Shown here: positions 1 through 64,000 of the stretch, in pieces
Layout: each line of letters begins with the position of its first letter
How positions within the stretch are numbered: position 1 is the first letter of the stretch
Source: a virus
IMG/VR virus record: IMGVR_UViG_3300044609_000595
Coordinates: 1-64,000 of that record
Length of the DNA: 64,000 bases
Reading direction: 5' to 3' (one strand)
Notes under the pieces: model-generated
What the model was told of the DNA's origin: nothing
What the model saw: only the letters and a program-made list of their open reading frames with translations
The model's database searches: none
Program-made: the position numbers and the translations under genes

Positions 1-2
1 AT

Positions 3-1493
3 CAATCTGGTGGCAATAGTACTGCCCAAGATGCTCCTATTGGTTCTGGTGGCGGTGGTCCTAATGACCAGCAAAAGAATGAAGAAGTTTCTAAAACTCA
101 GCAAGCATTTGATCAGCAAACAGAAAAGCTTACCAATCAGTATGCTAGTGAAACTACTTACATCGAACGTCCTGAAATTAAAATCGATGAGACGATTGCT
201 GACTACAAAATGCTGAACGATCACATCAACAATTGTTTTGATGAAGTTCTTACCTGTGGTCGTTATTCTATGAATGCTTTCGATCAAGTTGATAAAGATT
301 ATCGGAAGTATCGTGCAGAAGCACAAAAGGAAGTAAACTATCTGGTTAAAGAGTTTGAAATGAAGAAGTCGGCAGATGCTTATCAGCGTATGTCTACTGC
401 TCGTACTGGCACTCTCGACACCACCAAACTTCACACGTACAAGTACAACGAAGATATCTTCCGTAAGGTTTCTGTGATTCCTGACGGCAAGAATCATGGT
501 CTAGTATTTGTGCTGGACTGGTCTGGTTCGATGAATGATTATCTGCTTGACACTGTGAAGCAACTGTTGAACCTTGTGTGGTTCTGTAAGAAAGTTCAGA
601 TTCCTTTTGAGGTGTATGCCTTCACTTACGAGTGGAGCAACTCTTATGTTGATGCTAACTACAGTGCTCCTAAGTCTCTGTATAAAAAACAGGATGGTAC
701 TATTGAAGTTCATCGTCGTTTCCGAATGTTGAATTTCCTGAGTTCCCGTGCCAACAATAAGGTGCTTGACAATTGTATTTTGAATCTGTGGCGTCTTGCT
801 GCCCGAGAAGATTCTAATTACGCTGGTGCTACTTATCATCACTATAGTGTTCCTAGTGGTCTGGATCTGAGTGGAACTCCTCTTAACGAATCTATCATTG
901 CTCTCCATCAAATCATTCCTCAGTTCAAGACTCGGAACAAACTTCAGAAAGTTAACGTTGTCATTCTGACTGACGGCGAAGCAAATCATCTGAACTTTGA
1001 TATCAATATTCAGCGTCCTAATGGTTCTTACAATTATCTTGGGCAGAATTACATTAACAATGGAAATGCTCTCCGTGATCGTAAAATTGGTTACGTGTAT
1101 CGTAACTTCGAAATGGATAACGTGAATAGCAACCTCACTGCTATTCTGCTTGAGAATCTGAAAGACAACTTCCCTGAAGTCAATCTAATTGGATTCCGAA
1201 TTGCTAGTGGCAATAGTTTCTCTTATCTTTATCGTTCTCTTTACAAATCTACTGGTGGAGTTGAACCTGATGAAGCTATGAAAGTGTGGCGTAAAGAAAA
1301 GACCTACGAAATCAATGGCATGGGATACGATGCTCTGTACATGATTTCTTCCAGTGATCTGTCAGTAGACACCACGCTGACAGTTGAGGAAGAGGCCACT
1401 GCTGCTGACATCGGACGGGCATTCCGTACTATGCTCAAGAAGAAGACGACGAACAAAAAGCTTCTGTCGTCCTTCGCCACTCTGGTGGCTTGA
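3..1493 (+). CDS. CobT-like vWA-domain protein, 5' truncated by the window edge
   Basis: Frame is open from base 3 into ORF 210..1493. MIDAS motif (VLDWSGSM), GTPL and ILTDGE are present. Lies next to cobS, as in T4-like cyanophages. Confidence 0.8.
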   Translation, partial: QSGGNSTAQDAPIGSGGGGPNDQQKNEEVSKTQQAFDQQTEKLTNQYASETTYIERPEIKIDETIADYKMLNDHINNCFDEVLTCGRYSMNAFDQVDKDYRKYRAEAQKEVNYLVKEFEMKKSADAYQRMSTARTGTLDTTKLHTYKYNEDIFRKVSVIPDGKNHGLVFVLDWSGSMNDYLLDTVKQLLNLVWFCKKVQIPFEVYAFTYEWSNSYVDANYSAPKSLYKKQDGTIEVHRRFRMLNFLSSRANNKVLDNCILNLWRLAAREDSNYAGATYHHYSVPSGLDLSGTPLNESIIALHQIIPQFKTRNKLQKVNVVILTDGEANHLNFDINIQRPNGSYNYLGQNYINNGNALRDRKIGYVYRNFEMDNVNSNLTAILLENLKDNFPEVNLIGFRIASGNSFSYLYRSLYKSTGGVEPDEAMKVWRKEKTYEINGMGYDALYMISSSDLSVDTTLTVEEEATAADIGRAFRTMLKKKTTNKKLLSSFATLVA

Positions 1494-1543
1494 ATTTTTT
1501 CTTCTGACATGATAAAATTTGAAAAACATTATTCACTGAAACA

Positions 1544-2020
1544 ATGATCTCCATTCAATCTGCTATAGAATCAAATAACATTCCAGTCCTTCTTGAATAT
1601 CTTTCGGACTATGCAGAATCAAATCGAATTTATTATAAAGGAAATCTAGTAAATCCTAAAAATTCAGTTTGCTTTCGTGGTATTCAACAATTTTTGGAAG
1701 AACATAATGTATACACTAAACAATTAGCAAAAGAAATGTCGGATTTTGCTCATAAAAATCTTGAAGATATTGAACAAATTTGTCCAAAATTTTCTAAAAC
1801 TTATAAAAAAGCTATTCAAAGAAAAAGAAAAATTAAAAAACAAAAAGATAAAGTAGTAGAAAATAATTTAATTACATATTTTGAAGAAAATCCTTCGGAA
1901 AATTATGTCAAAAAAGAATCAGTAGATTCAATTGATTCTGAAGTAGAAAAAATTCTAAAGCTTGCCGCCAAACTAAATGCCAAGACATTCAAGTTTGGTG
2001 ATTGTGAAGTCACTTTTTAA
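1544..2020 (+). CDS. Hypothetical protein, AT-rich and Lys-rich
   Basis: 158-aa ORF, clearly more AT-rich than its neighbours; no recognisable motif. Confidence 0.6.
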   Translation: MISIQSAIESNNIPVLLEYLSDYAESNRIYYKGNLVNPKNSVCFRGIQQFLEEHNVYTKQLAKEMSDFAHKNLEDIEQICPKFSKTYKKAIQRKRKIKKQKDKVVENNLITYFEENPSENYVKKESVDSIDSEVEKILKLAAKLNAKTFKFGDCEVTF

Positions 2021-2094
2021 ACCGTCCACCGAAGGCTCCACAACCACCAATCCACCTGCTACACTTATTTCATCCACAAAGGAGATTACTCATC

Positions 2095-3228
2095 ATGGCT
2101 CGTAAAGCAAACATTGAACAAGAAGCTCTCGTCGCTTACATTTCCACCCACTTCGGCGAAGACTTCGGCAGCAACGCTGTAATTGCTGCTGCCGATGAAT
2201 TCGGTAGTTCTTATCCCACCATTGCCAAGCGTCTTGAGCAATACAAGACTGGTCATGGTCGTTGGAACCTGACTGCCCAAGATATTGAAAACACTTACAA
2301 CGCTCCTGCTGCCGAACCTGTCGAGCAAGCAGTTGAGCATGTTGTGATCCACCGTGAAAACCTGATTCCTGATAAAGATGCTAACTTCGTCAGCTTTGGT
2401 AACTTTAGTGATGTTAAGAAAATTATTTCTTCTGGGATTTTCTATCCTGTGTTCATCACTGGTATGTCTGGCAACGGTAAAACTTTCGGTGTGGAGCAAG
2501 CTTGTGCTCAACTGAAGCGTGAACTGATTCGTGTCAACATCACCATCGAGACTGATGAAGACGATCTGATCGGTGGCTTCCGTCTGATCAATGGCGAAAC
2601 TGTGTGGCACAACGGTCCTGTGATCGAAGCACTTGAGCGTGGTGCTGTTCTGCTGCTTGACGAAATCGACCTTGCTTCTAACAAGATCCTGTGTCTCCAG
2701 TCCATCCTTGAAGGTAAGGGTGTGTTCCTGAAGAAGACTGGTCGTTATGTCAAACCCACCGCTGGTTTCACTATCGTTGCCACTGCTAACACCAAAGGTA
2801 AGGGCAGTGATGACGGTCGTTTCATCGGCACCAACGTTCTGAACGAAGCATTTCTTGAGCGATTTGCTCTCACCTTTGAGCAAGACTATCCTGCTCCTAA
2901 GACTGAGCAGAAGATTCTCCAGAAGCTTTCTGTCAAACTTGGTTGCCTGGATGAAGAGTTCTGTGAGAAGCTTGCTTCTTGGGCAGATATCATTCGCAAG
3001 ACTTTCAAGGAAGGTGGCGTTGATGAAGTGATCAGCACTCGTCGTCTGTCTCACATCATTCGTGCTTACAGCATTTTTGGCAAGCGTATGAAAGCGATTC
3101 AAGTTTGCGTGAATCGTTTCGATGACGAAACCAAGTCCAGCTTCATGGAACTGTACGACAAGATTGATGCTAGCATTGGTGCTGATGCTGATGCCCAAAC
3201 TGAAACTGAGGTAAATGAAGAAGCCTGA
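2095..3228 (+). CDS. cobS: CobS/MoxR-like AAA+ ATPase
   Basis: Walker A GMSGNGKT, Walker B LLLDEID, ATANTKG and NEAFLERF motifs; AGGAG RBS. Confidence 0.9.
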   Translation: MARKANIEQEALVAYISTHFGEDFGSNAVIAAADEFGSSYPTIAKRLEQYKTGHGRWNLTAQDIENTYNAPAAEPVEQAVEHVVIHRENLIPDKDANFVSFGNFSDVKKIISSGIFYPVFITGMSGNGKTFGVEQACAQLKRELIRVNITIETDEDDLIGGFRLINGETVWHNGPVIEALERGAVLLLDEIDLASNKILCLQSILEGKGVFLKKTGRYVKPTAGFTIVATANTKGKGSDDGRFIGTNVLNEAFLERFALTFEQDYPAPKTEQKILQKLSVKLGCLDEEFCEKLASWADIIRKTFKEGGVDEVISTRRLSHIIRAYSIFGKRMKAIQVCVNRFDDETKSSFMELYDKIDASIGADADAQTETEVNEEA

Positions 3229-3382
3229 GTTTCACGGTTACATTGGTAACATTGCCGTCCTTCGGGACGGTAGTTCCGTCAGGATTCTTGGCGGACACAA
3301 TTCAAAACTTTTCGTGAAGACACTTGACGGAACAATCAAAGAGTGCTATCATGAAGATCTACAGTATGTAACGGAGGAATGA
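3215..3382 (+). CDS. Small hypothetical protein (55 aa, MKKPEFHGYIG...)
   Basis: Read manually. GAGGT upstream, fills the gap, and its stop overlaps the next ATG. Confidence 0.6.
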   Translation: MKKPEFHGYIGNIAVLRDGSSVRILGGHNSKLFVKTLDGTIKECYHEDLQYVTEE

Positions 3383-3693
3383 AAATGCAATGGAAGTACA
3401 ATGAGGATAAGATCCTCAAGGATGTCGAGGATTATGTAGTCAGCACTTACCATGGACACTACTGTGGTGACGAAGATGGATACGCTGACATTCAAACAAT
3501 TGATTTGATGGCAGCAAAGAAACTTGCCGCTGGATTTTGTCAAGCAAATATCCTTAAGTATGGATCTCGCTACGGTGATAAGGATGGTCGTAACAAGCGG
3601 GATCTTATGAAAGTGATTCACTACGCTATGCTACTGCTTCACTTCGATAGTCACTACACCCGCACTCAAAACGGTCTCCAGGAGTTTAAATGA
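3379..3693 (+). CDS. DUF3310-like phage protein
   Basis: HY...QTID...FCQANILKYGSRYG.K...DLMKVIHY pattern. Confidence 0.7.
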   Translation: MKMQWKYNEDKILKDVEDYVVSTYHGHYCGDEDGYADIQTIDLMAAKKLAAGFCQANILKYGSRYGDKDGRNKRDLMKVIHYAMLLLHFDSHYTRTQNGLQEFK

Positions 3694-4358
3694 GTACAGT
3701 ATCTATTTCGCAACAAACAATGATGGTGCTTAAAAATTATTCCACCATCAATGGATCTATTCTTATTCGAGAAGGATCTCAATTGAAAACTATTAACATC
3801 GGTGAGAATCTTATTTCACAGTATGATTGCGAAGAAGTGTTCCCACAAACGTTTGCAATTTATGATCTCAATCAATTTCTTGCTGGCATTTCTTTGTTTC
3901 AAGATCCAGTTCTAGAGTTTGCTAACGCAGAATATCTTACGATTCGTGGAGATGGACGTAGTGCAAAATACTATTTTTCTGATCCCGAAATTACTTTGAA
4001 GACTGCCCCTGATCGCAAGGTCAATTTTCCAGGTGCTGATATTGAATTTTCTATTAGCAAAAGTCAGTTGGAAGCACTTGGTAAAGCAGCGAATGTCTAT
4101 GGCATTCCTGATCTGGTATTCAAATCATCTGCTGGTGGTACTGTATCACTGAACCTATGTGATCGAGAAAACGAAACTAGTAATGTTTATTCCCAGGAAA
4201 TTTTGGGAGACAATACTGGTGAGTATGAGTTGACAATGAAGATGGAAAATGTTAACCTTGTTCAGGGAGATTATGATGTAAAAATTTCCAGTAAACTAAT
4301 TACTGAATGGAAACATACCCGCCTCCCTCTCGTCTACTACATTGCTCTTGAACCTTGA
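3690..4358 (+). CDS. gp45: Sliding clamp
   Basis: LKNYSTINGSI, FAIYDLNQFL and C-terminal YYIALEP; synteny with gp44. Confidence 0.92.
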   Translation: MSTVSISQQTMMVLKNYSTINGSILIREGSQLKTINIGENLISQYDCEEVFPQTFAIYDLNQFLAGISLFQDPVLEFANAEYLTIRGDGRSAKYYFSDPEITLKTAPDRKVNFPGADIEFSISKSQLEALGKAANVYGIPDLVFKSSAGGTVSLNLCDRENETSNVYSQEILGDNTGEYELTMKMENVNLVQGDYDVKISSKLITEWKHTRLPLVYYIALEP

Positions 4359-5302
4359 TGAATAAGAAATTTTTGTGGGTGGAAGAATATCGTCCTCATA
4401 CTCTTGAGGATTGTATTCTTCCAGTGAATATTAAAAACTCCTTTAAAGGATTTATTGAGCAGAAAGAAATTCCAAATCTTCTGCTCTGTGGCTCTGCTGG
4501 TGTAGGCAAGACCACTGTTGCTAAAGCAATTTGTGATGAGATCGGCGCCTCCTACATCGTGATCAACGGATCTGATGAGGGGCGCTTTCTCGACACCGTT
4601 CGGAACAAGGTCAGGCAATTCGCCACAACTGTCTCACTGACCTCTGGAGCAGCCCACAAAGTCGTCATTATTGACGAGGCTGACAACACCACTCAGGATG
4701 TCCAGCTCTCGCTCAGGACGGCTGTGGAAGAGTTTCATGGCAACTGTCGATTCATCTTCACCTGCAACTTCCCAAATAAAATCATTCAACCATTGCACTC
4801 ACGATGCACTGTAATTGATTTTAAGATTAATAATACTGAGGTTGATAAACTTCAGGCGAAGTTCTTTGTTCGTTTGAAAAATATTCTTGACGAGAATACA
4901 ATTGAATATGACGACAAAGTTTTGATCAAACTGATTAGACGTTATTATCCAGATTGGAGGAGGTTGATTAATGAAGCACAGAGACACAGTGCCAACGGAC
5001 GGATTGATTCTTCTGTTCTTGTTGACATTGCCGACATTAATCTGGATGATTTGGTTCGGGCGTTAAAGAACAAAGAATTTACGACAGTTAAGAAATGGGT
5101 TGTTGATAACATTGACAACGATCCAGCTATCGTAATGAGAAAACTTTACGACTCTCTTTATGATACTCTTAAAGGTTCTTCTATTCCAGAAGCTGTTTTA
5201 ATTATTGCCAAATACATGCGAGATATTACAGTGGTTGCTGACCAAGAAATCAATCTTCTTGCTTGTCTAACTGAAATTATGATGGGGTGTGAATTTAAAT
5301 GA
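4355..5302 (+). CDS. gp44: Clamp loader large subunit
   Basis: LWVEEYRP, GSAGVGKTT, IIDEAD and SRC motifs. Confidence 0.95.
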   Translation: MMNKKFLWVEEYRPHTLEDCILPVNIKNSFKGFIEQKEIPNLLLCGSAGVGKTTVAKAICDEIGASYIVINGSDEGRFLDTVRNKVRQFATTVSLTSGAAHKVVIIDEADNTTQDVQLSLRTAVEEFHGNCRFIFTCNFPNKIIQPLHSRCTVIDFKINNTEVDKLQAKFFVRLKNILDENTIEYDDKVLIKLIRRYYPDWRRLINEAQRHSANGRIDSSVLVDIADINLDDLVRALKNKEFTTVKKWVVDNIDNDPAIVMRKLYDSLYDTLKGSSIPEAVLIIAKYMRDITVVADQEINLLACLTEIMMGCEFK

Positions 5303-5691
5303 ATAATTTTCAATCTGAAAGCAAAAAATCTGGAGATGAATTTGAATTTCTTGTGGAACAAGATCTTGTTAATAGGGATGGAATCATAGTTGGCAAAGAT
5401 TATTGTGTAAAAGAACTTGGAATAGAGCTGGATTACATTGCTGATTTGCCAACTAGAACGGAATATGTTGAAGCAAAGGGTGGGAATCCTGGTGGCAAAA
5501 AACGTCCAGGAGCACAACGAACTGATAATGTTAAAAAAGCTGTGTGTAATGGTGCTCTACTGAAACATCTTTATAAGTCAGCATATTATGTAATCTATTT
5601 TTCTGCCCCCCCGAAACCAAATAGTTATTCTCACAACATGATATTGACTGCTCTGGAAGCTGGCTACGTTGATGAGGTTCGTTATCTATGA
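5299..5691 (+). CDS. PD-(D/E)XK restriction-endonuclease-like nuclease
   Basis: G.EFE helix, then ELDYIA and YVEAKG, the catalytic pattern of this fold. Confidence 0.6.
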   Translation: MNNFQSESKKSGDEFEFLVEQDLVNRDGIIVGKDYCVKELGIELDYIADLPTRTEYVEAKGGNPGGKKRPGAQRTDNVKKAVCNGALLKHLYKSAYYVIYFSAPPKPNSYSHNMILTALEAGYVDEVRYL

Positions 5692-5927
5692 AAGTAAAAA
5701 CTACTCCAGAGAATGTTCGTGAGGCTAACGAGGGATTGTTTCGTTCTACAATGAATTTACCTGAGGCTGCCTATCATTGTGGTATGACTCAGAAAGAAAT
5801 GAAAATGACTTTCCGAGAATATTTAAAATATCATAAACCAGATTGGGACAGTGCAAAAACTGTCCCCGTCGCACCTTTATCAGAAAGTTGCTTTGCTACT
5901 ATTGATGAAACCCAAGGAGGATTTTGA
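5688..5927 (+). CDS. Conserved cyanophage hypothetical protein
   Basis: 79-aa ORF (MNLPEAAYHCGMT); start overlaps the upstream stop. Confidence 0.65.
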   Translation: MKVKTTPENVREANEGLFRSTMNLPEAAYHCGMTQKEMKMTFREYLKYHKPDWDSAKTVPVAPLSESCFATIDETQGGF

Positions 5928-5929
5928 TT

Positions 5930-6073
5930 ATGAAATGCCGTGTGAAACTTTATGTCGGTGGTCGTGTTTTCTATGAAGATGTGATTGCTACTAATTATCA
6001 AGATGCAAAAGAAGTTGCTCTTGCTCGCAATCCTAATGCAACTGTTATGGGTGTTACCGCTATTTTTGAATGA
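5930..6073 (+). CDS. Small hypothetical protein (47 aa, MKCRVKLYVGG...ARNPNATV)
   Basis: Read manually. GGAGG RBS; stop overlaps the gp62 ATG. Confidence 0.7.
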   Translation: MKCRVKLYVGGRVFYEDVIATNYQDAKEVALARNPNATVMGVTAIFE

Positions 6074-6456
6074 AGTACGAATTAAAAGATTATTTAAACT
6101 CTATTAACCAAACAAAACAGAAAATTCTTGATGATGATCAGGAAGCAGTGAAGAGTTATCCCCCATTTATTATTAATAAATGTCTTTCTTCATTTACAGA
6201 TGCAATTTTATATGCAAATGAAATGAATAAAAATGCTCATCTTCCCAAGAAGATGCAATTTGACTTTTTTATAAATAGTTTGAAGCCAAGGAAGAGGTTT
6301 TCTCCCTGGGTCAAAAAACAAACTTTAGAGCATCTTGAATTGGTGAAAGAGTATTATGGCTATAGTCATACTAAAGCTCTGGAAGCCTTAGAGATTCTCA
6401 CAACTGAACAACTTGTAGCAATTAAAAAGGCATTGAATAAGGGTGGAACAAAATGA
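6070..6456 (+). CDS. gp62: Clamp loader small subunit
   Basis: YPPFIINKCLS, KPRKRFSPW and VKEYYGYS motifs. Confidence 0.92.
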   Translation: MKYELKDYLNSINQTKQKILDDDQEAVKSYPPFIINKCLSSFTDAILYANEMNKNAHLPKKMQFDFFINSLKPRKRFSPWVKKQTLEHLELVKEYYGYSHTKALEALEILTTEQLVAIKKALNKGGTK

Positions 6457-6875
6457 CAGATGATATTGTAATTCAGTGGCAACAATCTGATATGGTGGAG
6501 GTTTCTCTGGCTGAGCCAGATGACTTTTTGAAAGTCCGTGAAACCCTTACGAGAATCGGTGTTGCTTCTAGGAAAGAAAAAAAGATTTATCAATCTTGCC
6601 ATATTCTTCATAAGCAAGGTAGATATTATATCGTTCATTTCAAAGAACTATTTGCTTTGGATGGCAAACATACTAATCTTTCGTTGAATGATGTTCAGCG
6701 TAGGAATCGTATCATTCAATTGCTTTCAGATTGGGGTCTGATTACTGTAACAACTCCTGAAAAAATTGAGGACGTTGCTCCACTCAATCAAATTAAAGTT
6801 CTTGCCTTTAAAGAAAAGGATGAATGGACTTTGGAAAGCAAGTATAATATCGGTCGGAAGAAAACCGAAGTCTGA
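6453..6875 (+). CDS. regA: Translational repressor RegA
   Basis: DDFLKVRETLTRIG and CHILHKQGRYYIVHFKELF. Confidence 0.95.
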   Translation: MTDDIVIQWQQSDMVEVSLAEPDDFLKVRETLTRIGVASRKEKKIYQSCHILHKQGRYYIVHFKELFALDGKHTNLSLNDVQRRNRIIQLLSDWGLITVTTPEKIEDVAPLNQIKVLAFKEKDEWTLESKYNIGRKKTEV

Positions 6876-7003
6876 TGAGAACAGTCAAGGTTCAGTTTCT
6901 CACACCAGAAAAAACTATAGTGTGGGTAACAATACCTTGGGGCAAAAAACATCTTGATTGGTATCGCAACAGAGGGTATATTATACTAATGACCGAACAA
7001 TAA
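6875..7003 (+). CDS. Small hypothetical protein (42 aa)
   Basis: Read manually. ATG overlaps the regA stop; ends at the terminator. Confidence 0.4.
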   Translation: MRTVKVQFLTPEKTIVWVTIPWGKKHLDWYRNRGYIILMTEQ

Positions 7004-7033
7004 TAGTGGGGTTTACGACACCCCACTATTTTT
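7002..7033 (+). terminator. Rho-independent terminator
   Basis: AATAGTGGGGT / ACCCCACTATT stem followed by a T-run. Confidence 0.75.
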
Positions 7034-7102
7034 GTTTGTGTGCTAAATTATATTAGACGCCTTCGGGGTCTTAAACACTCGCTTATTAAAGGAGAACTAC
7101 CA

Positions 7103-7540
7103 ATGACTAAATACACTTGGGATGCTTATTCCCCATTTTCTGTAGGGCTAGATGATATTTTTAATCGTCTGGATGCTATGTCTGGTCACACAACTAGCTA
7201 CCCTCCATATAACTTAATCAAGAATGACAATAGTAATTACGAGATTGAGATTGCTCTTGCAGGATTTAAACCACAGGAAATCGAAGTCTCAACAGAACAA
7301 AATATTCTCACAGTTACCAGCAAAGTTGAGAAACGAGATTCTGAACGAACATACCTACACAAAGGGCTCTCCAAACGTTCTTTCAGAAACACCTGGCAAT
7401 TGGCAGATGATGTAAAAATTTCTGATGTTCAATTTGCTGATGGTCTATTGATCATTTCTTTGGAAAAGATTATTCCAGAAGAAAAGAAAAAAACCACTTA
7501 CTCTATTAAGACAAGTGATCGTCAACTTCTCGTGGAATAA
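7103..7540 (+). CDS. hsp20: Small heat-shock protein Hsp20
   Basis: YPPYNLI, IEIALAGF and DGLLIISL motifs; AAGGAG RBS places the start at 7103. Confidence 0.92.
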   Translation: MTKYTWDAYSPFSVGLDDIFNRLDAMSGHTTSYPPYNLIKNDNSNYEIEIALAGFKPQEIEVSTEQNILTVTSKVEKRDSERTYLHKGLSKRSFRNTWQLADDVKISDVQFADGLLIISLEKIIPEEKKKTTYSIKTSDRQLLVE

Positions 7541-7560
7541 ATAAATCGTATCGTCGCCGC

Positions 7561-7616
7561 AGGGGCCGAGCTGGTCAGAATCAGCTCTTGCCCCTTTTTT
7601 CTTTTTGTGCTATAAT
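7561..7616 (+). promoter_or_regulatory. Terminator hairpin overlapping a sigma70-like promoter
   Basis: AGGGGC..GAGCTG / CAGCTC..GCCCCT stem with T-run; TTGCCC (7588) N17 TATAAT (7611). Confidence 0.65.
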
Positions 7617-7639
7617 GTTAGAATTCTGATTGGAGAATT

Positions 7640-8032
7640 ATGGAAAATTTAAATGCGTCTATTGTTATCATGAAAACAGGGACACAAATTATTTGTGATC
7701 TGAAAGAAGTTTTCGATGGAGAGGGTGATGCCCGAAAAGGTGTGTGTCTTCTAATGATTCACCCATACGAACTTTCTCTTATTTCGGTTGGTGGAGAAGA
7801 TAGCCAGCAAGATCTTCAAGTTAAGTTTAGTCGCTGGTGTCCATACTCTGTAGATTATCAATTCAAAATTCCTTATGATTCTGTAACTGCTATTGGAGTG
7901 CCTGATTCTGGTTTGGAACAAGCATATAGAGCAAAGATTGAACAAGTAAATCAAGCTATGAATGCTAATGCTCGTCTACAACAAGAAGAAATTGAAAAAG
8001 TTGTGAACCCCGAAGTTGTTACTGATGAATGA
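7640..8032 (+). CDS. Conserved T4-like cyanophage hypothetical protein
   Basis: 130-aa ORF with GGAG RBS, in the usual position before gp43. Confidence 0.75.
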   Translation: MENLNASIVIMKTGTQIICDLKEVFDGEGDARKGVCLLMIHPYELSLISVGGEDSQQDLQVKFSRWCPYSVDYQFKIPYDSVTAIGVPDSGLEQAYRAKIEQVNQAMNANARLQQEEIEKVVNPEVVTDE

Positions 8033-8315
8033 AACTATTAAATTAATTCGTTTTGATGGTGTGTGGATCATTTCGGAAGTTGAAGAAATTCCTGATGTGG
8101 AGTTCGGAGACCCAGATTGTGTGCTAAAATACCCGTATGAGGTGGATGGGTCCTGTGTGGGACCTTTCCCTCCATACTCCAGAGACCGTGAGTTTATTGT
8201 TAGATCTTCTGAGATCAGCCTAATTGCCGATCCATCTGATTTTCTTTACAATCAATATCGTGGTCTAGTTGAAATAGAAAAACCTGCTCCTATTGCCGAA
8301 GAATCTGAAGAATGA
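8025..8315 (+). CDS. Conserved cyanophage hypothetical protein
   Basis: GDPDCVLKYPY motif; overlaps the gp43 start. Confidence 0.7.
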   Translation: MNETIKLIRFDGVWIISEVEEIPDVEFGDPDCVLKYPYEVDGSCVGPFPPYSRDREFIVRSSEISLIADPSDFLYNQYRGLVEIEKPAPIAEESEE

Positions 8316-10807
8316 AATTTTACACCAGTGTTGAACAATCGGGAAATTCTATTCTCGTTCGTGGTTATGAAAATGGTAAAAAATTTCAAGACAAAGTTCA
8401 ATTCAATCCGACGTTGTTTCTTCCTTCTGCTAAGCAGGAAGAATGGAAAACACTCGACGGTAAATATGTTCGACCTGTACAACAGGGAAGCATCCGTGAT
8501 GCTAAACAATTTATTCAAGATCATAAGGACATTGAGGATTTTCAAATCTACGGTCAGACTCGTTTTCTGAACCAATATATTTTTGAGGAGTATCCTGATG
8601 ATGAGATTCAATATGACACAAGTAAGATTCGTGTGTTTACTCTTGACATCGAAACTGGTGCAGAGAATGGTTTCCCAGATCTAGAATCTGCTGATCAAGA
8701 AATTCTTTTGATTAGTATTAAAGATAGTGAGATGGGCAGGATCACTGTGTTCGGATCTCGTCCTTATGATAATGATGATAAAGAAGTTAATTATCTCCAG
8801 TTCAATTCTGAAGTCGGATTACTTAAAGGGTTCCTTCACTGGTGGATGGAAAATTATCCAGATGTAATTACTGGTTGGAATGTCCAGTTGTTTGACATCC
8901 CATACATCTATCGTAGGATTGAGCGTATGGTAGGAGAAGCAGAAGCTCGTCTTCTTTCTCCTTGGAAAAATACCATGTCAAGAGAAATCTTTATCAAGGG
9001 TCGCAAGAACTTTGCTTATGACTTGATGGGTATTGCCACTCTGGATTATCTTGAACTGTATAAGAAATTTACTTATACTAACCAAGAATCATATCGTCTT
9101 GATCATATTGCTTTTGTAGAACTCGAAGAAAAGAAACTAGATCACTCCGAGCATGATACATTCAAGGAGTTCTACACGAAAGATTGGGACAAATTTGTAA
9201 AGTATAATATTCATGACGTTCGCCTTGTTGATCGTTTGGATGACAAGATGAAACTTCTTGAACTTGCTTTTACCATGGCATATGATGCTAAAGTAAATTT
9301 TGAGGATGTATATTCTCAGGTACGTATGTGGGATAACATCATTTATGTTTATCTCGCCAAACAAAATATAACTATTCCTCCTAAGAGGGAAAGCACAAAA
9401 GATAATAAGTATGCTGGTGCTTATGTAAAAGAACCTGTGCCTGGTATGTATGACTGGGTGGTGAGTTTTGACCTAAACTCTCTGTATCCTCACCTTATCA
9501 TGCAATACAATCTTTCGCCAGAAACACTTCTGAGTGAAAGACATTCACATGCCAGCGTGGATAGATTTTTGAATCAGGAGATTGATTTAAGTGACTTGTC
9601 TGGAAAAACTGTCTGTGCTAATGGCACTTTTTATACAACTGAGTATCAAGGATTCCTGCCAAAGCTCATGGAAAAAATCTATGAAGAACGTACTATCTAC
9701 AAAAAGAAAATGCTGGCAGCCAAACAGCAGTACGAAAATAATCCAACGGTTGAGTTGAAGAAAGAGATTGCTCGCTGCAATAACATTCAGATGGCACGTA
9801 AGATTCAACTCAACTCTGCTTATGGTGCCATTGGTAACGAGCACTTCCGTTATTACAAACTTGAGATTGCTGAAGCTATCACTCTATCTGGTCAATTGTC
9901 AATTCGTTGGATTGGCAATAAGATGAATGCTCATCTAAACAAAGTTCTCAAAACAAATAATGTAGATTATGTTATTGCTTCTGATACTGATTCTATGTAC
10001 TTGTGTCTGGATGGCTTGGTACAGAGTGTATACAAAGGCAGAGAGGTTCCTAATGAAAAAATTGTTGGGTTCCTTGATAAGGTCTGTCAGGTGGAACTTG
10101 AGCCTTTTATTGAAAGTTCTTACCAAGAATTGGCCGACTACGTAAATGCTTACGCTCAAATGATGAAGATGAAGCGGGAGAATATTGCTAACCGTGGATT
10201 CTGGACTGCCAAGAAACGTTATGTTCTTAACGTATGGGATAGTGAAGGTGTTCGATACAAAGAACCTAAGATGAAAATCTGTGGTATGGAAACCGCTAGA
10301 TCTTCCACGCCAGCATACTTCCGAGATAAGTTATACAAAGCTTACACAATCATTATTAATAAAACTAATGATGATGTGATTAATTTTATCGAGCAGATAA
10401 AAGAAGATACTCGGAAACAAAATTATCTTGACATTGCGTTTCCTCGGGGTTGTAATGGACTACAAAAATATGCAAGTCGTTCAAAAATTTATGGAGAGAG
10501 GACACCTATTCAGGTCAGAGGTGCATTACTGTATAATCACTATGTACGAAGTAATGATCTTACTCACAAGTACCCTCTTATCCAAGAAGGAGAGAAGATC
10601 AAGTTTCTCTACCTCAAGATGCCAAACCCCATCCAAGAAAATGTGATCTCATTTTTCAGCACATTACCAGTTGAGTTTAATCTTGATAAGTATGTGGACT
10701 ATCGAACACAATTTGAAAAGTCATTTTACGAACCGCTGAGAAATGTGCTAGAATGTATTGGCTGGGATGCTGAGCGAAAGATCTCGCTCATGAGTTTTTT
10801 TAGTTAG
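8312..10807 (+). CDS. gp43: Family B DNA polymerase
   Basis: Exonuclease DIET; polymerase [19 protein letters not shown] and SDTDS. No intein or intron seen. Confidence 0.98.
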
Positions 10808-10814
10808 GAGAATT

Positions 10815-11846
10815 ATGGATTTTTTGCAACAAGTAATTAAGGATAGTAAAAATGAATTCGCTGCCCTTGCTGCTGATGGCATTGCTGCTGGCGACGTTGA
10901 ATCTTTTGTTGATACTGGGAGCTACATTTTTAATGCCCTGGTTTCTGGATCTTTGTATGGGGGTATTCCCTCAAATAAAATTACGGCTATTGCTGGAGAA
11001 TCGGGCACGGGAAAGACTTTTTTCTGTCTTAGTGTCGTTCGTAATTTCCTCAATATTGATCCTAACGCTGGAGTCATTTACTTTGAAACTGAGTCTGCCA
11101 TTAGTAAGCAGATGATTGAAAGCAGGGGAATTGATTCTAAGCGTATGGTTATTTTCCCTGTGGATACTATTGAGGAATTTAGAACCCAGGCCGTTAGAAT
11201 CATCGATAAATACATGGAGCAACCAAAAGAGGAGCGTAAGCCCCTCATGTTTGTTCTCGATTCCCTTGGAATGCTTGCCACAAATAAAGAAGTTGAGGAT
11301 GCTTCTAACGACAAGAATGTTCGTGACATGACCAAGGCACAGCTAACCAAATCAGTGTTTAGAATTCTCACACTGAAACTTGGCAAAGCAAACATTCCCA
11401 TGTTAGTTACTAATCATACCTATGACGTTGTTGGCGCTTACGTTCCTACGAAAGAGATGGGCGGTGGTAGTGGTCTTAAGTATTCTGCTAGCACAATCAT
11501 TTACCTCTCGAAGAAAAAAGAAAAAGATGGAACAGATCTCATCGGAAACATTATTAAATGTGAGGCGAAGAAGTCCCGTCTGACCCGTGAAGGATCCAAG
11601 GTCGAGACCCGTCTGTATTTTGATGAGCGTGGTCTCGAACGCCACTATGGTCTGCTAGAATTGGGAGAGCGAGCTGGCATCTGGAAAAACAGTGCTGGTC
11701 GCTATGAAGTCAACGGTAAGAAAGTTTATGGTAAAGAAATTCTACGAAATCCAGATGATTATTTCACCGATGATATAATGGCAAAGCTACAGGAACAAGC
11801 ATCAGTTGAATTTCTTTATGGGGTAAGTGATGACGGAGAAGATTGA
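10815..11846 (+). CDS. uvsX: RecA-like recombinase UvsX
   Basis: [14 protein letters not shown] and MGGGSGLKY. Confidence 0.95.
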
Positions 11847-13218
11847 AGCAACTATTCTAAGAAACTTAATTTGTAATGAGGAATACTATCGGAAGGTAGT
11901 TCCTCATCTCAAAGCAGAATATTTTGAAGAACATTCTGAGAAAGTTATCTTTGAAGAGATTCACGATTTCTCCGTCAAGTACGATAAAGTTCCTACAAAG
12001 GAAATATTAATCTTAGCACTACAAGATAGAAATGATCTCACTGAAGACACTTATAAAGAAAGCCTTACGAAAATCAAAGAGTATAGTGATGAATCAATCG
12101 ACAAAGATTGGGTCGTCACAGCAACAGAAAAGTGGTGTAAAGATAGGGCCATTTACAACGCCCTACTCCAGTCAATCAAAATTGCTGACGGGGGAGATCC
12201 GAAGTTATCAAGAGATTCAATCCCATCGATACTTCAAGAAGCCTTGGCAGTTTCGTTTGATGAATACATAGGACACGACTACGTAGATAACGTACTGCAA
12301 CGTTATGAATATTATCATAAAGATGAATCAAAGATTCCATTTGATCTTGAGAAATTCAATCTTATCACCAAAGGGGGACTCCCGAATAAGACGCTTAACG
12401 TTGCTTTGGCTGGAACTGGTGTGGGCAAGTCTCTTTTTATGTGTCACTGTGCCGCTTCTAATCTTTCCCAGGGGAAGAATGTTCTTTACATTACCATGGA
12501 GATGGCAGAAGAGAAGATTGCTGAACGCATTGATGCAAACTTACTGAACGTAAACATCAAAGATATTGGATCTATTCCAGAATCAATCTTCACTTCTAGA
12601 GTTCATCAGATTGGACAGAAGACACAAGGTAAACTTATTATTAAAGAATACCCTACTGCTTCTGCTCACGTTGGTCACTTCAAAGCATTGCTCAGTGATC
12701 TACGATTGAAAAAGGATTTCGCTCCCGACATCATTTACATTGACTATCTTAATATCTGTGCTTCTGCTAGATATAAAGGTCATATCGTAAATTCATATAC
12801 GTATGTTAAAGCGATTGCTGAGGAGCTTCGTGGTCTTGCTGTTGAGCATAACGTACCAATTGTCACTGCTACTCAGACTACTCGTTCTGGTTTCGGCAAT
12901 TCTGACGTTGATCTTACCGACACTTCTGAATCCTTTGGTCTTCCTGCTACAGCAGATTTTATGTTTGCTCTTATTGCCACTGAGGAGCTTGAACAGTCTG
13001 GGCGTATCATGGTTAAACAACTTAAGAACCGATACAACGATCCGACTTACTACAAGAGGTTCACTGTGGGTATTGACAGAGCGAAGATGAAGTTGTATAA
13101 TGTAGATGACTCGGAAGGTTCTATCACGGACACCGACGAGGAAGAAACCTTCGAACGCTTTGAAGATACTTCCAACAAACAATCTCGCCTCAATAAATTT
13201 TCAACTTTTGTAATTTAA
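11830..13218 (+). CDS. gp41: Replicative helicase
   Basis: [27 protein letters not shown] and KQLKNRY. Confidence 0.96.
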
Positions 13219-13221
13219 TTT

Positions 13222-13632
13222 ATGTCTGACACTATTGTATTTCAACGCTACGAAGAGTTTGTAGATGCCGTTACCAGCGATGCTTCTAAAGATTTTTGCT
13301 CCCTTGCTGATCGGCTTGTTGAGCTTGATGGTAAAGGTGCCAATATTGAACGATTGCTTACTGCTGGCGTTGGCATTAATGCTGAAGGCGGTGAGTTCCT
13401 GGAGATCGTTAAGAAAATGGTTTTCCAAGGCAAACCCTGGAACGATGACAATCGGGAGCATCTTATTATTGAACTCGGCGATATTATGTGGTATGTTGCT
13501 CAAGCAACTCAAGCACTCGGAATTTCTTTCAACGAAGTTATTGAGCGTAATGTAAAGAAACTTGAGAAGCGTTATCCTGGTGGAGCGTTTGACATCTACT
13601 ACTCGGAGCATCGAGCAGAAGATGACCGATAA
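13222..13632 (+). CDS. mazG: MazG nucleotide pyrophosphohydrolase
   Basis: EGGEFLEIVKK and ELGDIMWY. Confidence 0.92.
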   Translation: MSDTIVFQRYEEFVDAVTSDASKDFCSLADRLVELDGKGANIERLLTAGVGINAEGGEFLEIVKKMVFQGKPWNDDNREHLIIELGDIMWYVAQATQALGISFNEVIERNVKKLEKRYPGGAFDIYYSEHRAEDDR

Positions 13633-13640
13633 ATAAATGA

Positions 13641-13693
13641 GATAGAGTTCAAGTCCCTGTTATATCCTTGAGGTATATCACACTTGAACCATC
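13641..13693 (+). other. Long intergenic hairpin, candidate ncRNA or processing element
   Basis: GTTCAAGT (13647-54) pairs with ACTTGAAC (13682-89), with an inner ATATCC/GGTATAT stem; follows ATAAATA. Confidence 0.45.
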
Positions 13694-13702
13694 AAAAATA
13701 TT

Positions 13703-13787
13703 GGAAGTGTGGCCGAGTGGTTGAAGGCACTTGTCTTGAAAACAAGCAACGTGAAAGCGTTCGTGGGTTCGAATCCTACCACTTCCG
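13703..13787 (+). tRNA. tRNA-Ser (TGA)
   Basis: GGAAGTG/CACTTCC acceptor stem, CTTGT-CTTGAAA-ACAAG anticodon arm, long variable arm, GTTCGAATC. Confidence 0.95.
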
Positions 13788-13805
13788 TTCAACTTAAAAC
13801 CTTAA

Positions 13806-14084
13806 ATGAAAAGTTTCAAACAATTAAGACAAGAAGTAACGCAAGAATCGTATCTTCAAAAAGAAATTTTTCAAGAAGGTAATATCATAATGAATGTTAA
13901 CACTGGGGAAAAGGGTCGCATTATTCGATCTGGTGTTAACTATGTGATTGCTGTTACCGAATCACAGAAGATGTTTCGTGCTTGGGTTAAAGATATTCGT
14001 GCTATTAACATCGATGAAAACATAAATAAAGAAAGGAAAAATAGTAGTATCTTTACAAATGGAAAGACAGAAAGCCACGACTGA
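13806..14084 (+). CDS. Hypothetical protein (small beta-barrel-like)
   Basis: 92 aa; GRIIRSGVNYVI and FRAWVKDI resemble conserved cyanophage proteins. Confidence 0.65.
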   Translation: MKSFKQLRQEVTQESYLQKEIFQEGNIIMNVNTGEKGRIIRSGVNYVIAVTESQKMFRAWVKDIRAINIDENINKERKNSSIFTNGKTESHD

Positions 14085-14946
14085 AGTTAAAAACATGGAT
14101 GCTTTTTCGCAAGCATTGATACAGTCTGTAGTGTATCATCTTGGTGAAGAAGGAATCCCTTCATTACAAAAGAAAGGTAATGAAGATGATTTCTCGAAGA
14201 AAGATCCTAAGGCAAAAGCTGCTCCTGCTGATCCAGCAATCAACATTGCTGCTGGTACTGGAACGAAGCAATCTCATGGTGCCGAAATCGAATACACAAC
14301 TGTAAAAACTAAAGATGTTCAGCGTGAAGAAGCTGAACTAGAAGAAGCTAAAAATAAAGAAGGTAAGGAACAAGGTGCTGATGGCAAAGCTTGCTGGAAA
14401 GGTTACAAGTATGCTGGCACTGAAAAAGGTAAAGACAAGTGTGTGAAGGAAGAAGACGAGAGCAAGGCAGAAGAAGAAAAAGAAAAGAAGATGAGTAAGT
14501 CTGCTAAGGAAAAGCACGAGAAGGCTGAGGATAAAGCAGAAAAGAAAGCAGGCATGAAGGAGCAAGTAACTCTCCAGGACATCGTTGAGAAGGCTGTGAG
14601 CAAGTCTCAGCAAAGATTTATGGGTATGGTTCACGCCAAGAAGAAGGGTGAAATGAAAGGTGGTTCAGAAGAAGTTAAGAAAGCTGCTGCTTCAATGACT
14701 GGCAAAGAAGCAGAGAAGTTTGCTTCCACTAAGCACAAAGGTCTTCCTGAGAAAAAGAAAACTAATGAAGCACTTGATCCAGTAGGCAAGGAAGATGCTG
14801 ATGTAAATAATGATGGTAAGACCGACAATCAAGACAAGTTCCTCAAAGGTCGTCGTTCAAAAGTTAGCAAGATTATTGCTGCCAAAAAGAAAGTTGATGA
14901 AATGATTGCTTTGGAACAGGAGATTATTGCTGAAAAAAAGCAGTGA
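14059..14946 (+). CDS. Charged modular protein, probably head-internal or prohead-associated
   Basis: K/E-rich, with short modules (CWKGY, AVSKSQQRFMGMV, LDPVGKEDADVNNDG) separated by Glu-rich joints; ATAAATA upstream. Confidence 0.6.
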   Translation: MERQKATTEVKNMDAFSQALIQSVVYHLGEEGIPSLQKKGNEDDFSKKDPKAKAAPADPAINIAAGTGTKQSHGAEIEYTTVKTKDVQREEAELEEAKNKEGKEQGADGKACWKGYKYAGTEKGKDKCVKEEDESKAEEEKEKKMSKSAKEKHEKAEDKAEKKAGMKEQVTLQDIVEKAVSKSQQRFMGMVHAKKKGEMKGGSEEVKKAAASMTGKEAEKFASTKHKGLPEKKKTNEALDPVGKEDADVNNDGKTDNQDKFLKGRRSKVSKIIAAKKKVDEMIALEQEIIAEKKQ

Positions 14947-15114
14947 AGGCAGAGCCTACTGTTGAGGTAATGCCAGAAATTCCTGACGCATCTACGCCAG
15001 AATTTAAACAAAATAAAAAAAAATATAATAAGTATATTGGTAAAGCTCTTAGGTCACAAGAGAAGGATAAAATAAATATTACGGGGAAACCCTAAACTAA
15101 AGGAGGATAAAATC

Positions 15115-15285
15115 ATGGGAGCACTAGTAGAGTTAGTAAGACCAATAATTATGGCTGCAATTAATAGCTGCCACACCAAAAAACTTGTATGTGATCTATT
15201 AGATAGATACGTAGAGTCAACTGATAACGATGTTGATAATGTTATTGCTGGTGCAGTTAGAACAGCCCTAATGAAAGGATGCTGA
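15115..15285 (+). CDS. Small hypothetical protein (56 aa, MGALVELVRP...)
   Basis: Read manually. AGGAGG RBS; terminator follows. Confidence 0.75.
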   Translation: MGALVELVRPIIMAAINSCHTKKLVCDLLDRYVESTDNDVDNVIAGAVRTALMKGC

Positions 15286-15306
15286 TTTAAATAAAATATC
15301 TTATCT

Positions 15307-15337
15307 AGGGGAGGCAACTCCCCTTTTTTTATAAATA
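15307..15337 (+). terminator. Terminator followed by a T4 late promoter (TATAAATA)
   Basis: AGGGGAG-GCAA-CTCCCCT stem with T-run; TATAAATA at 15330-15337. Confidence 0.8.
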
Positions 15338-15372
15338 TGTTTTAGATATAAAGTTCATGCTGGGGTAATTAA

Positions 15373-16335
15373 ATGACTCTTTACAGTCGTTCAGAAAATA
15401 ACGCACAAAGTTTAAAAGTATTAAACACTACAGAAAAAAATTCTGTAGATAAGTACGATTGGGATAACACTCTTATTGTAAATGGTCCTAGCACTGTTGA
15501 AGGATCCCAGGGATATAGCACTGCCGCTCGTCGTACAGTTTATATTGATGATGTAGAAGCAACACTTCCTGCAAACAGAGAGCGTGGTTTGACTGCTCCT
15601 GGTTGGTGGGAGTATATGACTTATACTGATGCCGCTGGTAATACTCGTCACAAGGCACAGCATCTCGTAGCATTCAAAGATGCTCCCGCAAATACTGCTG
15701 ACCTAGATGATAATGTTGCTGCTGACGTAGCAGCTACTATTACAATTTCTGCTCAACCTACTAATCAAACTGCTATTGCTCCATGGGGAGGAATTACTGG
15801 ATTAAGTTATCCAGCTGCTAATGCTCTTAGAGAAGAAGGAGCATATGAAATTGGACCATCTGACTACACAACTAATAATGATGGAACTGGAGCTAGTTTC
15901 ACTGTTTATGTTAGTGCAACTGGGGCAGTTACTGTAGATTTTGTAACTAGTGATACTTCTGGTGGCCAAGATTTCAGCGGTGGCGACACAATCACAATTC
16001 CTGATAGTCTTCTTGGTGGTGGCGGAGCACCTAATGTTGTTCTAACAGTCACTTCTGTTTCCGACGCATCTGCTACATTTGGAGTAACTGCTAGTGTTAC
16101 TGGTTCTGGATCACCTACACTTTCTTATCAGTGGCAAACTCAGGCACCATCTGGAACTAAGTGGACTAATCTTGCTGGCGAAACTGGCAACGAATACATT
16201 GGTATTGATCTAGTACTTGCTGATAATGGTAGAAAGTATAGAGTTAAGATTACTTCAAGCAATGGTGCTGATGAAGTAATTTCTAACGTAGCAACTCTAA
16301 CAACTCGCTCTGCTTCTTGGTTCTGGAACGATTGA
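15373..16335 (+). CDS. Virion structural protein with Ig-like domain
   Basis: Late promoter upstream; TISAQP...LSYQWQ...GRKYRVKITS Ig-like signature. Confidence 0.7.
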   Translation: MTLYSRSENNAQSLKVLNTTEKNSVDKYDWDNTLIVNGPSTVEGSQGYSTAARRTVYIDDVEATLPANRERGLTAPGWWEYMTYTDAAGNTRHKAQHLVAFKDAPANTADLDDNVAADVAATITISAQPTNQTAIAPWGGITGLSYPAANALREEGAYEIGPSDYTTNNDGTGASFTVYVSATGAVTVDFVTSDTSGGQDFSGGDTITIPDSLLGGGGAPNVVLTVTSVSDASATFGVTASVTGSGSPTLSYQWQTQAPSGTKWTNLAGETGNEYIGIDLVLADNGRKYRVKITSSNGADEVISNVATLTTRSASWFWND

Positions 16336-16341
16336 TAACCC

Positions 16342-16698
16342 ATGATATTTGATGAATTGACAAAAGACAATTGGGTTTTATTTGCTATAAAACATTATGA
16401 AAATCCTTCATCAGTTACATATGAAGATTTTGAAGAAGATCTAAACAGATTTAAATACATTAAAAGATTACTTCGTCGTTATGAAACCACAGGTGAATTG
16501 AAAACCCATCTTATTTTAAATCATATTATTTTAATGTATAATGTATTTGGTGATGCCACAACACCATTGTTGTTCTTTAAAATAGAAGCAACATATTGGT
16601 CTGTATTAAAGGCATTTTTGCTTTTCCTAAATAGATTACCAGACAGTTTAAATAAAAACGTTGACCAAGAATGTCTAAAACAACTGAATCTACTATAA
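16342..16698 (+). CDS. Conserved T4-like phage hypothetical protein
   Basis: FEEDLNRFKYIKRLL...LILNHII.LYNVFG-type pattern. Confidence 0.8.
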   Translation: MIFDELTKDNWVLFAIKHYENPSSVTYEDFEEDLNRFKYIKRLLRRYETTGELKTHLILNHIILMYNVFGDATTPLLFFKIEATYWSVLKAFLLFLNRLPDSLNKNVDQECLKQLNLL

Positions 16699-17390
16699 AC
16701 GAAATGATTAATTCTGCTGGCGATGGCAGTGGTCTTCAATTGCCACCTGCATTTGTTTTGGTTAATCCTAAACAACATCGTAAGTATAAAAAATCTAATC
16801 AAGATTATATTGACGGTAGATCTAAAGGAGCAAAAAATTTACTCTCTCGCATTAACCGACGCAAAAAAATGAAAGAAGAATTAGAAACAATTATTTCTGA
16901 AGCGGCACCCTCGGAAACCGAGAGAGCCCAGAAACAAATTGCCCAACAAAAAAAGCTTAATCGTCAAAAAGATCTTCAAAAGAAGCGTGACGAAGCTAAG
17001 GGCAAGATGATGACAAAAACAAAAGAGATGGACACATTGATGAAAGCCCGTCTCGCTGACTTTAAAAAGAAAGCTGCTGATCAACAGCAGAAGGTAATGA
17101 AAAACTCTTATCAACCTGAGAATGATACAATTATGGAAAATACTGCACTAGATGCTCTTGAAGTTGCAATGCAAGTAGCCACCTCGGAATTAACACACGG
17201 GGAAACTCAATTTGCTAAAATTCAATTTGAAGATGGATCTGTTCAAAACTTAGATAATTTTTCAGCTAAAAAAATTGCTGCTACTTATGCTTCTCTTTCT
17301 GCAGAGAATCAACAGCAATTTAGATACATGCTTAATAAAGATGCTGCATCATATCAAAGTGCTCTTGATTTCGCTGTAAGAAATATTTAA
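16692..17390 (+). CDS. Hypothetical coiled-coil protein
   Basis: Long ORF with YIDGRSK motif; start uncertain (16671 or 16692). Confidence 0.65.
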   Translation, partial: TINEMINSAGDGSGLQLPPAFVLVNPKQHRKYKKSNQDYIDGRSKGAKNLLSRINRRKKMKEELETIISEAAPSETERAQKQIAQQKKLNRQKDLQKKRDEAKGKMMTKTKEMDTLMKARLADFKKKAADQQQKVMKNSYQPENDTIMENTALDALEVAMQVATSELTHGETQFAKIQFEDGSVQNLDNFSAKKIAATYASLSAENQQQFRYMLNKDAASYQSALDFAVRNI

Positions 17391-17400
17391 GGGCAGGTAG

Positions 17401-17835
17401 ATGTTTAATAATACGATTAATAAAGAACTCGCTAAATTGGATGTATTGGAATCTAAATTAAACATCTACGAAACACTATCAAGGGAGATGCTGGATAAGT
17501 TGGAGAATGCAGTAGATAAGATTTCCGAATCTAATCAACGTATTGCTAATATCCTCGCTAAGCATGATGAACGTATTGACCAAAGTATTAAAACAGATGA
17601 ACTTATCGTTAAAATGATTGAGGATGTCAAGCACAGTAATTCGGAAGAACATAAAGCTGTTATCAAAAGATTAGAAACAGTTGAAAATAATGTAACCGAA
17701 TTATCAAAATTCAAATGGCAGGCGGCAGCCCTTGTAGGTGCCGCCATTTTGCTGGTTGGATTGGTGGTCCCGTTTGTTGACAACATGCTCGCCATGCGCT
17801 ATGATGGAGGGACCGAGCAAACCACTACACGATGA
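17401..17835 (+). CDS. Coiled-coil protein with C-terminal transmembrane helix
   Basis: Heptad pattern followed by WQAAALVGAAILLVGLVV; paralog of 40494..40916. Confidence 0.75.
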   Translation: MFNNTINKELAKLDVLESKLNIYETLSREMLDKLENAVDKISESNQRIANILAKHDERIDQSIKTDELIVKMIEDVKHSNSEEHKAVIKRLETVENNVTELSKFKWQAAALVGAAILLVGLVVPFVDNMLAMRYDGGTEQTTTR

Positions 17836-18824
17836 GTTACATTGATACCAAGTACATTGGTTTAGTTTCTCCCCAGCTTCAAAAATTCTCAAAGAAAAAA
17901 GATTCCCTCTACAACTTCCGATGCCCCTACTGTGGTGACAGTAAAAAGCATCAGAACAAAACTAGAGGGTATCTTTTTAAGGTCAAGAATGACTTTGTTT
18001 TTAAGTGCCACAACTGTGGCGTAGGAAGAACATTTACCAACTTTTTGAAAGATAATTGTGTTCATCTGTATAATCAATATGTGATGGAACGTTATCGTGA
18101 AGGTCTTACTGGGAAAAATACACAGACGAAAAATCCAGAGTTTAATTTTAAATCTCCTGAATTTAAAAAAAGAAAAACAGGCATTGATTTAGAAAAAATT
18201 TCAGAACTAAATATTTCACACCCAGCAAGGGTGTACTTAGAAGAAAGAAAAATTAAAGAACTAGACTACTTTTACTACTGTCCCAAATTTAAACAATGGA
18301 CAAATTCTCAGTTGGATGTATTTCCAAACTTGAAGCAAGATGGTCCTAGAATTATCATACCTCTCAGGGATAAAGAAGGAAACATGTTTGGATACCAAGG
18401 TCGCTCCTTGGCACCTAAAGCAAAACTTAGATACATCACAATTATGCTTGATGAGTCCAAGACGAAAATATTTGGACTAGACAGAGTAAACGAAGATAAA
18501 ACAATTTACGTTACCGAGGGACCATTTGATAGCATGTTCCTTTCAAATAGTGTTGCTATGTGTGGCAGTGATGTTAACATGAGCAATCTAAATTATGATC
18601 TGGTATATGTGTTTGATAATGAACCGAGGAATAAACAAATTGTCCAAAAACACATCAAAGCAATTGATGATGGGGAAAAGGTAGTCATTTGGCCTTCTGG
18701 GATTATTGAAAAAGATATCAATGACATGATTATGGCTGGACATAATGTTCAGAATGTGGTAGAATCTAATACCTACCAAGGACTAGAAGCAAAACTTAAA
18801 TTAACCGAATGGAAGAAAGTATGA
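17832..18824 (+). CDS. gp61: DNA primase
   Basis: CPYCGDS...CHNC zinc finger; TOPRIM motifs VTEGPFD, FDNEPRN and KDINDM. Confidence 0.96.
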   Translation: MSYIDTKYIGLVSPQLQKFSKKKDSLYNFRCPYCGDSKKHQNKTRGYLFKVKNDFVFKCHNCGVGRTFTNFLKDNCVHLYNQYVMERYREGLTGKNTQTKNPEFNFKSPEFKKRKTGIDLEKISELNISHPARVYLEERKIKELDYFYYCPKFKQWTNSQLDVFPNLKQDGPRIIIPLRDKEGNMFGYQGRSLAPKAKLRYITIMLDESKTKIFGLDRVNEDKTIYVTEGPFDSMFLSNSVAMCGSDVNMSNLNYDLVYVFDNEPRNKQIVQKHIKAIDDGEKVVIWPSGIIEKDINDMIMAGHNVQNVVESNTYQGLEAKLKLTEWKKV

Positions 18825-21133
18825 GCAACGGCATTCAAGTTAAAAAGCGTGACGGTTCGATTGAACCACTTAACCTAGATAAAATTCATCGTATGGTTGA
18901 GGAAGCTTGTGATAGTCTCGCTGGAGTTTCTGCCTCACAGGTAGAAATGAATTCGGGAATTCAATTTTATAATGGTATTACCACTGAAGAAATTCAAGAA
19001 ATTCTTATTCGTTCTGCTAGTGATCTTATCTCGTTAGATAATCCAAATTATCAATTTGTTGCAGCACGTTTACTTCTTTTTGCTCTGCGTAAGCAGGTAT
19101 TCAATAAAAATATTTGGAAAGAAGGAATGCCTAGCGTTTATGATGTAGCTCTTTATAATTCAACTATTCTTAAAGTATACGATGAAGAAATTCTAGATAA
19201 GTATAGCGATGAAGATTGGATTAAAATCAATGCTTGGGTAGACCATGATCGTGATTATCTGTTCTCATATGCTGGTCTTCGTCAAGTAGTAGATAAGTAT
19301 TTGGTACAGGATCGCAGTAATAGCGAGGTATTTGAAACACCTCAATACATGTACATGATGATTGCTGTTACTCTATTTGCTGATTATCCATTATCTTCTC
19401 GTTTAGATTACGTTCGCCGTTACTACAATGCCATCAGCAAGCACAAAATCAACATCCCCACGCCAATCATGGCGGGAGTCAGAACACCCCTTAGACAGTT
19501 TGCTAGTTGTGTTCTTATTGATAGCGATGACACCCTCAATAGCATCTTTAGCAGTGACATGGCTATTGGTCGCTACGTTGCTCAAAGGGCGGGCATCGGC
19601 ATCAACGCTGGCAGAATCCGTGGCGTCAACAGCAAGATCCGAGGGGGAGAAGTTGCTCATACAGGTGTTATCCCATTCCTCAAAAAGTTTGAATCAACTG
19701 TCAGATGCTGTACACAAAACGGGATTCGTGGTGGAAGTGCTACTGTCCACTTTCCAATCTGGCACCAAGAAATAGAAGACATTATTGTTCTTAAAAACAA
19801 CAAAGGAACGGAGGACAACCGTGTACGCAAACTCGATTATTCCATTCAGATCTCGAAAATCTTTTACGAAAGGTTCATTCAAAATGGAGAGATCAGTCTA
19901 TTTTCTCCCCATGATGTCCCTGGTCTTTATGATGCTTTCGGCACTGATGAGTTTGATAATTTGTATACCTCTTACGAATCAGATTCTTCAATCCCACAAA
20001 AGCGAATCGGTGCTCAAGAATTAATTCTTGATCTTCTTAAAGAACGTGCTGAGACTGGTCGTATTTACATCATGAATATTGACCATTGCAATACACACTC
20101 TTCTTTCAAAGACAAAGTTTACATGTCAAATCTGTGTCAAGAAATTACTCTTCCCACAGATCCGTTGGAACATATTGATGGCGATGGTGAGATTGCTTTG
20201 TGTATTCTTTCTGCTATCAATGTTGGTAAACTGAAGAACCTCGATGAACTAGAAGAACTATGTGACCTTGCTGTTCGTGGTTTGGAAGAATTGATTGATT
20301 ATCAAAACTATCCAATTAAAGCTGCTGAACTATCTACGAAGAATCGTCGTTCACTTGGCATTGGTTATATTGGTCTTGCTCATTATCTAGCTAAACATGG
20401 AGAACACTATGATGACCCAGGAGCATGGAAACTCGTCCACGACCTTACTGAAGCTTTCCAGTACTATCTGCTCAGAGCCTCAAATATCATTGCCCAGGAA
20501 AAAGGAGCATGTGGATATTTTGATAGAACAAAATATGCTGACGGCATTCTCCCAATCGACACTTATAAATCTGATGTAGATCAAATCGTACCTAATAACC
20601 TCAGCTATGATTGGGAAGAACTTAGAGCATCGATCTTGGCTCACGGTCTACGGCACTCAACACTGTCCGCACAGATGCCATCGGAGAGCAGTTCCGTTGT
20701 GTCAAACGAAACCAATGGAATTGAACCACCTAGAGATTACTTGTCCGTTAAGAAATCGAAGAAAGGACCACTCAAGCAGATTGTCCCATCTTACCAATCT
20801 CTTAAGAACAACTATACGCTTCTTTGGGATATGCCTAGCAACACTGGTTATATTAATATTGTTGCTGTTATGCAAAAGTTCTTCGATCAGGCAATCTCAG
20901 GTAACTGGTCGTATAATCCAGAAAATTATGCCGATAATGAAGTTCCTGTGTCAGTAATGGCCCAAGACTTCCTCAACACTTATAAGTATGGTTGGAAGAC
21001 TTCCTACTATCAGAATACTTATGATGCTAAGAAAGATGACATCAGTGATGAGAAATCAAAACAAGATGTTGAAGACATGCTCAATGATCTATTAAATCTA
21101 CAGGAGGATGATTGTGACAGTTGTAAAATTTAG
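18821..21133 (+). CDS. nrdA: Ribonucleotide reductase class Ia, alpha subunit
   Basis: ATP cone (VKKRDG), QFASCVL, SNLCQEI and C-terminal CDSCKI. Confidence 0.97.
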   Translation: MSNGIQVKKRDGSIEPLNLDKIHRMVEEACDSLAGVSASQVEMNSGIQFYNGITTEEIQEILIRSASDLISLDNPNYQFVAARLLLFALRKQVFNKNIWKEGMPSVYDVALYNSTILKVYDEEILDKYSDEDWIKINAWVDHDRDYLFSYAGLRQVVDKYLVQDRSNSEVFETPQYMYMMIAVTLFADYPLSSRLDYVRRYYNAISKHKINIPTPIMAGVRTPLRQFASCVLIDSDDTLNSIFSSDMAIGRYVAQRAGIGINAGRIRGVNSKIRGGEVAHTGVIPFLKKFESTVRCCTQNGIRGGSATVHFPIWHQEIEDIIVLKNNKGTEDNRVRKLDYSIQISKIFYERFIQNGEISLFSPHDVPGLYDAFGTDEFDNLYTSYESDSSIPQKRIGAQELILDLLKERAETGRIYIMNIDHCNTHSSFKDKVYMSNLCQEITLPTDPLEHIDGDGEIALCILSAINVGKLKNLDELEELCDLAVRGLEELIDYQNYPIKAAELSTKNRRSLGIGYIGLAHYLAKHGEHYDDPGAWKLVHDLTEAFQYYLLRASNIIAQEKGACGYFDRTKYADGILPIDTYKSDVDQIVPNNLSYDWEELRASILAHGLRHSTLSAQMPSESSSVVSNETNGIEPPRDYLSVKKSKKGPLKQIVPSYQSLKNNYTLLWDMPSNTGYINIVAVMQKFFDQAISGNWSYNPENYADNEVPVSVMAQDFLNTYKYGWKTSYYQNTYDAKKDDISDEKSKQDVEDMLNDLLNLQEDDCDSCKI

Positions 21134-22301
21134 AACCGAAGGTAACGAAATGTCTAAGCACATTGATGGCATGACAGTTTTCAATACAGAAAAAGTTAAC
21201 ACACTCAAACAACCGATGTTCTTTGGTGCCCCCTTGGGGGTCCAAAGATACGATCAGTTTAAGTATCCTGTATTTGATAAACTAACTCAGCAGCAACTTG
21301 GATATTTCTGGAGACCAGAAGAAGTTTCACTTCAGAAAGATCGAGCTGATTTTCAATCACTTCGTCCTGAACAAAAGCATATCTTTACAGCTAATCTGAA
21401 GTATCAGATTCTTCTTGATTCTGTACAGGGGCGTGGTCCTAGCATGGCATTCGCCCCATACTGTTCTCTACCTGAACTGGAAGCATGTATGAAGTCCTGG
21501 GAGTTCATGGAAATGATTCACTCTCGTTCATACACTTACATTATTAAAAATGTATATGCTGATCCTACTGAAGTATTTGATACCATTATTAATGACGATC
21601 AAATTCTTCAGCGAGCCCAAAGTGTAACAAAAGCATATGATGAATTCATTCAAGCTGCACAGGAATATTCTTCTGGCAATCAATGGCAACATCAATTAGA
21701 AGGTGTTGATGCTGCTAAGGATACTCTCTACGAACTTAAGCGTAAACTATACAGAGCGATTGCTAATGTAAATATTCTTGAGGGAGTTCGTTTTTATGTT
21801 TCGTTTGCTTGCTCGTTTGCTTTTGGTGAACTCAAACTCATGGAAGGCAATGCTAAAATTATTGGTTTGATTGCTAGAGATGAATCACAGCATCTTGTCA
21901 TCACTCAGAATATTCTAAAAAACTGGACAAATGGTGATGATCCAGATATGCAACAGATCGCTAAGGAAGAGGAGCAGACCATTTATCAAATGTTCCGTGA
22001 TTGTGTAGAGGAAGAAAAACTTTGGGCTGAGTATTTGTTCAAAGATGGTTCTATGATTGGCTTGAATGCTAAACTACTTCAGAAGTATGTTGAGTGGATT
22101 GCTAATCGTAGGCTAAAAGCAATTGGATTAAATGCAATCTTTGAAGCTCCTTTGAATAATAATCCGTTGCCCTGGACAGAGCATTGGTTAAATTCGAAGG
22201 GTATGCAAGTTGCTCCACAAGAAACAGAAGTTGAATCTTATGTGATTGGTAGTCTTAAACAAGATGTTAAAAAAGATACCTTTGCTGGATTCCAGCTTTA
22301 A
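21108..22301 (+). CDS. nrdB: Ribonucleotide reductase class Ia, beta subunit
   Basis: FWRPEEV, EMIHSRSY, DESQH and APQETE; start may be 21150. Confidence 0.97.
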   Translation: MIVTVVKFRTEGNEMSKHIDGMTVFNTEKVNTLKQPMFFGAPLGVQRYDQFKYPVFDKLTQQQLGYFWRPEEVSLQKDRADFQSLRPEQKHIFTANLKYQILLDSVQGRGPSMAFAPYCSLPELEACMKSWEFMEMIHSRSYTYIIKNVYADPTEVFDTIINDDQILQRAQSVTKAYDEFIQAAQEYSSGNQWQHQLEGVDAAKDTLYELKRKLYRAIANVNILEGVRFYVSFACSFAFGELKLMEGNAKIIGLIARDESQHLVITQNILKNWTNGDDPDMQQIAKEEEQTIYQMFRDCVEEEKLWAEYLFKDGSMIGLNAKLLQKYVEWIANRRLKAIGLNAIFEAPLNNNPLPWTEHWLNSKGMQVAPQETEVESYVIGSLKQDVKKDTFAGFQL

Positions 22302-22343
22302 AATATAATAGATAAATACCTCCAGTGATGGGGGTATTTTTTT

Positions 22344-22691
22344 ATGCGTGTACAATCAGCTAAAGCAAAAGGACGTAGATTACAGCAGTGGGTGAGAGAT
22401 AAACTCATTGAAATGCTTGATGTTCATCCAGAAGATATTGAAAGCAGATCTATGGGTGCTGGCGGCGAGGATCTTATTATGGCAAGAGCTGCCAGACAAA
22501 AGTTTCCCCATAGTATTGAATGTAAGAACGTTGAAAAACTAAATATTTGGGATGCCTATGAGCAAGCATCTGCCAACTGTGGTGACTACGAACCGCTTGT
22601 TGTCATCAAAAAGAATGGTAAGAAACCATTAGTTGTTATAGATGCAGAGTATTACATTCAATTATTCGGAGACAAAGATGACAAGAATTGA
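22344..22691 (+). CDS. PD-(D/E)XK endonuclease, Holliday-junction-resolvase-like
   Basis: KAKGRRLQ, GEDLI and IECKN. Confidence 0.7.
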   Translation: MRVQSAKAKGRRLQQWVRDKLIEMLDVHPEDIESRSMGAGGEDLIMARAARQKFPHSIECKNVEKLNIWDAYEQASANCGDYEPLVVIKKNGKKPLVVIDAEYYIQLFGDKDDKN

Positions 22692-23373
22692 TTTACATAA
22701 CTTCTTCAAACATTTTGATGAGAACAATCCAAAGCATGTTGCTGCAGTAGAGCAACTTGAGATTGATATGAAAGATTCTCCTCTACTTGAGGATACATCT
22801 AATTGGGTCAGAATTTATAGAACACAACCAGACAAACCAAAATCATCAATTCTTGTTGTGCCTTTCTATCCACAGACAGACAATTACAGAGATGCTGACC
22901 GCACTTGTAACAGTTCTTCTTGTGCGATGTGTCTCGAATATTTTAAACCAGGCACATTAAAAGGATCTAAGGGCGATGATGCTTATGTTCAAAAAGTATT
23001 TTCAATTGGAGATACCACAGATCACTTAGTTCAAACCCGTGCTCTTGCGTCGTATGGTATTAAATCCGATTTCTCTTATAGCCTTTCTTTTACTGATCTT
23101 GATAGAGAGCTTGCCGCTGGCAGACCTATTGTTATTGGTATTCTTCATAGAGGTTCTTTATCTGCTCCCACAGGCGGGCACATGGTAGTAGTTATTGGAA
23201 AGACTGCTTCTGGTGATTACGTCGTGAACGACCCCTACGGCAGCCTTAACGACGGCTATACTGGTTCGGTAGGGAATGGCAAGGGAGCTGTCTACAAACG
23301 CTCTGAGCTGGCTCGTAGGTGGTGCCCAGGAGGTAATGATGGATGGGGTAGAATCTTCGACGCAAAAAAGTAG
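22678..23373 (+). CDS. C39-like cysteine peptidase (endolysin N-terminal part)
   Basis: Q...CNSSSCAM, GGHMVVVIG and VNDPYG catalytic motifs; GGAG RBS before ATG 22678. Confidence 0.8.
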   Translation: MTRIDLHNFFKHFDENNPKHVAAVEQLEIDMKDSPLLEDTSNWVRIYRTQPDKPKSSILVVPFYPQTDNYRDADRTCNSSSCAMCLEYFKPGTLKGSKGDDAYVQKVFSIGDTTDHLVQTRALASYGIKSDFSYSLSFTDLDRELAAGRPIVIGILHRGSLSAPTGGHMVVVIGKTASGDYVVNDPYGSLNDGYTGSVGNGKGAVYKRSELARRWCPGGNDGWGRIFDAKK

Positions 23374-23858
23374 ATTCAACACCACAACACAATCAAAAAA
23401 TTCCTCAAAGTGGTGTTGATTTAATTAAAGAATTCGAGGGATGTCATTTACATTCATACCCAGATCCTAAAACTGGGGGAGACCCCATTACAATTGGGTG
23501 GGGAAGTACCAGAGATTTTAATGGAACTTCATTTAAACTTGGTAAAAAGATCACTCAAGAATATGCTGATAGACTTTTAATATTTGATATTGAAAATAGA
23601 TTTTTACCTACGTTAGAAAAAATTCCGTACTGGGGAGAGATGAATGACAATCAAAGGGGGACTTTACTTTGCTTTGCTTACAATCTTGGTGCAGATTTCT
23701 ATGGTTCTTCTGACTTCAATACTATTACACGGACATTAAAAAATAAAGAATGGTCTAAAGTACCTGATGCTCTTTATTTTTATAGAAATCCTGGTAGTAA
23801 TGTGGAAGCAGGATTAGCAAGAAGAAGAAAAGCTGAAGGAAAACTTTGGATAAGTTAG
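23370..23858 (+). CDS. GH24 phage lysozyme domain with no start codon, in the -1 frame of the C39 gene
   Basis: Manual translation gives IKEFEGCHLHSYPDPKTGGDPITIGWGST...FAYNLG...GLARRRKAE, continuous with ORF 23640..23858. Confidence 0.85.
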   Translation, partial: VDSTPQHNQKIPQSGVDLIKEFEGCHLHSYPDPKTGGDPITIGWGSTRDFNGTSFKLGKKITQEYADRLLIFDIENRFLPTLEKIPYWGEMNDNQRGTLLCFAYNLGADFYGSSDFNTITRTLKNKEWSKVPDALYFYRNPGSNVEAGLARRRKAEGKLWIS

Positions 23859-24100
23859 TCTTCCATCTTTGCTTTTAATCCAAGTAATGCTGTAAAGATA
23901 GTAAACAAAGCACTATACCCTTTATCTATAGAGTTCTCGCACTTTATAGATGGGGGGTTTTTTAATTTGCCTTTGGCATTGGCGCTTTCGATAGATCCAG
24001 GGACCATAAAATTACAATTAACAAAAGTAATTCCGACATATCCTACGGTACAAACTACAACGATGAGGATTAACTTGTCTAAAAGTTTAATGTTTTTCAT
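23855..24100 (-). CDS. Small membrane protein with two hydrophobic segments
   Basis: LILIVVVCTVGYVGITFV and ALFTIFTALLGL. Confidence 0.6.
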   Translation of the reverse strand: MKNIKLLDKLILIVVVCTVGYVGITFVNCNFMVPGSIESANAKGKLKNPPSIKCENSIDKGYSALFTIFTALLGLKAKMED

Positions 24101-24288
24101 CTTCCTTCTTGTTTGTGAATCCAAGTTTTCAACTCGTGTAAATATTGCCTAAGTTGATCTGCTTTTTGTAGATGCCAAATCTCACCACTCTTGAAATATT
24201 CTTGAGTGTGATTATCGATTGCTTTTAATGTGTTATGTATAGGAGCATTCCATGGCTCTCTAATCGGAGTATTCCACTCTCTTGGCAT
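24097..24288 (-). CDS. Hypothetical protein
   Basis: 63-aa ORF; CTAAATA late-like motif upstream on the minus strand. Confidence 0.6.
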   Translation of the reverse strand: MPREWNTPIREPWNAPIHNTLKAIDNHTQEYFKSGEIWHLQKADQLRQYLHELKTWIHKQEGR

Positions 24289-24328
24289 ATATTCGGTTTG
24301 CCGCCATCAATGATATTTAGGAGGGGGG

Positions 24329-24357
24329 TTGACAAAACCCTAAATACGTGTTATATT
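24329..24357 (+). promoter_or_regulatory. Sigma70-like promoter
   Basis: TTGACA N17 TATATT. Confidence 0.65.
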
Positions 24358-24361
24358 ATGA

Positions 24362-24483
24362 ATTCCTCACATGTGGGGATCACATCATGACAACGTGAGT
24401 GACAAATTTGTGCCCAGGAAGGTGCCCCCCGAGAGGGGCGGTGTACCCCCCTTCTATTGGGATGTAGAGTTCTATTCAATTAA
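24362..24483 (+). ncRNA. Candidate structured leader RNA upstream of the rlpA-like gene
   Basis: Nested stems CCCA/TGGG, GAAGG/CCTTC and GCCCC/GGGGC in a GC-rich intergenic island. Confidence 0.5.
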
Positions 24484-24846
24484 ATGCTTTTTAAAACTTT
24501 TTCGATTATCGCCATTGCCGCTGCAGGACTAGCACCCCTTCAAGCAAAGGCAGCGAGCGGATGTTCCCTCGCCTCTCATTATGGAATCGGTGATGGATAT
24601 CACGGGCAGACAACTGCCAATGGCGAAAGATACAATGCTTATGGAAAATCGGTAGCACATAAGTGGTTGCCATTCGGAACAAAGTTGAGAGTGACTAATC
24701 AACGAAATGGCAAATCTGTAATTGTGCGTGTGAATGATCGTGGTCCCTATGTAGGTGGTAGAGATCTAGATTTGTCTTATGGAGCATTTTCCACCATTGC
24801 AAATCCTGGACAAGGTGTAGCCAGCATCTGCTATTCACGGGTCTGA
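24484..24846 (+). CDS. RlpA-like DPBB lytic transglycosylase with signal peptide
   Basis: ASHYG, TANGERY, AHKWLPFGT, VRVNDRGPY and DLSYGAF. Confidence 0.9.
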   Translation: MLFKTFSIIAIAAAGLAPLQAKAASGCSLASHYGIGDGYHGQTTANGERYNAYGKSVAHKWLPFGTKLRVTNQRNGKSVIVRVNDRGPYVGGRDLDLSYGAFSTIANPGQGVASICYSRV

Positions 24847-24890
24847 TAACACCATAAATAATGGGGAGTGCTGCAGACCTCCCCTTCTTT

Positions 24891-25289
24891 ATGAACCTCA
24901 AACAAAAAACAATTAGGTTTGCCATCATCGGCATTACATTAACAACAATCGTAGCATCTCTTTCAAAATGTACAGGTATTGATGAGAAACATCTTTATGA
25001 CCTGTTTGATGAACTTCAAAGAAAGTATTTTCCAAATACTGAATTGAATGAATACATTATCAAAGATCCTAAACTTTTAGACAACAGAGTTAAGCGTGAC
25101 GTTGACAAAGCAATTGCTGAGTATGAACGCTTGACAGGAGACGATGGACGTGTTAGAATGCCATCGCCACGTTACTCAGAGAAACCAATCGACCTAGAAC
25201 TTCAAACTGGAGAATCTAGATTGCTTGGTGGAGAAATGAGACTATGTGCCCCATGGGTTGACAACTGCCCTAAGGGTGTGGTAAACTAA
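24891..25289 (+). CDS. Hypothetical protein with N-terminal hydrophobic segment
   Basis: ORF 24861..25289; the MNLKQK start is more plausible. Confidence 0.6.
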   Translation: MNLKQKTIRFAIIGITLTTIVASLSKCTGIDEKHLYDLFDELQRKYFPNTELNEYIIKDPKLLDNRVKRDVDKAIAEYERLTGDDGRVRMPSPRYSEKPIDLELQTGESRLLGGEMRLCAPWVDNCPKGVVN

Positions 25290-25296
25290 ACAAGTT

Positions 25297-25370
25297 GTCT
25301 CGGTAGCTCAGTTGGATAGAGCATCTGCCTTCTAAGCAGTTGGTCACAGGTTCAAGTCCTGTCCGAGACG
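25297..25370 (+). tRNA. tRNA-Arg (TCT)
   Basis: GTCTCGG/CCGAGAC acceptor stem; anticodon loop CTTCTAA. Confidence 0.95.
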
Positions 25371-25374
25371 CCTT

Positions 25375-25446
25375 GGGCGATTAACTCAGCGGTAGAGTGC
25401 CTCCTTTACACGGAGATGGTCACTGGTTCGAATCCAGTATCGCCCA
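25375..25446 (+). tRNA. tRNA-Val (TAC)
   Basis: GGGCGAT/ATCGCCC acceptor stem; anticodon loop TTTACAC. Confidence 0.95.
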
Positions 25447-25514
25447 TTACATTAATAAATAAACCATGGAAGAAATTCAAAATGAATTGAAAGATATCAA
25501 AAGGATGTTGAACG

Positions 25515-25769
25515 ATGTTAATAGTCAGATGCAAGAATTGCGGGAAGCAATTAGAGGAGCACCCTTCCCAACTCAGATGCTGCCAATGCCCCAACCTTAC
25601 GAGCATCCGTGGTGGCAATATCAGCGGAGTGGACCTGTCATTGGTAGAAATTATCAGTGGAGCCAAGTCCAAGCGTCAGGATCAATCAATCTTGACGAAA
25701 CAGGATCTACAGTTTCAGGAGCAGCGAAAGCAGCGTAAAGTTCGTAAATTGGATTTTGAAATAAGATGA
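25515..25769 (+). CDS. Small Cys-rich (zinc-ribbon-like) protein
   Basis: CKNCG...CCQCPN. Confidence 0.7.
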   Translation: MLIVRCKNCGKQLEEHPSQLRCCQCPNLTSIRGGNISGVDLSLVEIISGAKSKRQDQSILTKQDLQFQEQRKQRKVRKLDFEIR

Positions 25770-25878
25770 GACATTTGATTGTCACCATGATGGAGAACCC
25801 ACTATTAGTATCGCTAATGGGTTCTCTATTGATCATTCCCCCGATCTGTGGTATCATGATCATACATCGGAAACCTAA

Positions 25879-25952
25879 CGGAATGTAGCTCAGTTTGGTA
25901 GAGCACTCGCTTTGGGAGCGAGATGTCGCAGGTTCGAATCCTGTCATTCCGA
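25879..25952 (+). tRNA. tRNA-Pro (TGG)
   Basis: CGGAATG/CATTCCG acceptor stem; CTCGC-TTTGGGA-GCGAG anticodon arm. Confidence 0.95.
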
Positions 25953-25970
25953 TTGTCATTATGACATACC

Positions 25971-26165
25971 ATGATTGAAATCACACAAAAAGAATTTGAA
26001 GACAACTTCGATGCTTATATGGATCGAGTTGAAAAAGATAAAGAATTATTTTTAATTCGAATGCCCGATGGTCGTGGGGTTGTAATGACTCCAGTTGAAG
26101 ACGATCTAAAAGATTTATTTGACAATGTTATTGAGGAAAATTATGTCCCTGAAATCACAGATTGA
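25971..26165 (+). CDS. Phd/YefM antitoxin-like small protein
   Basis: ITQKEFEDNFDAYMDRVE...FLIRMPDGRGVVMTP resembles the Phd N-terminal fold. Confidence 0.5.
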   Translation: MIEITQKEFEDNFDAYMDRVEKDKELFLIRMPDGRGVVMTPVEDDLKDLFDNVIEENYVPEITD

Positions 26166-26385
26166 AACAGCAAAAGATTCTGTAAGTAAAGCACTTATTA
26201 CAGCACTTCAAGATAAAAACGAAACTGCCGTCAGTGATTTGTTTGATGCTTATAATAAACTTGTAAGTATTCAAATTACCGAAACAAATAAAACTGTATT
26301 TTCTATTGGTGATTATACTATTCCCACCAATTATTATGGCAGTTCTATGAGTGATGATGTAATTTCATTCACTGGTCTGGGCTAG
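26143..26385 (+). CDS. Hypothetical protein
   Basis: MSLKSQIE start with GAGG RBS. Confidence 0.6.
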   Translation: MSLKSQIETAKDSVSKALITALQDKNETAVSDLFDAYNKLVSIQITETNKTVFSIGDYTIPTNYYGSSMSDDVISFTGLG

Positions 26386-26429
26386 ACTTTAAACTTGCTC
26401 TGGTGGAGTCAACTTACCCTCTGTAGATT

Positions 26430-26630
26430 ATGCTGGCAGTTAATATGAGATTTGTCGAAGAACTCGACAATGAAGATAAAGTGATTACTTATTACAGCGT
26501 GAAAGAGATTGACAAAAAATTCTACTACGTGTATAATGATGTCAATCACGGTCCTTACGAGGACTTTGATGCTGCTGTTGAAGCAGCTTATGAAGATTTA
26601 ATTCTTCATTTAGACATGGAGAGTCTCTAA
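26430..26630 (+). CDS. Hypothetical acidic protein
   Basis: 66-aa ORF containing an internal consensus promoter. Confidence 0.5.
   Translation: MLAVNMRFVEELDNEDKVITYYSVKEIDKKFYYVYNDVNHGPYEDFDAAVEAAYEDLILHLDMESL
26509..26537 (+). promoter_or_regulatory. Perfect sigma70 consensus promoter
   Basis: TTGACA N17 TATAAT, upstream of the manA-like RNA, tRNA-Gly and the porin. Confidence 0.75.
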
Positions 26631-26778
26631 AAACCCTGGTCGGGAAACCCCCTCGATGAGTTTCCAATTTCTCTAAAAAATTGGTGGTGCGGATGGGGAA
26701 TTCTTTCTCCGCCTGGTTTCTTGCTTCCAGTCAAAAAGCAAGTGGCGAGCCTGCTCACGGGGACTGACCTCCCCACCC
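26612..26778 (+). ncRNA. manA-like RNA motif
   Basis: Two tandem H-type pseudoknots (GAG/CTC with CCAATT/AATTGG; CTGG/CCAG with CTTGCT/AGCAAG), each followed by TGGYG, next to a tRNA. Family assignment is from memory. Confidence 0.7.
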
Positions 26779-26779
26779 T

Positions 26780-26851
26780 GCGGTTGTAGTTCAGTGGTAG
26801 AACGCTATCCTTCCAAGTTAGATGTCGCCCGTTCGAATCGGGTCAGCCGCT
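26780..26851 (+). tRNA. tRNA-Gly (TCC)
   Basis: GCGGTTG/CAGCCGC acceptor stem; anticodon loop CTTCCAA. Confidence 0.92.
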
Positions 26852-26899
26852 TGCCCATTTTTTGGGCAGATTAAACTTATAGTTAATGTTAAGAATACT

Positions 26900-27778
26900 A
26901 TGATGATTCGTTCGTTTATTGCTGCCGCTGCAGTTGCTGCTACTGCTGCTCCTGCTATGGCACAAGTGACCAGTGTAAAGCAACTGAGTGATGTTCAACC
27001 GACTCAGTGGTCGTATCAAGCAATCACCAATCTGGTTGAGCGTTATGGTTGTGTTGCTGGTTATCCCAATGGCACCTTTCAGCCTGGTCAACCTGCTACC
27101 CGTGCTGAGCTTGCTGCTCTGACTAATGCTTGTCTGGATCGCATTACTGAGTTCCAAAGTGCTGCTGATGCTGCTCTTGCTGCTGCTCTCCGTGCTGAGT
27201 TTGCTAAAGAAATTGGTGCTACTAATGCTCGTGTGACTGCTCTGGAAGTTGCTGCTGCTCAAAAAGCACAAGGCGTGGGCAACTATCTGGGTGCTGGTGT
27301 GCTACTGAACCAACAAGGTGTTGACGGCAACGGTTATGATGCTGAACGTACTATCGCTGGTGGTACTGTTCAAGGTCGTTATGCTGTGAAGACTTTCAGT
27401 AATCAGAATGCTGTTGCTGTTCGTCCTTATGCTAATTTCGTTGGCACTCCTGCTGGCGAAATCGGTGCTGCTGGTGGTGCTCTGCTGTCTTATGACTGGA
27501 GTATCGCTCGTGCCGCTTCTGGTGTGAGTCGTGCTAACATCTACACTGGTGTTGGTTATCAGATTCCTTTCGTGAATAACACCGACGCTAACTTCCAGTC
27601 CGCTGTGGGTGATCGTGGTCAAGTTGTTCTCGCTCTGGGTATCGAAGGTCGTCTGACCAACTCTCTGGTTGGTTTTGCTGATCTGAAGTTCCCCACCACC
27701 AATGCTGCTAATAGCTATGGTGCTACCAACGGAACTTATTCTCCTGTGTTCACCACTGGTCTCGGATTCAAGTTCTGA
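26900..27778 (+). CDS. SLH-domain outer-membrane beta-barrel protein (cyanobacterial porin-like N-terminus)
   Basis: Signal peptide, SDVQPTQWSYQAITNLVERYGCVAGYP SLH motif, coiled coil, amphipathic strands and terminal GLGFKF. Confidence 0.8.
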   Translation: MMIRSFIAAAAVAATAAPAMAQVTSVKQLSDVQPTQWSYQAITNLVERYGCVAGYPNGTFQPGQPATRAELAALTNACLDRITEFQSAADAALAAALRAEFAKEIGATNARVTALEVAAAQKAQGVGNYLGAGVLLNQQGVDGNGYDAERTIAGGTVQGRYAVKTFSNQNAVAVRPYANFVGTPAGEIGAAGGALLSYDWSIARAASGVSRANIYTGVGYQIPFVNNTDANFQSAVGDRGQVVLALGIEGRLTNSLVGFADLKFPTTNAANSYGATNGTYSPVFTTGLGFKF

Positions 27779-27784
27779 TAACTC

Positions 27785-28825
27785 ATGGACTTGATGATGG
27801 GTATCTGGGAGAAACTTCTTTTTCTCCCTTACATCATCGGCATTATGATTGTCGGTGGTCTCGTAAAACAATATGGAGTGCTCAACGAAGTATTCGTAGC
27901 ACTTCGGAAAATCTTCAAGTCAAATAGACTTGTTGTTGCTGCTACTGCTTTAGCTGGTGGTGTTCTACCCATTGAAGGGCGAGTCGTTATGTCGGCTCCC
28001 CTTCTGGACTCCATCGCTTCAGATAAAGCACAATCTCGTTCCAAGTTTGGTATTGTAGATTATCTTTCTACTCACCACTATTACTGGTGGTCGCCACTTG
28101 AGAAAACAGTTGTGCTTCCTATGGCAGCATTGGGTCTATCCTATACACAATTTTTAGGATACACTCTTGTTCCTCTATTGATTACTCTGGGTTTCGCTGG
28201 AGTATTCATTTTCAAATATGTCAAAGAAACTGACGTAGAAATTATTCAGGAAACTCGTTCCTTTAGTTGGAACCGTCTGCTGAAAGGTTGGGCTCCTATC
28301 GTTGCTACGATGTGGTTCTTAGTTTGCTATGGCGATCCTGATATGCCTTACCTGTTCTCTGTTTGGTTTGGTGGTCTTGCTGCTTACTACTCATTCATCT
28401 GTAATGATTGGAAGTGGGGTCGTTATATCAACTGGAAGTTTACTGGTCTGGCAGCATTAGTTCTTACTCTTGCTGCTGTGATGAGTGAAATTAAAGAACC
28501 AGTAATGGAATACCTGAAACTGACTGCTGCTCAGGGATCTGCTGCCCTTGTGACGGTCTCTGTGGTAGGATTCTTAGCATCCTTCGCCATGGGTTCCTCT
28601 GGTAAGTATGCTGGTATTGTCTCGCTGCTCGCCAAGGCATTTGGTCCTGGCTACTTGACATGGTTCCTCTGTGTGGAGTATGCTGGGTACATCATCTCAC
28701 CAATGCACAAGTGCCTGCTGATCGGTCAGCAATACTTTGGCACTCCTATCAAGACCTATTACAAAGTATTAGGATTCTTGATTGCTGCTTTGCTTGGATG
28801 GGGCGCTTTGACGTTAGCGTTCTAA
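27785..28825 (+). CDS. Polytopic inner-membrane transporter-like protein (DUF401 / ion-transporter superfamily-like)
   Basis: About 10 or more hydrophobic helices; HHYYWWSPLE and ISPMHKC motifs. Confidence 0.65.
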   Translation: MDLMMGIWEKLLFLPYIIGIMIVGGLVKQYGVLNEVFVALRKIFKSNRLVVAATALAGGVLPIEGRVVMSAPLLDSIASDKAQSRSKFGIVDYLSTHHYYWWSPLEKTVVLPMAALGLSYTQFLGYTLVPLLITLGFAGVFIFKYVKETDVEIIQETRSFSWNRLLKGWAPIVATMWFLVCYGDPDMPYLFSVWFGGLAAYYSFICNDWKWGRYINWKFTGLAALVLTLAAVMSEIKEPVMEYLKLTAAQGSAALVTVSVVGFLASFAMGSSGKYAGIVSLLAKAFGPGYLTWFLCVEYAGYIISPMHKCLLIGQQYFGTPIKTYYKVLGFLIAALLGWGALTLAF

Positions 28826-28831
28826 AACAAC

Positions 28832-28865
28832 GGGGGTTGACAAACCCCCTTTTTTAATATATACT
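28832..28865 (+). promoter_or_regulatory. Terminator hairpin with embedded sigma70 promoter
   Basis: GGGGGTT-GACA-AACCCCC stem with T-run; TTGACA N17 TATACT. Confidence 0.75.
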
Positions 28866-28891
28866 ATTGTAACAATTCGTAATACAACAAG

Positions 28892-29101
28892 ATGACCGTA
28901 ACGACTAATGAACATGGGCAACAAAATCTATTTGCTCGTGAACCAAAAATGTATATTTCTGATGAAGATGCCATCAAGTATGGTATGATGACTCACAACG
29001 AACGTGCAGAGCTTGTCAACGGACGCTGGGCTATGCTAGGATTCGTAGCGGGCATCGTGTCCTACGTCGCCACTGGCAAACTGTTTTTTGGTATTCTCTG
29101 A
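28892..29101 (+). CDS. hli: High-light inducible protein
   Basis: AELVNGRWAMLGF. Confidence 0.93.
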   Translation: MTVTTNEHGQQNLFAREPKMYISDEDAIKYGMMTHNERAELVNGRWAMLGFVAGIVSYVATGKLFFGIL

Positions 29102-29114
29102 CATTTGATTGACA

Positions 29115-29648
<534 letters not shown>

Positions 29649-29652
<4 letters not shown>

Positions 29653-29768
29653 AATTTGGATGGACCCCTGAGGCTGAGATCCTCAACGCTCGTCTGGCAA
29701 TGCTTGGGTTTGTAATTGCTGTAGGAACTTACTTCACTACTGGACAAATTATTCCAGGTATCTGGTGA
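29649..29768 (+). CDS. hli: High-light inducible protein (39 aa)
   Basis: Manual translation MKFGWTPEAEILNARLAMLGFVIAVGTYFTTGQIIPGIW; GAGGAG RBS. Confidence 0.92.
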
Positions 29769-29772
29769 TAAT

Positions 29773-30513
29773 TTAATACAAATAATCTTTGAGTTGGGGA
29801 AACGTCTTTTCGATTTCCTCAACTCTTTTTTGTATGTCTGGGTCATACAAAGCCATACTAGTTTCTATCAATCCATATGAAGGAAAAGTATATTTTATAT
29901 GTTCTGTTTGATTGAACGTATCAATAACAGTATCATCTCTTCCATTTAATCTTGTTTTTTTCACATCAATATCACAGAAAGAAAAGTCAGTTACTTCTGG
30001 TAAATTAAAGTGATTACATACCCGATTTAAAGTTTCTTTTTTATCTTGTAAGAAATCGTTGGTAGTTATCCACAAAACATCTGAATTATCCAACATACGG
30101 AATACGCTACACAACCAAACGTATATTACTTTGTTTAAATCATCTTCTGGATTCCAATTGATTGCTGGGTGATTTTGATTGTTTAAAATATAATCTGTCT
30201 TGGGTAATCTTTGTTTAACCCATATAGGATCTACAGATTTAATTTTACACAGATGTTGTGCTAAAGGTCTGTATAGAAATACTTTATTTCCAGGAAAGTT
30301 TGTTTCAAAGCAAGTAGTCATACTTGGAAACTTAACAACAGACCCATAGAAATTTTCTATGTTTTTATATGGATCTGTTCCAATCAATAAAGACTTTGCC
30401 CAGGATGGTTCAGCATATGCTTTACATACTGTAGATAGCAATGAGGTCATTAGTGTAGAACCACACCTTGCTACGTGATAGATTTGATGTATTTGTTCAG
30501 ACATAATTATCAC
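29773..30513 (-). CDS. Sulfotransferase-like protein
   Basis: N-terminal HVARCGSTL resembles the 5'-PAPS-binding loop; FLYRP resembles the 3'-PB motif. Confidence 0.55.
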   Translation of the reverse strand: MIIMSEQIHQIYHVARCGSTLMTSLLSTVCKAYAEPSWAKSLLIGTDPYKNIENFYGSVVKFPSMTTCFETNFPGNKVFLYRPLAQHLCKIKSVDPIWVKQRLPKTDYILNNQNHPAINWNPEDDLNKVIYVWLCSVFRMLDNSDVLWITTNDFLQDKKETLNRVCNHFNLPEVTDFSFCDIDVKKTRLNGRDDTVIDTFNQTEHIKYTFPSYGLIETSMALYDPDIQKRVEEIEKTFPQLKDYLY

Positions 30514-31114
30514 TATTTTTTACACTCATAAACTGAGATATGCAGTATCTCCCATCACCATTCCAATAAGCATCATCATTTATAGATACTTTCTTTACGC
30601 CGTGCCCTACATATCCAGGTAACAAAATGAAAGTATTATGTGAACACTCAATTTCGTAATTGTATTGTGGAAAATACAATTCCCCGCCACTAAACTTCTT
30701 TGGTGTGGTGTGGAAATATGAGAAGGTTAAAAACTCATGCCCAATATCTGTATGAGGTTGGTATCCCTCTCCATTGTGGTAGTATCTTAACTTTGTGATA
30801 ACCATATTCACATATCTGAGGCGTAATAAATGAGGCCATTTATTTACGATTGTTGATATGAATGGAGTATCTAATGTTTTCTTTGTAACTTGTAGAATAT
30901 TAGATAACTCTGGCATAGCATATGCTTTTTCCAGGTGTAGTGCTCTGCTTTCAGTAAGTTCTGAATTACTAGCGTGATGAACTCCTGGTTTGTATATTTT
31001 GTTTGGATGGGATAAAAATTTAATTTCTTCTAGTATTAATGCTAACTCTTTTTCACTATAAAAGTTTTCAATTAATACATGAGGGAATGGATCATCAAGT
31101 AATTTTATATTCAT
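30497..31114 (-). CDS. 2OG-Fe(II) oxygenase (prolyl-hydroxylase-like)
   Basis: HTD...GGELYF...HGV...R. Confidence 0.85.
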   Translation of the reverse strand: MNIKLLDDPFPHVLIENFYSEKELALILEEIKFLSHPNKIYKPGVHHASNSELTESRALHLEKAYAMPELSNILQVTKKTLDTPFISTIVNKWPHLLRLRYVNMVITKLRYYHNGEGYQPHTDIGHEFLTFSYFHTTPKKFSGGELYFPQYNYEIECSHNTFILLPGYVGHGVKKVSINDDAYWNGDGRYCISQFMSVKNSDNYV

Positions 31115-31365
31115 TCATCTCCAGCAAGAATAACAAACTCATCAATTGTTTCGTCATAATACATTCCAATACCAGCATACCTTCCTCTAGTGTTTCCATT
31201 ATATGAGGTTTGCTTCCAGTTAGTATTTTCTCCTTGAAGGTTTCTGCAGAATTGAATACCAATCTCTTCGTTTTCTTCTCCATTTTCGTCAACGATATCA
31301 TCGTTAGATACAACAATAACTTCGATTACTTTATTATTCTCGTCTAATTTAGCAAAGTGTGCCAT
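31111..31365 (-). CDS. Small tail-fibre-associated protein
   Basis: MAHFAKLDENN...WKQTSYN...YAGIG type, usually found next to Gly-rich fibres. Confidence 0.7.
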   Translation of the reverse strand: MAHFAKLDENNKVIEVIVVSNDDIVDENGEENEEIGIQFCRNLQGENTNWKQTSYNGNTRGRYAGIGMYYDETIDEFVILAGDE

Positions 31366-31367
31366 GA

Positions 31368-32294
31368 TTATAAAACAGTAAATGTATTAGAACCTGTAAA
31401 AGTATGTATAACGTAAGCAGTTCCGCCCACTGTAACATATGTAATGGTTCCTCCAGTTGCTTTAGCAACAGTGCCAGGATATCGAATTACAACTACCCCA
31501 GAACCACCACTAGATGAAAAAGCTGAAGAAGTAGTAGTTTGACCATGAGCACCACCGCCACTATTTGCTGGGGCATTTGTTGTGAATGCATTATTTGGAT
31601 CTCCATTAGTTCCAGTAGTACCTTCACCTGCTCCACCACCTCCCCACCCAACATAACTATCAGAAGTAGTAGAAAATGATGTTAAATTATATGCGGCACC
31701 ACCATTGCCTCCAGTACCACCAAAAGGTCCCACGCTAGTAGTAGTGCCAGCACCTCCATATCCACCACCGCCGCCGCCGCCATAATCCAAGATATTTGCG
31801 CCACCTCCATTATTACCTTGACCAGCAGTTCCTGTTCCCGCAGTAAGTCTTACTGTTGGAAAACTAGTTGACCTAGAAGAAGTACCACCGCCACCAGAAC
31901 TACCATTTTTATCTGTGCCAGAACTTCCGCCAGAACCACCGCCTAATGATGTAAAAACAGCAGCCCCACCAGCAGATAAAGCATAATATGTAGAACTTCC
32001 TTTACCAGTAGAGTTGTCGGCACCAGCACCACCAGCACCAATAGTAAGATATAAAGAACTTCCGTTTGTTGTAGTTCCGCTAGTGGTTCTTACGCCACCA
32101 CCGCCACCACCTCCAGAATAAGTTGCCGAAATAAAATCATCATCAGCTCTTCCTGTATTATACCCTACAGCATAAGAACCTCCGCCGCCGCCAACTAACA
32201 ACATTTCCCAATTCAACGGAACTGCTGGTGGTATTGTTGATTTTGCTATACCAAATGCTTTACTGCTACCTATACCAAATGCTATTGGACTCAT
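31368..32294 (-). CDS. Glycine-rich tail-fibre/adhesin protein
   Basis: GGGGG repeats, GGSGVVVIRY and IHTFTGS. Confidence 0.8.
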   Translation of the reverse strand: MSPIAFGIGSSKAFGIAKSTIPPAVPLNWEMLLVGGGGGSYAVGYNTGRADDDFISATYSGGGGGGGVRTTSGTTTNGSSLYLTIGAGGAGADNSTGKGSSTYYALSAGGAAVFTSLGGGSGGSSGTDKNGSSGGGGTSSRSTSFPTVRLTAGTGTAGQGNNGGGANILDYGGGGGGGYGGAGTTTSVGPFGGTGGNGGAAYNLTSFSTTSDSYVGWGGGGAGEGTTGTNGDPNNAFTTNAPANSGGGAHGQTTTSSAFSSSGGSGVVVIRYPGTVAKATGGTITYVTVGGTAYVIHTFTGSNTFTVL

Positions 32295-32302
32295 ATTACA
32301 CC

Positions 32303-35300
32303 TCAGCTAAAGTTTGTATTGCCTGAACCAAACACGTTAATCGTGCCAGCACTATCTCTTACGATAGTGAATGTGATTACATCGAAGTTATTTGTTGCTG
32401 TTGGAGCAGAACCACCAGACCACTTAACTCCACCAGAAACAGCATTACCATTTACACTACAAGCATCACCATAGGTTTGTGCTGTATCACCATCAATGAT
32501 TAAAGTTACTGTTGTTGCCTTACTGTTTGCTGTTGGAACGTTAGTGAATGCCCAAGTAGTTACAGAAGCGTTAAGGTCTCCAAGAACAACAGTTGCTGCT
32601 GATGTATCTACAGTAAGTGTTCCAGTTGAAGGAGAAAGTGTAGTGTTGAAATTATTTACAGAAGTTTCTGTGATCTGTTTGAGGTTCGTTGTAGTGGTAA
32701 CAGTAAGACCACCAAACATAGTTACGTCACCAGTAGAAGCAGAAATAGTTAATCGTTCAGTAAATACAGTATTAGCATCATTAACTGTTCTGAATGTAAA
32801 ATAACCGCCACTATTATTGTAAGCACGAAGATCCCATTTACTTTGATTTGCTGTTCCTCCACTTACAGTATATCTGATGAATGGATCTGTAGATGTTAAG
32901 TTTACTGAACCAGAAGAAGCACTACCAGCAAAATTAAAAGTAGATGTTCCACTTACAGTTAGACTTGTTAGAGAACCAACAGAAGTTAAACTAGAACTTG
33001 TGACACCACCCCCCAAAGCAAATGAACCAGACGAAGGACCAATCTGAGAATTACTAGCAATTAAAACGTTACCAATTCTGTATTGTTTGCCAGATGCTAA
33101 GTCGAAATGCTCTGTGGATGTCCAAGCATCTGTAGTATCAGACCACAGAATTGATTTATCTGTAGTTCCTTTGAGAACGATACCGCCATTGTTTGCTGAT
33201 AGGTCTGAAGGTCCAACAGCATTAAATGTAGCAGCACCAGATGAACCAGTAACATTGTTTGATAGGGTTGCTGAATTACCACTGATTGAAACAATTGTAG
33301 TGCCAGCAGGAACGCTAATACCAGCAGTTGTAATGCTAACTTCGATGCCAGGAATTAATCCTGCAGTTGGCGTGATACCAGAAATAGTGGCACTATTGTT
33401 TGTAACTGTTGCAACAAAGGTTGAGTTTACAACAGCACCAATTTCAATAGTCTTATCGTCCACCGAAAGAACAGAAGAATTGATTGTCGTAGTGGTTCCA
33501 TTTACTGTTAAATTACCACTCAATACAAAATTACCACCAACGTTAAAGTTTCTTGGCACAGTAACGTCGAAGTTACTATCTCCACGAACCCACGTTTCTG
33601 TACCAGAACCAATTACTAGTTGTCTATCACCAGAAATTGATGGTGGTTGATATGTAGCATTGGTACTATTCTCATCATCAGCAGGACCGATTAAAACGTT
33701 ACCTGTTCCTAGGCAGTTATAACCAGCAAAGTGTCCAATACAAACGTTAGCATTACCACTTTGGCTTTCTCCCAAAGTATTTGAGCCAACAGCAGTATTT
33801 TTGCCACCAACCAGAAGGTTGAGCATTGAATCTCTACCAACTGCTGTGTTGGCAGAACCAGTGTTGGCGTTTCTAAGTGCTCTGTAACCATATGATGTGT
33901 TTGAAGCACCAGAACTTAGAGCTGATGATGCTTCAAAACCTACGGCAGTGTTTTGACTACCAGTTGAGTTGGTTTGTAGAGCATTAAAACCAACTCTGGT
34001 GTTGGAAGCAATAGCGTTTCCGCCTCTACCAATACGGAATGGGTTGGCGCTGGTGCCTCTAATAGTAACATCAGCATTTACGAAATCAACTGTACCGTTA
34101 ACTGTTAGTGTGTCGCCAACAATTGTGTTTAAAGTGACGTTCTTTGCTACACTTAGACCGTGGCGAATTGTTGTTGTGCCAGTACCATTGGCACCTAAAG
34201 TAATTGCTGTGGCAACACCAAAAGCACTAATTGAAGTTGCTGTAGAATTTAATAGAGCAAATGATGTACTAGAGGTTCCGATGCTATCAACAAAGTTTGG
34301 GTTCTGGTTGAATAGTAAAACTCCCGTTCCACTACTATCAGAAATAATACCTCTCAACTGAGTTGAAGTTGTGGTAGCAAACGCCGCTAACGTATCCGCT
34401 GTATAAGCAACACTACCACCAGTTCTAAAAGCAACAGTAGAACCATCAGTACCAGAGAATGTTACTGTATTGCTAGCAGTTAAAGTTTTTGAGTTGGCAA
34501 TTGTGAGTGTGCCAGATGCCGTGGTTGTAATTGTTAATCCATTGATGCTAGTTGCTGTAGCAATACCAAGAGTTGGACTAGTAAGAGTTGGGGAAGTTAG
34601 AGTTTTGTTAGTTAAAGTTTGTGTTTCGGCTTCAGTTACTAATCTACGACGAACAGATCCGTCATAAACACTCCAGTATGAACCAGATTCAAACCACTGG
34701 AGTGATGTATATGTTTGTGCTACTCCAGAAGAATTAGTAGTTCTGTTTAAACGAATACCACCATCAGAACCAACGAGATTATTTCCTCTTCTTAATTCAA
34801 TTTCGTTATCAGTGACGGTTAGAGTTTGTGTATTTAAAGTAGTAGTTGTTCCACTAACAACAAAGTCACCGCCAATAGTTACTGTTGATCCATCATCGGT
34901 AATAATGCTATTAGTAAATTGTTTGTTTGAGTTATCCCATTTAATAACTTTAGAATCAGTAAAGTTGTTTGAGTTTTTAATTGAAAATTCTGTGGTTGAT
35001 AATGTAAGACCACCGTTAGCAGAAGCTGTGTAAGTAGTATTTGTATCTACTGCAGAAATATTGATTGTGCTGCCAGTCTGTGATACGGTAGCAGCTCCAG
35101 AAGAAGTGAAAGTAACATCTCCAGAAACATATGATCCTGTTGCTGTTCCTCTTAACCTAGTTACAGTATTTGTGTCAGTTGACGATATAGTAATTGTTGA
35201 ATTTGTTTGTGATACTACAGATGCACCAGAAGCAACAATAGTAATATCGCCAGTATTATAAGATGCTGTAGTACCACCTCTCACACGGGTGATAGTATCT

Positions 35301-36082
35301 TGAGAAGAAATTGTGATGTCACCACCGTTTTGTGTGACGGTTGATGCTCCTGCTTGAAGGAAAGTAAAATCACCTGAAGCTAAAGTTTGTCCAGTTCCAG
35401 CTCTCAATCGGGTGATAGTATCTGTGAATGTGGAGGAAATTGTGATAATATTTCCTGACTGAGAAACTGATGAGGATCCACTAGCAGCAATTGTGACATC
35501 ACCAGATACTAATGAACCACCAGAAGCAGATTGAATACGTGTTACTGTATCTGTATCAATGTAACTAGAATTAATAGTAATAGCATCGTCAGTTCTAGAT
35601 AGAGTTACATTACTGCCAGCTACCAATGATACGTCATCAGTGACACCAGAACCAGCATTGCCACCTGATGTTAATCTGATAATTTTTTGTGATGATGATA
35701 AACCATCGACAGCAGAAATGCTATACGTTGTGTTATTGTCTGGTGTTGATACCGAACCGCCGAGTGGAATAGAAACCCCGTTTATGTTAATTGCAGAATT
35801 AACTAATGCTGTATTCGGGATATTTGAAAAAATGTTAGCACTACCAGAAATAGTACAATTAGTTAAAGTCTTGTTAGTTAATGTTTGGGTGGCATTTAAA
35901 TATACATCTCCAGGACTGTCCCAAACTAATCCAGTACCAGTGCTTTTTAGATACTCGCCACTAACACCAGTGTCACCATTTATTGATAAGCCATTACCAG
36001 TTAAATCTAGGTTATCTCCAGATACCAGTTCTTCAATCTTTTTTGAAACTGGGTTAACAATTAACGGAAAACGATTTGCCAT
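32303..36082 (-). CDS. Long tail fibre protein
   Basis: MANRFPLIVN start, QTLTNKTL repeats, S/T/G-rich, NTAVG beta-roll repeats; ATAAATA upstream on the minus strand. Confidence 0.85.
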   Translation of the reverse strand: MANRFPLIVNPVSKKIEELVSGDNLDLTGNGLSINGDTGVSGEYLKSTGTGLVWDSPGDVYLNATQTLTNKTLTNCTISGSANIFSNIPNTALVNSAININGVSIPLGGSVSTPDNNTTYSISAVDGLSSSQKIIRLTSGGNAGSGVTDDVSLVAGSNVTLSRTDDAITINSSYIDTDTVTRIQSASGGSLVSGDVTIAASGSSSVSQSGNIITISSTFTDTITRLRAGTGQTLASGDFTFLQAGASTVTQNGGDITISSQDTITRVRGGTTASYNTGDITIVASGASVVSQTNSTITISSTDTNTVTRLRGTATGSYVSGDVTFTSSGAATVSQTGSTINISAVDTNTTYTASANGGLTLSTTEFSIKNSNNFTDSKVIKWDNSNKQFTNSIITDDGSTVTIGGDFVVSGTTTTLNTQTLTVTDNEIELRRGNNLVGSDGGIRLNRTTNSSGVAQTYTSLQWFESGSYWSVYDGSVRRRLVTEAETQTLTNKTLTSPTLTSPTLGIATATSINGLTITTTASGTLTIANSKTLTASNTVTFSGTDGSTVAFRTGGSVAYTADTLAAFATTTSTQLRGIISDSSGTGVLLFNQNPNFVDSIGTSSTSFALLNSTATSISAFGVATAITLGANGTGTTTIRHGLSVAKNVTLNTIVGDTLTVNGTVDFVNADVTIRGTSANPFRIGRGGNAIASNTRVGFNALQTNSTGSQNTAVGFEASSALSSGASNTSYGYRALRNANTGSANTAVGRDSMLNLLVGGKNTAVGSNTLGESQSGNANVCIGHFAGYNCLGTGNVLIGPADDENSTNATYQPPSISGDRQLVIGSGTETWVRGDSNFDVTVPRNFNVGGNFVLSGNLTVNGTTTTINSSVLSVDDKTIEIGAVVNSTFVATVTNNSATISGITPTAGLIPGIEVSITTAGISVPAGTTIVSISGNSATLSNNVTGSSGAATFNAVGPSDLSANNGGIVLKGTTDKSILWSDTTDAWTSTEHFDLASGKQYRIGNVLIASNSQIGPSSGSFALGGGVTSSSLTSVGSLTSLTVSGTSTFNFAGSASSGSVNLTSTDPFIRYTVSGGTANQSKWDLRAYNNSGGYFTFRTVNDANTVFTERLTISASTGDVTMFGGLTVTTTTNLKQITETSVNNFNTTLSPSTGTLTVDTSAATVVLGDLNASVTTWAFTNVPTANSKATTVTLIIDGDTAQTYGDACSVNGNAVSGGVKWSGGSAPTATNNFDVITFTIVRDSAGTINVFGSGNTNFS

Positions 36083-36196
36083 TACACTATCTAAGGGAGG
36101 CGTATTTATTCTTAAAGTTATTTATGCCCGAGGGAACTGTTCACATAAGATGTCTTAATGTCAGCACCCCCTGACCATTGTAGGTACTAATACCCA

Positions 36197-36230
36197 TTGA
36201 CTTCCTAAATAAAAGGTTGTATTATAAATA
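36197..36230 (+). promoter_or_regulatory. Overlapping sigma70 and T4-late promoters of psbA
   Basis: TTGACT N17 TATTAT, overlapping TATAAATA at 36223-30. Confidence 0.7.
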
Positions 36231-36296
36231 AGTCGGTGAGGGAGCTTAACATTCCTTCACATACTTTTTAATAAACCTTTACGTTCTTTTAAAACT

Positions 36297-37376
36297 ATGA
36301 CTGCTACTCTCGCTCAACAGCGTGGAAGCAACACTTGGGAACAATTCTGTGAGTGGGTGACTTCTACCAACAATCGTCTTTACGTTGGTTGGTTTGGAAC
36401 TCTAATGATTCCAACACTTCTCGCTGCTACTATTTGTTTCATTGTTGCTTTTATTGCTGCACCTCCTGTCGATATCGACGGCATCCGTGAACCAGTTGCT
36501 GGTTCTCTAATGTATGGAAACAATATCATCTCTGGTGCTGTTGTTCCTTCTAGCAACGCTATCGGACTTCACTTCTACCCCATCTGGGAAGCTGCTTCTC
36601 TTGATGAGTGGCTATATAATGGTGGACCATTTCAACTGGTCGTCTTCCACTTTCTGATTGGTATCTATGCCTACATGGGTCGTGAATGGGAACTATCTTA
36701 CCGACTGGGTATGCGTCCTTGGATTTGTGTTGCCTACTCTGCACCCGTTGCTGCTGCTTCTGCAGTGTTCCTGGTCTATCCCTTTGGTCAAGGATCCTTC
36801 AGTGACGCAATGCCTCTTGGGATTTCGGGAACTTTCAACTACATGCTTGTTTTCCAGGCAGAACACAACATTCTTATGCATCCTTTCCACATGTTGGGAG
36901 TTGCTGGTGTCTTCGGTGGTTCTCTTTTCTCTGCTATGCACGGATCTCTTGTCACCTCTAGTCTTGTACGTGAGACGACAGAAACTGAATCACAAAACTA
37001 CGGTTACAAGTTCGGACAAGAAGAAGAAACCTACAACATTGTAGCTGCTCATGGTTATTTCGGTCGTCTTATCTTCCAATATGCTTCCTTCAATAACTCA
37101 CGTTCACTGCACTTCTTCCTTGCTGCTTGGCCTGTAGTTGGCATCTGGTTCACTGCTCTCGGTGTTAGCACCATGGCATTCAACCTGAACGGTTTCAACT
37201 TCAACCAGTCCATTGTTGATAGTCAGAACCGTGTGATTCCTACTTGGGCAGACATTCTGAACCGTGGTGGACTCGGGATGGAGGTGATGCACGAAAGGAA
37301 CGCACACAACTTCCCTCTCGATCTTGCTGCTGCTGATATGACTCCTGTAGCACTCACAGCACCTGCCATCGGTTGA
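36297..37376 (+). CDS. psbA: Photosystem II D1 protein
   Basis: Full-length D1 (RLYVGWFG...[13 protein letters not shown]); no intron. Confidence 0.99.
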
Positions 37377-37401
37377 TAAAAATTAAATAACTGATATAAC
37401 T

Positions 37402-37428
37402 AAGAGGGTATAACAACCCTCTTTTTTT
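37402..37428 (+). terminator. Rho-independent terminator
   Basis: AAGAGGGT/ACCCTCTT stem with T-run. Confidence 0.8.
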
Positions 37429-37548
37429 ATGTCTCATAATACTCAAAACGAACCTATGCCCGAGTGGGTAATCTGGGCAGGAATAGGACTTATGGTATTC
37501 ACTATACTTTGCTTTGTCTTACTGACTGTTGGAATGATTTATGAATGA
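37429..37548 (+). CDS. Small single-TM protein (39 aa)
   Basis: Read manually (MSHNTQNEPMPEWVIWAGIGLMVF...). Confidence 0.5.
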   Translation: MSHNTQNEPMPEWVIWAGIGLMVFTILCFVLLTVGMIYE

Positions 37549-37637
37549 GTAAACCACTAGCTTTGTCTTCAATTCATAACAAATTTTATAATTACAACAA
37601 AAATAGGTTATAATTATACATGAGTTCTCACCTTTAT

Positions 37638-38294
37638 ATGAAGATCTTTTTAGATACAGCAGATGTTTCAATGATTAGTCCAGCATACGAGACTGGATTA
37701 TTAGATGGAGTCACCACAAATCCTACTTTAATTCTTAGAAGTGGTAGGCAACTCTTAGAAGTTATTGATGAAATTTCAAATATATTTCCAGATTTACAAA
37801 GCATTTCTGCAGAGGTTGTTGCAGATACTGCCGAAGAAATGCTTTCACAAGCACAACAATATTATTCAATCGCACCCGCAGTTACAATTAAAGTTCCTTG
37901 TACCGTAGAAGGACTTAAGACTTGTAAGTTTCTCACTGACAAAGGAATTCAAGTTAATGTAACTCTTGTGTTCTCAGTATCTCAGGCAATCCTTGCATCT
38001 AAGGCAGGAGCAACATTCATCTCACCATTCGTTGGTCGTTGGATGGACAATTCTGTAGATGGAATTGAACTTATCAAGAACATTCGTAAGGCATTTGATT
38101 ACTCTGGAACATCTACACAAATTCTTGCAGCATCTCTTCGTGATATAAGACAGGTAGAACAATCTGCCCTCTGTGGTGCTGATGTAGTCACAATTCCTCC
38201 AGTTGTCTTCTGGGCAATGTATAAGAACATTATGACTGATAAGGGTCTGGAACTCTTTCAGAAAGATTGGAATTCAGTTTTAGATAACAAATAA
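37638..38294 (+). CDS. talC: Transaldolase (TalC family)
   Basis: MKIFLDTAD, GVTTNPTL, IKVP and SPFVGR. Confidence 0.96.
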   Translation: MKIFLDTADVSMISPAYETGLLDGVTTNPTLILRSGRQLLEVIDEISNIFPDLQSISAEVVADTAEEMLSQAQQYYSIAPAVTIKVPCTVEGLKTCKFLTDKGIQVNVTLVFSVSQAILASKAGATFISPFVGRWMDNSVDGIELIKNIRKAFDYSGTSTQILAASLRDIRQVEQSALCGADVVTIPPVVFWAMYKNIMTDKGLELFQKDWNSVLDNK

Positions 38295-38500
38295 TGAAAT
38301 CTCAAGATCAGTGTTGGCATTTTGTGATGTCATCATTCTCCAGATTGTATGGTGTTAAGAGAGTTATGAGTGAACAAAAGTTTCATGAAATTGCTCTACA
38401 ATGGTGTGATGATCACAATTATGTTTGTGACATTCACTTAGATAGTTTGGCAAAAGTGGATACCTATTTTAGAAAAATTTACGAGGATTGGGAAAAATGA
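38294..38500 (+). CDS. Hypothetical protein
   Basis: 68-aa ORF coupled to talC and gnd. Confidence 0.65.
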   Translation: MKSQDQCWHFVMSSFSRLYGVKRVMSEQKFHEIALQWCDDHNYVCDIHLDSLAKVDTYFRKIYEDWEK

Positions 38501-39531
38501 AAGTTGGATTGATTGGACTAGGACGAATGGGCGAAGGAATGTCTCGTCGTATGATGAAGGCAGGAATAGAAGTCTGGGGTTATCGTAGGAATTATGAGAA
38601 GGCAAGTGAAGCATATGAGAAAGGATATGTCGATGGAGTTGCAACTACTATCGAAAATCTTGTGAAAATAGTTAAACAAAAAATAAATGGTGGTGATCAA
38701 CCAGGAATTTTTCAGATGGTTGTACCTGCTGAAACTGTAGAGGAGACGATTAATGAACTACTACGATATTGTAGTGAAGGAGATATTATTATTGATCATG
38801 GCAATAGCAATTTTAAGGACAGTCGGAAGAGAGCAGAACGTCTGGCAAAACTGGGTATCCAATATATTGATTGTGGCACTAGCGGTGGTGTTTATGGTTT
38901 GGATCGTGGATACTGTCTTATGGTTGGAGGTGGAGATACTGCAGTCGCCACTTGTTCGAGCATTTTTAATGCCCTCTCCCCAGGAATTGACGCTGCCCCC
39001 AGGACTCAATTTGACTCAGACATAACTTCTGCCGAATATGGATGGTTGCATTGTGGTGGTCCAGGTGCAGGACACTTTGTGAAGATGGTTCACAATGGCA
39101 TTGAATATGGCATGATGCAAGCATACGCAGAAGGATTTAACATCATCAAGAACGCTAACGCAGGGGCTCAATATGTCAGAGAAGGTGATGCTGAAGTTGC
39201 TCCAATGGCAGACCCAGAATCCTATTGCTATGATATTGACGTTGCTGAGGTTGCTGAGTTATGGCGTCGTGGTAGCGTGGTTGGGTCTTGGTTACTCGAT
39301 CTTACTGCTGATGTGTTACGCAGGGATGGTCAGCTTAAACAGTTCTCTGGAGGCGTATCCGATAGCGGTGAGGGTCGTTGGACTGTTTCTGCCGCTGTGG
39401 ATCTGGGGGTTCCCGCTCCTGTCATTACTACTGCCTTATTTGAAAGATTTAATTCACGCAATCTCGGATCGTTCGGAGCAAAAATCCTGAACGGAATGCG
39501 TTACATGTTTGGGGGACACCACGTAAGATAA
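38497..39531 (+). CDS. gnd: 6-phosphogluconate dehydrogenase (short type)
   Basis: GLGRMG, DCGTSGG, GHFVKMVHNGIEY and DSGEGRW. Confidence 0.96.
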   Translation: MKVGLIGLGRMGEGMSRRMMKAGIEVWGYRRNYEKASEAYEKGYVDGVATTIENLVKIVKQKINGGDQPGIFQMVVPAETVEETINELLRYCSEGDIIIDHGNSNFKDSRKRAERLAKLGIQYIDCGTSGGVYGLDRGYCLMVGGGDTAVATCSSIFNALSPGIDAAPRTQFDSDITSAEYGWLHCGGPGAGHFVKMVHNGIEYGMMQAYAEGFNIIKNANAGAQYVREGDAEVAPMADPESYCYDIDVAEVAELWRRGSVVGSWLLDLTADVLRRDGQLKQFSGGVSDSGEGRWTVSAAVDLGVPAPVITTALFERFNSRNLGSFGAKILNGMRYMFGGHHVR

Positions 39532-39701
39532 TTTAACAATGTCTGTCATGGATCCCTGACAGGCATATGCCAATACTACATATAGGTGCTGCAGAGTGCC
39601 GTAGAAACCTTGTCGTATATACAGATACCTGCTATACTATATTGAAGACAAGGGCAGCAGCTTAGCACCCAGCGTCTTTATGCTGTACACATTAAAAAAC
39701 T

Positions 39702-40169
39702 ATGAAACCCTTTTCATATTATCAAACGACATCGGTATCAATTCCGAACAAAGATAATTACATGACAATATACTATTACAAAAAAGGAGTAATGGTAGGA
39801 ATGAAAAGACAATTTGATGTTGATTTTGAACCACCAAAAGGATGCGTTGAAGAAAAGGTTTTAGATGAACTTTCTTATAATGCTCATCTGAAACATTATC
39901 ATGAAGAAAATGTTAGATTGCAGAATGAGTTTCGTAGAGATCTCATTTCAAAATATGGTATAGCAAATCATCCAAAAGCAGATAAGATTTTTGAAAAAGC
40001 ATGGGAACTTTCAAGTGGAACTAACTTGAGAGAAGTTGAAGATTATTTTATTAGTCTTGTAGAACTTATCACAACCAACAATGATTTAATTATTGGGGAA
40101 GATACTATTAGTTTCGAAACCAATAGTATCTCCTTTGACAATGTAACTGGAATGCCAATTTTTAACTGA
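39702..40169 (+). CDS. Hypothetical protein
   Basis: 155-aa ORF. Confidence 0.65.
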   Translation: MKPFSYYQTTSVSIPNKDNYMTIYYYKKGVMVGMKRQFDVDFEPPKGCVEEKVLDELSYNAHLKHYHEENVRLQNEFRRDLISKYGIANHPKADKIFEKAWELSSGTNLREVEDYFISLVELITTNNDLIIGEDTISFETNSISFDNVTGMPIFN

Positions 40170-40177
40170 TTGAAATT

Positions 40178-40465
40178 ATGTCACTAACTATTGAACAAAT
40201 TGAAGAACAGATTGCTAATCTACAGCAAACTTTAGAACAACTAAAGAATCCTAAACTAGAAGTTGCTCGCCACTTTTCTGGGCAATACTTTGCTCCTTAT
40301 CAAGGTAGACTTTATAGGCGAATGGAATCTGAAGGTATACCCATCTGGGAAACGTACCTTGATATTAAAAAGGAATGGGTTCTTGCCGAGACAAAAGAAT
40401 CCAAAAATCTTGAGAAGACTTATCAACAAGATTGTATTGTAGCTGAAGAAATTATAGAAGAATAA
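40178..40465 (+). CDS. Hypothetical protein
   Basis: 95-aa ORF with N-terminal coiled coil. Confidence 0.65.
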   Translation: MSLTIEQIEEQIANLQQTLEQLKNPKLEVARHFSGQYFAPYQGRLYRRMESEGIPIWETYLDIKKEWVLAETKESKNLEKTYQQDCIVAEEIIEE

Positions 40466-40494
40466 AAAAATAGGGGGCTTTATGCCCCCTTTAT
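40464..40494. terminator. Bidirectional terminator between convergent genes
   Basis: A-run, then AGGGGGC/GCCCCCT stem, then T-run. Confidence 0.75.
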
Positions 40495-40916
40495 TATTTG
40501 GGTTCCTCTGCAGGAACATACTTATGTTGTATTTTATATCCCATTTCACTTGGCGTCCACCATCCAGATGCTAGAGTAGATATTGAAGTTGCTAAAATTG
40601 CTGATGCTATACCAACACCAACAATCATCCATTTAATTCTGGAAACATCTTCAATTTTTTTCTCTACCAATTCCATTTTTTTATTGACAGAATCTCTCAC
40701 TTCATCAATCATTTTAATAATCAATTCATTAGCTTGTGCGGCATGGTCTAATCTATTTTCATGTCGTTCAAGAATGATAGAAACTGTGTGATTACTTTCG
40801 GTAATCCTATCCACAGCTTTCTCCAACTTGTACAACATTTCTTTAGTTAGATTTTCATAAAATTGAAATTTAGATTCAAGAACTGCAATTTGTCTATTGG
40901 TTATACCAAACCCCAT
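40494..40916 (-). CDS. Coiled-coil protein with C-terminal TM helix (paralog of 17401..17835)
   Basis: VLESK...EML.KLE.AVD.I.ESN shared with the paralog; GGAG RBS. Confidence 0.8.
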   Translation of the reverse strand: MGFGITNRQIAVLESKFQFYENLTKEMLYKLEKAVDRITESNHTVSIILERHENRLDHAAQANELIIKMIDEVRDSVNKKMELVEKKIEDVSRIKWMIVGVGIASAILATSISTLASGWWTPSEMGYKIQHKYVPAEEPK

Positions 40917-40933
40917 AGTAGTTATCTCCCTGG

Positions 40934-41221
40934 TTAATTGGAAATAATAACTTGGGATGATACATTTAACATATTTTGTTCAATAATTTTTGGCTCAGAT
41001 GAATTATCTGGTGCGGGAGACATTGATTGATAAATGTCAGAATCCTGAATTACATCACTCATATCTCCGTAGTTAATAATGCTTTGATCAACTTCTGCAA
41101 GTTGACTATCAACTATATTTTGTTGGTAATTATAATAGGGATTATAATATCTTCTATAATAATAGGGATCTAGATTGTAATATCTCCTATAGTAGGGATA
41201 TGGTTGGTATCTGTAATACAT
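40934..41221 (-). CDS. Protein with Tyr/Arg/Pro-rich N-terminus and acidic C-terminus
   Basis: MYYRYQPYPYYRRYYNLDPYYYRRYYNPYYNY; AGGAG RBS. Confidence 0.8.
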   Translation of the reverse strand: MYYRYQPYPYYRRYYNLDPYYYRRYYNPYYNYQQNIVDSQLAEVDQSIINYGDMSDVIQDSDIYQSMSPAPDNSSEPKIIEQNMLNVSSQVIISN

Positions 41222-41235
41222 TCTGAATCTCCTAC

Positions 41236-41370
41236 TTAGTAACGATAGTAAGGATAATACGAGTCATAAGGGCAATATCTATCATAATAAGGGTAACACC
41301 CATAGCCGTAAGGGCTGTAGTAGTCATAATATCTCCTGTGGTAATAGGGGTAGTATCGTGGATAGTACAT
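41236..41370 (-). CDS. 44-aa peptide, 50% tyrosine
   Basis: Manual translation MYYPRYYPYYHRRYYDYYSPYGYGCYPYYDRYCPYDSYYPYYRY; AGGAG RBS. Confidence 0.8.
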   Translation of the reverse strand: MYYPRYYPYYHRRYYDYYSPYGYGCYPYYDRYCPYDSYYPYYRY

Positions 41371-42115
41371 TTGGTTCTCCTGTTTGGTTTGCTATATCAA
41401 AAGTCCAAATGTCGTATCCTTCCTGTCTAATATAATCGAAAGGAATCCAACAGTATCCGTTGTTTCCCCAAGTAGTTCCAAAACTATTCTTTGCTAAGAA
41501 TAATCTTTTTTCTAAATCATAACCAACCATGCACATAGCATGACCACCAAGACTTTTTTCTTTCCTTCCTGGAAAGTTTACAGTAGAAATACGCTCATTC
41601 AGATCCATAAAACTATCATAAATTTCCATTCCGAATACAACTGGTTTGTTATTATTCAGCACTTGAGTAATATAATAAATGCTAATAAGTTTTTGATACT
41701 TGAGTATTTTTCTTTTTTTAGCATTCGCATAACATTCGTCAGTTGGACGATCATCAAATTTTTCTAAATCATATGGCCATAATGATTCCTCACACACCCC
41801 AAATTTTGCTAACGATTTCAGACCATCTCGTAAAAAGATACCGTTATCTATTTGAATATCTCCATATTCAGCACGGGTGTTGTAATAAATAAACAACCTA
41901 CTGAGGTGGGTGAAGTATTCTGGATACAAACGATTAACACATAATTCATATGCATTTGTAATAGCGTTAGCAGAACAACTGCCTAATGAATCTTGCGATT
42001 CAACATCAGAATCCCACTCACGGAGGTCTACAGATTCTCTGAGAACTTTAGTGCTATCGTTTCTATAAATGTAATCTCTATTATCTTGACGAGATGGTTT
42101 GATATTAAAGTTCAT
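41324..42115 (-). CDS. Papain-family (C1) cysteine protease
   Basis: QDSLGSC, GGHAMCMVGY and KNSFG catalytic motifs; no signal peptide. Confidence 0.9.
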   Translation of the reverse strand: MNFNIKPSRQDNRDYIYRNDSTKVLRESVDLREWDSDVESQDSLGSCSANAITNAYELCVNRLYPEYFTHLSRLFIYYNTRAEYGDIQIDNGIFLRDGLKSLAKFGVCEESLWPYDLEKFDDRPTDECYANAKKRKILKYQKLISIYYITQVLNNNKPVVFGMEIYDSFMDLNERISTVNFPGRKEKSLGGHAMCMVGYDLEKRLFLAKNSFGTTWGNNGYCWIPFDYIRQEGYDIWTFDIANQTGEPNVLSTILPLLPQEIL

Positions 42116-42124
42116 GATTCTAAA

Positions 42125-42736
42125 TTAGATAATTCTCCATTGACCGCCACGAAATACGACGGATACTGATTGATTAGGTACAGAAATAATGTAAGTGTTT
42201 GCGTTGTCAATCTTTTCAGTTCCAGATGGTTTGATAGTAATCTTTCCAGATCCCTGACCATACTCATCTTTGATTGTATAGACACGACCAGTAACGCCAA
42301 TTGGTAGTGTGATCGTGACTGCTGCTCCACTATAGACACCGATGTATTCATCATCGGCAGTAGCTGTATAAGAACCAGTAACTCCAATGGTAGCAATTAA
42401 ATCTGCACCAGAAGATGATACAGTAATGTTACCAGTAGAACCAGAAAGACTAATACCACTGCCAGCAGTTAAAGAAAGAACACCAGTGTTGGAAATGGTG
42501 AATGATGTATCATTACCTGTAGTAACAACATCAGTCAACTGAATACCATCACCAGAAGAAGGTGTTACTGAGGTGACAGCAACTTCTCCGTTGACGGTAA
42601 CTTGACTGAAAGATACAGAAGCATCTGGAGATACATCTTGTCCTAATGAAATAAATCCATCAAAAACATTAATGAAATCTCCAATTCCAACCACTCCATA
42701 ATCTGTTTTTGATGTAGGTTGTGCTAAGTATGCCAT
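42125..42736 (-). CDS. Fibre-like beta-rich protein
   Basis: GVLSLTAGSGISLS repeats; C-terminal domain YTATADDEYIGV...ITLP...W.II; GGAG RBS. Confidence 0.75.
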   Translation of the reverse strand: MAYLAQPTSKTDYGVVGIGDFINVFDGFISLGQDVSPDASVSFSQVTVNGEVAVTSVTPSSGDGIQLTDVVTTGNDTSFTISNTGVLSLTAGSGISLSGSTGNITVSSSGADLIATIGVTGSYTATADDEYIGVYSGAAVTITLPIGVTGRVYTIKDEYGQGSGKITIKPSGTEKIDNANTYIISVPNQSVSVVFRGGQWRII

Positions 42737-42747
42737 TGTTTACTCCG

Positions 42748-43353
42748 TTAGATGATGTACCAATCTCCACCACGACAAAATAAATTTACCGATTGATAAG
42801 GTACTGTCATTACGTATTTGTCTGTGCCATCGATATAACTACCATCAGAAGTAGTTACAGTTACTTTACGATTTCCTAGTGGCGGACCCATCTCTGCCTT
42901 TACAATGATCTCACAACAGTCGGTACATTCTGAAGGTAACGTAATAGTAACAGGTCCGTCGCTATTGACACCGATGTAGTAATCATCACAAGTAGCAGTA
43001 TAATCAGATGAAACCAAGATGCTTTTGCATTTGCATGAGCACTCTCCTGGTGGTCCCTGCGGTCCTGGTGGACCTTGCTCCCCTGGGGGTCCTGGTATCC
43101 CCTCTCCTGGTGGCCCTGGTGGTCCTGGTGGACCTTGCTCGCCTGGTGGCCCTGGGGGTCCTGGGGGGCATTCATCGGGACAATCATCACCATCAATATT
43201 GATGTTGATATTATCATTACCACCATTGTTAAGTAATTCTGTTATTTCAGAACGAATTGCCTGAATATTACTGAGGAGATTGTTATTACCGCCTCTTTCA
43301 TAATCAGACAACATATTATAAAGATCAATAAGTTTTCTTTCTGCTGAGTCCAT
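42748..43353 (-). CDS. Collagen-like protein with Cys clusters and C-terminal beta domain
   Basis: About 13 Gly-X-Y triplets (mostly GPP) flanked by CPDEC and CSCKC; AAGGAG RBS. Confidence 0.85.
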
Positions 43354-43367
43354 AGTTATTCTCCTTT

Positions 43368-43396
43368 AAAAAAAGGGGGGAGATAACTCCCCCTTA
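43368..43396 (-). terminator. Internal terminator after the first cassette gene
   Basis: Minus strand reads AAGGGGGAG-TTAT-CTCCCCCC followed by a T-run. Confidence 0.75.
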
Positions 43397-43412
43397 TAAC
43401 TACTGAACTAAA

Positions 43413-44141
43413 TCAGCGAACGTTGTTGCTGGTTGAAGATTGACCAACACCAGCCATGGTTCCAAAGTTAACCATTCCCTGACGGGTTTCTTGTAATTGG
43501 CTTTGGAAAGCATTCAATTGGGAAGCAACTGAAGCAAATTGTGCATTGTTAGCACTACCTACAGCATCCCAGTAACCGTGGCGAAAGTGATTAACATCGG
43601 TATTGCGCTCAATCAGAAGACGATTAAGCTCGTCATTCTTTAGTGATTGAATAAGAGCACGGGTGGCATCACCTTCGTTGGCGATTTCTCTTGCTAGGTC
43701 ATACTTGCTTTCAGCAACTTCCTTGCTGAGTTGTGATTGACCTAAAGCAATTGCGGTGCCAAGTCTTGCTGACTCAAGAGCAGTAGCAGTAGCAGCCTTC
43801 TCAGTAGAGAGAAGAATCTCTGTGCTGAGTTTTTGAGAAGCGAGGTCAGTCTGTGCTCTGAGAGCAGCAAGGTCACGGGAGTTATCAAAATCTCTTGCTT
43901 GCCCAGCAATAAAAAAGTCAGCAGCTCTTTGCTGAATCTTGTCAGCAGCTTCGTCTACCTTGGTTGATACATTAGCACCAGTAACCAAAACTTCACGATT
44001 AATTGCATCGTTGCCAACAGCAACAGCATACTTGGTCTCACCGAAACCGATTGCTTGTTCTCTACGAATATCGGAATGGTCTACAGTATATTCTCTACGT
44101 AAATCTGACCATGGATCAGAATACATTACTTGATCTGCCAT
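43413..44141 (-). CDS. Ala/Gln-rich long alpha-helical (coiled-coil) protein
   Basis: True start MADQVMY with TAAGGAG RBS; EIANEGDATRALIQ segment. Confidence 0.8.
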   Translation of the reverse strand: MADQVMYSDPWSDLRREYTVDHSDIRREQAIGFGETKYAVAVGNDAINREVLVTGANVSTKVDEAADKIQQRAADFFIAGQARDFDNSRDLAALRAQTDLASQKLSTEILLSTEKAATATALESARLGTAIALGQSQLSKEVAESKYDLAREIANEGDATRALIQSLKNDELNRLLIERNTDVNHFRHGYWDAVGSANNAQFASVASQLNAFQSQLQETRQGMVNFGTMAGVGQSSTSNNVR

Positions 44142-44379
44142 TTGTTTTCTCCTTAAGGAAAAGAATGTGTTTGAATAGAGGAGAAAACGATTCAATCCGT
44201 CCATGACATAATGCCAGACGAATCTATCCAACAGACGACTGTAGGTGAATCGTCTGGGATTACTTCTATTTAAAATTGAATCGTAATTCAATTAGAGGTG
44301 AAGGATTAATGAAAGAGCCATTGCTGGAATCTTTTAGTAATACATCTGGTCTCTAACCGAAGGATCTCTCCCCCACGTT

Positions 44380-44387
44380 TATTTATA
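44380..44387 (-). promoter_or_regulatory. T4 late promoter driving the minus-strand cassette
   Basis: Exact TATAAATA on the minus strand, about 240 nt upstream of ATG 44141. Confidence 0.7.
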
Positions 44388-44425
44388 AAAAATGTTTTGT
44401 CGCCAATCGAACAGTTGATGCCCCC

Positions 44426-44454
44426 TTGACAAACCCGAGAAAGCGGCGTACAAT
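44426..44454 (+). promoter_or_regulatory. Sigma70-like early promoter
   Basis: TTGACA N17 TACAAT. Confidence 0.75.
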
Positions 44455-44476
44455 GTCAGAGTAATTTTTGAAACCT

Positions 44477-45145
44477 ATGGCAACCTACAAAATCTGGGTC
44501 AGCTCTGGCGAAGATTCTTTTGCCAGAACATATTTTAATGAGCTTGGGGCAGTCCAATTAACTCAAGAACAAGTCGATAAGTATTTTACTTTTGACGAAG
44601 ATGGTGGAATTGAATTCGACCAAGACCTTCTCTCGGAAGCAACTGAAAAAGAGTACGATGATCCTGAACGTGATATGCCATCATGGGATACCATTACTGA
44701 TGGGTGTCTCTGTTGGGGTCCTGATGTAGATGACCAGAATATTGGTGTCTGTCTGGAAGAAGATGAGGACACTCAAATCTGGGTCAAACCACTTTCTGCT
44801 TTGACTTATTATACAGCAGAAGATATTGAAAATAATGTTCATGCCGAAGAAGATCCTGGCAATGCTATTGCTTGTATTCGATATGAATTAGAAGATTCGG
44901 ATGGCGTGTGGATTGTTTACAATTCATATGAGCGTGGTAGTTACATTGGTGATTTTGAATTGCCTGATGGGGAAGAATTTGATCCGTCCAAATTAGTTGT
45001 TAATCTCACAGAAGTTGCTGAGTCTTGGACTGTGGTGAGTGGCATTGAATACAACGGGGAAGATATCTATTGCGATGGCGATACCATGGGAAAGGGTATT
45101 GATTGGTATGTTTATTACAAAGGAAACCTTTATAACTTTAAATAA
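44477..45145 (+). CDS. Highly acidic hypothetical protein
   Basis: D/E-rich ORF directly after an early promoter. Confidence 0.7.
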   Translation: MATYKIWVSSGEDSFARTYFNELGAVQLTQEQVDKYFTFDEDGGIEFDQDLLSEATEKEYDDPERDMPSWDTITDGCLCWGPDVDDQNIGVCLEEDEDTQIWVKPLSALTYYTAEDIENNVHAEEDPGNAIACIRYELEDSDGVWIVYNSYERGSYIGDFELPDGEEFDPSKLVVNLTEVAESWTVVSGIEYNGEDIYCDGDTMGKGIDWYVYYKGNLYNFK

Positions 45146-45146
45146 T

Positions 45147-45398
45147 ATGAACATTCACATTTACAAAACAATTGGTTGTGGTTACTGCACCAAGGTTATT
45201 GAACTTATGGAACGAGCAGGTATTCCTTATGACTCGACTCTAGTTGGAACTGACATCACCAGAGAAGAATTCAAAGAACTTTATCCAAGAGCATCTGGAT
45301 TTCCTTATGTGATTGTCGATGATGAACCCATTGGTGGTCTTACTGAAACTGTAAAATTATTTGTTGAAAAAGGCTTAGTAAGTTCGAAAAAGAAATGA
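45147..45398 (+). CDS. nrdC: Glutaredoxin
   Basis: CGYC, FPYV and IGG. Confidence 0.9.
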   Translation: MNIHIYKTIGCGYCTKVIELMERAGIPYDSTLVGTDITREEFKELYPRASGFPYVIVDDEPIGGLTETVKLFVEKGLVSSKKK

Positions 45399-45559
45399 GT
45401 AACGATAAAGAAATTGCGATAAATAAAGGTGTGGAGCTAATGCTCAGGAGGGTTAATACTGAACCAAAAACAAATGGTTTTAAGATTAACAAATCTTTTA
45501 CCCTCCACAAAAAACAATTCTTTTTTAATATTGAATTTAGTTGGGGGGACTTAACCTAA
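45395..45559 (+). CDS. Small hypothetical protein (54 aa, INKGVELMLRR)
   Basis: Read manually; ATGA overlap with the glutaredoxin stop. Confidence 0.55.
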   Translation: MSNDKEIAINKGVELMLRRVNTEPKTNGFKINKSFTLHKKQFFFNIEFSWGDLT

Positions 45560-45577
45560 GTCACTCGGAGAATTAAA

Positions 45578-45814
45578 ATGGGATCATCAACAATACTATT
45601 TTTTTCAGCTTGTTTTATGGTTCTATTCATGGTGGTAGGAATTATTGCTGGATGGTTTATTAACGACATTGTATATAATTTCTACAATAAGAATAATTCT
45701 CTTCAACTTCATCCTGAAATGTATGATGATGATGGAATTGTTATTAATGAAGAATTATTATCTGTAAGATTCATTGACGAAGAAGAGGAAGAAGAAGAGG
45801 ATGATTATTATTGA
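45578..45814 (+). CDS. Membrane protein with acidic tail
   Basis: TM helix followed by HPEMYD; GGAG RBS. Confidence 0.75.
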   Translation: MGSSTILFFSACFMVLFMVVGIIAGWFINDIVYNFYNKNNSLQLHPEMYDDDGIVINEELLSVRFIDEEEEEEEDDYY

Positions 45815-46664
45815 CATGAACCAAGTTATGATTAGTAACTTGATGGCTCAAATAAAAAAAGATGAACTGAATGAAAATCTAGTTCGTCATATGGTGTTAA
45901 CAAGTTTGATATCATATGAAAAACAATACAAAAAAGAATACGGGGAAGTAGTTTTAGCATACGACAGTAAACATTACTGGAGGAAAGACTTCTTTCCCTA
46001 TTACAAATACAATAGAAAAAAAGATCGAAAGAGTTCTGGATTAGATTGGCATTCTATCTTTGATGTCTTGAATAAAATTCGTGATGAAATTAAAGAATAC
46101 TTTCCATACAAAGTGTTGGAAGTATTGGGGGCAGAAGCAGATGATGTTATCTCCGTATTGTGCAGACACAAGAAAGCAAAGGAAAAAATATTAATCCTTT
46201 CTGGAGACAAAGATTTTATTCAATTGCATAAGTATCCTGGGATAGTTCAATACAATCCTATTATGAAAAGTTATATATCATCAGATAATCCCTATACTTT
46301 TATTAAAGAACATATTATTAAGGGGGATAAATCGGATGGTATTCCAAATTTTCTTTCGGATGATGATACTTTTGTAACTGAAAAAAGACAAAAACCAATC
46401 AGTCAAAAGAAACTTAATATTTGGGTTGACCAAGATCCGTCTATGTTCTGTAAAACTAAATCAGAAATAGATAACTATCATCGCAATAGAACATTAATTG
46501 ATTTAGATTATATTCCAGAAGAGTTAGAACAAAAAATTCTAGATGAATTTGATGGTCTAAATAGCAATGTTAAACAAGTACCATTAGATTATTTTCGTAA
46601 AAATCAATTGAATGATTTAATGGAAAATTTTTATTTTCGTAGTTCGTCACCATTTAAAAAATGA
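45801..46664 (+). CDS. rnh: T4-type RNase H (5'-3' exonuclease)
   Basis: IIIDMNQ, EADDVI, SGDKDFIQL and GDKSDGIPN. Confidence 0.93.
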   Translation: MIIIDMNQVMISNLMAQIKKDELNENLVRHMVLTSLISYEKQYKKEYGEVVLAYDSKHYWRKDFFPYYKYNRKKDRKSSGLDWHSIFDVLNKIRDEIKEYFPYKVLEVLGAEADDVISVLCRHKKAKEKILILSGDKDFIQLHKYPGIVQYNPIMKSYISSDNPYTFIKEHIIKGDKSDGIPNFLSDDDTFVTEKRQKPISQKKLNIWVDQDPSMFCKTKSEIDNYHRNRTLIDLDYIPEELEQKILDEFDGLNSNVKQVPLDYFRKNQLNDLMENFYFRSSSPFKK

Positions 46665-47092
46665 AACTGTTAATTTCAGAAGTGCTCCAAAAAGTGAGCA
46701 ACGCAAAAACTAAAGCTGAAAAAATTAAAATTCTTCAGCAACATAATACGAATGCTCTTCGTGCTATTCTAATTGCAAACTATGATGAAAGTGTAGTTTC
46801 TATGCTGCCTGAAGGTGAAGTTCCTTTTACTCCAAACGATGCTCCTAAAGGTACAGAGCATACTGTATTAGAACAAGAATACCGTAAGCTATATCTTTTC
46901 TTTAAGGGTGGTTCTAGTATTAATCAAACCACTCGTGAGAATCTATTCATTCAAATGCTTGAAGGTCTGCAGGAAGAAGAAGCAGAGCTACTTGTTCTTG
47001 TGAAAGATAAAGGTCTCCAGAAAAAATATAAACTCACTAAAGCTTGTGTAGAGGAAGCTTTCCCACAAATTCAGTGGGGAGGAAGGGCTTAA
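46661..47092 (+). CDS. Conserved T4-like hypothetical protein
   Basis: LPEGEVPF and RENLFIQMLEGL. Confidence 0.8.
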   Translation: MKLLISEVLQKVSNAKTKAEKIKILQQHNTNALRAILIANYDESVVSMLPEGEVPFTPNDAPKGTEHTVLEQEYRKLYLFFKGGSSINQTTRENLFIQMLEGLQEEEAELLVLVKDKGLQKKYKLTKACVEEAFPQIQWGGRA

Positions 47093-47346
47093 TGCGGATT
47101 CTTCATCAAAATTGTGATCCTGAATTAGCAAAAGATAGAGGTTTACCTTACACTGCTTATCTTGTAGAGTATGAAATTGATGGAGCGATTGCATACGATA
47201 TAGTTATCCCAGAAAAACAATTAGAAATTTTTGATTTTTATTGGGATAGATATAGAGAAGGTCTTAAAGGTTGGAAACAATCCGAAGGCAGAGTCAATCC
47301 AAAACTTTGGGGAAATAAACCTAAGGAAGAAAAGAAGAGGCGCTAA
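47092..47346 (+). CDS. Conserved cyanophage hypothetical protein
   Basis: MRILHQNCD...GRVNPKLWG. Confidence 0.75.
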   Translation: MRILHQNCDPELAKDRGLPYTAYLVEYEIDGAIAYDIVIPEKQLEIFDFYWDRYREGLKGWKQSEGRVNPKLWGNKPKEEKKRR

Positions 47347-47594
47347 TGGAAAGTAGTACTAAGAATACATTTTGTATTCAATATTGGAAAGTATTGGAAC
47401 CAAAAGATGTAAGAGTCCTGAAAAGGATTACTAAAAATGGTAAACCAATATCCACAAAAAAATATTCTGAAGTATTCTTTTATAGTAATTTAAAAGATGC
47501 TATCCCAGATGCCAGACATTTAATGGAAAATGGGTATGATATTAAAATCAGAAAATGTTGCCTAGGCACTAACGATAATTTTTGGCTGATGTAA
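47346..47594 (+). CDS. Hypothetical protein
   Basis: 82-aa ORF, translationally coupled. Confidence 0.6.
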   Translation: MESSTKNTFCIQYWKVLEPKDVRVLKRITKNGKPISTKKYSEVFFYSNLKDAIPDARHLMENGYDIKIRKCCLGTNDNFWLM

Positions 47595-47921
47595 ATGGGA
47601 AAGCATTACTTATTAAACTTATACGGATGCTCGTTGTCTTTACTTGACAACGAGTTTTTTCTCTGTGATCTACTAGAGAACGCTGCTGAAGCATGTGGCG
47701 CTCATGTATTACAAACAATGTCACATCAATTTAAACCGCAGGGTGTAACAGCAATTTGTTTGTTATCTGAAAGTCATATTAGTATTCATACGTGGCCAGA
47801 GAAAGGGGAAGCAGCAGTCGATGTATTTACTTGCGGTGAATCAGAACCAAAGATTGCTTGTGACATTATCATTGAACAACTCAAAGCAATGGATTATACC
47901 TTAGAATATATTGATCGATAG
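47595..47921 (+). CDS. speD: S-adenosylmethionine decarboxylase proenzyme
   Basis: LSESHISIHTWPE and DVFTCG. Confidence 0.93.
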   Translation: MGKHYLLNLYGCSLSLLDNEFFLCDLLENAAEACGAHVLQTMSHQFKPQGVTAICLLSESHISIHTWPEKGEAAVDVFTCGESEPKIACDIIIEQLKAMDYTLEYIDR

Positions 47922-47927
47922 CTACAT

Positions 47928-47961
47928 GGGGGTTGACACCCCCCTTTTTTTGTGTTATGAT
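47928..47961 (+). promoter_or_regulatory. Terminator hairpin with embedded sigma70 promoter
   Basis: GGGGGT-TGAC-ACCCCC stem with T-run; TTGACA N17 TATGAT. Confidence 0.75.
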
Positions 47962-47984
47962 ATGGACAAATCTGCTGAGATTCT

Positions 47985-48287
47985 ATGGCATCTTTAAAGC
48001 GGGCTACTAAAATGCTTACTAAAGCATTAGATAACCCAGTATACACACATGATCAACACGTTGAAATTCTCAAGCGTCGTCATGAAATTAAGAAACTACG
48101 TCAAAACCTACAAAACTATGAGCGAGCAACCCGTGGATTTGGATACAACATCGACCCAACTATCTTTGAACAATCAGTCAGTGAAGTTAGTGACAGTGAC
48201 TCCGAAAGCGGAGGAAGCGATGGCGTATATTGCGAGGGTGAGCAACCCGAACAACCAGGAGAACCCGAAGATTTCGGGGCTGCTTAA
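47985..48287 (+). CDS. Hypothetical protein overlapping the thyX 5' end
   Basis: First ORF after the promoter; basic helical N-terminal half. Confidence 0.55.
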   Translation: MASLKRATKMLTKALDNPVYTHDQHVEILKRRHEIKKLRQNLQNYERATRGFGYNIDPTIFEQSVSEVSDSDSESGGSDGVYCEGEQPEQPGEPEDFGAA

Positions 48288-48810
48288 GTATTGTATTGAA
48301 CATGGTCACTGGAGTGTCTTTGAACAGGCACACATGACCCTAGAGATTAATACTACTCGTGGTCTGGCAGCTCAAATTTTGCGCCACCGTTCGTTCACAT
48401 ATCAGGAATTTTCACAACGATATGCTGACACTAATCTTCTGACTGAAGAGATTCCTTTGCCAGAACTTCGTCGTCAAGATACCAAGAATCGTCAGAACTC
48501 TATTGATGATCTTGATCCTGAACTTGTGATTGCTTTCCAGCGACGAATGAAAATGTTGTTTGCTGAAGCCCAAGAACTATATGATGATATGCTTGGTGCT
48601 GGTGTTGCTAAAGAGTGTGCTAGATTTGTACTGCCACTCGCTGTTCCCACAAGAATTTACATGACAGGATCTGTAAGGTCGTGGGTACACTACATAGAAT
48701 TACGCTCAGCAAATGGTACTCAAAAAGAGCACATGGAAATTGCTGAGATGTGTAAAGAAATTTTCTCTACACAATTCCCGACTGTCGCCCAAGCTTTGGA
48801 GTGGAACTGA
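48118..48810 (+). CDS. thyX: Flavin-dependent thymidylate synthase
   Basis: HWSVFE, RHRSFTYQEFSQRY and Q.EH motifs; start is 48118 (ATG) or 48181 (GTG). Confidence 0.95.
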   Translation: MSEQPVDLDTTSTQLSLNNQSVKLVTVTPKAEEAMAYIARVSNPNNQENPKISGLLKYCIEHGHWSVFEQAHMTLEINTTRGLAAQILRHRSFTYQEFSQRYADTNLLTEEIPLPELRRQDTKNRQNSIDDLDPELVIAFQRRMKMLFAEAQELYDDMLGAGVAKECARFVLPLAVPTRIYMTGSVRSWVHYIELRSANGTQKEHMEIAEMCKEIFSTQFPTVAQALEWN

Positions 48811-49052
48811 TGCCTACTTACCCCGTAATTCATAAAGAAACTGGAGAAACCCAGGAACTCTACCTGTCAATGAAAGAGTATGACCAATGGAAAAAAGACA
48901 ATCCCGATTGGGATAAAGACTGGTCTAAAGGTTGTGCTGGAGTAGGTGAAGTTGGAGACTGGAAAGATAAGATGAATAAAACTCACCCTGGCTGGGCTGA
49001 TATTATGAAGAACAAGGTAGCGAAAGCTCCTGGTTCCCGTGTCAACTGGTAA
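48810..49052 (+). CDS. Conserved cyanophage hypothetical protein (MPTYP...)
   Basis: Typical gene preceding phoH. Confidence 0.75.
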   Translation: MPTYPVIHKETGETQELYLSMKEYDQWKKDNPDWDKDWSKGCAGVGEVGDWKDKMNKTHPGWADIMKNKVAKAPGSRVNW

Positions 49053-49069
49053 TTTTACAATAAACAATT

Positions 49070-49822
49070 ATGCCACGAGCAAGAAAAAGAAACACCCCCG
49101 ACATTGCTGGTATGAGCACCAAGCAAATGAAAAGGAAGAAGCCAATTAGTTCTGATTATCTTCTGAATATTGAACCGCTTACAGATAATCAGCGTATTAT
49201 GTTTGAGGAGTATGGGCGAGGTCAAAACATCTTTGCCTATGGTGCTGCTGGAACTGGTAAAACATTCTTAGCTTTGTTCCTCGCTCTTCGTGATGTTCTA
49301 GATGAAAACACCCCATACGAAAAAGTATATGTGGTACGTTCTCTAGTCGCCACCAGAGAAATTGGCTTCCTTCCTGGTACACATGAAGACAAAGCATCAC
49401 TTTATCAAATTCCATATAAGAATATGGTAAAGTATATGTTTGAAATGCCGAATGATGGAGCATTTGATATGCTTTATGAAAATTTAAAAGCACAGGAAAC
49501 TGTCAGCTTTTGGTCTACTTCATTCCTTCGTGGTACTACACTTGATAAAGCTATTGTTATTGTAGATGAATGCCAAAACTTAAACTTCCACGAACTTGAT
49601 TCTATCATCACTCGTGTTGGTGAAGATACTAAGATTATGTTCTGTGGTGATGCTAGTCAGTCTGACCTTCAGCGTAGCAATGAACGTTCGGGTATCATTG
49701 ATTTCCAACGTATTCTTCAACAGATGAAAGAGTTCTCGTTAGTAGAATATGGTGTTGATGATATTGTTCGATCTGGTCTTATCAAATCATATCTAATTGC
49801 AAAAATTAATCTAGGTCTCTAA
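49070..49822 (+). CDS. phoH: PhoH-like ATPase
   Basis: GAAGTGKT, IGFLPG, DECQN and GDASQSD. Confidence 0.95.
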   Translation: MPRARKRNTPDIAGMSTKQMKRKKPISSDYLLNIEPLTDNQRIMFEEYGRGQNIFAYGAAGTGKTFLALFLALRDVLDENTPYEKVYVVRSLVATREIGFLPGTHEDKASLYQIPYKNMVKYMFEMPNDGAFDMLYENLKAQETVSFWSTSFLRGTTLDKAIVIVDECQNLNFHELDSIITRVGEDTKIMFCGDASQSDLQRSNERSGIIDFQRILQQMKEFSLVEYGVDDIVRSGLIKSYLIAKINLGL

Positions 49823-50514
49823 TGAAAATTTTTAATCATGTTGGTCTGATTGACCCAATCGAAATGAATACGGTGACTATTGATGGTAAGAGATACTATG
49901 TAACTCCCACCAACAAAAAACATAAATCAGTTACCACTGTGATTAGTAATAACCCAGCAAAGAAAAAATCTTTGATGGAATGGAGAAAGCGGGTCGGTGA
50001 AGATAAGGCAAACCGAATCTCCACACGATCCGCTACCAGAGGCACACGGTATCATAAACTTACTGAGAATTATATTAACAATGAACATGATGATACTTTA
50101 TATCAAGATGTTCCTTTGGTTTGGTTGATGTTCAATTCCTCACGTAAAATTCTTGATAACATAAATAACGTGTATCTACAAGAGGCCGCTTTATATTCTG
50201 ATTATCTAAGAATCGCTGGACGAGTTGATTGCATAGCAGAATATAATGGTAAACTTTCTATCATTGATTTCAAAACATCCGCTGAGGAAAAGAAAGAAGC
50301 ATACCTTTATGATTATTACGTTCAAGAAACAGCATACGCTTGTATGCTGCAAGAACTATATGGTCTGAAAGTTGAACAACTTGTTACAATCGTTGCTTGT
50401 GAAACTGGCGACGTTCAAGTTAGTATCGTGCCTCCTAAAAAAGAATACTTTGTTAAATTACAACAGTACATTAGGGAGTACGAAGAAACATATGAAAGAA
50501 ACATTGGAGGATAA
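49822..50514 (+). CDS. Cas4-like / PD-(D/E)XK exonuclease
   Basis: SVTTV, GTRYH, AGRVDCI, IIDFKTS and Q..AY. Confidence 0.88.
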   Translation: MKIFNHVGLIDPIEMNTVTIDGKRYYVTPTNKKHKSVTTVISNNPAKKKSLMEWRKRVGEDKANRISTRSATRGTRYHKLTENYINNEHDDTLYQDVPLVWLMFNSSRKILDNINNVYLQEAALYSDYLRIAGRVDCIAEYNGKLSIIDFKTSAEEKKEAYLYDYYVQETAYACMLQELYGLKVEQLVTIVACETGDVQVSIVPPKKEYFVKLQQYIREYEETYERNIGG

Positions 50515-50737
50515 ATTTATGACAGCTGCGAGATTTTCGCAGGATGTGGAGAAGATAGCTCACGAAAACTCAATGAATTATATTGATGCTATTGTCCACT
50601 ACTGCGAAACAAATGAAATTGAAATTGAATCAGTTCCCAAACTGATCTCTAAACCACTAAAAGAAAAACTGAAGTATGATGCTCAGAAGCTAAACTTCAT
50701 GAAGAAAACATCTAGAGCAAAACTTATGCTTGTCTAA
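50492..50737 (+). CDS. gp33: Late transcription coactivator
   Basis: YIDAIVHYCE and ISKPLKEKL. Confidence 0.88.
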   Translation: MKETLEDKFMTAARFSQDVEKIAHENSMNYIDAIVHYCETNEIEIESVPKLISKPLKEKLKYDAQKLNFMKKTSRAKLMLV

Positions 50738-50739
50738 TC

Positions 50740-51081
50740 ATGTCCGACTTTTTTAAATCAGAATTAGTGAGGGGAGACATCCAAGAAATGGCAGAACTAC
50801 AAAGGTTCTGCTTTCAATCTATGGTTGCCTTCCCTGTTCTTTCTTCAGAAAAGAAGATGGAATACTTTCAAATTATGGAAACACTTATAGAAAAACAAAA
50901 GATTTTCTATACTAGATTGTGTTTAAGTGACGACCCAGAAGCCGTTGAAATGGCTGAAAATATGAAGCAAGCTGCAGTAATGATGGGTGCCACACCAGAT
51001 GATAACATGAATGTTATGTTCGATGATCTGCTGGTGAAGGTAAGCAAAATGAAAGAGCAGCTAGAGGCTCAGGGGGGTTGA
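50740..51081 (+). CDS. DUF1825-like protein
   Basis: FFKSELVR...LIEKQKIFYTRLCLSDDPEA. Confidence 0.75.
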   Translation: MSDFFKSELVRGDIQEMAELQRFCFQSMVAFPVLSSEKKMEYFQIMETLIEKQKIFYTRLCLSDDPEAVEMAENMKQAAVMMGATPDDNMNVMFDDLLVKVSKMKEQLEAQGG

Positions 51082-51106
51082 CGCAGCCCTGAGCCCGTGT
51101 TATGAT
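51066..51106 (+). promoter_or_regulatory. Stem-loop containing the -35 box of the gp32 promoter
   Basis: GGCTCAGGG/CCCTGAGCC stem; TTGACG N17 TATGAT. Confidence 0.7.
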
Positions 51107-51161
51107 GATTAGGTGATCCAGCGTCACACAAGCCAAATCCAATTATCCAAGGAATATCCGT

Positions 51162-52043
51162 ATGTCATTTGCAGATCTTAAGCGCAAGTCTCAGAGCAGC
51201 TTTGAGTTTCTCCAGAAGGAACTTGAAAAGTCCAGCACCCAATCAGGTGCCGACGATAGGCTCTGGAAGCCCGAACTTGACGCTTCTGGTAACGGTTATG
51301 CTGTAATCCGTTTCCTGCCCGCTCCCGAAGGAGAGAGCGTACCCTGGGCAAAGATTTATAACCACGCATTTAAAGGTCCTGGTGGCTGGCTGATTGATAA
51401 TTGTCCCACCACTAATGGTGACAAGTGCCCAGTCTGTGCTGCCAATACCAAGCTTTGGAATAGTGGTATTGAATCTGATAAAGAAGTTGCTCGTCAACGT
51501 AAGCGTAAGCTTTCTTATTACAGCAACATCTATGTTGTCAACGATCCCAAGAATCCTGACAACAATGGAAAGGTAATGCTTTTCAAGTATGGCAAAAAGA
51601 TTCACGATAAGATTCTTGCTGCTATGCAACCTGAGTTCCAAGATGAAACTCCTATCAACGTGTTTGATCTCTGGGAAGGTGCTAACTTTAAGATCAAGAT
51701 CCGTACCATTGGTGGTTATTGGAACTATGATGCTTCTGAGTTTGCTTCTCCCGCAGCTCTTAGTTCTGACGATGATGAGCTGGAACTGATTTGGAAGCAA
51801 GAGCATTCTCTGGAAGCATTTACTTCTACTGATGAGTTTAAATCTTACGAGGAACTGGAAACTCGTATGTCTTCTGTACTTGGCACTGCTCCTGCAACCC
51901 GTCAGGCTCAGTATGATGAAGATGAAGAACCGACTCCTGTAGCTACAGCAACTGTGGCTCGTGATGTTGATCTTCCTTCTTTCAAGTCTGAAGATGATGA
52001 TGATGCTCTCAGTTACTTTGCCCGACTGGCAGAGGAAGACTGA
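51162..52043 (+). CDS. gp32: Single-stranded DNA-binding protein
   Basis: MSFADLK, GNGYAVIRFLP, CPVC and acidic tail. Confidence 0.96.
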   Translation: MSFADLKRKSQSSFEFLQKELEKSSTQSGADDRLWKPELDASGNGYAVIRFLPAPEGESVPWAKIYNHAFKGPGGWLIDNCPTTNGDKCPVCAANTKLWNSGIESDKEVARQRKRKLSYYSNIYVVNDPKNPDNNGKVMLFKYGKKIHDKILAAMQPEFQDETPINVFDLWEGANFKIKIRTIGGYWNYDASEFASPAALSSDDDELELIWKQEHSLEAFTSTDEFKSYEELETRMSSVLGTAPATRQAQYDEDEEPTPVATATVARDVDLPSFKSEDDDDALSYFARLAEED

Positions 52044-52050
52044 TAAAACT

Positions 52051-52077
52051 AAAGGGGGTCGTAAGACCCCCTTTTTT
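52051..52077. terminator. Bidirectional terminator
   Basis: AAAGGGGGTC-GTAA-GACCCCCTTT. Confidence 0.85.
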
Positions 52078-52726
52078 ATACTCCAGTTTTTTTCAAGTCA
52101 TTTGATATGTAATCAGATGACTTACTATACAGATTAGTTTTTTTGAAATCAGCAATGAATGGTTCTATGTACTGTGGTTTCAGTAAATAAATTTCTCTCT
52201 TCTTTTCATTTTCATTTGATTCATATTCAAATACAGTAACTGGATATGATATTTCACTACCAAGAACTTCTGCAACACCATTACCATTCCAGTATTTAAA
52301 TGTTGATTCATGGAATGTTTCATCAACAATCAGACCACTCTTTAATACAATAGTTCCTTGACTATTCTTTACTTCTGTTGTTTCATAATGATGAATCTCT
52401 CCATATGGATTTTCGTAATTTGATTCGATGTGTTTTCTTAAATCATATTCTGACAGAGGCATATCAAATAAAGGATTAATCATATTATTTGTTAATACAA
52501 TTACCCAGTCCATGAAAGGATCATTGTACATTTTTTCAGCAATGCTATCTAATCTTTCTCCATTTTTTACAGCATACTTTTTAAAGTATACAGAGTAAGA
52601 GAATACATCTGGATTAATTTGGTATCTTCTAAAGAAATTTTTTGCTCGTACAAAATCAGATTCCGAAAAAGGATAACGGATTGGTTTCGTATCGTATTCA
52701 ATATCTGGTATGTTTCTGAAGTACAT
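52076..52726 (-). CDS. gp53: Baseplate wedge subunit
   Basis: MYFRNIPDIEY, LysM-like GERLDSIA, IHHYET and NEKKREI. Confidence 0.88.
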   Translation of the reverse strand: MYFRNIPDIEYDTKPIRYPFSESDFVRAKNFFRRYQINPDVFSYSVYFKKYAVKNGERLDSIAEKMYNDPFMDWVIVLTNNMINPLFDMPLSEYDLRKHIESNYENPYGEIHHYETTEVKNSQGTIVLKSGLIVDETFHESTFKYWNGNGVAEVLGSEISYPVTVFEYESNENEKKREIYLLKPQYIEPFIADFKKTNLYSKSSDYISNDLKKTGV

Positions 52727-52727
52727 G

Positions 52728-53807
52728 TTAGTAACTATTGCCCTCTAGATTTACGTCGTTTGCAAATAGCAGTTTGGTTTCTTTAAAACTTACTGTCAAT
52801 TGTGTTGATACTGGAGATCCACCTTGGTATGTAGCATAAGCACCATCAGGTGTATAGTTAACATCAACACCAGCAATAGCACATAACTTATACATTGGTA
52901 GATACTCGTGTATTTTTCCAGCTCTCATATAAGTTACTTGACACAACTTAGGAACTGTCAATAGAGCTACGGATTCTCCGCCAAATGATTGACCACCCAA
53001 TTCAGGTAGCATTGCTTTTTTAAATGTGTTACAGATTGTTTTGATATTGATTGCTTCTCCTGCAGATTTGGGTGTCATTTTAAATGTCAATCCAAACGTC
53101 CTTAGATCAGCTCCTTGGTATAGCATTTCAGTATTGGGATTTAAAATTGTTCCTGATACAGAACCCATAAATTGATCCAAACCAATGTTGGAACCAGTCA
53201 TGCTATTGATTCCTTTCAGTGCAAGATCATAGAATTTAGATTTTGTCATCCCCTCTAATGCATCAATAGCAACTTCTGGCTCTGGTAATTTTCCACCAAG
53301 ACCTCTCATCATTCCTACTGCTGCAGTACCAAAGTCTGCTCCACCCCATCTAGCACCATACTGAGATTGAATATCCTCTGGCATGTAAAGTACAATTGAT
53401 GCAAAACCAGATGCTTTTTTTGCCTTCTCACTTGAACCAGATGCGTTATAAAAATTGTATGCATTAGATGCACTAAATTCATCGAGACCTCCCTGACCTT
53501 TACCTTTGCCGAAGGGAGGATTATAATCAAAGAACTCAAACACTACATAATCAGTTTCTGATGCAGTTATATTACTAGGGTATCTTAAACTGCCAGTAGA
53601 AGTATTGTTTATTGATGGTTTTAATCTAATGGTGCCATCTGTTTTTGAATCAGCAGCAAATTCTGATAATGATGTAGTAGATTCTGCGTTTGCTCTGGCT
53701 GCAGCTTCAGTTACAGGAATAATAGGTCTGCCCTCAGTATCTCGTACTCCAGTTGTACCTGGGGTTGTTGTTGGTAAACCAAATTCTCCTGGTGTGTAAT
53801 CTGACAT
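52728..53807 (-). CDS. gp48: Baseplate tail-tube cap
   Basis: LRYP, LYMP and NPNTEMLYQG..LRTF. Confidence 0.8.
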   Translation of the reverse strand: MSDYTPGEFGLPTTTPGTTGVRDTEGRPIIPVTEAAARANAESTTSLSEFAADSKTDGTIRLKPSINNTSTGSLRYPSNITASETDYVVFEFFDYNPPFGKGKGQGGLDEFSASNAYNFYNASGSSEKAKKASGFASIVLYMPEDIQSQYGARWGGADFGTAAVGMMRGLGGKLPEPEVAIDALEGMTKSKFYDLALKGINSMTGSNIGLDQFMGSVSGTILNPNTEMLYQGADLRTFGLTFKMTPKSAGEAINIKTICNTFKKAMLPELGGQSFGGESVALLTVPKLCQVTYMRAGKIHEYLPMYKLCAIAGVDVNYTPDGAYATYQGGSPVSTQLTVSFKETKLLFANDVNLEGNSY

Positions 53808-54670
53808 TACTTGATTCTCTCTATATCTTTCCTGTTGGTTCCTTTAACGATTCTTGTGCCTTTGATACGATCATTCCAGTATTGATTTGTTTCTTCCCAA
53901 ACATATTCTTTTGGGTATTCAATTTTACCACCGCCTTTCATCAACACAAAATCTTCTACAGGAAGAGCAGAAGCAGTCACCCATTCTTGTTTTGCTAAAT
54001 CTAAGAACAAACTTTTACATCTTTTATAAAGATATTTATGAATGATTACCTTAGGAATGTCAATCATTCCCTTTTCTAGTTTATCAATAACTATTAATCT
54101 TTTCTTTGGTGCTAGATAATGTAAATTGGCACCCCAAAATTCTCCTCCAGATACTTTCATCACATATAATAAAGGATACTTATCATAGTATGGAAGGTCT
54201 GGTGTCTCTGCTTTGTATTCAAAAAAGCATAGGTGTCCAGGAAATATTACACGACGATTTACATTTTGATCTTGATTAACTAACGCTCCAATCGAATCAA
54301 ATTTCTCTTGCTCATTCATGCGAGAGGGTTCTGTTTTGATTGAAGCACTTAAAGACTTTAGAGTTGTTTTATACCACGTTAAGCTTTTACTTTCTCCCTC
54401 AGTTTTATCTTTAATCTTTTCGAATATTGTTTGACTTGTTTGTTGTTTGCCTGCTTGGATAAACCCCTCGGTTTTACTAACAGCATCGGCTAACTCATTC
54501 ATATCTTTGTATGAAGAGTAACGTTTTATGCCATACTTAGAAGCAAGAGCACGTATTTGATCACGAGTGTAATTACTTAAGGATGGTAACTCATGACCGC
54601 TCAAATAAGACCATCTATCAATAGCATCTTTAGCATATGATTTTGGTTTTAAATTATTCTTAGCTGCCAT
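53807..54670 (-). CDS. gp2: DNA end-protector-like protein
   Basis: LPYYDKYPL and GANLHYL. Confidence 0.8.
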   Translation of the reverse strand: MAAKNNLKPKSYAKDAIDRWSYLSGHELPSLSNYTRDQIRALASKYGIKRYSSYKDMNELADAVSKTEGFIQAGKQQTSQTIFEKIKDKTEGESKSLTWYKTTLKSLSASIKTEPSRMNEQEKFDSIGALVNQDQNVNRRVIFPGHLCFFEYKAETPDLPYYDKYPLLYVMKVSGGEFWGANLHYLAPKKRLIVIDKLEKGMIDIPKVIIHKYLYKRCKSLFLDLAKQEWVTASALPVEDFVLMKGGGKIEYPKEYVWEETNQYWNDRIKGTRIVKGTNRKDIERIK

Positions 54671-54671
54671 G

Positions 54672-55109
54672 TTATACTCCTAGATGATCTTCTGTGAGGA
54701 TTAAAAACTTCATCTGCCTATCTTCACAGAAGTCTTCTGCTGCTGCCCACTTGGCACGATTCTTCATGTAGGTTAGGACTTCTCTTTTCCAAGCAGCAGT
54801 TTTTCTTTTTGGTTTTTCAACTGGACCAGCAACTTGTTTCTTTGGTTTAACTTCTATCAAATACTTATTAATATTTCCTTCTTTACTTTTAACTTTGATG
54901 TAGAAGTCTGGAAAGTATCTATGAACTCTACCATCAGTAGGACAACGATAGGGAATAATTACTTCTTCACTTCCCCACTCTACAATACTATCGTTGCCAT
55001 CACAAAACACCATAAATTTCCGCTCCCACATAGAACGGTAGATAATTCTCGTAGGGTTTCCTCTATATTTTTTTGGGTTCTTTGGTTTGTAAATACCAGA
55101 ATACGCCAT
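54672..55109 (-). CDS. gp4: Head completion nuclease
   Basis: YRSMWE, WGSEE, RYFPDF and IEVKP. Confidence 0.92.
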   Translation of the reverse strand: MAYSGIYKPKNPKKYRGNPTRIIYRSMWERKFMVFCDGNDSIVEWGSEEVIIPYRCPTDGRVHRYFPDFYIKVKSKEGNINKYLIEVKPKKQVAGPVEKPKRKTAAWKREVLTYMKNRAKWAAAEDFCEDRQMKFLILTEDHLGV

Positions 55110-55139
55110 AAATACATATACCCTCCATGTATATTTAGA

Positions 55140-55844
55140 GTGGCAAAGAACGATTCAATAGCTCAATTTATCAGCGTCATATCTCGTGGCGGTGGTATGT
55201 CCATGACAAATGGTTATGACGTTGAGTTTGAACTGCCTTCTGAATTAGCACAAACAATTAGCAGCACGGTTAAAATTAATCCAAACACAAAAAATACTAC
55301 TGAGCTTGGGTATTTAATTAGTTTACTGTGCGACGAAGCACAGCTTCCAAATATTCAAGCAGCAACTGCACAAATAACTGGAGTGCATATGGGAGAAGGC
55401 CAAGTTAGTTATCCCCACACAAAACTATACAGTGACTTTAGTTTGAGCTGGATGTGCGATGCTAACATGACTCCATTAAAGTTTATTACCACTTGGCATA
55501 ATTTCATTTTCAATGGATTATCTACAGAGGAAATAAAAACTTTATCAAAAAATAAATTGAGCACTGTCAAAACTGTTAACCCAAATTTAATTAATAGAGC
55601 AGTTCGTTTACAATATCCAGAAAAATATTTGGCTACAGTTAGAGTAACCAAAACTGAAAAGGGAGCTAATGCTCCAAATAGTAGAGCACCAATTTCATAT
55701 ATCATGGAAGAATGTTATCCATATGCTATTGATGCAGTTCCTTTATCGTATGGCACTTCACAGATAACTAAAGTGACTGCTAATTTTTATTATAGAAAGC
55801 ATACTGTGGCTTATAATGATATCACCAATGGATATAAGGGATAA
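55140..55844 (+). CDS. Tail-tube-like baseplate protein (gp19/gp54 family)
   Basis: GTG start after CATAAATA; LCDEAQLP and ECYPYAIDAVPLSY. Confidence 0.7.
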   Translation: MAKNDSIAQFISVISRGGGMSMTNGYDVEFELPSELAQTISSTVKINPNTKNTTELGYLISLLCDEAQLPNIQAATAQITGVHMGEGQVSYPHTKLYSDFSLSWMCDANMTPLKFITTWHNFIFNGLSTEEIKTLSKNKLSTVKTVNPNLINRAVRLQYPEKYLATVRVTKTEKGANAPNSRAPISYIMEECYPYAIDAVPLSYGTSQITKVTANFYYRKHTVAYNDITNGYKG

Positions 55845-55872
55845 ATAATTACACGAATTGATTTAAAGATAC

Positions 55873-56586
55873 ATGGCATTACCTAAGCTTGGTGTACCTA
55901 CATTTGAATTAGAATTACCCTCAACTAAAAAAGTTATTAAGTATAGACCTTTCATTGTTAAGGAAGAAAAGGTTTTATTGATTGCACTAGAATCGGAAGA
56001 CGAAGATCAAATTTTTGCAGCGGTAAAAGATTTGATTAAAAATTGTGTGATTAGTAGAATCAAAGTAGATGATCTTCCTGCATTTGATTTGGAATATATT
56101 TTCTTGAGAATTCGTGCAGCAGCAGTAGGCGAAATTATTGATATGAATGTGACATGCACAGATGACAATGCCACTAGAGTTCAAACTCAAATTAATATTA
56201 ATGATGTAGAAGTATACTTCCCAGAAGGTCATACCAATAAGGTCATGCTTACTGACAACTTGGGTATTGTTATGAAGTATCCTGGTATGCAACGTTTTAT
56301 TGAAGCAGAATTTTTAGAAAAAGATATCAAGACAGAAGAAGTATTTAATTTCATTGCTGATTCTATTGAACAAATTTTTGATGCTGAAGAAGTTTATGAT
56401 TCTTCTACCACATCCAAGAAAGAATTTCGAGAGTTTGTTGAAGGGTTAACAACAAAACAGTTTGAAGAAATTCAAAAATTTTATGAGACTATGCCCAAAC
56501 TTCAACATAAATTTAAAGTAGTTAATCCAAATACTGGTGTCGAATCTGAGTACACTATTGAGGGTCTACAGAATTTTTTCGCATAG
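55873..56586 (+). CDS. gp26: Baseplate hub assembly protein
   Basis: MALPKL, YRPFIVKEEK, FDLEYIFL and terminal EGLQNFF. Confidence 0.9.
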   Translation: MALPKLGVPTFELELPSTKKVIKYRPFIVKEEKVLLIALESEDEDQIFAAVKDLIKNCVISRIKVDDLPAFDLEYIFLRIRAAAVGEIIDMNVTCTDDNATRVQTQININDVEVYFPEGHTNKVMLTDNLGIVMKYPGMQRFIEAEFLEKDIKTEEVFNFIADSIEQIFDAEEVYDSSTTSKKEFREFVEGLTTKQFEEIQKFYETMPKLQHKFKVVNPNTGVESEYTIEGLQNFFA

Positions 56587-56603
56587 CACTCTTCCAAAAT
56601 AGT

Positions 56604-56765
56604 ATGGAAGGGTACTATAAAACAAATTTTGCTTTGATGCAGTATCATAAATACTCTTTGACTGAGATTGAAAATTTGATGCCGTGGGAAAGAGAAGTAT
56701 ATACTTCTTTATTGATGCAGTATATTCAGGAAGAAAAAGCAAAACAAGAAGCAGCTAATCGATGA
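56604..56765 (+). CDS. gp51: Baseplate hub assembly catalyst-like small protein
   Basis: Manual translation YYKTNFALMQYHKYSLTEIENLMPWEREVY. Confidence 0.85.
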   Translation: MEGYYKTNFALMQYHKYSLTEIENLMPWEREVYTSLLMQYIQEEKAKQEAANR

Positions 56766-59700
56766 TACCCGAAAAGGCGATAAAACCAATAAGAAAAAAC
56801 GGCAGAGATAATACAGAAATTGCTGTTGGAACTCTTATTGCTTATAGAGTTTTTCCACACACACAAGAAGGTATTCAAAAAGCAAAGGATACTATTGCTG
56901 CCAATGATAATTGGCTAGTTCCTTCATTGCTACCAGAATATTATGATGGTATTGATAGTGACTTGATGGTTGGCAAAGAGAATGATGCTATACGAGCGAT
57001 CACTAGACAGTTAAAAGAATTTTATGGTATATCTTCTGCTGGAACTGAAACTGCTGAAGATACTAAAACTCCAATAGAACCAGAACCAGTTGAGGAAATT
57101 AAAAAACCGCAGCAACGAAATGTAAATCATCCTAAATTATATCCAGAACTACAAAAGTTTATTAAACCTCGCTATATGTGGGGTCAGAGAGGATTATATG
57201 ATTTAAATTTTAAATCTGATATTGATAAAGCAATTTATTATGCTGGGGCATCAAGTAAAAATAAACAGGGGGATATGATTTCCCCAAATGAAAAAAAATT
57301 AGCTATTAGAGAATGGATATTTGCCGTTACTGGTTTAAATTATCGTGATGATTATGATGAATTAAAAGAATACAGAAAGAGAATTCTTGAGTATATTGTT
57401 ACTGGTCTAAGAACAGATACAATAGAAGATGATGGTGGGGAATTGATTATTCCACCAATCTATGATGGTCCATTTGATGAACCAAATCAAGAAGAAGACT
57501 ATGATGAAGAGGAAGAAGATGAAGAAGAACCAGAAGGTTTAGATGATCTACTTGATTTTGTTAAAGTAGAAGAAGAGCTACCTGAAGAAAAAGAAGTAGC
57601 AGAAAATATTGAAGAACAAATTGTTGATGCTATAGAAGCGGATGATGATGAAGAAGGTGATATAGGATCGGAAGATGACATCCCAGATGAACTATTGCAG
57701 GATGAATTAGATCCAGAATTTGTAGAGCAACTTGTTGTTACGGTAAACAAAAGAAAAAATAAACCAAGAAAACCAAGAACAGGAAGTTATGTAACTAACA
57801 CTAAAATTTTTAAATTTTTAACCACAAATCTTTATAAAATTCAAGGTCAACTTGATAGTATTGATAAGTCATTACAGGAGCAAACACAATTAGTTCAAGC
57901 TAATTTACAAGTTACTTCTGGAATATATGAAAATTTAGATATACAAAATGAAATCATTGGTCAGAAACTAGATGCTATACTACAAGTTTTTAACAAGCAA
58001 ACTGAAATATCTAAACAATTTGCGGAGGATGAAGAGCGTCGATTAGCAGAACAAAGATTAGAAAATCAAGTTGATATTGCTGGAACAGAAACACCAGCAG
58101 ATCTCAGAGGAAAGGGAGCAACTGGTAAAAAAAGACAGTCGAAAATTTCACAATACTATAGAAGAAAATTACTTAGACAAGCATATAGAAAATTACCAAA
58201 AAAACTTAGATCATTAAGAACTGAAACAAGAAGACTACAAAAAATTCCTGGTAAAATTTCTGCAGGAATTAAATCTTCTGCTGCCAATAGAATTACTCGT
58301 ATACTCCCTAAAAAAGTATCAAACTTTACTAATAATTTGAGAGCATCTAGAGCAGCAGCTCAGGGGATGGGTGGTGTGTCGAAGTTAAAAGGTGTTGGTA
58401 GAAACATTCCTGGAATAAGACAAGCACTTTCTGCGTTAGAATATTCTGAAAGGAAATCGGCTGGACAATCTGAGGTTCAGGCAATTGCAGGAGTGGGTGG
58501 ATCACTCGCTGGGGCAGCCGCAGGAGCCGCTCTAGGCACGATGTTATTCCCTGGGGTGGGGACGGTAGCTGGTCTGTTGATCGGGGCTGCATTCAGCGCC
58601 GCAGGCAGTATGGCGGGGTCTAAAATTGCAGACATATCAACTGGAGCAGATAAAATAAATGGGGAGCATGAAGTTGGCGGACTAACCAAACCAGGAACAG
58701 CTATACTTCATGGCACAGAAGCAATCGTGGATCAAAATATTGCTAATATGCAACCAGTAGATCCAGTTGGTGGAACTATTCTTGCTGCAACAACTCAATA
58801 CATTAATAAACTTGGACCAATTGGTGCTCCTATTGCTCCTATGTTTGAGCAAGTAGCTGCTCCATTAGCAAAAGTATATGATGTACCAAGTACTTTGGTG
58901 CAAGCTAATGTGGGTGGTTCTTTACCATCACTTCAGTCTACTATAAAAAAAGTTAGAGATAAAAAAAAGAAAACTCCCGAAGAAAAGTTGGGAGCAATCG
59001 AAAAAGATCTTTTAGAAACTAAAGATCCAGAGTCTTTTGCTGATAAACTTTTGAAGATGCTTGATCCAGAAGGAAAGTTCCAACAATTACTTAAAAATAT
59101 AAATGCTACTACCACACCAACAATAGATGGCGATTCTCTTATGGCTGAAGGTGGTTACGCAGTGGAAGCATCCGATGTAGGAGATAAATTTGGTGACAGA
59201 GGAGGAAAACATAGAGGTATTGATATTGCAAGCAGTAGATTTACAATGGGTACACCTATCTCAATTATCAAACCAGGAACTGTAGTTGATGTTGGGAGAC
59301 TTTCACAAGGATCTGGTGATCCAGGTGGATGGGGAAATTTTGTAGTTGTTAAACATGATGATGGATTATATTCTTTGTATGGTCACTTAAGTGAAATTAA
59401 TGCCGCAAAAGGACAAAGATTGGAACCATCATCTGCTGGAGTCTTTCCAGTAATTGGTAAAATAGGAAGCACTGGAAGATCTACTGGAGCACATTTGCAT
59501 TTGGAAGTTGGTACAGGATGGTCTGGAGGAGTTTTAACTGGGCATATGAATCCTTTACCTATTGTTAATCAATTATTACGTGGTGGAGGAAATGTTAAAA
59601 AAATTGATAGACCAACGGGAACTCCAGTAAAAGTAGAAGGTCTTGGTCAACAAGGAATTATGGGAAATAAAAATCTTGGACAGGTTTCTGGTGTTGGTAA

Positions 59701-60472
59701 TAAAGGATATTTGATTGTCCCTGGACATGGAGCAGGTGGTGGTGCTCCAGAAGAAAAACGTTTAGTGCAAATGTTAGCACAAAATGCGTACACAAATTTA
59801 AAAGCAAAGCATCCAAATGCAAATATTCAATATGTAAATCCAGATACTATGTTTGGTGATGATGATGCTGGCTGGAACAAGCAAAAAGAATGGTATAAAC
59901 AAAAAGAAAAAGAAGGTTGGGAAATTTTAGAAGTGCATATGGATGCTTCAATGGAATCCAAACAAGGTAAAGGAAGAGGTGTAATTACTTCTAAAGCAGA
60001 ATTAAACCCAGTTGAAAAATATTTTGGTGAAAATTATGGAGCATTTGATAGAGGATTTAGAGATCTTGCTCTTCCTAATAGAGGAGGAAGTATTTTTGAA
60101 TTGGGTAATATGTCTCCTGAATTACAACAATTAGTTAAATCTGGGAAAGTATCTAAAGAACAATTGAATGCTTTAACTGCGCCATTTGAAAGTTCTATTG
60201 CTGCTGGATTAAACTTACAACAATCAATAGCTCCACCAACTCAAAGGCAGCCAGCTCAATCTAAGTATTACTTGAGACAAGGTGCAGATAAAAAAACAGA
60301 TACTCAAATTATTATGATACCCGCTAGTAGTAATGCAGGCAAGGCACTTGAAAAGAATGCAACTACAGAAGGTGTTAGGTTTAGTTATAATAAAAATTAT
60401 AATACGTTCGACACTTCGGAAATACCTTCTTCCACAAGGGCACTTGTGCTGCGTCGTTTAGGTCTTAACTAA
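56762..60472 (+). CDS. Large tail/baseplate-hub protein with M23 peptidase and Amidase_3-like domains
   Basis: HRGID...YGHL...HLH (M23); IVPGHG...E...EVHMD...FELG (amidase-like); Gly/Ala-rich TM-like segment. Confidence 0.75.
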   Translation: MIPEKAIKPIRKNGRDNTEIAVGTLIAYRVFPHTQEGIQKAKDTIAANDNWLVPSLLPEYYDGIDSDLMVGKENDAIRAITRQLKEFYGISSAGTETAEDTKTPIEPEPVEEIKKPQQRNVNHPKLYPELQKFIKPRYMWGQRGLYDLNFKSDIDKAIYYAGASSKNKQGDMISPNEKKLAIREWIFAVTGLNYRDDYDELKEYRKRILEYIVTGLRTDTIEDDGGELIIPPIYDGPFDEPNQEEDYDEEEEDEEEPEGLDDLLDFVKVEEELPEEKEVAENIEEQIVDAIEADDDEEGDIGSEDDIPDELLQDELDPEFVEQLVVTVNKRKNKPRKPRTGSYVTNTKIFKFLTTNLYKIQGQLDSIDKSLQEQTQLVQANLQVTSGIYENLDIQNEIIGQKLDAILQVFNKQTEISKQFAEDEERRLAEQRLENQVDIAGTETPADLRGKGATGKKRQSKISQYYRRKLLRQAYRKLPKKLRSLRTETRRLQKIPGKISAGIKSSAANRITRILPKKVSNFTNNLRASRAAAQGMGGVSKLKGVGRNIPGIRQALSALEYSERKSAGQSEVQAIAGVGGSLAGAAAGAALGTMLFPGVGTVAGLLIGAAFSAAGSMAGSKIADISTGADKINGEHEVGGLTKPGTAILHGTEAIVDQNIANMQPVDPVGGTILAATTQYINKLGPIGAPIAPMFEQVAAPLAKVYDVPSTLVQANVGGSLPSLQSTIKKVRDKKKKTPEEKLGAIEKDLLETKDPESFADKLLKMLDPEGKFQQLLKNINATTTPTIDGDSLMAEGGYAVEASDVGDKFGDRGGKHRGIDIASSRFTMGTPISIIKPGTVVDVGRLSQGSGDPGGWGNFVVVKHDDGLYSLYGHLSEINAAKGQRLEPSSAGVFPVIGKIGSTGRSTGAHLHLEVGTGWSGGVLTGHMNPLPIVNQLLRGGGNVKKIDRPTGTPVKVEGLGQQGIMGNKNLGQVSGVGNKGYLIVPGHGAGGGAPEEKRLVQMLAQNAYTNLKAKHPNANIQYVNPDTMFGDDDAGWNKQKEWYKQKEKEGWEILEVHMDASMESKQGKGRGVITSKAELNPVEKYFGENYGAFDRGFRDLALPNRGGSIFELGNMSPELQQLVKSGKVSKEQLNALTAPFESSIAAGLNLQQSIAPPTQRQPAQSKYYLRQGADKKTDTQIIMIPASSNAGKALEKNATTEGVRFSYNKNYNTFDTSEIPSSTRALVLRRLGLN

Positions 60473-60496
60473 ATATCAACATAGGAAAGTAATCTA

Positions 60497-63076
60497 ATGG
60501 CAGCAGGAACAGAAACAGCTATAGATACTAGGCAATATAATGGAACCAATTATGTTGGTAACATTGTAGAGAAAATTTTATTAGCTAGACAGTTAGCTAA
60601 AAACGAAAGACAATTTGCTGCTAAACAAGCAGAGCAAGCGGGCACATCATTAGAAGAAGCTGGTATTAAAAGGGGGCACTTTTTCAGAAGAGCTTTAGCA
60701 GGACAATTTGGTGGTAATTATATTGATAAGAAGAAAGAACAACTTAAAAATGTAAATAAAAAATATAAAATAGCAAAACGTATAGGTAAAAATCCAAGAT
60801 CAACTTTAAAATTTATTAAACCTTTACTAGGAAGGAAGGTATCGTCAGCTCAAACAAAAATGTTTAGAGCAAAATTTGATTATGGTTATCAGGATAATAT
60901 TAATAGACCTACACCCCAGAGTCCAATCGTTGGATCTAGAGTAAAGAAGATACAAAAAGCGACTGGTGGCAGAAGTAAAAGAGTTAGTAAAGAAGAGATA
61001 CTATCTACTCTAACTGATATTGTAGATTCTCTAAACAAGACAGCAGAATCTATTGGGAAAACTACAGCGGGAATTTCTGCTGGAATTGTTAGTGCTGCTA
61101 AAGCGCAAGTAGAATTAGTAGAACAATTAAAATTAAGAAATACAACGTTAGAAGATAAGCTTGATCAAATTGCTACTGCTATTTCAAATCAAACACAATC
61201 ACAAAAACGTACAGTAGCAAAGATTACTGCTAAAAAACAAGAAGATAAATTAGAAGCAATTAAAGATATTGCTAAGACAGAAGTTCCTGATGACACTCAA
61301 ACGGAGATTAATGAAACAATATTATCTCAATTATCAGAAAATGTTGAGCCAACTACTAATATTATCAATGCTCCAACAATAGAAAGACCTGCTGGTGGGT
61401 ATCCTTCTTTCTCTAGCATAGCAAAGCCAGGAATGGATATACCACAAGCAGAAACTGGTGGTATTATTTCTGGTCCCGACAGTGGCTATCTTGCCAAGCT
61501 TCATGGCAATGAAATGGTAATCCCCCTTGACAATAATTATACACAGGGAGAACCTAGTGCTATGGATGGCAAGGTAAGACCTAAGCCAAAGAAATTACCT
61601 ACTTACGAAAAAGGTACACCGAAGTCTTCTGTTGGAGGACGATTTGGATTTGGTATTACTAATATGACAGGAATTGCTTCTGGTGGAACAACGCAATCAT
61701 CAGCAATGGCACAACCATTAGTAGATGCTATGTCACTACCAATGATGGCTGCTGGCGGTTCTATTTTAGCTGCTGTTTCTAGACTCACTAGTAGCCTAGG
61801 AAGCGAAGGAGAAAATATTGCTCCAGAGATAGAAAAAATATCAAGACCAATAGCAGATGTATTTGGACTGCCTCAATCAATTGTAAACAAAACTAAACCA
61901 AGTGTCACTGGTAAGCCAGGTGAAGGAAAAGATACTGAAGAAGATGGAGAATCTAAAAAAGATTTGCTAGCTAAAATGATGGATGGTTTTGGTTCATTCC
62001 TTAATAAACTTGGCGAAAGTATTAATACCACACCACCTCCACCACCAGGAGGAACAGCACAACCAGCAGATATTACTGGAAATGAAAAAGAATTATTAAA
62101 AAGATTGATGATTGCCGAAGCTGGTGGTGAAGGAATAGAAGGTATGGCTATGGTTGGTCAATCCGTTTTAAATAGAGCTTCTCTTATTCAATCTGGAACT
62201 GTTGGTGCAGGACAATTTAATGCCGCCAGTGGTAGTGTAACTGATGTTATTCAAGGTAAAAATCAGTATCAACCATATGCAGAAGGAAAACTTAATAGAG
62301 CTTTGTCTGCTGAAGAAAATGCTAGAGCAGAAGAAGCTTATAATTTATTGATGAATATGCCAGAATTTAAAAAAAGAATTAAACAGGCATTTAATTTATC
62401 TGACAGACAAGTTCAATTAGGTGCTGCCTCTACTGGATTTAGAAATTATGATGCTGGTGCTGGTACTGATACATCTCAGCAAGTAAATGAATTTAGAGCA
62501 GGAAGACATACATTTAATACTGCAGGAAACGTTGGATTGAGAACAGCATCTTCTGATGTTAAAGTTGCTCAACCAACTACTACTCAACAAACTTCGCCTG
62601 GAACTGCAACACAATTGGGTCAAGCAATCACAAATAATTATGGATTGCAAGTGGGAGAAGAAAGACAATTTACTCACCCACAATATGGCGTAATTAAAGC
62701 ACATAAAACTACAAAAGGTTTTGATTTTTATAGGGGTGCTGAAAAACTTAACATGGCTCCTTCAAAACCACAAGCAAAAAGTATTGTGGAGTATTTTGAA
62801 TCAACCAATGGAGGTAGAGTTACTACTGGAATCGGTCCTCAAGCATCCATTGCTCCTCCACCAGGAGCAAACAAACAAGTGCAAACAGAAGCTATCGCTC
62901 AAGAGATAGATAGTAAAGCAGGTAGTGCAAATTTTGTTGCCATGATGATGCCAGGACAAACACCTAAGATGGCATCAACTTCACTACCTTCAACTGCAGA
63001 ATCTACTGCTGCATCTCCAGGCACTAATCCTATTTTAAATTCTGGTTTATTCAATTCAGATATAATGGCTACCTAA
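60497..63076 (+). CDS. Large tail protein with SleB/Hydrolase_2-like cell-wall hydrolase domain
   Basis: LMIAEAGGEGIEGMAMVGQSVLNR...QYQP. Confidence 0.7.
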   Translation: MAAGTETAIDTRQYNGTNYVGNIVEKILLARQLAKNERQFAAKQAEQAGTSLEEAGIKRGHFFRRALAGQFGGNYIDKKKEQLKNVNKKYKIAKRIGKNPRSTLKFIKPLLGRKVSSAQTKMFRAKFDYGYQDNINRPTPQSPIVGSRVKKIQKATGGRSKRVSKEEILSTLTDIVDSLNKTAESIGKTTAGISAGIVSAAKAQVELVEQLKLRNTTLEDKLDQIATAISNQTQSQKRTVAKITAKKQEDKLEAIKDIAKTEVPDDTQTEINETILSQLSENVEPTTNIINAPTIERPAGGYPSFSSIAKPGMDIPQAETGGIISGPDSGYLAKLHGNEMVIPLDNNYTQGEPSAMDGKVRPKPKKLPTYEKGTPKSSVGGRFGFGITNMTGIASGGTTQSSAMAQPLVDAMSLPMMAAGGSILAAVSRLTSSLGSEGENIAPEIEKISRPIADVFGLPQSIVNKTKPSVTGKPGEGKDTEEDGESKKDLLAKMMDGFGSFLNKLGESINTTPPPPPGGTAQPADITGNEKELLKRLMIAEAGGEGIEGMAMVGQSVLNRASLIQSGTVGAGQFNAASGSVTDVIQGKNQYQPYAEGKLNRALSAEENARAEEAYNLLMNMPEFKKRIKQAFNLSDRQVQLGAASTGFRNYDAGAGTDTSQQVNEFRAGRHTFNTAGNVGLRTASSDVKVAQPTTTQQTSPGTATQLGQAITNNYGLQVGEERQFTHPQYGVIKAHKTTKGFDFYRGAEKLNMAPSKPQAKSIVEYFESTNGGRVTTGIGPQASIAPPPGANKQVQTEAIAQEIDSKAGSANFVAMMMPGQTPKMASTSLPSTAESTAASPGTNPILNSGLFNSDIMAT

Positions 63077-63077
63077 T

Positions 63078-64000
63078 ATGTCAGAAAAAACACCATACGC
63101 TTCTAGTTTTATATTAAAAAAAGCAAATATAACTGATGTAAAAGGATCTAAAACAGTTGATATCACTGATTTAGTTGTCAGATTTGATTACTTCGAAAAT
63201 ATTTCACTGCCTACTGTGTCCGCTAAGCTAACTTTGGTTGATGCTGGAGCAAACTTGATTGCAAATTTACCTATACAAGGATTTGAAAAGGTAGATCTTG
63301 TCATCGAAGCATCAGATGAGCAGACATATCAATATAAAATGAGAGTATATAAAATTGGAAGTAGATTTACTGGCGATAGATTTCAAACTTATTCGCTAGG
63401 TTTGATTTCTGAAGAAGCATTATTGAATGAAGGTGTTCGTGTAGCAAAAACATTAAAAGGAAAGCCAGATAAAATTGTATCAGATTTACTTAAGCAGTAT
63501 TTAAAAACCAATAAAGATGTCATAGTTGATCCATCTGTCTATAATATTATCTTTAACCCAGGAAAAAAATCTCCATTTAGTATTATTGATAGCATCAAAT
63601 TAAAATCTGTACCTCGTGGAGGAAATGTAGAACCAAAAACTAATAAAAATAAATCTAAATTTAATACAGGTGGCAATAAAACAGATGTAACTTCTTCTGT
63701 TCCACCAATATCAAATTCAGATTACACGAAAACAAAAGGCACTAGTGGCTATATGTTTTTCGAAAATCGTAGAGGATTTATTTTTAAATCAATTGATACA
63801 TTATGTTCCGCAGACAAATACAATGGATCCCCTGCAGTAGCTACGTACATACAGGAAAATAATGACATTGGTGGTCCACCAAATAGAAAAATTATTGACA
63901 TTGATTTTGTTGAAGAAATTGACATTATGACAAAGTTAAGAATGGGAGCATTCTCATCGTTAATTTGTTTTTATAATTACAGCACAGGAAGATACGAAGA
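63078..64000 (+). CDS. Baseplate hub / tail protein (gp27-like), 3' truncated
   Basis: Open frame to the window end (FDYFENI...LPIQGFE...GYMFFENRRGFIFKSID); synteny. Confidence 0.65.
   Translation, partial: MSEKTPYASSFILKKANITDVKGSKTVDITDLVVRFDYFENISLPTVSAKLTLVDAGANLIANLPIQGFEKVDLVIEASDEQTYQYKMRVYKIGSRFTGDRFQTYSLGLISEEALLNEGVRVAKTLKGKPDKIVSDLLKQYLKTNKDVIVDPSVYNIIFNPGKKSPFSIIDSIKLKSVPRGGNVEPKTNKNKSKFNTGGNKTDVTSSVPPISNSDYTKTKGTSGYMFFENRRGFIFKSIDTLCSADKYNGSPAVATYIQENNDIGGPPNRKIIDIDFVEEIDIMTKLRMGAFSSLICFYNYSTGRYE

What the first reader, a model, noticed from the sequence alone, without database searches (positions are those of the whole stretch)
22678..23858. Lysozyme with no start codon: -1 frameshift producing a C39 peptidase-GH24 lysozyme fusion
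Seen: the C39 peptidase ends GCA AAA AAG TAG, giving the heptamer A_AAA_AAG (23364-70) right before its stop. The -1 frame is open from 23352 to 23858 and encodes a complete lysozyme, including the catalytic region EFEGCHLHSYPD...ITIGWG. That frame has no ATG, GTG or TTG before 23640, which lies downstream of the catalytic residues. A short linker (VDSTPQHNQK) follows the shift site. Established: A_AAA_AAG is the dnaX/IS-type bacterial slippery site. Inference: two lysin forms (about 231 aa and about 393 aa) are made at a fixed ratio, so recoding controls the dose of muramidase.
Basis: partly seen in the sequence, partly recalled or inferred. Interest (0 to 1): 0.85.

Follow-up and report, generated by a model that had tools for sequence, protein, structure and literature searches.

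The report
Frameshift-made peptidase-lysozyme lysin in cyanophage
In this T4-like cyanophage, in the lab phages S-PM2 and S-CAM7 and in dozens of uncultured relatives, a lysozyme with no start codon is most likely made only when ribosomes slip back one base at the end of a peptidase gene, so one locus gives a short peptidase and a long peptidase-lysozyme that current annotations miss.

Summary
A 231-aa C39-like peptidase ORF (22678-23373) ends GCA AAA AAG TAG. A complete GH24 lysozyme lies in the -1 frame and has no ATG/GTG/TTG before its catalytic Glu.

It is not an assembly error. Across 57 loci (S-PM2, deposited twice, metagenome contigs and this window) the lysozyme sits in the -1 frame behind an in-register A_AAA_AAG placed 0 or 3 nt before the stop. 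The two Lys codons are AAA and AAG in 46 of 46 distinct sequences, while 11 other conserved Lys columns mix both codons. None of 24 relatives that lack the lysozyme has the heptamer.

A 9-14 bp stem-loop follows 2-8 nt downstream (window z = -5.1). It occurs in at least four unrelated sequence versions and shows compensatory changes. S-CAM7 uses T_TTT_TTT plus its own stem, apparently an independent origin. Three contigs with one extra A encode exactly the predicted fusion.

No protein has been looked at, and the ratio of the two forms is unknown.

This scan has reached the same conclusion before on at least seven other genomes. I found no published report of it.

The parts
22678..23373 (+). 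0-frame ORF of 231 aa (short product). It has an N-terminal three-helix module of about 48 aa (22678-22821) and a papain-like C39-type cysteine peptidase (Pfam stretch residues 61-187). Catalytic Cys77 is codon 22906-08 and His168 is codon 23179-81. The start overlaps the end of the upstream RusA-like ORF (22344-22691).
   Evidence: In a 109-sequence alignment Q66, C77, H168 and D185 are invariant. The AF2 model has pLDDT 91.7. Foldseek hits are C39 and papain-like peptidases. The N-module is 58% identical to the N-terminus of the separate lysozyme gene of phage DSL-LC02.
23364..23370 (+). Slippery heptamer A_AAA_AAG, in register with the 0 frame (GCA AAA AAG).
   Evidence: It is invariant in 57 loci that have the -1 arrangement. 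K230 is AAA in 46/46 and K231 is AAG in 46/46 sequences, while 11 other conserved Lys columns mix AAA and AAG. It is absent from 24/24 C39-only relatives.
23371..23373 (+). 0-frame stop codon TAG, directly after the heptamer.
   Evidence: A stop directly follows the heptamer in 44 of 51 loci, and follows one codon later in 7.
23373..23422 (+). 3' stem-loop S1. The 5' arm is 23373-23385 and the 3' arm is 23410-23422. The 10-bp core is 23376-23385 with 23410-23419 and starts 5-6 nt after the heptamer. The 5' arm lies in the variable linker. The 3' arm lies in the codons for S-G-V-D-L just before IKEFEG.
   Evidence: strand folding gives -14.4 kcal/mol, z = -5.1, with 0/200 shuffles as good. RNAalifold on 17 type-A sequences gives 14 pairs, 4 with compensatory double changes. 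In that set 96.9% of cells are paired, against 36-49% when the partner is slid.
23400..23442 (+). Possible pseudoknot stem S2. Loop bases ATTCCTC (23400-23406) could pair with GAGGGAT (23436-23442, the E-G codons of EFEG).
   Evidence: In the type-A alignment 96.6% of cells are paired, but only one-sided (wobble) changes occur. The complementarity beats shuffled loops only in the type-A clade, plus L017 and marginally L082, and not in stem types B and C. It is therefore optional and unproven.
23370..23858 (+). -1 frame part of the long product (162 aa plus stop). It comprises the linker VDSTPQHNQKIPQSG and a GH24 lysozyme, with the catalytic Glu at 23436-38 and the stop TAG at 23856-58. The long product is residues 1-231 plus these 162, giving 393 aa.
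   Evidence: PF00959 matches at 23427-23837 and is the only PF00959 match in the 110-kb record. PDB relatives are GH24 lysozymes and endolysins, and the EG motif aligns.
23917..23968 (+). Intrinsic-terminator-like hairpin plus T-run that closes the unit. Another lies at 22314-22339 upstream of the RusA-like ORF.

Best explanation
This is a programmed -1 ribosomal frameshift cassette of the dnaX/IS3 type. Most ribosomes translating the C39-like peptidase ORF stop at TAG 23371 and release a 231-aa protein made of the N-module and a cysteine peptidase. A fraction pause on the stem-loop that begins 5-6 nt downstream. At that point the P- and A-site tRNAs sit on AAA AAG, slip back one base on A_AAA_AAG, and continue in the -1 frame through a short linker into the GH24 lysozyme. 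The result is a 393-aa protein of N-module, peptidase and muramidase. The lysozyme has no translation start of its own, so it is made only as this fusion. The two cell-wall hydrolase forms therefore appear in a ratio set by the RNA signals. Shown: the anatomy, its conservation, suppression of synonymous change at the heptamer, the covarying stem, and its association with the absence of an own start codon. Inferred: that slippage happens on the ribosome, how efficient it is, and what the two forms do.
For: 1. Conservation. S-PM2 (73% nt identity) has GAT GCA AAA AAG TAA with the lysozyme in the -1 frame. Its 2005 and 2015 records are identical at this site.
2. Breadth. 51 loci in 45 distinct 600-nt contexts carry the in-register heptamer 0 or 3 nt before the stop. 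The codon before it is GTA, GCA, GAA or ACA, so the amino acid changes but the third-position A is kept. In 34 loci the two frames overlap by only 13 nt. 26 loci have no ATG/GTG/TTG before the catalytic Glu. Six more loci were found.
3. Synonymous sites. The two Lys codons are AAA then AAG in 46/46 sequences, against mixed usage in 11 other conserved Lys columns. In-frame marine relatives vary these codons freely.
4. Association. 0 of 24 C39-only relatives have the heptamer.
5. Downstream structure. In 40 distinct start-less junctions the segment from heptamer to catalytic Glu has median z = -3.8, with 87.5% below -2. Control segments from the gene bodies have medians of +0.5 and +0.15. The five variants with their own ATGA/GTGA start score +1.0 to -2.3. 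At least four unrelated stem sequences occupy the same place, and compensatory changes occur within type A.
6. A second origin. The S-CAM7 clade uses T_TTT_TTT plus its own stem, seen in 3 isolates and 2 contigs, and nests within in-frame fusions.
7. Natural fusions. Contigs with one extra A read ...FDVKKVENSTPS..., which is the predicted junction.
8. Decoding. Five small photosynthetic genomes of the phylum have tRNA-Lys(UUU), and no tRNA-Lys(CUU) was found in them. This is the condition under which A_AAA_AAG is most shift-prone in E. coli (PMC5009743).
Against: No protein, ribosome-profiling or reporter data exist for any member. Reads for this metagenomic contig could not be inspected. No SD-like 5' stimulator at dnaX spacing is evident; the nearest G-rich run encodes the conserved GWGR motif. 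The host is unknown. Six relatives, including S-SRM01, keep the heptamer but also have an ATGA or GTGA start for the lysozyme, so the heptamer can persist without being strictly required. A run of six A (or eight T in S-CAM7) could also support some RNA-polymerase slippage.
Confidence: 0.85

Rival explanations
1. Transcriptional slippage. RNA polymerase adds one A on the A6 run (or one U on the U8 run of S-CAM7). A subset of mRNAs then encodes the fusion in frame, and ribosomes do not slip.
For: Homopolymer runs are present in every case. DNA variants with one more A exist. Thermus dnaX works this way (PMC5009743). The T8 run of S-CAM7 is long enough to be plausible.
Against: The run is always in X_XXY_YYZ register and always ends in G. 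A synonymous AAA would lengthen the run and should be favoured under polymerase slippage, yet AAG is found in 46/46 sequences. A covarying stem at the spacing typical of ribosomal stimulators accompanies the site, and it weakens when the lysozyme has its own start. Six A is short for efficient bacterial polymerase slippage (my knowledge).
Confidence: 0.07
2. The lysozyme is translated on its own, either from a non-canonical start (for example ATT at 23400-02) or by reinitiation after the TAG. The two enzymes would then be separate proteins.
For: Some relatives do have ATGA or GTGA overlap starts (S-SRM01, L040, L055, L062, L083, L087). The Ile-Pro codons are conserved.
Against: 26 loci have no ATG/GTG/TTG at all, and no Shine-Dalgarno sequence is evident. 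This model explains neither the invariance of the heptamer nor the stem. Where the lysozyme is a separate gene (DSL-LC02) it carries its own copy of the N-module. Here that module can reach the lysozyme only through the fusion.
Confidence: 0.04
3. The break is an assembly or sequencing indel, or a decaying pseudogene. The true gene would be an in-frame fusion, or the lysozyme would be dead.
For: The window comes from a metagenome-assembled virus record. Homopolymers are error-prone. Three contigs carry A7.
Against: 45 distinct contexts from many samples, two S-PM2 records and three S-CAM7 isolates share the out-of-frame state. The lysozyme frame stays open with its catalytic motif in all of them. 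The stem covaries.
Confidence: 0.02
4. DNA-level phase variation. Replication slippage between A6 and A7 switches a phage lineage between making the peptidase only and making the fusion only.
For: A7 rows (L058, L061, L060) nest among A6 rows in the tree and keep the stem.
Against: A6 dominates strongly (57 loci against 3). Phase variation needs neither the in-register G-terminated heptamer nor a stem. It could coexist with frameshifting but does not replace it.
Confidence: 0.02

Closest known systems
E. coli dnaX tau/gamma -1 frameshift, and the 'reversed' dnaX of some bacteria (PMC5009743)
   Same: It uses the same heptamer A_AAA_AAG and a 3' stem-loop about 6 nt downstream. Two products share an N-terminus, and the likely hosts have a single tRNA-Lys(UUU). 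In the reversed dnaX form the long product comes from the shift and the 0-frame stop directly follows the site, as it does here.
   Different: No SD-like 5' stimulator is seen here. The gene class differs (a cell-wall hydrolase rather than a polymerase subunit). The stem sequence turns over between clades. The efficiency is unknown.
IS3-family orfA/orfAB (IS911, IS150) and phage lambda gpG/gpGT -1 frameshifts (PMC5009743)
   Same: The shift occurs at the end of an upstream ORF and fuses it to a start-less downstream ORF. This gives a short product and a long product with different activities.
   Different: Those systems make transposase or tail-assembly chaperones. Lambda uses G_GGA_AAG and needs no strong stem. 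IS911 uses a three-way junction.
Two-product endolysin genes that use an internal start codon (enterococcal Lys170, clostridial CTP1L/CD27L; from my own knowledge, not retrieved here)
   Same: One lysin gene yields two nested polypeptides in a set ratio, and these act together.
   Different: Those products share the C-terminus (extra cell-wall-binding domains) and arise by internal initiation. Here the products share the N-terminus and arise by recoding.
Predicted -1 frameshift between endolysin gene 39 and internal virion protein gene 40 of Alteromonas podovirus vB_AspP-H4/4 (PMC5658483)
   Same: It is a slippery sequence at the end of a phage lysin gene, and it is proposed from sequence only.
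   Different: The downstream product there is an internal virion protein rather than a second catalytic domain. No comparative or structural evidence was given.
In-frame C39-GH24 fusions of marine cyanomyoviruses (ACG-2014f, phrog_3617) and permuted GH24-C39 proteins (S-CREM1, phrog_10051)
   Same: They have the same domains and the same N-module, and are homologous proteins.
   Different: They are made by ordinary translation of one ORF. They have no conserved heptamer, and their Lys codons vary freely.

Membership tests
Programmed -1 ribosomal frameshift cassette (dnaX/IS3 type) | Slippery heptamer X_XXY_YYZ in register with the upstream frame, inside the overlap of the two frames | tested here: met
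   A_AAA_AAG lies at 23364-70 in register. The same holds in 57 loci. In 34 of 51 loci the overlap is only 13 nt.
Programmed -1 ribosomal frameshift cassette (dnaX/IS3 type) | The downstream ORF is in the -1 frame, is functional, and lacks its own initiation signal | tested here: met
   The profile match to PF00959 is complete. There is no ATG/GTG/TTG before the catalytic Glu in the window or in 25 other loci.
Programmed -1 ribosomal frameshift cassette (dnaX/IS3 type) | 3' stimulatory RNA structure about 5-9 nt after the heptamer | tested here: met
   The window scores z = -5.1. The median is z = -3.8 in 40 junctions, against about 0 in controls. Covariation is seen. All of this is computational, with no structure probing.
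Programmed -1 ribosomal frameshift cassette (dnaX/IS3 type) | Phylogenetic conservation of the signals beyond what the protein sequence requires | tested here: met
   The Lys codons are invariant in 46/46 sequences, against mixed usage elsewhere. The heptamer is absent from 24/24 C39-only genes. The stem arms change together across four sequence types.
Programmed -1 ribosomal frameshift cassette (dnaX/IS3 type) | 5' Shine-Dalgarno-like stimulator about 10 nt upstream (a dnaX feature, not universal) | tested here: inconclusive
   No GGAGG-like element is seen at that spacing. The upstream G-run encodes GWGR.
Programmed -1 ribosomal frameshift cassette (dnaX/IS3 type) | Both protein products are observed, with the junction peptide | not testable with these tools
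   No proteomic data are available. No report was found in the paper library.
GH24 phage lysozyme (PF00959) | Profile match above the curated cut-off, with the catalytic Glu of the E-x8-D-x5-T region | tested here: met
   The score is 72 bits against a cut-off of 22.3. The region EFEGCHLHSYPDPKTGGDPITIG aligns to solved GH24 lysozymes.
Peptidase C39-like, clan CA papain fold (PF13529) | Profile match, papain-like fold and a Gln/Cys/His/Asp catalytic set | tested here: met
   The score is 49 bits against a cut-off of 24. Q66, C77, H168 and D185 are invariant in 109 sequences. The model has pLDDT 91.7 and its best folds are PCAT1, ComA, 3erv and PeiR.
Bacteriocin-processing C39 peptidases (double-glycine leader, fused to ABC exporters) | Fusion to, or neighbourhood of, an ABC transporter and a double-glycine substrate | tested here: not met
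   Relatives are instead fused to GH24, GH108 with PG_binding_3, GH19 or Amidase_2. This points to a peptidoglycan peptidase module. The substrate bond has not been determined.

The most novel reading that the evidence does not exclude
The frameshift may be a tunable control rather than a fixed-ratio device. Its efficiency would respond to the state of the infected cell, for example temperature, polyamines, tRNA-Lys modification or translation rate acting on the stem or pseudoknot. The muramidase-bearing form would then accumulate only late or under certain conditions and help time lysis. One-base A6/A7 changes would invert the ratio between lineages: in the A7 contigs the 0 frame gives the fusion and the -1 frame stops after 11 codons.
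Probability: 0.12. Interest if true: 0.8.

Novelty: new member of a known kind. Interest (0 to 1): 0.62.

Why it matters
How T4-like cyanophages lyse their hosts is poorly understood. In the model phages S-PM2 and S-CAM7 the lysozyme is annotated as a 72-90 aa fragment that lacks its catalytic residues. If the frameshift is real, three things follow.

- The true lysin is a 393-aa two-enzyme protein made alongside a peptidase-only form. Annotations of many cyanophage genomes and metagenomes need correcting.
- Recoding would be shown to set the stoichiometry of a lysis enzyme. I found no described case of this use.
- The system offers a natural series for studying how frameshift signals evolve. 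It includes two different heptamers, at least four stem versions, an optional pseudoknot, variants with their own start and weak stems, and one-base in-frame derivatives.

It can be tested directly in a culturable phage-host pair.

Tried and rejected
- **Inverse dnaX idea for ACG-2014f.** Its in-frame fusion contains GCA AAA AAG, a GC hairpin and an immediate -1 stop. I considered a dnaX-like shift that would make the short form. Eight related in-frame contigs do not conserve the heptamer, so I rejected it.
- **A universal pseudoknot.** The loop-to-EFEG pairing is significant only in the clade that includes the window, and it shows no double changes. I keep it as optional.
- **One alignment across all stem types.** MAFFT plus RNAalifold gave no structure because loop lengths differ and the stems are not homologous. 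I analysed each type separately instead.
- **AF2 model of a natural in-frame fusion.** With L058 and a 9-sequence alignment the mean pLDDT was 56, too poor to use.
- **PDB sequence search with the peptidase.** No hit at E <= 1. The fold search succeeded instead.
- **Finding the host through the SLH-porin-like ORF.** This returned only one weak hit, in a filamentous cyanobacterium.
- **tRNA-Lys(CUU) in small genomes.** A first look seemed to show tRNA-Lys(CUU) in small genomes of the phylum. Those genomes lack psbA and are non-photosynthetic. The photosynthetic small genomes lack it.
- **Literature searches.** Searches for a published description found none.

Full report
**Observation.**
The sequence is as described. 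An ORF starting at ATG 22678 overlaps the end of a RusA-like ORF and ends GAC GCA AAA AAG TAG at 23373. The heptamer A_AAA_AAG occupies 23364-23370 in X_XXY_YYZ register. The -1 frame is open from 23352 to 23858, and its first ATG/GTG/TTG is at 23640.

Pfam assigns Peptidase_C39_2 to the first ORF. It assigns a full-length Phage_lysozyme (GH24) match to the -1 frame. PHROG family 3617, 405 positions long, covers both halves end to end, so relatives exist as single proteins. The window is part of a 110-kb metagenome-assembled virus record, and this is its only lysozyme match. The heptamer by itself is frequent here (47 copies), so the case rests on comparison with other genomes.

**Relatives.**
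The nearest isolate, S-PM2 (73% nt identity), has the same layout: GAT GCA AAA AAG TAA, with the lysozyme in the -1 frame. That lysozyme is annotated only as a 72-aa 'putative lysin' starting at an internal ATG. The 2005 record and the 2015 S-PM2d record are identical at this site.

A scan of IMG/VR with the peptidase returned 80 loci, and a second scan with the S-CAM7 protein returned 25. Classification by tblastn and frame tracing gave the following:

| Junction class | Loci |
|---|---|
| Lysozyme directly downstream in the -1 frame, behind in-register A_AAA_AAG | 57 |
| of which also have an ATGA or GTGA start | 6 |
| T_TTT_TTT instead of A_AAA_AAG (S-CAM7 clade) | 3 |
| Ordinary in-frame fusions (marine, ACG-2014f-like) | 9 |
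| In-frame with exactly one more A | 3 |
| Permuted lysozyme-peptidase | 2 |
| ATGA coupling without the heptamer, or separate genes | 5 |
| Peptidase only | 24 |

In the first 51 loci (45 distinct 600-nt contexts):
- The codon before AAA AAG is GTA (24), GCA (23), GAA (2) or ACA (2).
- The stop follows at once in 44 and after one codon in 7.
- The two frames overlap by only 13 nt in 34, so the shift can occur nowhere else.
- 26 have no ATG/GTG/TTG before the catalytic Glu.

**Constraint beyond the protein.**
In 46 distinct sequences the two Lys codons are AAA then AAG without exception. Eleven other conserved Lys columns in the same genes all mix the two codons. The in-frame marine fusions use AAG AAG, CAG AAG and others at the equivalent place. 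None of the 24 peptidase-only genes has the heptamer near its end. The closest relative of the window's peptidase, L009, simply lacks the lysozyme.

**RNA structure.**
The window folds into a stem whose 10-bp core (23376-85 with 23410-19) starts 5-6 nt after the heptamer, at -14.4 kcal/mol and z = -5.1.

Across 40 distinct start-less junctions, the segment from heptamer to catalytic Glu has median z = -3.8, with 87.5% below -2. Equal-length control segments from the peptidase and lysozyme bodies have medians of +0.5 and +0.15, with 2% below -2. The five variants with their own start score +1.0 to -2.3.

The 5' arm lies in the variable linker. The 3' arm lies in the codons just before IKEFEG. 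At least four unrelated arm sequences occur. Consensus stems have 14, 9 and 10 pairs. In the window's type, 4 pairs show compensatory double changes, and 96.9% of cells pair against 36-49% for slid partners.

A second pairing could form a pseudoknot: loop ATTCCTC (23400-06) with GAGGGAT (23436-42). It is supported only in this clade and only by wobble changes.

**Independent origin.**
S-CAM7 (three isolates) and two contigs end GTT TTT TTT CCA CAG TAG. The lysozyme is in the -1 frame, and an 8-bp stem follows 5 nt later, with a G-U-compatible change in L089. In a quick tree this clade nests with full support inside the in-frame marine fusions. All A_AAA_AAG rows lie on the other side of the deepest split (inner branches are weak and the root is arbitrary).

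The three in-frame 'A7' rows nest among A6 rows, keep the stem, and read ...FDVKKVENSTPS.... This shows that the predicted fusion junction is a viable protein. In these A7 variants a -1 slip would stop after 11 codons, so one base may invert which form is the major one. The review PMC5009743 notes this possibility for dnaX.

**Decoding.**
PMC5009743 states two relevant things:
- A_AAA_AAG is far more shift-prone in E. coli than A_AAA_AAA or U_UUU_UUU.
- About half of bacteria have a single tRNA-Lys for both AAA and AAG.

A pattern for tRNA-Lys(UUU) hit 195 of 201 genomes of the phylum. A pattern for CUU hit 163. The five small CUU-bearing genomes that I checked lack psbA, so they are non-photosynthetic. 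Five photosynthetic genomes of 1.7-2.7 Mb have tRNA-Lys(UUU), confirmed by ARAGORN. No tRNA-Lys(CUU) was found in them even with a loose pattern. The window's own tRNAs include no Lys.

**The proteins.**
The peptidase belongs to a large family, with 1069 representatives at E <= 0.001. Q66, C77, H168 and D185 are invariant in it. A confident model (pLDDT 91.7) matches C39 and papain-like folds: PCAT1, ComA, 3erv, Alr0975 and the pseudomurein endoisopeptidase PeiR. Family members are fused to GH24, GH108 with PG_binding_3, GH19 or Amidase_2. I therefore read it as a peptidoglycan peptidase module, not a bacteriocin-leader protease. The lysozyme aligns to solved GH24 enzymes and has the catalytic Glu.

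The first 48 residues or so form a three-helix module. In phage DSL-LC02 the two enzymes are separate genes, and this module heads both of them, with 58% identity to the window's copy. That fits a lysozyme which here acquires the module only through the fusion. The gene is flanked by terminator-like sites, and an RlpA-like lipoprotein gene follows it.

**Verdict.**
A programmed -1 ribosomal frameshift is the best explanation (0.85). The rivals are transcriptional slippage, independent initiation, an artefact and DNA phase variation. None of them accounts for three features together: the in-register G-terminated heptamer, the covarying stem, and the weakening of that stem where a start codon exists. 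None is formally excluded without protein or cDNA data.

The mechanism is textbook. Its use to build a two-enzyme lysin appears undescribed in the library I could search. The nearest case is a one-line prediction in an Alteromonas phage announcement (PMC5658483). This scan had already reached the same conclusion on at least seven other genomes, and my tests were run independently of those notes.

Noticed in passing
window 14934-14940: Another A_AAA_AAG lies at the end of an ORF. AAAAAAG is over-represented in the window as a whole: 47 copies against 32 expected, with 0 of 100 shuffles reaching 47.
   Followed up: no
L058, L061 and L060 (junction near 2185-2200 in each): These contigs are in-frame fusions that differ from the frameshift type by exactly one extra A (GTA AAA AAA GTA GAA), and they keep the stem. 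Here the 0 frame gives the fusion and a -1 slip would stop after 11 codons, which may invert the ratio. They could also be homopolymer errors.
   Followed up: partly
L002 (S-SRM01), L040, L055, L062, L083, L087: These variants keep A_AAA_AAG but add one codon and an ATGA or GTGA overlap start for the lysozyme. Their downstream stems are weak (z +1.0 to -2.3). They may be intermediates between frameshifting and translational coupling.
   Followed up: partly
L001 2457-2675 (S-PM2p157); L006 2245-2517 (S-CAM7 'lysin'): GenBank and RefSeq annotate the lysozyme as a 72-90 aa fragment starting at an internal ATG downstream of the catalytic residues. In S-PM2 the stretch between the two CDS is left unannotated.
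   Followed up: yes
window 24484-24846: An RlpA-like (DPBB) lipoprotein gene with a signal peptide lies just downstream. It is conserved next to the lysin locus in S-PM2, S-SZBM1 and L009. Together with the lysin it looks like a small cell-wall module.
   Followed up: no
window 25297-26851 and 13702-13788: The phage encodes tRNA genes: Arg(UCU), Val(UAC), Pro(UGG), Gly(UCC) and Ser(UGA). There is no tRNA-Lys.
   Followed up: no
window 26822-27778: An SLH-domain porin-like ORF sits in the phage contig. Among 185,579 species genomes, the pattern-seeded scan confirmed only one weak relative (38% identity over 82 residues, in a filamentous cyanobacterium).
   Followed up: partly
L004 1310-3011 (phage DSL-LC02); L059, L073 and L074: Where the peptidase and lysozyme are separate genes, the lysozyme gene carries an N-terminal extension of its own. 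In DSL-LC02 this is the same ~48-aa module as on the peptidase. In L059, L073 and L074 it is a different 65-70 aa extension.
   Followed up: partly
genomes G088, G201, G040, G177, G025 (phylum of G001): Small (1.8-2.2 Mb) non-photosynthetic members of the phylum match the tRNA-Lys(CUU) pattern, confirmed by ARAGORN in three of the five. The small photosynthetic genomes checked carry only tRNA-Lys(UUU).
   Followed up: partly

Follow-up and report, generated by a model that had tools for sequence, protein, structure and literature searches.

What might a phage build with a helical rod, a collagen-like protein, a papain-family protease and a peptide that is half tyrosine, all encoded one after another? 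In the window, by which we mean the whole 64,000 nt stretch of viral DNA that was analysed, seven adjacent minus-strand genes (g1 to g7) had been read in a first-pass annotation as a late-expressed cassette for a self-assembling, cross-linked coat or matrix. The seven genes, the TATAAATA motif and both the internal and the bidirectional terminators were recovered where that annotation had placed them, as were GGAG-type RBSs at six of the genes, the exception being g4:

44380-44387, minus strand: T4-type late promoter motif TATAAATA, an exact match with predicted promoter function
44142-44379, minus strand: non-coding 5' leader of around 240 nt, its length kept in related loci
43413-44141, minus strand: g1, ORF of 242 aa counted from the ATG
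43376-43393, minus strand: terminator-like hairpin and T run after g1 (attenuator), from a hairpin scan
42748-43353, minus strand: g2, ORF of 201 aa
42125-42736, minus strand: g3, ORF of 203 aa
41324-42115, minus strand: g4, ORF, Peptidase_C1
41236-41370, minus strand: g5, ORF of 44 aa
40934-41221, minus strand: g6, ORF of 95 aa
40494-40916, minus strand: g7, ORF, DUF7201 with one TM helix
40472-40490, both strands: bidirectional terminator between convergent genes, the hairpin and T run scored on both

T4-type late promoters have TATAAATA at -10, lack a -35 element and depend on gp55 and gp33. The octamer is not enriched in the window, with four copies found against 4.3 expected; in related loci it nevertheless turns up around 245 nt ahead of g1, and 14 of the 43 loci described below carry it no more than 400 nt upstream of that gene. 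Hairpins with T runs numbered 16, against 3.4 expected from shuffles, and a crude scan detected one comparable to the attenuator 3' of g1 in 16 of the 43 loci. The ATG chosen for g1 agrees with its relatives, which also begin MAD..., whilst g4 starts 8 nt past the g3 stop codon and its end is overlapped by g5 over 47 nt. No Rfam family matched the leader or the cassette. The cassette is one conserved unit, probably expressed late, the first gene of which is predicted to be highly expressed.

Across 43 distinct IMG/VR loci the genes g1-g6 stand in the same order, even in relatives whose g1 is no more than 33-48% identical, and order and orientation are both held across very divergent phages. 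Independent occurrence of the genes, with no conserved linkage, had been set beforehand as one finding that would speak against a cassette; the linkage is strongly conserved. Judged from these sequences, g1-g6 are a real module, linked and conserved. A knob-family fibre protein of the g2 or g3 type stands alongside g1 in all but one of the 43 loci, and wherever a locus extends far enough downstream, g1 is followed by a g2-type match; g1 and g2 form the core of the module. The genes g3, g4 and g7 are each missing from some loci, and so are dispensable there. A g4-type peptidase is present in 25 loci; none was seen in the sequence of the other 18, some of which are incomplete, hence g4 is not considered part of the core.

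The surrounding region is a cyanophage accessory-gene island, in which the neighbours of the module are auxiliary metabolic genes (psbA, talC and gnd), outside the structural block. This location counts against a virion fibre. It would also suit the reading that the genes are mere neighbours in a hyperplastic region, with unrelated functions, as would the dispensability of g3, g4 and g7; we regard this as highly improbable, given the constancy of order and orientation over such divergent phages, the domain common to g2 and g3, and the motif common to g1 and g6.

T4-type gp23 is encoded by both complete module-bearing genomes and by three partial ones, and all carriers that are complete enough are T4-like, with backbones of 240-400 kb between which the module moves as one block. 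All the sequencing runs listed as holding this DNA are DNA metagenomes of lake water, none being RNA. In metagenomes, more than 1000 unnamed homologues exist for g1, and likewise for g3. When cultured phages were searched with tblastn, no relative of g3 was found, and for g1 there was no more than a weak match covering 24% of the query (E 2e-4); a pattern-based scan of 185,579 prokaryote species genomes yielded no g1 relative, nor did a search of the literature find a description of the g1-g6 module. The earlier statement that the cassette holds no T4 core gene is thus borne out, the module being neither part of the T4 core nor present in any cultured phage searched. The phage that carries them here is an uncultured freshwater cyanophage of the T4-like kind. 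As read here, g1-g6 form an accessory module of late genes that is passed horizontally among large T4-like freshwater phages, abundant in lake viromes and confined to uncultured representatives of that group.

The seventh gene does not share this history. Its product, a coiled coil with a C-terminal TM helix, belongs to DUF7201 (PF23831; 89.9 bits against a cut-off of 27) and has a weak match to a holin PHROG (E 7.5e-4). Homologues are found in 294 cultured cyanophage records, that of S-RIM8 adjoining the primase gene, and g7 is absent from most module loci. It is probably co-transcribed with the module here, but is not a module gene. Of the seven-gene cassette, therefore, six genes stand as a conserved module, whereas the proposed membrane anchor is a widespread cyanomyovirus gene, unrelated to the module and optional in it. 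Neither signal peptides nor TM helices could be read from the sequences of g1-g6.

Within g2 and g3, three segments are relevant:

about 43036-43170, minus strand: Gly-X-Y run of g2, a Cys-flanked collagen stalk
42751-43026, minus strand: C-terminal knob of g2, the domain common to g2 and g3
42128-42400, minus strand: knob of g3 (residues 113-203), the same as that of g2

In g2, an N-terminal helix precedes the Gly-X-Y run and the knob. The run is recognised by Pfam Collagen (29 bits against a cut-off of 27.2), matches PHROG tail-fibre families and differs in length between relatives. Ten cysteines are present, including CPDEC before the run and CSCKC after it; these flanks are distinct from the cnidarian minicollagen pattern CX3CX3CX3CX3CC, which is not found in g2. 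Stalk lengths change in whole units, Gly-X-Y in g2 and 11-mers in g1, as spacers would.

In g3, which is beta-rich, the shared knob was modelled by AF2 with a pLDDT of around 96; the stalk is predicted to consist of beta repeats, and its fold is uncertain because the pLDDT there is only 58-74. VIA aligned the g3 knob with CBA120 TSP4 (7REJ_A 79-175; Z 11.9, rmsd 1.9 A over 89 residues), the C-terminus of the Solidus tailspike (Z 11.6), a baseplate protein of Klebsiella phage KP1 (Z 11.0) and the Pa223 capsid spike knob (Z 10.6), whilst Foldseek gave E 3.6e-5, T4 gp9 and gp10 also being among its matches. More than 400 viral BFVD proteins carry the knob, and Gp9/Gp10, collagen repeat and tail fibre are among their names. 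Across the gp9/gp10-type structures, which include T4 gp9 and gp10, the N-terminal XD domain of CBA120 TSP4 (7REJ, 7RFV) and the KP1 baseplate (9F4A), the g2/g3 knob superposes with Z of 11-12 and rmsd of 1.6-2.0 A over 83-91 residues at 17-24% identity. On the strength of these models, the knob adopts a beta-sandwich of gp9/gp10 type, the fold seen in phage tailspikes, in baseplate proteins and in a capsid spike. Hence g2 and g3 look like ordinary phage fibre parts rather than relatives of spore-coat proteins, an outcome that the first-pass annotation had itself named as one that would refute its proposal, and that applies to these two genes. The knob is 78-91% identical among over 100 homologues, too conserved for a typical hypervariable receptor-binding tip, which counts against the virion fibre reading.

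As in gp9/gp10-type fibres, the knob sits on a trimer-type stalk. However, gp10 and TSP4 use the domain as an internal hub for binding other fibres, whereas in g2 and g3 it forms the C-terminal end of proteins of around 200 aa, and gp9/gp10-type systems have no counterparts of g1, g4, g5 or g6. The layout of g3, with a conserved N-terminus, beta repeats and a knob, mirrors that of the Pa223 capsid spike gp52 (9NY6), a homotrimer attached through an N-terminal segment, with a stalk that is beta-helical and, at its distal C-terminal end, a knob termed TNF-like by its authors, and an accessory decoration with a proposed role in adsorption (bioRxiv 10.1101/2025.06.11.659172). No sequence relationship between gp52 and g3 was detected, Pa223, a Pseudomonas phage, is a podovirus, and its spike is without a rod protein, protease or Tyr-rich partners. 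Since that knob was called TNF-like, a distant kinship in fold between the g3 knob and BclA or C1q is possible; no chain of either was among the best 50 matches in the structure search. BclA, C1q and phage collagen-like tail fibres have the same layout as g2, namely an N-terminal segment, a variable Gly-X-Y run and a C-terminal knob, but with BclA and C1q this is a likeness of architecture and not of membership, as g2 has no match to their sequence families and no exosporium targeting motif. None of the seven products matched spore-coat or exosporium families (BclA, CotY/ExsY, CotC) at E <= 1 in Pfam or E <= 0.01 in NCBIfam, and PHROGs held no such family for them; the resemblance to these layers drawn earlier is one of composition only.

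The most abundant product predicted from the locus is of a different kind. The g1 protein is an acidic, Ala-rich helical rod built on 11-residue repeats, without a family in Pfam, PHROG or NCBIfam. Its AF2 model comprises two long helices (residues 32-111 and 115-229); the hydrophobic period is 3.65-3.67, indels are of 11 residues, and longer homologues have extra 11-mers only, without fused domains. Fold searches with the model retrieved nothing but generic coiled coils (at best Foldseek E 2.2 and VIA Z 7.1), which are uninformative for long helices. When each of the 24 aligned g1 proteins was run against Pfam, no hit passed the threshold or rose above chance, those seen being to Chalcone_2 and, once, to Baculo_PEP_C (E 0.002). 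In the ESM Atlas, g1 found only its own viral family, composed entirely of hypothetical proteins. The end of the rod is shared with g6:

43416-43502, minus strand: C-terminal motif of g1 (residues 214-242), near-invariant and common to g6
41015-41110, minus strand: g1-type motif of g6 (residues 38-69), from HMM matches with g1

This tail motif of around 30 residues links the two proteins through reciprocal HMM matches (E 1.6e-4 and 2.4e-7), and is invariant across g1 homologues of 30-49% identity; it could be a docking or processing tag that both have in common. A complex prediction for a g2 trimer with g1 residues 150-242 scored 0.00 (mark 0.32), a result informative neither way.

In g6, which has 18 Tyr in 95 aa, the motif lies between a Tyr/Arg-rich N-terminus and an acidic, Pro-rich tail. 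The g5 peptide is still more extreme, with 22 Tyr in 44 aa (50%; 12 TAT and 10 TAC codons); it lacks the tail motif and has two conserved cysteines, the spacing of which is kept, along with the ORF, in related loci at 54-87% identity. Small proteins of extreme tyrosine content are made beside fibrous proteins in other systems, as with Bacillus CotC/CotU, plant extensins and mussel foot proteins. The likeness of g5 and g6 to these is one of composition, with no homology and no linked cross-linking enzyme. For the cross-linked structure that was proposed earlier, no oxidase or peroxidase that could join tyrosines is linked to the cassette.

Pfam assigns g4 to Peptidase_C1 (PF00112; 51.9 bits against a cut-off of 20.7) and PHROGs to phrog_16701 (E 6.8e-17), whilst its best solved relative, xylellain of Xylella fastidiosa (3OIS), aligns over residues 7-238 (E 2.8e-38), the catalytic Gln and the Cys, His and Asn motifs falling in register. 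With Q41, GSC at 45-47, GGH at 190-192 and KNS at 209-211, g4 is a xylellain-like C1A papain-family cysteine protease with intact catalytic motifs and predicted activity. In contrast to xylellain, it is phage-encoded, lacks an N-terminal pro-region and is linked to fibre genes; a signal peptide is likewise absent.

Such an enzyme might act on the host: guided to its target by the fibres, it could degrade proteins of the envelope, S-layer, pilus or cytoplasm, either at adsorption or late in infection. Alternatively, the module might serve lysis or superinfection exclusion. The intact motifs and missing prodomain would fit, as would the fact that no module gene lies within 6 kb of the nearest C1 peptidases, those of cultured phage FLC9 and uncultured phage record LR756511; related peptidases occur singly in unrelated jumbo phages, which means that the enzyme can function without the rest of the module. 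One g4 relative is annotated as an endolysin, and g7, with its TM helix and holin match, adjoins the module here. The endolysin label is an unverified annotation, however, g7 is optional and unlinked elsewhere, and the module centres on g1 and g2, the peptidase having gone unseen in 18 loci, incomplete ones included. We consider a host-directed role quite unlikely.

A self-contained, cross-linked coat, matrix or cloak, apart from the virion or around it, deserves more weight, though we still think it unlikely. In it, the rod would serve as the abundant subunit of a lattice or filament, cemented by the Tyr-rich g5 and g6 and decorated by the g2 and g3 fibres, with g4 acting as maturation protease. 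The g1 tail, g2 N-terminus and knob are near-invariant whilst the carrier backbones diverge, which suggests that their partners lie inside the module, as would suit a block passed between backbones. The attenuator and late motif would set g1 up for excess expression, and 11-residue repeats like its own are also found in amphipathic helices that coat surfaces, among them those of apolipoproteins, perilipins and LEA proteins. Low-complexity proteins rich in Tyr and Arg are a classical type of cohesive or condensate-forming sequence. Yet no coat, exosporium, polyhedrin or S-layer family was matched in Pfam, PHROGs or NCBIfam, a dityrosine-forming oxidase or peroxidase is missing from the cassette, the sole domain of clear fold is a virion fibre knob, and the T4-like nature of all sufficiently complete carriers fits dependence on a T4-type particle. 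What is supported of the original coat or matrix proposal is a conserved, probably late unit, in contrast to the spore-coat reading and the g7 anchor; a free matrix or a cloak around the virion, made by g1, g5 and g6, keeps some probability.

The reading we favour, at roughly even chances, is that g1-g6 equip the virion with an additional composite fibre or 'hair', a putative structure deduced from gene content and modelled folds. Transcription would start at the late promoter, and the hairpin after g1 would let the rod accumulate in excess of the downstream products. The g2 and g3 proteins would form trimers while still in the cytoplasm, and the triple helix of g2 would be locked by disulfides of its Cys clusters once the particle leaves the cell. 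The tail motif would bring the g1 rod and Tyr-rich g6 to one site within the module, most plausibly g2, since g2 accompanies g1 in essentially every locus. The protease may trim components, g6 being extended past the motif in this clade, or ride on the fibre as an enzyme; across module loci, whether g6 carries a C-terminal extension shows no clear pattern with whether the protease is present. Sticky surfaces for adhesion or cohesion, both aromatic and arginine-rich, would be given by g5 and g6.

More tentatively, the module may be a self-addressed assembly kit, in which the C-terminal tag of around 30 residues docks the rod and the Tyr/Arg-rich protein onto short collagen/beta fibres, and the protease matures a new composite adhesive or protective virion hair or cloak, exchanged as a block by T4-like freshwater phages. 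To our knowledge, neither papain-type proteases nor 50%-Tyr proteins are known as fibre components, which counts against a fibre; in one, they would be new kinds of fibre-associated parts. Should the module decorate virions, freshwater cyanophages would have in it an unstudied influence on their adsorption, aggregation or persistence in the environment. The rod and the Tyr-rich peptides constitute two families without described relatives, beside recognisable fibre parts, and the motif common to g1 and g6 provides a concrete entry point to how the parts assemble.

The first-pass annotation described a unit of seven minus-strand genes, here g1 to g7, and this layout was exactly reproduced by reading of the ORFs, motif matching and a terminator scan:

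44141 to 40494, minus strand: seven ORFs, g1 to g7 (ORF reading)
44380-44387, minus strand: T4-type late promoter motif TATAAATA (motif match)
43376-43393, minus strand: GC hairpin and T run, 3' of the first gene, g1 (terminator scan)
40472-40490, both strands: hairpin scoring in either orientation (terminator scan)

A GGAG-type ribosome-binding site precedes six of the seven genes, again as first described; the exception is g4, encoding a papain-type protease, which starts 8 nt past the stop codon of g3. Terminator-like sites in the region number 16, against 3.4 expected from shuffles. The promoter octamer is not enriched, having four copies in the window where 4.3 are expected; however, its position upstream of g1 is conserved, with TATAAATA found within 400 nt of this gene in 14 of 43 distinct related loci, in many of these at around 245 nt. 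By a crude scan, a hairpin and T run lie 3' of g1 in 16 of the 43. The g1 leader spans about 240 nt (44142-44379, minus strand), a length kept in related loci, several of which have the late motif at -241 to -249, and it matched no Rfam family. A near-consensus sigma-70-type promoter (44426-44454, plus strand; TTGACA, 17 nt, TACAAT; 11 of 12 positions) is directed toward the plus-strand genes, hence two divergent promoters, one early and one late, seem to share the spacer at 44142-44467.

These 43 loci are what remained, once duplicates were removed, of 77 found by scanning IMG/VR with g1 and with the protease. All of them contain g1, which encodes a predicted helical rod protein (242 aa in the window); 42 encode one or more proteins that carry the knob of g2 or g3 (collagen-stalk and beta-rich fibre proteins respectively), 25 have a C1 peptidase, and the majority have Tyr-rich ORFs. 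Gene order and orientation are conserved even where g1 identity is 33-48%. On the basis of this synteny the earlier proposal of a single unit holds for g1 to g6, which we take to be one module, and it is very improbable that the genes are mere neighbours. The minimal version, found in loci L006 and L018, comprises g1 and g2; both g3 and g7 are optional. The latter, a DUF7201 protein with a transmembrane helix, had originally been counted in the cassette, yet 294 records of cultured cyanophages contain homologues of it and in S-RIM8 it adjoins the primase gene, which argues that it is a neighbour outside the module. More than 1000 unnamed metagenome homologues exist for each of g1 and g3. Among 50,697 phage records, tblastn detected nothing related to g3 and, for g1, nothing beyond a weak and partial match; g1 also had no relative in a pattern-based scan of 185,579 prokaryote species genomes.

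Distant loci differ in the region before g1: a LuxR-type HTH gene stands there (15 loci), and TATAAATA is absent from the 400 nt upstream of g1; the position of this gene directly before g1, together with the missing late promoter motif, suggests that distant versions of the module have their own regulator. In loci L033-L047 the encoded protein is of the LuxR/GerE type, with a receiver-like N-terminus. An extra conserved module gene, not present in the window, was found in eight loci; its product is a helical protein that has a 'PYPxxPPYP' motif and ends in an acidic tail rich in Pro. Examples are:

L041, 7083-7817: HTH gene, just upstream of g1
L047, 7113-7721: HTH gene, just upstream of g1
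L035, 9387-9848: 'PYPxxPPYP' gene
L047, 10047-10529: 'PYPxxPPYP' gene
L041, 11523-12185: 'PYPxxPPYP' gene
L033, 9923-10333: 'PYPxxPPYP' gene

The knob common to g2 and g3 is a C-terminal domain of around 90 residues. The AF2 model of the g3 knob (pLDDT ~96) was found, in a structure search without Foldseek, to match residues 79-175 of CBA120 TSP4 (Z 11.9, rmsd 1.9 Å, 89 residues), which constitute its gp10-like XD region, as well as a tailspike C-terminus (Z 11.6), a Klebsiella phage baseplate protein (Z 11.0) and the knob of the Pa223 capsid spike (Z 10.6). T4 gp9 and gp10 are among its Foldseek matches, and the knob recurs in over 400 proteins of BFVD, some of which are named as Gp9/Gp10, as collagen repeat or as tail fibre. 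The Pa223 protein, gp52, forms a homotrimer that runs from an N-terminal attachment segment through a beta-helix to a C-terminal knob at the distal end. The layout of g3 is alike, whereas g2 has a Gly-X-Y run in place of the beta stalk; the run differs in length among relatives and has conserved Cys clusters on both flanks. These fold matches and this layout indicate that g2 and g3 are ordinary phage fibre or spike proteins, rather than the spore-coat-like fibres first envisaged. In some relatives three to five tandem paralogues share the knob on different stalks (L041 8670-11264; L071; L074), a local expansion of the fibre family.

No described family matched g1 in profile and fold-database searches. 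It is predicted to be helical nearly throughout, and its hydrophobic period is 3.65-3.67 instead of 3.5; indels are in steps of 11, plus some of 4, 7 and 22, and longer homologues have only additional 11-residue repeats. Hence g1 is predicted to be a rod of 11-residue repeats, changing in length by whole units. The final 25 or so residues of g1 hardly vary among homologues of 30-49% identity. In the 110-kb genome, an HMM of this tail alone picked out just one further significant ORF, g6 (E 1.6e-4), a protein with a Tyr/Arg-rich head, and it also recovered proteins of the g6 type from over 20 loci; conversely, an HMM for which g6-type motifs from other loci were the sole input found g1 residues 214-242 among 1675 ORFs (E 2.4e-7). 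In distant loci g6-type proteins stop directly after the motif, like g1, and g6 of this clade has an additional acidic tail beyond it. That two module proteins with no other relationship both have this motif, an observation beyond the first-pass annotation, suggests that they share a docking site or a processing signal. The 44 aa peptide g5 is 50% Tyr, with two conserved Cys.

The papain-family assignment of g4 is upheld by Pfam (51.9 bits): the protein is a C1A protease, closest among solved structures to xylellain (3OIS, E 2.8e-38), in which all four motifs (Gln, Cys, His, Asn) are present and a prodomain is lacking. Related peptidases of other jumbo phages stand alone. A host-directed role for this protease is distinctly unlikely, and both this and mere neighbourhood are less likely than the two structural readings that follow.

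The window is part of a 110-kb IMG/VR virus record of 57% estimated completeness, and several lake-water metagenomes contain its DNA almost complete. The cassette is surrounded by typical cyanomyovirus accessory genes: upstream are those for a photosystem reaction-centre protein, transaldolase and 6-phosphogluconate dehydrogenase, downstream those for glutaredoxin and a T4-type RNase H. Of the carrier genomes, the two that are complete (one of 258 kb with terminal repeats, the other of 400 kb) and three partial ones encode a T4-type major capsid protein.

We put at roughly an even chance that the module is an accessory virion fibre or hair, since its sole clearly folded domain is a virion fibre knob, the stalk and rod lengths vary as those of spacers do, none of g1 to g6 bears a secretion signal, and every sufficiently complete carrier is T4-like. 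In such a structure g1 would be the abundant rod, g2 and g3 the knobbed fibres, g6 a component addressed by its tail tag, and g4 a maturation protease or particle-borne enzyme. The coat or matrix originally proposed is unlikely. It would fit with interaction motifs that do not change as the phage backbones diverge, with an arrangement for producing g1 in excess and with the cohesive look of the Tyr/Arg-rich proteins; however, spore-coat families include none of the products, and no enzyme for cross-linking is linked. The literature searched contained no description of the module. On the favoured reading it would be a phage fibre module of the accessory type, a known kind, combined with partner families that are undescribed.

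Some 10 kb from the collagen-like g2, a Pfam scan detected a prolyl-hydroxylase-type 2OG-Fe(II) oxygenase (24.1 bits, slightly below the cut-off) and two adjoining genes, at:

30497-31114, 31368-32294 and 32303-36082, all minus strand: 2OG-Fe(II) oxygenase and two adjoining genes

The adjoining genes encode a Gly-rich-domain protein and a 1259 aa protein without a family, and are possibly further fibre genes.

Follow-up and report, generated by a model that had tools for sequence, protein, structure and literature searches.

A conserved tyrosine-rich microprotein gene between a papain-type peptidase gene and a second tyrosine-rich gene in uncultured T4-like cyanomyoviruses

The locus and its gene cassette

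The window analysed here, a stretch of 64,000 nucleotides (positions 1 to 64,000 of IMG/VR record IMGVR_UViG_3300044609_000595), carries on its minus strand a gene cassette that belongs to a lineage of uncultured T4-like cyanomyoviruses (Table 1). Between the genes for a C1A cysteine peptidase and a Tyr-rich/acidic protein lies a short ORF for a peptide, hereafter referred to as the Y-peptide, which runs from an ATG to a TAA codon, overlaps the peptidase ORF by 47 nt and is read in the +1 frame relative to it. The first-pass annotation had described at this place a 44-residue ORF with 22 tyrosines, its own ribosome binding site (RBS) inside the 3' end of the protease gene, a mixture of Tyr codons that is no simple DNA repeat, and a neighbouring gene that starts Tyr-rich and then turns acidic. 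These claims were borne out by the ORF and its translation, by the AGGAG six nucleotides before the ATG, by the Tyr codons (12 TAT and 10 TAC) and by the neighbour, which has 16 tyrosines in residues 1-33 (pI 9.4) and a pI of 4.05 over the rest. TRF detected no more than a trace of a repeat (20 nt, 2.2 copies) towards the 3' end of the locus, which rules out a DNA tandem repeat, and an RNA element was ruled out by the absence of an Rfam match. From base composition, the probability of at least 22 tyrosines in 44 codons is about 3e-18, and in a six-frame scan of the 110-kb genome more than 11 tyrosines per 44 codons were found only at the Y-peptide and the adjoining Tyr-rich gene. A phage-supplied tRNA-Tyr for the Y-peptide was considered and rejected, as there is none among the 12 tRNAs of the 110-kb fragment.

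Table 1 Features of the cassette around the Y-peptide gene, in the direction of transcription (positions are those of the window).
Feature	Position	Strand	Remarks
T4-type late promoter motif TATAAATA	44380..44387	-	exact match; head of the cassette
Rod protein, probably 242 aa	43413..44141	-	M-A-D start conserved
C-terminal motif of the rod, ~32 residues	43428..43523	-	common to the Tyr-rich/acidic protein
Internal terminator-like hairpin with T-run	43376..43393	-	after the rod gene; 7-bp stem, 6 GC pairs, T7 tail
Collagen-like fibre protein, 201 aa	42748..43353	-	Pfam Collagen, E 8.8e-7
Second fibre protein, 203 aa	42125..42736	-	C-terminal domain paralogous to that of the 201-aa protein
C1A cysteine peptidase, xylellain-type, 263 aa	41324..42115	-	Pfam Peptidase_C1; PDB 3OIS
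RBS of the Y-peptide gene, AGGAG	41377-41381	-	6 nt 5' of the ATG, within the peptidase ORF
Y-peptide gene	41236-41370	-	44 aa, 22 Tyr, 2 Cys, pI 8.45, 6.1 kDa
RBS of the Tyr-rich/acidic gene, AGGAG	41229..41233	-	begins 3 nt past the Y-peptide stop; conserved in relatives
Tyr-rich/acidic protein, 95 aa	40934..41221	-	gene begins 14 nt after the Y-peptide gene
N-terminal Y/R/P module of the Tyr-rich/acidic protein, residues 1-33	41123-41221	-	
Central motif of the Tyr-rich/acidic protein, residues 32-63	41033-41128	-	as in the rod
DUF7201 coiled-coil protein with C-terminal membrane helix	40494..40916	-	Pfam DUF7201, E 1.6e-25
Bidirectional terminator closing the cassette	40472..40490	.	hairpin, T-runs on both strands

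The late-promoter octamer is found four times in the window, as expected by chance, and other promoter-like sites do not stand out, so that it is the place upstream of the cassette that speaks for TATAAATA. The rod gene was listed as an ORF of 292 aa from an upstream TTG; this is probably too long, and the protein would start at the M-A-D given in Table 1. The 201-aa fibre protein also matched PHROG tail-fibre families and PDB collagen chains, and it has Cys clusters that flank its GPP run at either end, followed by a C-terminal beta domain. Cys clusters of this kind are typical of extracellular disulfide knots. Sequence searches of PDB revealed no match of the fibre end domain to Pa223 gp52 or T4 gp9/gp10-type proteins. 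The C-terminal domains of the two fibre proteins are 43-47% identical by reciprocal tblastn; the 203-aa protein gave a weak Pfam match to Phage_depo_C (E 0.09), and its gene is found in only some of the relatives. The DUF7201 gene is an optional end of the cassette that some of the related loci lack, and its product matched phrog_451 and, weakly, a holin family. The promoter motif, the fibre families and the long helical rod point to a late and structural setting. The genes talC and gnd adjoin; CP12, which was considered because of them, was rejected on composition.

Peptidase, Y-peptide and Tyr-rich/acidic protein follow one another in an unvarying order, and all loci that were found via the Tyr-rich/acidic protein carry the peptidase and the Y-peptide in this order where upstream DNA exists. 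The rod protein is encoded in every locus with a Y-peptide gene and enough upstream DNA. Four distant loci (peptidase identity 47-54%), which have fibre genes and lack the Tyr-rich genes, gave no sign of it.

Conservation and selection of the Y-peptide gene

In order to assess the conservation of the Y-peptide gene, we compared 36 related loci, 24 of the IMG/VR type and 12 further metagenome loci. The ORF is intact in all of them and encodes 42-53 aa with 18-25 tyrosines. The ATG and the RBS are likewise kept in 24/24 IMG/VR-type and in the 12 metagenome loci, the RBS being GGAG(A) or GGAA at 6-7 nt 5' of the ATG throughout. According to the first-pass annotation, a disrupted or absent ORF in homologous cassettes would have spoken against the finding; the copies in these loci are intact and under purifying selection. 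In the Tyr frame, the median dN/dS is 0.12 (pairwise 0.02-0.29), whereas it rises to about 1.07 when the reading is shifted to the +1 frame, and the +2 frame is interrupted by stops. Differences amount to 49% at codon position 3, compared to 19-23% at positions 1 and 2, and the synonymous divergence among the loci is saturated, with dS up to ~2.

It could be argued that the ORF is a chance open frame in the spacer or the peptidase tail, or else a frameshift extension of the peptidase, since it is short and of low complexity, shares DNA with an annotated gene and is hardly ever picked up by gene finders; in addition, Tyr codons leave the +1 frame open and overlapping ORFs therefore arise easily. 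Yet chance does not account for the difference in dN/dS between the two frames, nor for an ATG, an RBS and an ORF that have stayed intact in all loci despite such synonymous divergence. A conserved frameshift fusion to the peptidase is ruled out by the loci L017 and L022, where stops close the Tyr frame four codons 5' of the ATG, and by L022 and L023, where the peptidase stop precedes the ATG. The non-gene reading, which retains hardly any credibility, is thus refuted as far as comparative sequence analysis reaches, and by the same analysis 41236-41370 on the minus strand is a genuine protein-coding gene under strong selection.

Gene callers overlook this gene almost everywhere. The exact Y-peptide sequence is absent from ~15 billion predicted proteins, a word-index search of 5.8 billion proteins gave no match, and a profile search of 1.84 billion representative proteins gave a single one, an unnamed phage-type relative of 45 aa. 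No Pfam (even at E<=10), PHROG or NCBIfam family was matched. Literature searches on tyrosine-rich phage or cyanophage proteins and on cyanophage papain proteases returned nothing relevant, and an invariant Tyr-rich pair downstream of the peptidase was not found in the literature, Pfam, PHROG or NCBIfam searches. When four other cassette proteins were compared by tBLASTn to 50,697 cultured and deposited phage genomes, the Tyr-rich/acidic protein and the 203-aa fibre protein gave no match, the rod protein matched marginally and in part (20% coverage, E 4e-4), and the matches of the peptidase were confined to non-cyanophages. Whatever its function, the Y-peptide illustrates clearly how a microprotein under strong selection can escape gene callers and, given its near absence from these protein collections, it bears on the small-gene content that is missing from phage annotation.

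Composition of the Y-peptide family

The Y-peptide family consists of 46.3% Tyr, 15% Pro, 10.6% Arg, 5% Asp and 0.1% Lys, compared to 4.3% Tyr, 3.8% Arg and 5.6% Lys in the phage proteome, which amounts to an Arg:Lys ratio of about 100:1 in the family versus 0.68 in the proteome. Gly and Ser make up ~3.5% each; Leu, Ile, Thr, Glu and Lys do not exceed 0.3% each, and Ala, Val and Gln are absent. The individual peptides, which vary in length through indels (41-53 residues), contain 41-53% Tyr, 4-7 Arg plus Lys residues (nearly all Arg) and 0-3 Asp plus Glu residues. The total of the aromatic residues (Tyr, Phe, Trp and His) is 23-26 in 23/24 peptides and thereby steadier than that of Tyr alone (18-25). 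Exactly two Cys residues are present in 20/24 unique peptides, in at least 8 position patterns. Among the better conserved columns of the alignment are R5, the RR at 12-13 and R31, and the Tyr/Pro/Arg pattern extends from residue 2 to the end with no distinct leader. Tyr-Arg and Tyr-Tyr contacts have been described as the main 'stickers' of low-complexity domains, in which Arg outperforms Lys (bioRxiv 10.1101/2024.02.15.580391; PMC13486793). The composition of the Y-peptide points to a sticky, cross-linkable material and not to a folded domain.

The Tyr-rich/acidic protein shares modules with the Y-peptide and the rod

The N-terminus of the Tyr-rich/acidic protein resembles the Y-peptide by hhalign (probability 78%, E 1.9e-5), and its gene is a paralogue of the Y-peptide gene. 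Its centre aligns with the C-terminus of the rod over 32 columns (hhalign probability 95.4%, E 1.7e-8), and in the 110-kb genome the 32-residue motif was found only in these two proteins. In the rod, the core of the motif reads Q-x-M-V-N-F-G-x-M-x-x-V-x-Q. The shared motif could be a cleavage or targeting signal instead of a docking element. In the Tyr-rich/acidic protein, the corresponding Q-x-I-V-N-F/Y-G-x-M-x-x-V-x-Q had been considered as a curli-type amyloid repeat; this was rejected as a likeness by eye, as Curlin_rpt gave no match for the protein at E<=10.

The remaining C-terminal part of the Tyr-rich/acidic protein is a variable acidic/Pro tail. Its 196 metagenomic relatives, none of which is credibly named, conserve sequence beyond composition alone. 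A few members of the family bear the JGI name 'ABC-type antimicrobial peptide transport system permease subunit', which was dismissed as a spurious low-complexity match. The Leu/Ser-rich upstream extension of the ORF at some loci was dismissed as a +2 reading of Tyr codons, which in the window is interrupted by a stop. ESM Atlas yielded no usable match. AF2 modelling from a 63-sequence alignment gave a mean pLDDT of 51.6 and no secondary structure; the protein is thus predicted to be disordered, although a low-confidence monomer model is no proof of disorder. The rod protein was modelled from a 14-sequence alignment as a single helix of residues 45-230 with a core pLDDT of ~90. Its N-terminus carries D-I-R-R-E repeats in variable number, and it matched no Pfam, PHROG or NCBIfam family and, by sequence, no PDB entry convincingly.

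The neighbouring C1A peptidase

The peptidase matched Pfam Peptidase_C1 with an E-value of 1.4e-13 (51.9 bits versus a cut-off of 20.7) and, over residues 7-238, xylellain (PDB 3OIS) with an E-value of 2.8e-38. Since its residue 7 aligns with residue 37 of xylellain, the phage enzyme lacks ~30 of the N-terminal residues. In xylellain, this stretch reportedly lies over the cleft of the structure (Leite et al. 2013). At the other end, the last ~15 residues arise by read-through across the Y-peptide start and are not conserved; in relatives, this tail ranges from none to ~20 aa. In all loci, the Y-peptide gene starts either within the end of the peptidase ORF or immediately behind it. This suggests that the two genes are translationally coupled and that their products are made together in roughly stoichiometric amounts. 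The Y-peptide is absent downstream of peptidase homologues of <=54% identity (L025, L026 and L028-L031).

Proposed role of the Y-peptide and alternative explanations

We propose, with a probability of roughly 0.45, that the Y-peptide acts as an accessory adhesive or cross-linker in a late fibre or rod assembly, which is probably associated with the virion. It would be a disordered, sticky structural accessory that attaches via its Tyr and Arg side chains to the Tyr/Arg module of its neighbour and perhaps also to other aromatic or sugar surfaces. The Tyr-rich/acidic protein, in turn, would use the shared motif to dock at the same target as the rod C-terminus. Two Cys residues would allow the Y-peptide to form disulfide bridges once the particle exits the reducing cytoplasm, and together with its partner it would stiffen, glue or coat an extra fibre or rod appendage of the virion. 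The peptidase may trim the Y-peptide, the partner or the fibres. Since no cultured cyanophage was found to encode the peptidase, the rod, the 203-aa fibre protein or the Tyr-rich/acidic protein, we infer the location in the virion from the late-promoter context and the fibre-type neighbours. The first-pass annotation had suggested phase separation or amyloid assembly, dityrosine cross-links, a matrix glue or a precursor processed by the protease. A sticky or cross-linking material would fit the excess of Arg over Lys, the near lack of aliphatic residues, the usual pair of Cys at varying positions, the predicted disorder of the partner and the motif that the partner has in common with the rod.

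The search for modifying enzymes covered radical SAM enzymes, multicopper oxidases and tyrosinases. Neither the fragment nor two complete (terminal-repeat) relatives of 250-258 kb that carry the cassette yielded a radical SAM enzyme; no multicopper oxidase was found in these two relatives and no tyrosinase in the fragment, the latter being a weak result as the positive control was also unmatched. Dityrosine chemistry would therefore need host enzymes or proceed by non-enzymatic or photo-oxidation.

The main rival to the adhesive reading holds that the Y-peptide and the Tyr/Arg module of its partner are dedicated substrates, decoys or inhibitors of the adjacent peptidase. They would occupy or block the enzyme in the cytoplasm up to its release, or be cut by it into the mature products. 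Papain-family enzymes favour bulky hydrophobic or aromatic residues at P2 and accept Arg at P1; assuming the same for the cassette peptidase, Tyr-Arg and Tyr-Tyr-Arg-Arg sites would occupy the active-site cleft, and arginines are indeed among the better conserved residues of the Y-peptide. The coupled synthesis suggested by the gene overlap and the lack of the N-terminal residues of xylellain also fit this explanation, as do the inhibitor genes that follow other papain-clan enzymes (staphostatins, Spi). Coupling to the peptidase and not to the rod gene, which would be equally expected for a substrate or an inhibitor, counts against the adhesive reading. However, the homologues of 47-54% identity that lie beside fibre genes have no Tyr-rich gene downstream, so that the enzyme can as a rule do without such a partner, and 46% Tyr, two Cys residues and a second module fused to a rod motif would be superfluous for an inhibitor or a substrate. 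We consider this explanation rather unlikely. A less probable one is a transient role within the cell, in which the Tyr/Arg proteins would build a condensate or assembly scaffold that gathers rod and fibre subunits late in infection, without ending up in the particle themselves. Such a role would suit a composition that matches the Tyr/Arg sticker grammar and a partner that is predicted to be disordered, has a motif in common with the rod and consists of a basic Tyr/Arg and an acidic half as appropriate for complex coacervation. A conserved Cys pair is, however, hard to explain in the reducing cytoplasm, and the spacers are Pro and Asp instead of the Gly, Ser or Gln of known prion-like domains. 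We know of no evidence for condensates in T4-like late assembly.

Finally, a small ORF beside a cysteine peptidase, with Tyr and Cys as typical cross-link partners, in a genome with four ORFs for P4H-type 2OG-Fe(II) oxygenases elsewhere, brings to mind a RiPP-like precursor (e.g. Tyr-Tyr or Tyr-Cys cross-linked) whose leader is removed by the peptidase and which is released at lysis. This is very improbable in view of the failure to find a radical SAM enzyme in the fragment or the two complete relatives, a multicopper oxidase in the latter or, less tellingly, a tyrosinase in the fragment. Moreover, the cassette comprises only a peptidase and structural-type genes, a leader/core architecture is missing from a peptide that is repeat-like from residue 2, and the positions of the Cys residues vary.

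If the adhesive reading is true, phages encode tyrosine-based glue or cross-linker peptides, which would be a new virion component in abundant aquatic cyanophages; outside phages, materials of this kind occur in spore coats, eggshells, hair matrix and marine adhesives. In a more speculative version, which we regard as unlikely as a whole, the Tyr/Arg microproteins are a new class of viral material, dock to the rod by way of the shared 32-residue motif, condense and are covalently locked on a cyanophage appendage by disulfides and possibly by light- or oxidant-driven dityrosine formation. If so, this coat would be adhesive, UV-absorbing or hardened and without counterpart among described phage structural proteins. 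As a peptide of 6 kDa, the Y-peptide can be synthesised, and its Tyr/Arg/Pro sticker chemistry, disulfide bridging and dityrosine formation are thus directly accessible.

Comparison with known systems

Compared to RiPP precursors, the Y-peptide has no conserved recognition leader, and no modifying enzyme was found in the searches of the fragment and the relatives. With the Tyr/Arg sticker domains of the FUS family, it shares the dominance of Tyr and Arg and the preference for Arg over Lys, and the partner protein is likewise predicted to be disordered. In contrast to these domains, however, its Tyr density is several-fold higher, it comprises only ~45 residues with two conserved Cys, and its spacers are Pro (15%) and Asp (5%) instead of Gly, Ser, Gln or Asn.

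In the staphopain/staphostatin and SpeB/Spi systems, a papain-clan protease is co-transcribed with a downstream inhibitor, which is a folded barrel or a propeptide mimic. The cassette likewise has a small, apparently coupled gene directly after a papain-like protease without signal peptide or long propeptide. The Y-peptide, however, shows no sequence similarity to staphostatin or Spi, is extreme in composition and of low complexity and, unlike a cognate inhibitor, is missing beside the more distant peptidase homologues.

The Bacillus spore coat (CotC, CotU, CotT) with the collagen-like fibres of the exosporium offers a parallel to the whole cassette, in which Tyr-rich microproteins are likewise found with Cys-rich collagen-like fibres and a cysteine peptidase, in a late setting. 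The Tyr-rich coat proteins and the Y-peptide family have in common a small size and a very high content of Tyr plus charged residues; CotC and CotU use Lys and Asp, whereas the Y-peptide family uses Arg and Pro. No sequence relationship between them was found in Pfam, NCBIfam, PHROG or the 1.84-billion profile search, and the setting is a spore in one case and a virus in the other, where the pair of Cys in 20/24 unique peptides is the one indirect hint of possible cross-linked multimers. The coat proteins, rich in Tyr and charged residues, form extracellular layers of high mass that are cross-linked by dityrosine and disulfides, and some of them are processed by a dedicated cysteine protease, as CotT is by YabG (PMC7944565; PMC13553755). 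YabG belongs to clan CD (PMC12445089), unlike the papain-family peptidase of the cassette.

Xylellain-type C1A peptidases were acquired independently by Myoviridae and Siphoviridae, and the phage enzymes were given no function or partner in that study (PMC10380794). By its match to 3OIS, the cassette enzyme is one of these peptidases. It is set apart from the others by the invariant Tyr-rich pair downstream, and the Y-peptide is the first candidate partner for a phage-borne enzyme of this type.

The tyrosine-rich reading frame is an independently initiated gene

The Y-peptide ORF runs on the minus strand from an ATG to a TAA (41370-41236) and encodes 44 residues, 22 of which are Tyr (12 TAT and 10 TAC codons). 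This recount agrees with the first-pass annotation, which had also placed an AGGAG ribosome binding site (RBS) within the 3' end of the protease gene; the motif is indeed there, and the ATG lies 47 nt within the 263-aa peptidase ORF, in its +1 frame. The stop is separated by 14 nt from the start of the gene of the Tyr-rich/acidic protein (partner), which has its own AGGAG. Judged by base composition, 22 Tyr in 44 codons would arise with a probability of about 3e-18, and a count over the six frames of the 110-kb genome gave no 44-codon window with over 11 Tyr outside this locus. Repeat analysis of the sequence bore out the earlier statement that the ORF is no simple DNA repeat and rules out such a repeat as its source. 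No Rfam family matched the locus.

For comparison, 30 viral-contig loci were retrieved via the peptidase and 14 metagenome loci via the Tyr-rich/acidic protein. When these homologous cassettes were checked for a disrupted or missing ORF, as had been proposed, the ORF was intact and in the same place in all loci with a peptidase identity of at least 58% (23 loci plus the window), as well as in 12 metagenome loci spanning the peptidase-to-partner junction; a 13th junction locus is a metagenome copy of the contig of L012, one of the related loci. Every related ORF starts with ATG, is preceded at 6-7 nt by GGAG(A) or GGAA, comprises 41-53 codons with 18-25 Tyr and stops just before the RBS of the next gene. 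The loci give 24 distinct Y-peptides (alignment A2). Pairwise NG86 estimates were 0.02-0.48 for dN, 0.23-2.4 for dS and 0.02-0.22 for dN/dS, with 49%, 23% and 19% of the nucleotide differences at third, first and second codon positions, respectively. The median dN/dS of ungapped pairs was 0.12 in the Tyr frame versus 1.07 in the +1 frame of the same DNA; the +2 frame contains stops. The peptidase tail overlapping the Y-peptide varies from none to about 20 residues, and in loci L022 and L023 the peptidase stop precedes the ATG. A conserved frameshift fusion to the peptidase is excluded, because stops close the Tyr frame of L017 and L022 four codons ahead of the ATG. These comparisons indicate that the ORF encodes an independently initiated protein under purifying selection, and it is hardly conceivable that it is not a gene.

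The Y-peptide is almost invisible in databases. Its exact sequence is absent among approximately 15 billion predicted proteins, a word-index search gave no match, and the one relative retrieved when 1.84 billion representatives were exhaustively searched with an HMM was an unnamed 45-aa ENA gene call. Literature searches turned up no description of such a tyrosine-rich protein from phages or cyanophages, and homology tests of these phage proteins against every known family considered were negative. The Y-peptide gene is real, conserved, undescribed and extreme in composition.

Composition of the Y-peptide family

The family consists of 46.3% Tyr, 15.3% Pro, 10.6% Arg, 4.7% Asp and 4.3% Cys; Ala, Val and Gln are missing, and Leu, Ile, Thr, Glu and Lys account for at most 0.3% each. 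The large ORFs of the phage itself contain 4.3% Tyr, 3.8% Arg and 5.6% Lys, so that an Arg:Lys ratio of about 100 stands against a background of 0.68, in an AT-rich genome. The total of Tyr, Phe, Trp and His is 23-26 in 23 of 24 peptides (Tyr alone 18-25), and the peptides differ in length through insertion or deletion of Tyr-Pro units. Conservation is highest at M1-Y-Y, at R-R near 12-13 and at P-Y-Y near 27-29 and 34-36. Exactly two Cys occur in 20 of the 24 unique peptides, in at least eight position patterns (e.g. 25/33, 16/25, 11/34, 10/28 or adjacent CC). That the number of Cys is kept while their positions shift points to a requirement for two thiols, and away from a single fixed intramolecular fold.

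The cassette and its virus

The window covers the first 64 kb of a 110-kb IMG/VR virus record, which has an estimated completeness of 57% and encodes psbA, a family-B DNA polymerase, a class I ribonucleotide reductase, T4 RNase H, ThyX and a T4 tail-tube assembly protein. Among cultured phages, only Synechococcus myoviruses gave matches at the DNA level, and the source virus is a T4-like cyanomyovirus. Large ORFs adjoining the cassette are read, by size and sequence, as candidate talC and gnd.

Features of the cassette, in order from its head to its end, with associated sites
Feature	Position	Strand	Remarks
Cassette head, octamer TATAAATA	44380-44387		Alone at chance frequency
1. Rod protein, 242 aa	43413-44141	-	AF2 model
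2. Internal terminator-like hairpin			Between rod and collagen-like fibre genes
3. Collagen-like fibre protein			
4. Second fibre protein			C-terminal domain common with collagen-like fibre protein
5. Peptidase, 263 aa	41324-42115	-	Pfam Peptidase_C1; PDB 3OIS
6. Y-peptide, 44 aa	41236-41370	-	
Y-peptide RBS, AGGAG	41381-41377	-	6 nt 5' of ATG
7. Tyr-rich/acidic protein (partner), 95 aa	40934-41221	-	
8. DUF7201 coiled-coil protein	40494-40916	-	C-terminal membrane helix
Cassette end, bidirectional terminator	40472-40490		
Common rod/partner motif	rod 43428-43523; partner 41033-41128	-	hhalign

The genes of the rod protein, collagen-like fibre, peptidase, Y-peptide and Tyr-rich/acidic protein form a constant set of five in relatives, and those of the second fibre and the DUF7201 protein are variably present. 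Peptidase loci at 47-54% identity retain upstream fibre genes whose end domain is the same; a rod gene was not detected there, and both Tyr-rich genes are absent. The two Tyr-rich genes thus accompany the rod protein no less than the peptidase. The genes of the peptidase, the rod, the second (203-aa) fibre protein and the Tyr-rich/acidic protein are carried by no cultured phage. The DUF7201 gene is the sole cassette part matching cultured Synechococcus myoviruses in DNA (67-71% identity); its match is called 'tail needle protein' in one record, and there is a weak PHROG holin match.

The best solved relative of the peptidase is xylellain (E 2.8e-38), and xylellain-type C1A enzymes have been acquired by myoviruses and siphoviruses (PMC10380794). 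On a distant GC-rich phage contig (L030:24-1970), a C1 peptidase of 29% identity is preceded by a DUF7201-like coiled-coil protein and followed by two small, spanin-like ORFs with lipoprotein-like signal sequences. An arrangement of this sort resembles a lysis cassette, and a homologue from an Alicyclobacillus phage is annotated as 'endolysin', so that in some phages peptidases of this family may act in lysis. Small Cys-rich proteins just 5' of two other distant peptidases (L025:3468-3998 and L028:2997-3299) begin with M-Y-K-K-[VI]-T-H and have the pattern C-x-x-C ... C ... C-A-A-W; such proteins are absent from the cassette of the window.

The Tyr-rich/acidic protein and the rod protein have a motif in common

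Residues 1-33 of the partner contain 16 Tyr and 5 Arg (pI 9.4) and the remainder is acidic (pI 4.05), in keeping with the first description of a gene with a YY-R/P opening and an acidic continuation. Its family has 196 metagenomic members, none with a credible name, and is conserved in sequence beyond mere composition. Several members (e.g. P0012, P0059 and P0076) carry the JGI name 'ABC-type antimicrobial peptide transport system permease subunit', which on a disordered protein of about 90 aa looks like a spurious low-complexity assignment. In most relatives (alignment A1) a V-G-[IV]-C-T element containing a single Cys is conserved, and the tail has a hydrophobic end of the I-L-P type; the copy in the window has a different tail, which is free of Cys. 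The AF2 model of the partner (63-sequence alignment) had a pLDDT of 51.6 and no secondary structure.

Homology links partner residues 32-63 with the C-terminal 32 or so residues of the rod (hhalign 95.4%, E 1.7e-8). The core of this motif is Q-x-[MI]-V-N-[FY]-G-x-M-x-x-V-x-Q, and within the 110-kb genome the motif is confined to these two proteins. It could serve as a signal for docking, oligomerisation or cleavage. The N-terminal module of the partner resembles the Y-peptide over 21 columns (hhalign 78%, E 1.9e-5), a score inflated by low complexity. From sequence, the partner reads as a Tyr/Arg module followed by the rod-common motif and a variable acidic/Pro tail, and the Y-peptide as a free-standing copy of this module. 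The rod protein was modelled by AF2 as one helix of about 185 residues (45-230, pLDDT about 90), and its N-terminus carries one to four or more D-I-R-R-E-containing repeats across relatives (alignment A4). A 292-aa version of the rod ORF, which begins at a TTG further upstream, is probably over-extended, because all relatives start with M-A-D or M-P-D behind a stop.

Proposed role of the Y-peptide

The best-supported reading, to which we assign a probability of roughly 0.45, is that the Y-peptide may be a structural adhesive or accessory of a fibre-rod appendage. It draws on comparative evidence, namely a selected, coupled microprotein gene, the paralogy with the partner N-terminus, the rod/partner motif, the co-occurrence of five genes and the late-type, fibre-type context. 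The Y-peptide would be a disordered, sticky accessory that binds the Tyr/Arg module of the partner via Tyr-Tyr and Tyr-Arg contacts, which are known to drive the association of low-complexity domains and in which Arg is far more effective than Lys (bioRxiv 10.1101/2024.02.15.580391; PMC13486793). The partner would be docked via the common motif to whatever the rod C-terminus binds, and the two thiols of the Y-peptide could form disulfide bridges after release, beside the clustered Cys of the collagen-like fibre. The end product would be an accessory appendage that is stiffened, glued or coated. Four P4H-type 2OG-Fe(II) oxygenase ORFs were noted (genome 92637-94326 (+) and 69603-69749 (+); window 30530-30790 (-)), two of which exceed the Pfam cut-off. 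Hydroxylation of Pro in the collagen-like and Tyr/Pro-rich proteins could in principle be conceived, but these genes are not specific evidence, because they are common in cyanomyoviruses.

The main rival has the papain-type enzyme as the target: the Tyr-Arg-rich sequences would be its substrates, decoys or inhibitor. Papain-family peptidases prefer aromatic or hydrophobic residues at P2 and accept Arg at P1; moreover, the Y-peptide gene is coupled to the peptidase gene, and the phage enzyme lacks about 30 N-terminal residues present in xylellain. However, the more distant peptidase homologues have no adjoining Tyr-rich genes and the Tyr-rich genes are linked to the rod protein, and we regard this explanation as rather unlikely. 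Less probable still is a transient assembly condensate of the Tyr-rich proteins. That the Y-peptide is a RiPP-like precursor seems very improbable, as the leader/core layout is absent from alignment A2, searches of the fragment and of two complete relatives of 250-258 kb gave no radical SAM enzyme, and no multicopper oxidase turned up in these two relatives.

Comparison with the Bacillus spore coat

The Bacillus spore-coat proteins have no sequence relationship to the phage Tyr-rich proteins, their Tyr-rich members differ from the Y-peptide family in charged residues, and the coat protease YabG is of a clan other than that of the papain-type peptidase (PMC12445089). Nevertheless, the spore coat is the nearest analogy in kind to the cassette: the small Tyr-rich proteins CotC and CotU are found in high-mass cross-linked assemblies, and YabG, a cysteine protease, processes coat proteins such as CotT (PMC7944565; PMC13553755).
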